Shown: in pieces, positions 1 through 14,140 of the stretch
Position numbering within the stretch: position 1 is the stretch's first letter
Layout of the letters: each line of letters starts with the position of its first letter
From: Candidatus Aenigmatarchaeota archaeon
GTDB taxonomy: Archaea; Aenigmatarchaeota; Aenigmatarchaeia; GW2011-AR5
DNA: 14,140 nt
Assembly (NCBI GenBank): GCA_043799385.1
Contig: JAZDNV010000020.1
Coordinates: 1-14,140, forward strand
Direction of reading: 5' to 3'
Made by a program: the position numbers and the translations under genes
Notes under the pieces: model-generated
Told to the model about the DNA's origin: nothing
Seen by the model: the letters and a program-made list of their open reading frames with translations, nothing else
Databases searched by the model: none

Positions 1-2
1 GC

Positions 3-575
3 TCATAGCCATCCTATCTTGACATTTCCTTTTTTTATCGCTTCTAATATTTTTTTGTCCTTTGATATCGTAAACGCAGTGCCAACGGCTTCGAGAAAGT
101 GCGCGTCGCTACCTGCGACTCCAGCGATGCCGAATCTATTCGCGAATTCCATTGCCTGTATGTTGTACTCGAGCGGCGTGAAGGCGTTGAATATCTCGAT
201 TGCGTCAATTTTTTTTAGTGCTTCCTTCGAATTAATCAGGCTGTCATGCGTCAAACCGATGAACGGGTGAGCAAGGATTGCAATACCGCCGGCAGAATGA
301 ATTTTATCGATTATCTCCAGCGGCGAGCCATGAAAAACTTCGCTAACGTTCAAAGCGAGAATATCGCCCGCGTGCGTTGTTATCTCCACGCCGGGCACGA
401 GCATTATCTTCACTTCCTTTGCGATTTTCTCAGCCTCTTTCAATCCTTTGACAGAATCATGGTCAGTAACCGCTATTCCGTCAAGGCCGATGGCTTTGGC
501 GTACCTGACGATTTCCTCAGGCGTATTTATCCCGTCCGAGTATCTAGAGTGCGTGTGCAAATCAAATTTCTTCAT
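3..575 (-). CDS. PHP-domain metal-dependent phosphoesterase
   Basis: 190 aa with PHP motifs DLHTHS, TDHD, GVEIT, AHP, EIFNA and GSDAH. Starts 3 nt after the carS stop. Its TGA overlaps an ATG (ATGA, 6..3), so the operon may continue beyond the window. Confidence 0.9.
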   Translation of the reverse strand: MKKFDLHTHSRYSDGINTPEEIVRYAKAIGLDGIAVTDHDSVKGLKEAEKIAKEVKIMLVPGVEITTHAGDILALNVSEVFHGSPLEIIDKIHSAGGIAILAHPFIGLTHDSLINSKEALKKIDAIEIFNAFTPLEYNIQAMEFANRFGIAGVAGSDAHFLEAVGTAFTISKDKKILEAIKKGNVKIGWL

Positions 576-578
576 TCG

Positions 579-1103
579 TTACCACGGCGTTTTCTTGACC
601 TTTATTGAATACCCTATAACATTCGCAATCCAGTGTATCGGCGGGGTCAGGACAATCAGGACAAGGATTACATAGAAGCCTATCGCCGTTGCAAACGACG
701 CGAACAGAAGCGCGAAAATCAGGAAATCCAGCTGGTCAATCAAAATAAATGAATTGCCCCTTGGTATGCCAAACCTTCTTTTTATGAACGAACCGGCAAT
801 GTCGCCAAATATCGTGCCGAAGCTCAATAGAAAGGCCAAAGGCAATGTCATTGTTGCAAGTCCGAATTCTTTCGGTATGTAAGTTTGTGAGAGAATCTGC
901 GCACTGCCTATGAGCATGCCGAAAATGATTCCGGCAACCGAACCCTCAATCGTCTTGCCGTCGCCAAGTATCCTGTGCTTCCTCAAATTCATCTTGAGAT
1001 CGATGGGAATCCTTCCTTTTATCAGCGGCGGAAAAGCGTTTGCCGCATAAGCAGGCGCGATCAGCCAGAATGCCTGAGCAAGTATAAACGTAACATCTAA
1101 CAT
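579..1103 (-). CDS. carS: CDP-archaeol synthase (CDP-2,3-bis-O-geranylgeranyl-sn-glycerol synthase)
   Basis: 174 aa multi-TM protein with CarS signatures PAYAANAFP, PID, LGDGKTIEG, GDIAGSFIKRR, DQLDF and a C-terminal K..PW. Confidence 0.92.
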   Translation of the reverse strand: MLDVTFILAQAFWLIAPAYAANAFPPLIKGRIPIDLKMNLRKHRILGDGKTIEGSVAGIIFGMLIGSAQILSQTYIPKEFGLATMTLPLAFLLSFGTIFGDIAGSFIKRRFGIPRGNSFILIDQLDFLIFALLFASFATAIGFYVILVLIVLTPPIHWIANVIGYSIKVKKTPW

Positions 1104-1183
1104 ACTATTTAATTAATACGATAATTAAAAAAGTTTTGGTAGGTTCAATATAAGTTTTTTATATGGGGAATCAATATAATCTT
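1104..1183. promoter_or_regulatory. Divergent AT-rich promoter region (carS / lipoprotein operon)
   Basis: TTTTTATA at 1156-1163 lies about 25 nt upstream of ATG 1184. TCAATATAA is directly repeated at 1145-1153 and 1171-1179, flanking that box. Confidence 0.5.
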
Positions 1184-2095
1184 ATGAAATACACTGCGAT
1201 TACATTGTTGATTCTTCTAGTTTTTGCAGCAGGGTGCATCGACGGCATAAATTTCGGCGCAGACGTCATCAAGGTAAACAAGGATGAGAAGAAGGAAGTC
1301 ACGAATGTCATCGAAATAAAAGACAAAATACTGATTCCGGATTCGCCGCTGCCGCCTAATGCGCAGGCAACGCTATCCTTTTTGTTAGAGAACAAGGACA
1401 AGCTTGTCGAGGCCAGAAACGTTCGCGTAAGCGTTTTCGACCCATCGGTATTCACGGTTGCAGGGCCGGATGAATGCGGCTATGGATGCACGATTCTGCC
1501 AGGCGAAAACAAGCCGGTTTCGTTCGGCGTCAGGGCGCCTTCGCATGACAAGATTGCCGGACTCATAACGGATTTATACCTGAATTACATGGTCGAGTAC
1601 GACTTCACCAGCAGGACGAACTACGATACGGTAATCGTGACTGTAGACGAGATAAAGATGAGGCAGCGGGCAGGGGAAGCCAACAACATAAAAGGCCAGG
1701 ACATATTCGGACCAGGACCGATAAAAATCTATGTTGAGACGGATATGCCTTACGTTGTGTCCGGCATGGATTATGAGCCGCGATTCACGTTCACGCTCAA
1801 GAATGAGGGCAGCGGAGCGCCAAAAGACTCGACCGTCAAGGGCATGACAGTAGTATTTCCCAGCGAACTCGTGAATCCGAGGCCGGCTTCTGATGATTAC
1901 TTCAGCTGCTCTGGAAACGTGTGCAAATCAAAAAAAGCGATAACGTTATACAAGGGCAAGTCGCTTCCTATATTATTCACGGCTGGCGTTGGTAAAATAG
2001 GCGGGCCTTACAAGAGCGCGATGATACAGGCAACGGCAAGCTATACCTATGAGCTTAGGGATTCAATACCGATAAAGGTAAAGCCGCTGAGTTGA
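1184..2095 (+). CDS. Secreted/lipid-anchored Ig-like surface protein (paralog 1 of 3)
   Basis: The ORF track starts at 1163, but ATG 1184 gives a clean signal peptide MKYTAITLLILLVFAAG-C18 (lipobox) at suitable TATA distance. Beta-rich, with motifs shared with the next two ORFs. Confidence 0.75.
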   Translation: MKYTAITLLILLVFAAGCIDGINFGADVIKVNKDEKKEVTNVIEIKDKILIPDSPLPPNAQATLSFLLENKDKLVEARNVRVSVFDPSVFTVAGPDECGYGCTILPGENKPVSFGVRAPSHDKIAGLITDLYLNYMVEYDFTSRTNYDTVIVTVDEIKMRQRAGEANNIKGQDIFGPGPIKIYVETDMPYVVSGMDYEPRFTFTLKNEGSGAPKDSTVKGMTVVFPSELVNPRPASDDYFSCSGNVCKSKKAITLYKGKSLPILFTAGVGKIGGPYKSAMIQATASYTYELRDSIPIKVKPLS

Positions 2096-2099
2096 TAAA

Positions 2100-2879
2100 A
2101 TGAGATACCTTGCATTACTGATTCTTGCTGTTCTGGTAGCAGGCTGCACTCAAAAGGCAGCCGATGGCGAATTAATCATAAAGATAACTGACGTGAATCC
2201 TGAAAAGATATTCACTGGAGGAAAGACGATTGTGACGATGGACGTAGAAAATAACGGTAATCGCACGATAAGGAATGTCTTCATAGATTTCTTTGAAACT
2301 GGCTTTCTCATGAAAGGGGTCTGCAGCAAAAATATAGCAGAGCTTAGTCCAGGCGGTTATGATACTCTTTCATGCGAGCTGACTGCTCCGTTTGCAATAC
2401 CATCGGATAAAATCATCAACACGGTCGAGGCAAGAGCACGGTATCAGGCAAGGCTGTCTATGGCAAAACCTATAACCATGGTTTCGCGCGAGGAATACGA
2501 TTTGCAAAGCAAGACGGGCAAATTAAAATTAGAACCCAGAACGTATTCGTTCAAGGACGACAATATAGAACTGCAGGTTGAGTTCAGCAAAGAGCTGCCT
2601 TTGGTGGAGGGCAGAAAGGAATACGCCTACTTTACTGTCATAAACATAGGCTCTGGCTTCATTAACAGCATAAGGCCTAACGACATGATAATAGAAAGCA
2701 ATATAATCAGCTGCCCGCCACGGGTAGCAATCTCTCCGATTGGAAAGACGTTTCCGAGAATCGCGTGCGAAATTTTTGTGCCAGAGAACATTAATTATTT
2801 AAGCGAGGATATGTTAATAATAAACATAAACTACAACTATGAGGTCAGGGACAAGACCGACGTTGAGGTAATCAGGTGA
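2100..2879 (+). CDS. Secreted/lipid-anchored Ig-like surface protein (paralog 2 of 3)
   Basis: MRYLALLILAVLVAG-C16 lipobox; motifs DVENNG..IRNV, FTVINIGSG and ININYNYEVRD. Starts 4 nt after the upstream stop. Confidence 0.75.
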   Translation: MRYLALLILAVLVAGCTQKAADGELIIKITDVNPEKIFTGGKTIVTMDVENNGNRTIRNVFIDFFETGFLMKGVCSKNIAELSPGGYDTLSCELTAPFAIPSDKIINTVEARARYQARLSMAKPITMVSREEYDLQSKTGKLKLEPRTYSFKDDNIELQVEFSKELPLVEGRKEYAYFTVINIGSGFINSIRPNDMIIESNIISCPPRVAISPIGKTFPRIACEIFVPENINYLSEDMLIININYNYEVRDKTDVEVIR

Positions 2880-2883
2880 ACAG

Positions 2884-4308
2884 ATGAACAACCGTCTCTT
2901 ATTTTCAATGCTTATTCTTGTCGTTTTTGCATCCGGTTGCATTCAGACGCAGCCGGTAAAGGTTGACGCGAACAACGGGATAAAGATAGAGACGTTCGCA
3001 GCTGACCCTGTCGATGTTTATGACAAGAGCACTGTATCATTCACAGCAGACATAGAGAATGTCGGCGGCAACACTGCTTACAATGTCGAGACAGAGCTAA
3101 CCGGAATGGATGTATGGGGGCCGGGATATAAGAAATTCTCTACTGTATCAAAGATGAGCCCGCCTAAACCAGACGAGAGCATACCAGGCGACATCAAAAC
3201 CTACATGTGGGAGATCGATGCGCCTGACCTGAGCGAAGGAGATTTTGTTTCATTTCCTGTGAAGGCGAGAGTGACTTATGATTACGAAACCGGCAATACG
3301 ATAGCAATCAAGGCGATTAGTTATGATAGGTACAGCATAATGCAGAAAAAAGGAGAGACAGTCGAGAATCCTGTAAGCATGCGTGACGATTTCAGCGGCC
3401 CGATAAAAATAAAGCTTGCCAAGGGCGCAACGCCGCTGATAATCGACCCGTCAGAGGCAGAAGGAAAAATCGAGCGAGTTTACAAGCTTGAAGTGCAGAA
3501 CGTAGGCGACGGTTGGCCAATAACTGACAATGTCGTCGGCCGCGTGACCGGCTCGATAGAATTATTTGGACCAGGAATAACGCTGAAAGAATGCACGGGA
3601 ATTACAGGAAGCATGAGCAACTTCTACGTGATACTGAGAAGCAACGGAATAGCGCCAATCGCATGCACGGTTGAAATCGACCCGATAAGATGGCAGACAA
3701 AAACAGAAGACGTTTTCCGCTTCAAGGCGAAATTCAGCTTCAGGTATTATGTTGAAAAAGAAGTTTCTGTTACCGTCCGCGGAACAGAGAAGATAAAGAG
3801 GATAAGCGCTCCGGCGCCAACGGATAGAAAGCAACCGATAACATACATAGTGTCGCCATCGGAAGGTTCGCTGTGGAATACTGATTTCTCGGTGAGCGTT
3901 TCGGATTATGATATGGATTCAGGGCTTGCAACGTGCGAATACATGGTCGTCAGCCGCGGCATCGAAACGACACAATGGGCAACAAGGCCGTGCTCTTCAT
4001 CGATAACGCTCACTGTCGGCTGCAACCAGAACTGCAGAGATCCAGGAAGCAACACAGTCTTATTATATGTGAGGTCAAGAGACCGCGCAGGAAACGTTGC
4101 AAGCGATTCGAGGAGCTTCAGCATTGACCGCAACTGCAACCAGTGCCCGACAGGTTGCGGAACAACGTGTCCTACAGGATGCGGAACGACATGCCCGACT
4201 GGCTGCGGTAGCAGTTGCCCGAGTGGTTGCGGTACGACATGTCCTAGTGGCTGCGGAACGAATTGTCCTACTGGCTGCGGTAGCTGTAATTACTGGACTG
4301 GTTGCTAA
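2884..4308 (+). CDS. Secreted/lipid-anchored Ig-like surface protein (paralog 3 of 3) with an extra Ig-like domain and Cys-rich repeat tail
   Basis: Lipobox FASG-C19, with a GGTGA SD overlapping the previous stop. The shared two-domain core is followed by PITYIVSPSEG...YVRSRDRAGN (bacterial Ig-like pattern) and then CPTGCGTT repeats. Confidence 0.78.
   Translation: MNNRLLFSMLILVVFASGCIQTQPVKVDANNGIKIETFAADPVDVYDKSTVSFTADIENVGGNTAYNVETELTGMDVWGPGYKKFSTVSKMSPPKPDESIPGDIKTYMWEIDAPDLSEGDFVSFPVKARVTYDYETGNTIAIKAISYDRYSIMQKKGETVENPVSMRDDFSGPIKIKLAKGATPLIIDPSEAEGKIERVYKLEVQNVGDGWPITDNVVGRVTGSIELFGPGITLKECTGITGSMSNFYVILRSNGIAPIACTVEIDPIRWQTKTEDVFRFKAKFSFRYYVEKEVSVTVRGTEKIKRISAPAPTDRKQPITYIVSPSEGSLWNTDFSVSVSDYDMDSGLATCEYMVVSRGIETTQWATRPCSSSITLTVGCNQNCRDPGSNTVLLYVRSRDRAGNVASDSRSFSIDRNCNQCPTGCGTTCPTGCGTTCPTGCGSSCPSGCGTTCPSGCGTNCPTGCGSCNYWTGC
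4144..4284 (+). repeat. In-frame 24-bp tandem repeat, about 6 copies, encoding CP[T/S]GCG[T/S][T/S/N]
   Basis: Units start at 4144, 4168, 4192, 4216, 4240 and 4264 (the last is 21 bp). Differences are mostly synonymous third-position changes. Confidence 0.95.
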
Positions 4309-5531
4309 AGAAATTTCTTCAGATTGAATTTATTCTCATCGTACGTTTTCTTTGGCATCTCGCTATCGATAATCTTACCGTAAACGCCGTCGTAGCCGGG
4401 CTCCACTCTGATTCCGCCAGAACGGTTCTTTACCACCATTTCAGCAACGCGCTCATTGACATCCTTCAGCCGCTCTTTTTCCACATTAAGAAGAATGTGG
4501 AACTCGTTGCCGAAACGGGCAATAAACTTGTCATAGACTTCGTTTGCTTTCTTCGAGAAGGCTTCGCCGCCGACAACGAATGCAATAAGCTCGCTCAGCG
4601 GCAATAACGATTTGAATTCATCGGGTTTTGATTCTTTTCTGTCCGCTAATTCTTCAACGCGGTTCAGCACGCCTATTATTAATTTCTTGCCGCACACAGG
4701 GCACATGCCATTCAATTTCTTCGTCTCTTCGGGTGCGCAGGAGAAATTGCAGTCGCGATGCCCGTCGTAATGATATTTTCCGTATGATGGGTCGACCTCT
4801 ATCGTAAATAAAAAATCGCGTCTCGTCTTTATCGAATCGACGAGATGCGAATAATCGACTTTCTTCAGGTCGAATACATTCGCCTCGCGGCCGAGCCGCC
4901 AAGGATAGGGCGAGTGCGAGTCGCTGTTCGATACGAGCGTAAAGCGGTCTAATCCGCTCAGCATACGATTCATTGGCGGGTCGCTGCTTAACCCAGTTTC
5001 GAGCGCGTAGATATTCTTCGTATGCTCTGCAAAGCATTCGTCAATCGAGTCGAAGCCGCTCATCGAGCCGAACAAAGAGAACCAGGGCGTCCATACGTGC
5101 GCAGGTATGACCATTATCTCTTTTGATATTGACATAAATGCATCCATCATTTCTATGCATGAAAAGCCAAAAATCGGACGGCCGTCATAATCAGTCCGCC
5201 CCTTCTTGAGCAGGAACTCGTTTATCTGATCGACTACTTCAAAAGTCGGTGCGAGAAGCACGTTATGAACGCGCCTGCCGACGCCGTCCTGCCGATAAAT
5301 CAGCGAGATTTCGCCAGACGGAACGAAGCGAACGCCCTCGTATTCATAAATGCCATCAACAAAAGCAAGTTTTTTCCTTATCTCTTTGAGCCACAAAGGA
5401 TGCGTGAAATCGCCAGTGCCTAGGATATTCAATCCTTTAATCTTCGCATACTTGGCGAGCTCTTCTATAATCATGTTCGGCGATGTCGCTCGCGAATATT
5501 TGCTGTGTATGTGCAGGTCTGCGAATTGCAT
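4305..5531 (-). CDS. Endonuclease Q-family protein (PHP domain + Zn ribbon)
   Basis: 408 aa with ADLHIHSKYSRATS, GTGDFTHP, GEIS, RVH, PAHVWTPW, ETGLSSD, SNSDSHS, RLGREAN, GKYHYDGHRDC...CPVCG, GVLNRVEELAD and PGYDGVYG. Its stop overlaps the convergent lipoprotein stop (CTAA 4305-4308). Confidence 0.88.
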   Translation of the reverse strand: MQFADLHIHSKYSRATSPNMIIEELAKYAKIKGLNILGTGDFTHPLWLKEIRKKLAFVDGIYEYEGVRFVPSGEISLIYRQDGVGRRVHNVLLAPTFEVVDQINEFLLKKGRTDYDGRPIFGFSCIEMMDAFMSISKEIMVIPAHVWTPWFSLFGSMSGFDSIDECFAEHTKNIYALETGLSSDPPMNRMLSGLDRFTLVSNSDSHSPYPWRLGREANVFDLKKVDYSHLVDSIKTRRDFLFTIEVDPSYGKYHYDGHRDCNFSCAPEETKKLNGMCPVCGKKLIIGVLNRVEELADRKESKPDEFKSLLPLSELIAFVVGGEAFSKKANEVYDKFIARFGNEFHILLNVEKERLKDVNERVAEMVVKNRSGGIRVEPGYDGVYGKIIDSEMPKKTYDENKFNLKKFL

Positions 5532-5581
5532 AATACCCGCTACTTTAAAAACTATAAAAAGTTTCTAAGCATTGCGATAGT
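5532..5581. promoter_or_regulatory. Compact bidirectional promoter between the endoQ-like and mtrA-like genes
   Basis: 50-bp spacer containing TTTAAAA and TATAAAAA (5553-5560). The latter lies about 22-29 nt from both start codons, consistent with leaderless archaeal transcripts. Confidence 0.5.
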
Positions 5582-6364
5582 ATGAACCTCGACGAATGGC
5601 CAATTGAGGCAGGACGATACAAAGTCGGTAACAAGCAATCCTGCATCGCTGTCTGCACGCTATCATCGCTGGATATAGAATTGCCGATGGATAATATAGC
5701 AATTGTAGGTAAGTGCGTCACCGAGAACGTCGGAATGGAGAAGATGATAAAGAACATAATATCTAACCCGCACATACGCTATCTCGTCATCTGCGGCCAG
5801 GAACCGAAGGGCCATTACGTCGGCCAGGCATTCAAGTGCCTAATAGAAAACGGTTTAGATAGCGGCAGACGTATAATCGGCGCAAAGGGCGCGATGCCAT
5901 TGATCAAGAACGTCAGTGATGAGCAGCTAGAGCATTTCAAGCGGCAGATCGAAATAATTGATGTCATTGAAGAAGAGGACAGGCAGAAAATAATGGACAA
6001 GATTAATTCTTTAGAAAAGTGCGATGCATTCGTTGAACGCGCAGACGCGAGCAACGTTGAAACACTAGTTGCTAACTACAATGCCGGACATGACGCGACT
6101 GCGGATAAAGGAATGGATGACTGCTTCTTTACAATACTCATCGACAGGGAAAAGCATTATATAATAGCGGAATACTACCTGAACCGCAAATTAGAAAAAA
6201 AGATAATCGGCAGAAACGCTGAAGAAATCATAGGCACTATAGCACGGCTTCGCCTAGTAAAGGGATTATATCATATGGGCTATCTCGGCAAGGAATTGAA
6301 GAAGGCAGAAATCGCCCTCCGTCTGGGCATCGACTACGAGCAGGACAAGGTGCTCGAATTCTAA
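5582..6364 (+). CDS. Soluble MtrA-like (corrinoid-binding) domain fused to a C-terminal DUF4346-like domain
   Basis: The N-terminus matches the MtrA pattern WP...G.Y.VGN..S.IAVCTL, TENVGMEK..KNIISNPHIRYL..CG.E..GHYVGQ (His78) and IIGAKGAMP. There is no C-terminal TM anchor. The C-terminus F.I.ID...HMGYLGKELKKAEIAL..GIDYEQD matches my recollection of DUF4346. Confidence 0.82.
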   Translation: MNLDEWPIEAGRYKVGNKQSCIAVCTLSSLDIELPMDNIAIVGKCVTENVGMEKMIKNIISNPHIRYLVICGQEPKGHYVGQAFKCLIENGLDSGRRIIGAKGAMPLIKNVSDEQLEHFKRQIEIIDVIEEEDRQKIMDKINSLEKCDAFVERADASNVETLVANYNAGHDATADKGMDDCFFTILIDREKHYIIAEYYLNRKLEKKIIGRNAEEIIGTIARLRLVKGLYHMGYLGKELKKAEIALRLGIDYEQDKVLEF

Positions 6365-6414
6365 CATTTAAAGGTTTCTTGTGAATTAAAATAAAAAAAC
6401 GAGAAAGTGATAAC

Positions 6415-7224
6415 ATGGAATTCTTGGCAGGCGCGGGCAATTACGGTCCAATAGTAATCAATGCAGAAACGCTCGGTGAAGCGTGGGAGCACGCGGTCAT
6501 AGCGATAATGACAGGCGGCGTCAAGAAATTCGTCGACGCGCCGGATTACAAGACGAATACCATAGAAAGCCAGATGTTTCTCTACATCAAAAACCCGTTC
6601 GCAGAGCCGCGCATTCATCCGTCTGTTGCGCTGCCGCTAGAGCAGGCACAGGAATACGCGAACAACGTTATTTACGGCATGCCAATCGAGAAGGAAAACA
6701 AGCATGATTATACTTATTTCTCGCGATTGCGACGCCATCGCGAGTGCCCAGTCATCGTCGACCTGCCGAATATCGTCGAAGGAGCAGAGCTGAAGAAGGC
6801 GGCGAATGAAATCTGCAACGGTCAGTGCAAGGTCGAACTTTTAGACCAGGTCCAGAAAGTAATCGACACGCTGAAAGACGACCCGTCAAGGCGCAGCTGC
6901 GTGATGCACACATGGTATCCACTGCGCGACCTAGAAAAGTTCGGCCCAAGAGCAAAAACGTCTTCGCCTTGCTTAGTCACGATGCAGCCGCAGATAATTG
7001 ATGGTCGCTTACATATGATCGCAACGATGAAAACTAATGACCTCTATTCCGCCTGGCCGCTAAACGCATTCGCATTCACCGAGCTGCAGAAGTATATTGC
7101 CAAAGAAGTGGGCGTAGAGACTGGCTCTTACACGCACTTCTCAGTATCGATGCAGATATACGAGGAGATGTTCGAGATGGCGCAAGAGCTCGTGGATAAT
7201 CCAATTTTAACAAAGGGTGAATAG
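6415..7224 (+). CDS. thyA: Thymidylate synthase (archaeal ThyA-like, atypical residues)
   Basis: Motifs TLGEAWE, YTYFSRLR, DQ..VI..LKDDPSRR, catalytic PC (6967-6972), KTND...PLN and GSYTHFSVSMQIY. Confidence 0.82.
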   Translation: MEFLAGAGNYGPIVINAETLGEAWEHAVIAIMTGGVKKFVDAPDYKTNTIESQMFLYIKNPFAEPRIHPSVALPLEQAQEYANNVIYGMPIEKENKHDYTYFSRLRRHRECPVIVDLPNIVEGAELKKAANEICNGQCKVELLDQVQKVIDTLKDDPSRRSCVMHTWYPLRDLEKFGPRAKTSSPCLVTMQPQIIDGRLHMIATMKTNDLYSAWPLNAFAFTELQKYIAKEVGVETGSYTHFSVSMQIYEEMFEMAQELVDNPILTKGE

Positions 7225-7491
7225 ATGCTGATAGATGAGTTGCTGATGTCTGTGGGTGCAATAATAATTGTTGTCTCATGGTTTCCTCAGATTATAAAAT
7301 TGTGGAAAACAAAAAGCTCAAGAGATATATCGATACCATTCCTTGTGACAATAATCGCCGGAACGATAATGGTCATACCCCATTCAATAATCATAAATGA
7401 CATATACTTCTCGCTGATGAACATATCTGCTACAACTGCAGCAATAGTAGCATTAATTTTAGCAATCAAATACAGGAAGGTGAAAAAATGA
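7225..7491 (+). CDS. SemiSWEET / PQ-loop family small membrane transporter
   Basis: 88 aa with three hydrophobic segments, FPQIIKLWKTKSSRDIS and Asn66. GGGTGA SD upstream; abuts the thyA stop and overlaps the dcd start (ATGA). Confidence 0.85.
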   Translation: MLIDELLMSVGAIIIVVSWFPQIIKLWKTKSSRDISIPFLVTIIAGTIMVIPHSIIINDIYFSLMNISATTAAIVALILAIKYRKVKK

Positions 7492-8048
7492 TACTCTCTG
7501 ACCGCGACATAAAGGAATACATAAAATCCGGCAGATTAGTAGTCGAGGGGCTAAAAGACGAGAACATACAAGCGGCGTGGGTAGATTTAACGTTAGGCAA
7601 AGAATTCCGCGTCTTCAAGACTACGGCAAAGCCGTACATAGACGTCAAGGATCCGAGCGACCACACGGAAAAGCTAACTGTCGACGGCGATTTCATAATG
7701 CATCCAGGCGAGTTCGTACTCGGCCAGGTAAATGAAAAGATAAAAATTCCAGACGACCTTGCTGCGTACGTCGATGGCCGTTCGTCGCTGGGAAGGCTTG
7801 GATTGGTCGTTCATGTCACTTCCGGTTTCGTTGACCCAGGATTTTCGGGAAGATTGGTGCTAGAAATGACAAACGTCGGTAAGATGCCTATTGCAATCCA
7901 TCCGGACATGCGCATCTGCAAGCTAGTCTTCTTCAAATTATCCAGCAAAGCAGAAAAACCGTATTTCATGCACAAGGAAGCGAAGTACAAGGAGCAGAAC
8001 AACGTCATCGGCAGCAAGATAAGCGATGAGTTCAACCGCTTCAGCTGA
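7488..8048 (+). CDS. dcd: dCTP deaminase (possibly bifunctional dUMP-forming)
   Basis: Motifs MILSDRDI, IQ.A.VDLTLG, PGEFVLG, GRSSLGRLG..VH.TSGFVDPGF.G.LVLE and KY..Q; AGGTGA SD upstream. Confidence 0.93.
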   Translation: MILSDRDIKEYIKSGRLVVEGLKDENIQAAWVDLTLGKEFRVFKTTAKPYIDVKDPSDHTEKLTVDGDFIMHPGEFVLGQVNEKIKIPDDLAAYVDGRSSLGRLGLVVHVTSGFVDPGFSGRLVLEMTNVGKMPIAIHPDMRICKLVFFKLSSKAEKPYFMHKEAKYKEQNNVIGSKISDEFNRFS

Positions 8049-8085
8049 TTAATTTTTATAATTCTGAAAATCAACAGATGATTGT

Positions 8086-9030
8086 ATGATACCATCAACA
8101 ATTAAAGAAAAGGTTGCAGGAAAATGCAGCAACTGCAAAAACGCCGCGATAATCGAAATGAAGTACGTGGGCAAGCGTTTCTGCAAAAACTGTTTCATGG
8201 CCTTTTTCGAGAAGCGCGTCCGCGCAACGCTGGGTAAATCTAAATATCTCGATGATGCAAAGACAATCGCAGTAGCATTATCAGGCGGGAAGGACTCAAT
8301 AACTGCATTGCATCTTCTCAAAAACACTGCAAAGCGGACGAATATAATCACGATAACCATAGACGGCGGGATAAAGGGCTATGACGATCTGCTACAAAAA
8401 AACGCAAAGGCCGTGTGCAAAAGTTTAGGAGTAAAGCACTATGTTTATTCGTTCAAGAAAGAGTTCGGCTACACGCTTGACGACTTAGCAAAAACGCGGC
8501 CTGGCATGTGCAACTGCGGAATATTCAGGCGATACCTGCTAAACAAAAAAGCGCGAGAGCTAAAAGCAGACAAATTAGCAACTGGCCATAATCTCGACGA
8601 CGAAGTGGAAAGCATACTAATGAATTACATACGCGGCGACGTAGAAAAAATATCAAGGGGCGAAGGAATACTCAAGCACAAGAAATTCGTGCCAAGAATA
8701 AAGCCATTGAAGCGTTGCCCCGAGAACGAGGTAGCGCTATACGCACGATTGCTCTACCCGAAGATGAAATTCGGTTTAACGTGCAAATATCGAAAAGCGG
8801 TTTTGCGCTATAACATAAAGAAGCTCATAGACGAATTGGAAACGCTTCATCCAGGAACGAAATTCCAGATATTCGAAGGCAACGAGCGAATACGTTCTGC
8901 ATTACAGAAATCATCGAAGAGCGTTGGCGAGCCAAACCTGTGCAGGAAGTGCGGAGAGATATGCGCGAATGACGTTTGCCAGACCTGCAAATTCACCGTA
9001 AAGATACGCGAAGCGATGAAAAAGAAATAG
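8086..9030 (+). CDS. TtuA/Ncs6-family tRNA 2-thiolation PP-loop ATPase
   Basis: N-terminal CxxC..CxxC Zn finger, SGGKDS PP-loop, C.CG.FRR, ATGHNLDDE, RIKPL, TCKY and a C-terminal CRKCG...CQTC. TTTTTATAA at 8053-8061 is a TATA candidate. Confidence 0.87.
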   Translation: MIPSTIKEKVAGKCSNCKNAAIIEMKYVGKRFCKNCFMAFFEKRVRATLGKSKYLDDAKTIAVALSGGKDSITALHLLKNTAKRTNIITITIDGGIKGYDDLLQKNAKAVCKSLGVKHYVYSFKKEFGYTLDDLAKTRPGMCNCGIFRRYLLNKKARELKADKLATGHNLDDEVESILMNYIRGDVEKISRGEGILKHKKFVPRIKPLKRCPENEVALYARLLYPKMKFGLTCKYRKAVLRYNIKKLIDELETLHPGTKFQIFEGNERIRSALQKSSKSVGEPNLCRKCGEICANDVCQTCKFTVKIREAMKKK

Positions 9031-9033
9031 CAA

Positions 9034-9056
9034 TCGTTTATTCTAACCATAAACGA
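9034..9056. repeat. Perfect 8-bp inverted repeat with 7-nt spacer (TCGTTTAT-tctaacc-ATAAACGA)
   Basis: Read directly from the sequence. It begins 3 nt after the ttuA-like stop and lies just upstream of a TTTAAG TATA-like box (9059-9064). Confidence 0.6.
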
Positions 9057-9090
9057 GATTTAAGAATTTTTCGGAGATGATATTTTCATT

Positions 9091-9921
9091 ATGGCAGACC
9101 TAGGACTAGGCGACAGGGTAAAAATAGTTCAGATAATGGAAAACGGCAAAGAAACCGTTCCTAACACGTTTGTTGGAGAAGTCGGAATGCTGACCCAGGT
9201 TAATGGAAAATACGCAACTCTTGTAAAAGCAAACGGTACAACAACCGTAGCCCCATATAAGAGCCTTGTCATTGCCAGCAGGGAAGAGCAGGAATCATAC
9301 TTCAGCGGATTGAATGTAATGAAAGCATCGAAAGTCGAACCTCGTGAAACAAATAAATTAACAATCGAGCATCACGGCTTGAGAATTGTTGCAAAATATG
9401 GTGGCAAAGTCTATGAACCAGCCGGTTCTGGGTGCTACGGAAAGGACGAGATTGGCATCTACAAGTTCGACCTGCCAGAAAGGCTAAGAACCACGAATGG
9501 TATAAACCATCTCTGCCTTCTGTTCAACGGAGAAGATTACTATGCAGTAGGCCTGGCCAAGACTCCGAAAGATATTTTAGACCAAACATGGCGCGATGCA
9601 AAGGTAATAATGGGTTGGGAGAAGAATGATATTGGATTGGATGGCAATCTTGCTGAGATATTAAGAAAATTCCTGAAACAGGAGCAGCTAAAACCAGAGC
9701 TTTTGTCATCAGAGCTGTTCGGGTATACAGGAATCATAGAGCACAACGGCTTGATTAAAGCGTCTGATATGGAGGAGGCTGAACGCCTTAGAATAAGAAT
9801 CGAGATAGAAAGGGAATATATGAAGCGCATGGGCGTGGACGACCCGGGCAAACTAAACCACGAAGATTTCATCAAATACCGCGATGGTCTAGAAATACTC
9901 TTTGAAGAGAACGGCATCTAA
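9091..9921 (+). CDS. Hypothetical protein
   Basis: 276-aa ORF filling the gap, with protein-like composition. The N-terminal GDRVKI...VGEVG segment is SH3/KOW-like; no family recognised. Confidence 0.75.
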   Translation: MADLGLGDRVKIVQIMENGKETVPNTFVGEVGMLTQVNGKYATLVKANGTTTVAPYKSLVIASREEQESYFSGLNVMKASKVEPRETNKLTIEHHGLRIVAKYGGKVYEPAGSGCYGKDEIGIYKFDLPERLRTTNGINHLCLLFNGEDYYAVGLAKTPKDILDQTWRDAKVIMGWEKNDIGLDGNLAEILRKFLKQEQLKPELLSSELFGYTGIIEHNGLIKASDMEEAERLRIRIEIEREYMKRMGVDDPGKLNHEDFIKYRDGLEILFEENGI

Positions 9922-9933
9922 GTGTTGAGAGCC

Positions 9934-10239
9934 TCATATAGCCTTTTCATTTCTTACCTTCAGCATCATTCCGCAGCTGCATTTCTTTTTTTCATCTTTG
10001 TATAAAGGCGATTCTTTGCCGCATATTGGGCATTCAACCATATATTTTTTTGGAGCGTTCTCAATCCGCTCCAGTTTTTTATCGGCTCTTTGCTGCCATT
10101 CAGTATGTCTTCCAGTTGTCCTGCAATAGATGCACACGCCGTCTGAATCCAGGTTCATCTTTTGCGTGACAGCACCGCATTTTGTGCACTTGGAAAATTC
10201 CGAGCTCGGTGCGTTGTTGATTGAAAAATTTTCTGGCAT
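9934..10239 (-). CDS. Small double zinc-ribbon protein
   Basis: 101 aa with CTKC...CIYC and CPIC...CSC. On the minus strand it is preceded by CGAAAGGTTAAAT (BRE+TATA-like) and a GAGGGA purine tract. Confidence 0.7.
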   Translation of the reverse strand: MPENFSINNAPSSEFSKCTKCGAVTQKMNLDSDGVCIYCRTTGRHTEWQQRADKKLERIENAPKKYMVECPICGKESPLYKDEKKKCSCGMMLKVRNEKAI

Positions 10240-10272
10240 CTTATCCCTCTTTAATTATTACCCTAGAAACTC

Positions 10273-10285
10273 ATTTAACCTTTCG
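10273..10285 (-). promoter_or_regulatory. BRE/TATA-like promoter for the zinc-ribbon gene
   Basis: The minus strand reads CGAAAGGTTAAAT, ending about 34 nt upstream of the ATG at 10239. Confidence 0.45.
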
Positions 10286-10312
10286 TTTTTATTTCTGCAC
10301 CTCGTCGCAGTT

Positions 10313-11002
10313 TTATTCTATCTTATTTTTCTTTTTGATGTTACACTTAGCACAGAGTATTCTAACATTCTTTTCAGTAATAGAACTTCCTCCTTTTGAA
10401 AATGGTATATCATGATCATAATGTAGATTTATTTTCGAACCGCAAATAACACATTTACCCTTATCACGTTTCCATACCTTAATTTTCACATCTGTAGGAA
10501 TTAACCTGCTATGCTCTGATTCTTCACGTTCAGAAATTATCTTTATGTCATCGTTTCTAGGTTTTAGTATAAATTTGAATACCTTTCTTCCGTCAGATTC
10601 CTCTATTCTATAGTCTATTAGATCAAAGAACCCTTTTTCAGACCAAATTCCTGAGTTTAACTTTTCAAAAACAATTACCTTTTCTGGATCTGCGGTCTTC
10701 TTTTTGTAATTTTCAACTGCTCTTACAAACTTTCCGTTTTCTGTTAAAGTTTTATTATCTGTAAATAAAGGCTGATCTAATGACTTAGGATTTTTGATAC
10801 CTGCCTTTTTTGGTACATCATGACCTTCGTAAATTAATAGATTATTTTTGAAATCGATTTGATCAGCATAAGGAGCGTTGGGTCTAACTGACATCAGTAT
10901 CACTGAAAGACCCTTAAGAATTCTAAAGTTCATACCACGCTGTATTGTATTGAGATTTAGCTTATTGCACATCTCTCGATAAGATATTATCTCATCTTTC
11001 AT
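10313..11002 (-). CDS. HNH endonuclease with N-terminal SRA-like (PUA-superfamily) domain; candidate modification-dependent restriction enzyme
   Basis: The C-terminus VWKRDKGKCVICG...HYDHDIPFSKGGS....NVRILCAKCN is a clear McrA-type HNH. The N-terminal QRGMNFR..VILMS...PYAD....LIYEGHD....DQ...NGK resembles SRA-like readers, which is less certain. Confidence 0.8.
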   Translation of the reverse strand: MKDEIISYREMCNKLNLNTIQRGMNFRILKGLSVILMSVRPNAPYADQIDFKNNLLIYEGHDVPKKAGIKNPKSLDQPLFTDNKTLTENGKFVRAVENYKKKTADPEKVIVFEKLNSGIWSEKGFFDLIDYRIEESDGRKVFKFILKPRNDDIKIISEREESEHSRLIPTDVKIKVWKRDKGKCVICGSKINLHYDHDIPFSKGGSSITEKNVRILCAKCNIKKKNKIE

Positions 11003-12870
11003 TGTGGTTCCTTATTTTTCCCAATTTTGCTCTCAAAATGTTTTCTTGTATCGTCATCCATGAAATAAACATAGACTCCTTTATGGGCTCTAGATAACAA
11101 GACTCTGTAAATATTTTTTAGATGAGAAACGAAGTTCTTGTTGTTCCTTTTGGCTTCATTATCATAGGAATTTTCTGGTTTAGCTTCCCAATCGTTCTTC
11201 TCCTTATTCCATCCTAAATCCTTGCAGAAAATGACCCCAATGTAATCGAATTCAAATCCCTGTGCAGTGTATACTGTTCCGACTTGTTCCATGCCACTGT
11301 CATCAGTAGCCCATTTCCAGAACTGGTCTTTCTTCTCCCAAGGCATTTCAAAATCTCCTATCTTCACATTTTTAACCAAAGAACCGTCAGAATTAGGGTT
11401 GCTCCAAGGCCAACAATAACTAGCAACTATTCTTGCGCAATTTTTCTTTTCTCTGTTCCTTTCATCTATTATTTTTTTGAGTTCACGGGGAGAATCGACT
11501 ATTTTAAACTCCATTTTGTTATCTTCTTCTATTTCGATTTCTTTTCCTTCGTCTTTTATTTTTAGAACACTCTCGATCCAATCAAGATATTTCGCAGACC
11601 CGCCACACCTAAACTGCGTTTTTAGTTCATCCATCTCATAAACTTCTGCACCAAATTTTGAGGCGGATTCTTTGATTAAGCTAACACTGCCTATTTCATT
11701 TGGTCTAACGACCTGTTTTTCATCTATAAAGAAAACAGACAATTTTGCGGCTTTTATCAACTCATCTATCTGTGGTTGGTCTGTTTTCATGCTTCTAGGC
11801 GTCCATCTACTTTCGCTTGTTTTTCTTATCCTATGCGCCTCGTCGCAAATAAGGACATCTATACCATTTTCTTCATGACTCATGAAACTATTGAAAAACT
11901 TGAATTGCTTTGATGACCTAACACCGAGTATCTTCCTTAGGGTGTTGGTGAATGCAGAAGAACCTGTAGCATGGACCACGTTCTTTCCGCTCCTTAACAG
12001 CTCACCCATGACTTCTAGAGCAATAACAGATTTTCCAGTTCCTGGACCTCCTTTGACAATTATCACTGATTTTTCCTTTGTTTTTGCAATCTTCTTTGCT
12101 TTGCTCATGATAGTATTATATGCCGTTTGCTGTTCCTCAATTAAATGGAATATCTGCTGACTATTAATCATATCGCCTGTATGGTCCAATAATTTTTTAG
12201 AAGGTCTTAATATACTGAGGTTAAATCTCTCTAATACCTCTGATCCTTTACCTTTACTTAATTTTTCTTTCAAGTAATTTCCTAAATTAACAACATCCTG
12301 TTTTGAGAAAAGCGGATATTCCTTAATATTTTTACTAAATTTGGGCAGATAGAGCACTTCATTAACTCCATTACTATAATTATGGCAATAAACGCAGGCA
12401 CTCAAAACGGCAGGCTTATCCTCATCGAATATAGTCATATAGTCCCTAAGATGCCAATAATAGCCTTCTACTTGTAAGGATGGGTGTGGGTCAATTTTTT
12501 TAAAACGACCATAATCAACTATTACGTTTCCTTCGTCTTCTGAATCTTTAACATTATTATTTGACCATTGCTTTAGTTCAACGATTATGATATTATCGGT
12601 GTCTTTCTTATCTCTTCCAAATAAGACAACGTCAATTCTACTATTTTTTGCGAATGGTAATTCGTATTCAATAATTATTTCATTTTCTAACAAGTTAGAC
12701 ATATCTAAAACGTCCTTCAGTTTTGGTAAAGAATTATTCCAGGATCTGACTTCTGATTCATTTGCATTTCTATTGTAATATTCTTCAAAATTTTTTGCTA
12801 TTACATCTGCAATCCTGTTATTAATTACGTCTTCTTTGAAATCTGCAACTGTCCCTTCGTATAATCTCAT
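10999..12870 (-). CDS. DUF2075 (Schlafen group-3-like) SF1 helicase/ATPase with N-terminal PD-(D/E)xK-like nuclease domain
   Basis: Walker A GGPGTGKS, Walker B ICDEAHR, FFIDEKQ, QFRC, VYTAQGFEFDYIGV and YRVLLSRA; N-terminal EYELP..RIDVVL...IIVELKQW. ATGA overlap with the HNH gene. Confidence 0.85.
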   Translation of the reverse strand: MRLYEGTVADFKEDVINNRIADVIAKNFEEYYNRNANESEVRSWNNSLPKLKDVLDMSNLLENEIIIEYELPFAKNSRIDVVLFGRDKKDTDNIIIVELKQWSNNNVKDSEDEGNVIVDYGRFKKIDPHPSLQVEGYYWHLRDYMTIFDEDKPAVLSACVYCHNYSNGVNEVLYLPKFSKNIKEYPLFSKQDVVNLGNYLKEKLSKGKGSEVLERFNLSILRPSKKLLDHTGDMINSQQIFHLIEEQQTAYNTIMSKAKKIAKTKEKSVIIVKGGPGTGKSVIALEVMGELLRSGKNVVHATGSSAFTNTLRKILGVRSSKQFKFFNSFMSHEENGIDVLICDEAHRIRKTSESRWTPRSMKTDQPQIDELIKAAKLSVFFIDEKQVVRPNEIGSVSLIKESASKFGAEVYEMDELKTQFRCGGSAKYLDWIESVLKIKDEGKEIEIEEDNKMEFKIVDSPRELKKIIDERNREKKNCARIVASYCWPWSNPNSDGSLVKNVKIGDFEMPWEKKDQFWKWATDDSGMEQVGTVYTAQGFEFDYIGVIFCKDLGWNKEKNDWEAKPENSYDNEAKRNNKNFVSHLKNIYRVLLSRAHKGVYVYFMDDDTRKHFESKIGKNKEPQ

Positions 12871-12872
12871 AA

Positions 12873-13226
12873 TTATAAGTCAACGTACTTTTTTGCAGTG
12901 CCCTTAGACTTGTTTACAGGGTACTTTATTTCATTTTTCTTCAGCTTCTTCTCTGAAGCTTCTATTAAATCTATTCCCATCTCATCAGATAATTCTAATA
13001 AATATATGAAAATATCTGCTAGTTCTTCTCCAATTTCTTCCTTTTTCTCTATTGCTGCTTTTCTAATCTCTTCTGGACTCTTCCACTGAAAATGTTCCAA
13101 AAGTTCGCTGGCCTCAAGGACTATAGAAATCGCCATATCCTTATGATTATGAAACTGCTTCCAGTCCCTTTCATCGCGGAATTTCTTTATTTTCTCCAGA
13201 AGGTCTTCTAACTCCTTGTTCGCCAT
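12873..13226 (-). CDS. MazG-like nucleotide pyrophosphohydrolase (DCTPP1/RS21-C6-like)
   Basis: Motifs FRDERDWKQFH..KD.A.S...EASELLEHFQW, EELADIFIYL and K...NE.KYPV..SKG..KKY. Ends 2 nt before the DUF2075 start. Confidence 0.9.
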   Translation of the reverse strand: MANKELEDLLEKIKKFRDERDWKQFHNHKDMAISIVLEASELLEHFQWKSPEEIRKAAIEKKEEIGEELADIFIYLLELSDEMGIDLIEASEKKLKKNEIKYPVNKSKGTAKKYVDL

Positions 13227-13385
13227 TTAAAAACTTCTTCTTCCAACCCTTAAAAACCTATAATTTTACGGATGATGAGAGAGTTAAATGAGTTGGGTTC
13301 TATACACGTTATTGCTCAAGATAATTTGCGTAGGTTTGAATATCGGGTATGATATCTTTTAAAGATTCTGACTAATTTTATAAAT

Positions 13386-14140
13386 ATGAAAAAATTCACT
13401 AAGAAACAGCCGATTACTATGCTAAAAGATGGTGATCGTATCGATGATATTTTTGTTGTTAAAATAAAGAAGGGCGTAGCTCAATATACAAATGGCTATT
13501 CTTTTGGTCTTCTATTAACAGATTCTAGTGGAAAAAATGTAGATTATAAATTTTGGGGTAGTCATAACGAAGCAGATGTTAGAAGATTATATGAATCGAT
13601 TAAATCCGATTCCGTGGTTCATATAAAAGGGAAATTCTCATTCTATAAAGGAATGCCACAAATAACGACAAACGAACCTGATACAATTAAACCACTTGAA
13701 AAAGAAGAGTATGAAGTGGCGGATTTCATCAAGAAATCTAAAAAAGACATAAACCGTATGTATGATGACTTATTGGAAATTATAAAGACAATATCAGATA
13801 GTTCATTAAAAAAACTCCTTTCCTCTATTTTTGAGGACGCTTCAATAAAAGAAAAATTCAAAACGCATCCTGGAGCAATTGAGATACACCATAACTGGAC
13901 TGGTGGTTTGATTCAACACATGCTTGAAGTTGTTGAATATTGTGAAATAAGTGCCAAGGCTTATCCAACAATAAATAGGGATTTACTTATAACAGGAGCA
14001 CTGCTACATGATATAGGTAAATTGGACGAACTTGAGGTTACTGCTAGAATTAAGGCTAGTAAAAAAGGGCAGATGATTGGACATATTGTTCTTGGATCTA
14101 TATTTGTAGCAAATAAAATGGATGAGTTAGGAATTGACAT
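13386..14140 (+). CDS. YhaM/Cbf1-family 3'-5' exonuclease (OB-fold + HD domain), 3'-truncated by the window edge
   Basis: Absent from the ORF track because there is no stop in the window. Manual translation from ATG 13386 is open to the end: MKKFTKKQPITMLKDGDRIDDIFVVK...LLTDSSG...KFW...HPGAIEIHHNWTGGLIQHMLEV...NRDLLITGALLHDIGKLDE...GQMIGHIVLG. TTTAAA at 13358-13363 is a TATA candidate. Confidence 0.88.
   Translation, partial: MKKFTKKQPITMLKDGDRIDDIFVVKIKKGVAQYTNGYSFGLLLTDSSGKNVDYKFWGSHNEADVRRLYESIKSDSVVHIKGKFSFYKGMPQITTNEPDTIKPLEKEEYEVADFIKKSKKDINRMYDDLLEIIKTISDSSLKKLLSSIFEDASIKEKFKTHPGAIEIHHNWTGGLIQHMLEVVEYCEISAKAYPTINRDLLITGALLHDIGKLDELEVTARIKASKKGQMIGHIVLGSIFVANKMDELGID

Follow-up and report, generated by a model that had tools for sequence, protein, structure and literature searches.

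To our knowledge, de novo thymidylate synthesis is established for two routes only, ThyA together with DHFR, and ThyX, whose cofactor is flavin. Both enzymes take their carbon from methylene-folate, and the thymidylate synthases (TS) of the methanogen type are believed to use a methylene-pterin (tetrahydrofolate or a methanopterin-like cofactor). Many of the sampled DPANN archaea and CPR bacteria carry neither ThyA/DHFR nor ThyX nor SHMT, therefore the source of their thymine is an open point in metabolic reconstructions. The conserved pairing described below, between a soluble MtrA-like protein with a DUF4346 tail and a short TS-fold enzyme, occurs in such ultra-small archaea and bacteria and points to an undescribed thymidylate route. 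In open-licence PMC papers and bioRxiv no description of the pairing was found, and neither was literature on DUF4346, on DUF6580 or on AfhB in connection with thymidylate synthase.

The closest described systems for the corrinoid partner are MtrA of the Mtr complex (5LAA, 5L8X) and its cytoplasmic homologues. In the solved MtrA homologue cobalamin is contacted by Y18, T53, N55, G57, N64 and H84, and homologues in bacteria and non-methanogenic archaea are recorded without assigned function in the parts of that paper on which we draw (PMC4915002). The concept of an enzyme devoid of a folate domain that receives methyl from a corrinoid protein is represented by the core methionine synthases MesA/MesB; the core methionine synthase is predicted to take its methyl group from MtrA (PMC7857596).

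The window, i.e., the whole stretch of 14,140 nucleotides that was analysed, belongs to a Candidatus Aenigmatarchaeota genome of 786 kb (G000, 91% complete). Its cluster of four co-oriented genes, together with the position of the His78 codon, had been proposed in an initial annotation and is confirmed by the ORF list, Pfam and the sequence (Table 1). The first two genes are separated by a 50-bp gap, the second and third abut, and the third and fourth overlap by 4 bp.

Table 1. Coordinates of the MtrA-DUF4346/TS cluster and its features in the window.
Feature	Position	Strand	Basis
Gene upstream of the cluster	4305..5531	opposite	
Divergent intergenic region, putative cluster promoter	5532..5581	+	AT-rich TATA-like boxes TTTAAAAA / TATAAAAA, ~20-35 bp 5' of ATG; sequence reading
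Four co-oriented genes	5582..8048	+	
Soluble MtrA + PterinBD-DUF4346 protein (P0001, 260 aa)	5582..6364	+	Pfam MtrA 8.2e-51, DUF4346 2.7e-16
MtrA domain, cobalamin-binding type, Rossmann-like	5591..6037	+	profile score 173.7 bits
Codon CAT, His78, predicted lower axial cobalt ligand	5813..5815	+	alignment with 5LAA
PterinBD-DUF4346 domain	6125..6346	+	62.8 bits
Short thymidylate-synthase-fold enzyme, candidate dUMP methylase (P0002, 269 aa)	6415..7224	+	Pfam Thymidylat_synt 5.1e-16
Codon of Cys186, counterpart of the ThyA catalytic nucleophile	6970..6972	+	alignment with solved thymidylate synthases
SemiSWEET/PQ-loop-like small membrane protein (88 aa)	7225..7491	+	Pfam PQ-loop 1.4e-08
dCTP deaminase (Dcd, 186 aa), deoxyuridine nucleotide supplier	7488..8048	+	Pfam DCD 2.2e-48; TIGR02274

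The assignment of Dcd is clear (TIGR02274, dCTP_deam of NCBIfam, 204.7 bits with a cut-off of 92.8). The SemiSWEET-like protein passes the Pfam PQ-loop threshold (34.8 against 22) and stays under that of NF037968 (39.5 against 80); since a counterpart is present in only one of 80 related loci (L004), a place for it in the conserved module was considered and rejected, and the gene is regarded as a lineage-specific passenger. When the window and 11 CPR/DPANN loci were searched with Rfam, a single tRNA came up and no cobalamin riboswitch.

P0001 scores above the Pfam cut-offs for MtrA over residues 4-151 (172.5 bits against 25) and for PterinBD-DUF4346 over residues 182-255 (60.6 against 29.6), and under the cut-off of the MtrA equivalog TIGR01111 (158.4 against 249.15); 88 homologues were found, in DPANN and CPR. 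It aligns with the cobalamin-bound homologue 5LAA at an E-value of 1.8e-43, with His78 placed on the GH of 5LAA, and the six contacts named above have their counterparts in Y13, T47, N49, G51, N58 and H78. Each of these residues is kept in 33-34 of the 34 split-type members of the family (the His ligand in 33), which suggests that P0001 binds a cobamide; judged by sequence alone, the protein would correspond to the corrinoid carrier component of a corrinoid methyltransferase of the three-component type. Thus sequence, His ligand and described cobalamin contacts are common to P0001 and MtrA of the Mtr complex, and solubility is common to P0001 and the cytoplasmic homologues. In contrast to MtrA of the Mtr complex, P0001 has DUF4346 in place of the C-terminal membrane helix, is linked to a TS rather than to mtrB-H or an mtrEDCBAFGH operon, and occurs without methanogenesis. 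The absence of a membrane anchor, noticed already in the initial annotation, agrees with the DUF4346 tail and with the translation, in which no long hydrophobic stretch is visible. An AlphaFold model of DUF4346 (89-residue piece, pLDDT 92) comprises three strands (10-17, 22-29 and 32-39) and two helices (42-51 and 58-77) and had no match in the PDB at E <= 0.001 (Foldseek). In a wide VIA-align comparison the highest Z, 6.3, was to ribosome-associated proteins and lies in the range of common arrangements; no fold was assigned.

The second protein, P0002, is a reduced member of the TS fold. Its Pfam match is restricted to positions 104-223 of the 266 of the Thymidylat_synt profile, and its best full-length family match is the methanogen-type TS TIGR03283, the MJ0757 type (7.6e-39; 133.3 bits, under the curated cut-off of 174.55). 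The substrate-side residues are retained: the catalytic Cys, the phosphate-binding Arg pair, Asp169 and Asn177 of canonical ThyA (EC 2.1.1.45; E. coli numbering, as for Arg166 and Arg21 below) correspond to C186, R159/R160, D209 and N217, which, together with K206, T207 and Y101, are invariant in all 33 P0002-type sequences. The counterpart of Arg166 is Lys206, and that of Arg21 is absent. When P0002 was aligned with a canonical ThyA from its own phylum, no counterpart of the folate-binding Trp loop or of the C-terminal lid was seen; the protein stops about 20 residues past the IYE motif. With the methanogen-type enzymes P0002 shares a TS fold of about 200-270 residues that is free of the long folate-binding elements; it differs from them in the Lys at the Arg166 position, in the constant company of MtrA-DUF4346 and in an insert of about 35 residues with invariant Cys111 and Cys138, present in 33/33 split-type TS. 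The best PDB sequence match of P0002 is the CMP hydroxymethylase MilA (4.7e-09), and the best structural match of the TS domain by target TM-score is phage AfhB, by its PDB titles a flavin-dependent dCMP hydroxylase (PDB 9iqu, also 9iqc; TMt 0.79, rmsd 3.0 A over 220 columns). AfhB is likewise a stripped TS fold, and its cofactor is not a folate but flavin; it acts on dCMP, whereas the P0002 family keeps the uracil-type Asn and is partnered by something other than a flavin domain.

How constant is the company of these two proteins? Of 44 DPANN/CPR loci with MtrA-DUF4346, 34 have a ThyA-like gene in the flanking sequence that was retrieved; Dcd adjoins the module in 29 of these 34, and in three loci (L038-L040) Dcd is fused to MtrA-DUF4346. 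Across the phylum, 47 of the 50 genomes that carry the module have both genes on one contig at most 2.3 kb apart, or in one ORF. Four proteins (P0090, P0095, P0097 and P0098) are end-to-end MtrA-DUF4346-TS fusions that keep the His motif, the TEN motif and the catalytic Cys, and P0090 has the two-Cys insert as well. A second order, MtrA-like-TS-DUF4346, is found in 31 ORFs, in which DUF4346 follows the TS, at the position of the canonical lid. The His is kept in none of the 31 (Ser in 27, Thr in 2, Asn in 2) and the Asn of the TEN motif is mostly lost; therefore a His-on cobamide is probably dispensed with in much of the family, and these sequences warn against generalising the corrinoid role. 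The two-Cys insert is missing in most of them. In nine CPR loci thymidylate kinase follows the TS. When 627 ORFs around the module in 80 loci were clustered, no further widely conserved neighbour emerged; the next clusters are housekeeping genes in at most 16 loci each. Co-folding of P0001 with P0002 (alignments A1 and A2) gave a score of 0.00, with the mark at 0.32, and was counted for neither side. The linkage, recovered in archaea and bacteria and as two kinds of fusion, is not due to chance, and it is well supported that the proteins work together.

The phylum survey comprised 151 genomes, 50 with and 101 without the module; absences in it depend on a genome completeness of about 85-98%, and relatives among the genomes do not count as independent samples. 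ThyX and canonical ThyA are both missing from 36 of the 50 module genomes, and 13 of the 50 also carry ThyX; among the other 101, ThyX is present in 77 and canonical ThyA in 9. Canonical ThyA genes of the phylum adjoin DHFR in ten cases out of ten and ThyX usually adjoins SHMT, whereas the module is mostly found in genomes without SHMT: the 36 module-only genomes contain SHMT in two cases, FolD in one and strong DHFR in none. By this phyletic pattern the module stands in for ThyX or ThyA-DHFR. Like ThyX it would be DHFR-independent, and its distribution is complementary to that of ThyX, but the two folds are unrelated. In the genome studied here ThyX, DHFR, SHMT, FolD and thymidine kinase were not found, which leaves the module as the sole thymidylate-synthase candidate in this genome, as in many others. 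Pfam searches of the window showed no other mtr subunit, DHFR or glyA, and the statement of the initial annotation to this effect extends to the whole 786-kb genome, where a single MtrA match and no MtrH were found and a complete mtr operon that might account for P0001 is missing. The proposal that an orphan MtrA is a partner of ThyA in a dTMP route apart from ThyA/DHFR and ThyX is therefore strongly supported by adjacency, fusions and phyletic pattern; this support does not extend to the chemical role given to the protein.

What could a corrinoid protein contribute to a TS? The model that we favour, with a probability which we put a little short of even, is a cobamide-assisted dTMP synthase independent of DHFR and SHMT, in which the cobamide on MtrA would be the methyl carrier to dUMP. 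Dcd would convert dCTP to a deoxyuridine nucleotide, the short TS-fold enzyme would activate dUMP via Cys186, and the soluble MtrA-DUF4346 with its His-on cobamide would replace the folate cycle as the TS partner. The cobamide would hold the methyl group as methyl-Co(III), to be accepted directly by the C5 carbanion of the Cys-dUMP adduct with formation of Co(I), while DUF4346 would dock the carrier onto the TS at the site of the folate lid in canonical enzymes. Co(I) would then be re-methylated by a donor encoded outside the module, S-adenosylmethionine being a guess; the MetK of this genome is of the bacterial type, and an archaeal-type MetK was not found there. The methyl-carrier chemistry, the part played by DUF4346 and the C1 donor are all what we infer. 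As precedents we count the methyl transfer from MtrA predicted for core methionine synthase and a Thermoplasmata operon described below. In favour of a cobamide are the retained cobalamin contacts and, in this genome, the B12-dependent NrdJ and six ORFs with B12-binding domains. A possible link to B12 is also offered by eight CPR loci in which a DUF4430/DUF6580 pair lies directly 5' of the module: in the PDB the DUF6580 profile matches only one chain, from the B12 transporter ECF-CbrT (6FNP, E 0.0028), and the best match of the DUF4430 profile is intrinsic factor (E 0.03), both marginal. Neither domain was found in the present genome; the DUF6580 search was blank in control genomes as well, so its result says little. 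No loader methyltransferase was found in the genome (searched for MtrH and Pterin_bind), and no reductive activator accompanies the module in the 80 loci. Against the methyl carrier we counted the 31 His-less fusions, the occurrence of DUF4346 on DHPS-like enzymes and in genome G039 (both described below), the SHMT of CPR genomes and the ThyX of 13 module genomes.

Several of these points could speak for a pterin-dependent short TS, supplied with a scavenged methylene-pterin of the tetrahydrofolate or methanopterin-like kind, where DUF4346 would be lid and pterin holder and the MtrA cobamide an accessory for recharging, recycling or regulation rather than the direct donor. Methanogens, Archaeoglobi, Bathyarchaeia and Altiarchaeales have DUF4346 joined to pterin-binding proteins of the DHPS-like kind, and the domain also occurs with MtrH; its presence on DHPS-like and ThyA-like proteins, as stated in the initial annotation, is confirmed. 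In genome G039, which has no MtrA, DUF4346 stands by itself next to canonical thyA and folA, an arrangement that suggests a tie of the domain to pterin or to TS and not to a corrinoid. The fused relatives that have lost the His have a TS close to the methanogen type (L086, 171.3 bits, just under the TIGR03283 cut-off) and place DUF4346 where the lid would be; SHMT is present in 9 of 15 CPR module genomes, 8 of 10 among the fused type, and adjoins the fusion gene in G240. Nevertheless, the near absence of SHMT and FolD and the lack of strong DHFR in the module-only DPANN genomes (34, 35 and 36 of 36) speak against this explanation, as does Pterin_bind, found in 3 of the 151 genomes and not in this one. 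It also leaves unexplained why the cobalamin contacts of the split form are all strongly conserved and why candidate B12-uptake genes join CPR operons, and we consider it unlikely. To serve as a reductant is another conceivable task of the cobamide: with a C1 donor at the formaldehyde (methylene) level, cob(I)amide on MtrA, perhaps together with Cys111/Cys138, would give the two electrons that turn an exocyclic methylene intermediate into methyl, the role of flavin in ThyX, so that dihydrofolate would not arise and DHFR would be dispensable. The DHFR pattern and the distribution of the two-Cys insert (present in all split-type TS and P0090, absent from most His-less fusions) fit this scheme, and AfhB illustrates that TS folds can use other redox cofactors. 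However, a methylene source is not evident without SHMT or FolD, no cobamide reductase is encoded nearby and no precedent is known to us for such chemistry; we hold the scheme to be improbable.

Two further readings would detach the module from thymidylate altogether or dissolve it. The product might be another C5-modified pyrimidine nucleotide, e.g., hydroxymethyl or hydroxy, or the role one of salvage or repair, with thymidylate drawn from the host; the resemblance of the TS domain to the non-TS fold members MilA (in sequence) and AfhB (in structure), the 13 module genomes with ThyX and the tiny genomes of these probable symbionts could be understood in this way. It is nonetheless very improbable, given the invariant uracil-type N217, the link to Dcd and in CPR also to thymidylate kinase, the phyletic complementarity to ThyX/ThyA and the lack of thymidine kinase in this genome. 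As for the idea that MtrA-DUF4346 just happens to adjoin thyA and serves some other corrinoid function, members away from any TS do exist (L003, L024, L028, L034, L035 and all 8 Verrucomicrobia loci) and 3 of the 50 module genomes have MtrA-DUF4346 and the TS gene on separate contigs; yet adjacency is kept across two domains of life and fusion has occurred independently in two orders, by which this idea is close to refuted and hardly credible. Going back to the methyl carrier, its chemistry may belong to a further mechanistic class, in which a TS-fold enzyme methylates dUMP from an MtrA-type methyl-cobamide and a non-folate donor, S-adenosylmethionine or a different one, restores the methyl group, with no folate cycle. 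MtrA with DUF4346 would then be a general cytoplasmic methyl-delivery device that also feeds the core methionine synthase of Thermoplasmata, where an operon of the order MtrA - MtrH - core-MetE - DUF4346 has both elements in common with the module. The acceptor here would be the carbon of dUMP and not a thiol, and an MtrH-like loader is missing, in contrast to that system; we regard this extension as rather doubtful.

A TS partnered by a B12 protein, if true, would answer the question of thymine in DPANN and CPR and give a function to the orphan cytoplasmic MtrA homologues and to DUF4346. Since NrdJ and the module would both need B12, the B12 dependence of ultra-small symbionts would be tied to DNA synthesis. 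Should the methyl-carrier chemistry hold, a textbook enzyme family, and a major drug target at that, would gain a new reaction type. As the proteins are small and soluble, with single-chain versions in nature, the question lends itself directly to testing. The single-chain form has a parallel in the protozoan bifunctional DHFR-TS, in which a cofactor-handling alpha/beta domain is likewise fused N-terminal to TS. Among the Foldseek matches of the fusion model (pLDDT 90.4, pTM 0.61), DHFR-TS proteins had the best E-values, at TM 0.33-0.38 and with an rmsd exceeding 18 A; it is the TS part that matches, and the N-terminal domain of the fusion is MtrA-like, not DHFR.

The four-gene cluster on the + strand (5582-8048) proposed in the initial annotation was borne out by ORF calls and by Pfam and NCBIfam matches: an MtrA-DUF4346 protein (P0001, 260 aa) is followed by a short ThyA-like (TS) enzyme (P0002, 269 aa), a small transporter-like protein and the dCTP deaminase Dcd. 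The first two genes are 50 bp apart, the second and third abut, and the third and fourth overlap by 4 bp. The gene on the 5' side of MtrA-DUF4346 lies on the opposite strand, and the first ATG of the cluster is preceded by TATA-like boxes rich in A and T. The window is contig C17 of a 786-kb genome (31 contigs, estimated completeness 91%) and carries a CDP-archaeol synthase gene (Pfam), which identifies the source as an archaeon of very small genome. A tree of MtrA-DUF4346 proteins groups the window copy with uncultured archaea, within a supported set (97/94) containing Aenigmatarchaeota-labelled rows. The MtrA-DUF4346 proteins of a Pacearchaeota-labelled (L010) and a Woesearchaeota-labelled (L013) locus fall inside an otherwise bacterial CPR clade (100/98), which could reflect either mis-binning or gene transfer from one ultra-small group to the other.

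Features of the window and of homologous loci, with coordinates
Feature	Coordinates	Strand	Basis or context
Gene 1, MtrA (8.2e-51) + PterinBD-DUF4346 (2.7e-16)	5582-6364	+	Pfam
His78 codon, CAT	5813-5815	+	window sequence
Gene 2, Thymidylat_synt (5.1e-16), profile positions 104-223 only	6415-7224	+	Pfam
Two-Cys insert of P0002 (residues about 110-139)	6742-6831	+	
Gene 3, PQ-loop/SemiSWEET-like protein	7225-7491	+	Pfam
Gene 4, dCTP deaminase, 204.7 bits (cut-off 92.8)	7488-8048	+	NCBIfam
Low-GC region, three genes	10313-13226	-	
ORFs of 310, 259, 474 and 276 aa	1163-4308 and 9091-9921		
DUF4430 + DUF6580 pair	about 4100-5430 in each of L012, L019, L021, L025, L029, L038-L040		directly upstream of Dcd
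MtrA - MtrH - core-MetE-type methionine synthase - stand-alone DUF4346	L056 4529-7365; L065 5200-7356		Thermoplasmata
Stand-alone DUF4346 beside thyA-folA	L096 4497-6237		genome G039
Tandem two-domain ThyX ORF (example)	G015:C4:136391-139176		

The pairing of the first two genes is conserved. With one genome taken per species, a pattern scan gave 414 stretches that encode relatives; the best 80 of these were retained, and 44 of the 80 loci belong to DPANN archaea and CPR (L003-L040, L042, L044, L051-L054). Among the best 80 of 414, a ThyA-like gene was present within the fetched flank, mostly directly downstream of MtrA-DUF4346, in 34 of the 44 DPANN/CPR loci, and Dcd also in 29 of these 34, on the downstream side in archaea and on the upstream side in CPR. 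The ten loci of this best-80 set without a ThyA-like gene include short or truncated contigs (L007, L051, L053); real exceptions, with no neighbouring TS, are L003, L024, L028, L034 and L035. In a sample of 151 genomes of the window's phylum DUF4346 was found in 54, a TS-family match in 66 and MtrA in 45. A divergent TS-like gene occurs in 56 genomes, 50 of which also have DUF4346, and in 47 of the 50 the two matches share a frame or lie no more than 2.3 kb apart on the same contig (they are on separate contigs in G134, G038 and G115). The comparison shows that MtrA-DUF4346 and the short TS work as partners and, together with Dcd, constitute the thymidylate unit of the window's genome.

The module takes the place that ThyX or ThyA-DHFR occupy in other genomes. 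ThyX was detected in 90 of the 151 phylum genomes and canonical ThyA of high score in 10; the same 10, and no others, have a strong DHFR (163-218 bits), adjoining thyA in each. The module (DUF4346 with a divergent TS-like gene) is present in 50 genomes; ThyX accompanies it in 13 and canonical ThyA in one, and it is the sole TS candidate in 36. The 101 module-less genomes contain ThyX (77), canonical ThyA (9) or neither (15). SHMT was found in two of the 36 module-only genomes, FolD in one and strong DHFR in none, absences that rest on genomes 85-98% complete and, for reductases, on searches for orthologous enzymes only. SHMT is encoded in 65 of the 90 ThyX genomes, often adjoining thyX, and Pterin_bind in 3 of the 151. 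Searches of the window's genome (91% complete) revealed no ThyX, DHFR, SHMT, FolD, Pterin_bind, MtrH or thymidine kinase; it does encode a SAM synthetase of the bacterial type, a ribonucleotide reductase that depends on adenosylcobalamin (745.6 bits) and B12-binding domains in six ORFs. The comparison thus places the thymidylate unit where folate cycle enzymes are not found, and Fisher values for this pattern overstate its significance, because related genomes are not independent. The ThyX matches of the phylum are for the most part ORFs of 400-590 aa with two domains in tandem, and many adjoin SHMT.

The CPR sample was the class (121 genomes) of a complete CPR genome with the split module. 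DUF4346 occurs in 11 of the 121, ten times within frames of 467-564 aa. Among 15 module-bearing CPR genomes ThyX was found in one, DHFR above cut-off in one and SHMT in nine (1/5 split-type, 8/10 fused-type; in G240 directly downstream of the fusion gene). Since DHFR is nearly absent from both archaeal and CPR module genomes, independence of DHFR extends to both domains of life; the SHMT counts limit independence of SHMT to the split type and the archaeal genomes, without fused-type CPR.

The MtrA domain of P0001 matches 5LAA, the solved cobalamin-bound cytoplasmic MtrA homologue, at E 1.8e-43 and, judged by its sequence, is a close relative of real MtrA. The 5LAA report names Tyr18, Thr53, Asn55, Gly57 and Asn64 as cobalamin contacts and His84 as the ligand, and assigns no function to MtrA homologues of bacteria and non-methanogenic archaea (PMC4915002). 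The aligned counterparts in P0001 are Y13, T47, N49, G51, N58 and H78, the last being the histidine already read in the initial annotation, and they are kept in 33-34 of 34 aligned family members. From this conservation we infer that P0001 binds a cobamide His-on; the cobamide would also take part in the chemistry. The predicted structure of DUF4346 (pLDDT 92) consists of three strands and two helices, and fold searches against solved structures gave no convincing relative.

P0002 retains the catalytic C186, the Arg pair R159/R160, D209, the uracil-type N217, Y101 and Y249, all invariant or nearly so across 33 sequences. In the numbering of the canonical enzyme, it has Lys at the Arg166 position and no counterpart of Arg21. 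The alignment shows no counterpart of the Trp-containing folate loop, and the C-terminal folate lid is absent, because the chain stops about 20 residues past the IYE motif. An insert of about 35 residues carries C111 and C138, a pair invariant in 33/33 split-type TS; P0090, a fusion that keeps the His, has this insert too, and most His-less fusions lack it. Against the methanogen-type TS model P0002 scores 133.3 bits, under the cut-off of 174.55, and the split-type TS form a compact family, with 16 representatives (50% clustering) at E <= 1e-30 among 1.84 billion proteins.

Fusions occur in two orders. The His and TEN motifs and the catalytic Cys are all retained in the end-to-end MtrA-DUF4346-TS fusions (P0090, P0095, P0097, P0098). 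In the other order the MtrA-like domain comes first, then the TS, then DUF4346 (ORFs of 457-610 aa; inserted type); 31 such ORFs were gathered, 28 archaeal and 3 from CPR, and a Pfam scan of ten recovered all three domains in 10/10, with MtrA under its cut-off in three. The cobalt-ligating His is replaced in 31/31 inserted-type fusions (Ser 27, Thr 2, Asn 2), and the Asn55 counterpart is mostly gone, with Gly57 and partly Thr53 and Asn64 retained; their TS domain mostly lacks the two-Cys insert and, at 171.3 bits, comes near the methanogen-type cut-off (174.55). Sequence features therefore distinguish a His-keeping Cys-pair split type, to which the window belongs, from a His-less inserted type, which may use its MtrA-like domain differently, or as a scaffold only. 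Other fusion partners of MtrA-DUF4346 are Dcd, in CPR loci L038-L040 (505-534 aa), and a NUDIX domain (P0022). Long frames of 546-606 aa in G013, G097, G138 and G027 (contig C10), with MtrA matches of 119-125 bits and no DUF4346, are another architecture; in G013 a weak TS-like match shares the frame with the strong MtrA match.

The gene context touches on cofactor supply. Eight CPR loci among the best 80 of 414 share the order NusG - L11 - DUF4430 - DUF6580 - Dcd - MtrA-DUF4346 - TS, and thymidylate kinase comes next after TS in nine loci of the best 80 of 414. The lone PDB match of the DUF6580 profile, full-length and marginal (E 0.0028), is a 182-residue membrane chain of 6FNP, described as the vitamin B12 transporter ECF-CbrT (PMC5997447); the chain length suggests that this is CbrT itself. 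DUF4430 matches gastric intrinsic factor best, again marginally (E 0.03), and as the two marginal matches agree in direction, the pair is a candidate for cobalamin uptake.

DUF4346 has further settings. The Thermoplasmata operon in L056 and L065 fits the prediction of Price et al. that methyl for the core methionine synthase MesA comes from MtrA (PMC7857596), and links DUF4346 with this methyl relay. A protein of the TIGR00284 type, DUF6513 + Pterin_bind, ends in DUF4346 in methanogens, Archaeoglobi, Bathyarchaeia and Altiarchaeales. A canonical thyA-folA pair in G039 has a stand-alone DUF4346 of 119 aa as its divergent neighbour, and an MtrA search of that genome found none. On account of these settings DUF4346 accompanies C1 enzymes of both pterin and corrinoid kinds.

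The orphan MtrA was initially proposed as a C1/methyl carrier or cofactor-recycling partner of ThyA. Our leading reading, tentative and plausible rather than probable, is that dUMP bound to the catalytic Cys would take a methyl group, through its C5 carbanion, directly from methyl-cobamide, with DUF4346 as a docking or lid element; the cobamide would probably be recharged from SAM. Precedents for such chemistry exist in methionine synthase, in the polar C-methylation that TsrM carries out with cobalamin, and in the m5U/m5C methyltransferases of nucleic acids, where C5 attacks SAM. That the TS depends on a pterin and has helpers seems rather unlikely: the pterin company of DUF4346 and the SHMT of fused-type CPR speak for it, the scarcity of SHMT, FolD and strong DHFR in the module-only genomes and the conserved cobalamin contacts of the split type against it. 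The His loss in inserted-type fusions speaks against a universal corrinoid role.

That the cobamide serves as a reductant is improbable; the two-Cys insert and the absence of strong DHFR from the module-only genomes speak for it, the scarcity of SHMT and FolD there against it. The fusion structure model (pLDDT 90.4 per residue; domain packing less confident, pTM 0.61) has a TS part resembling solved TS-fold enzymes, with the highest target TM-score for AfhB (9iqu; TMt 0.79, rmsd 3.0 A); as a flavin-dependent dCMP hydroxylase, AfhB shows that a stripped TS fold can operate with a cofactor other than folate. A module yielding another product, as AfhB does, is more doubtful still, given the 36 genomes with no other TS candidate. 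Least credible is the absence of any functional link between MtrA-DUF4346 and TS, for which the few unpaired loci might speak, against the recurrent adjacency and fusion. Searches of open-licence PMC papers and bioRxiv found no paper on the MtrA-DUF4346/TS family or on DUF4346. The novelty seen here is the obligatory partner of a TS-fold enzyme; if the methyl-carrier chemistry is true, the module would be a categorically new route to thymidylate.

In eight Verrucomicrobia loci (L041, L043, L045-L050) among the best 80 of 414, a longer form of 383-417 aa joins a Cys-rich N-terminal extension to MtrA and DUF4346; no TS was found near it. Its gene is in every case preceded by that of an ArsR-type regulator and followed by two small family-less ORFs, with a MerR/MerT or cation-efflux gene close by in some loci; this longer form may be a corrinoid protein that acts in the metabolism of metals or metalloids.

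Elsewhere in the window, four ORFs match no significant Pfam or NCBIfam family, with weak CARDB/DUF7507 hints for the 259-aa one only. The low-GC region (0.32-0.38, about 0.45 elsewhere) is probably an acquired defence island, encoding a MazG-like protein, an HNH endonuclease with a weakly SAD/SRA-like N-terminal part, and a 623-aa NERD + Schlafen-group-3 helicase (PADLOC PDC-S41 1.6e-21; Nhi and AbiO-like).
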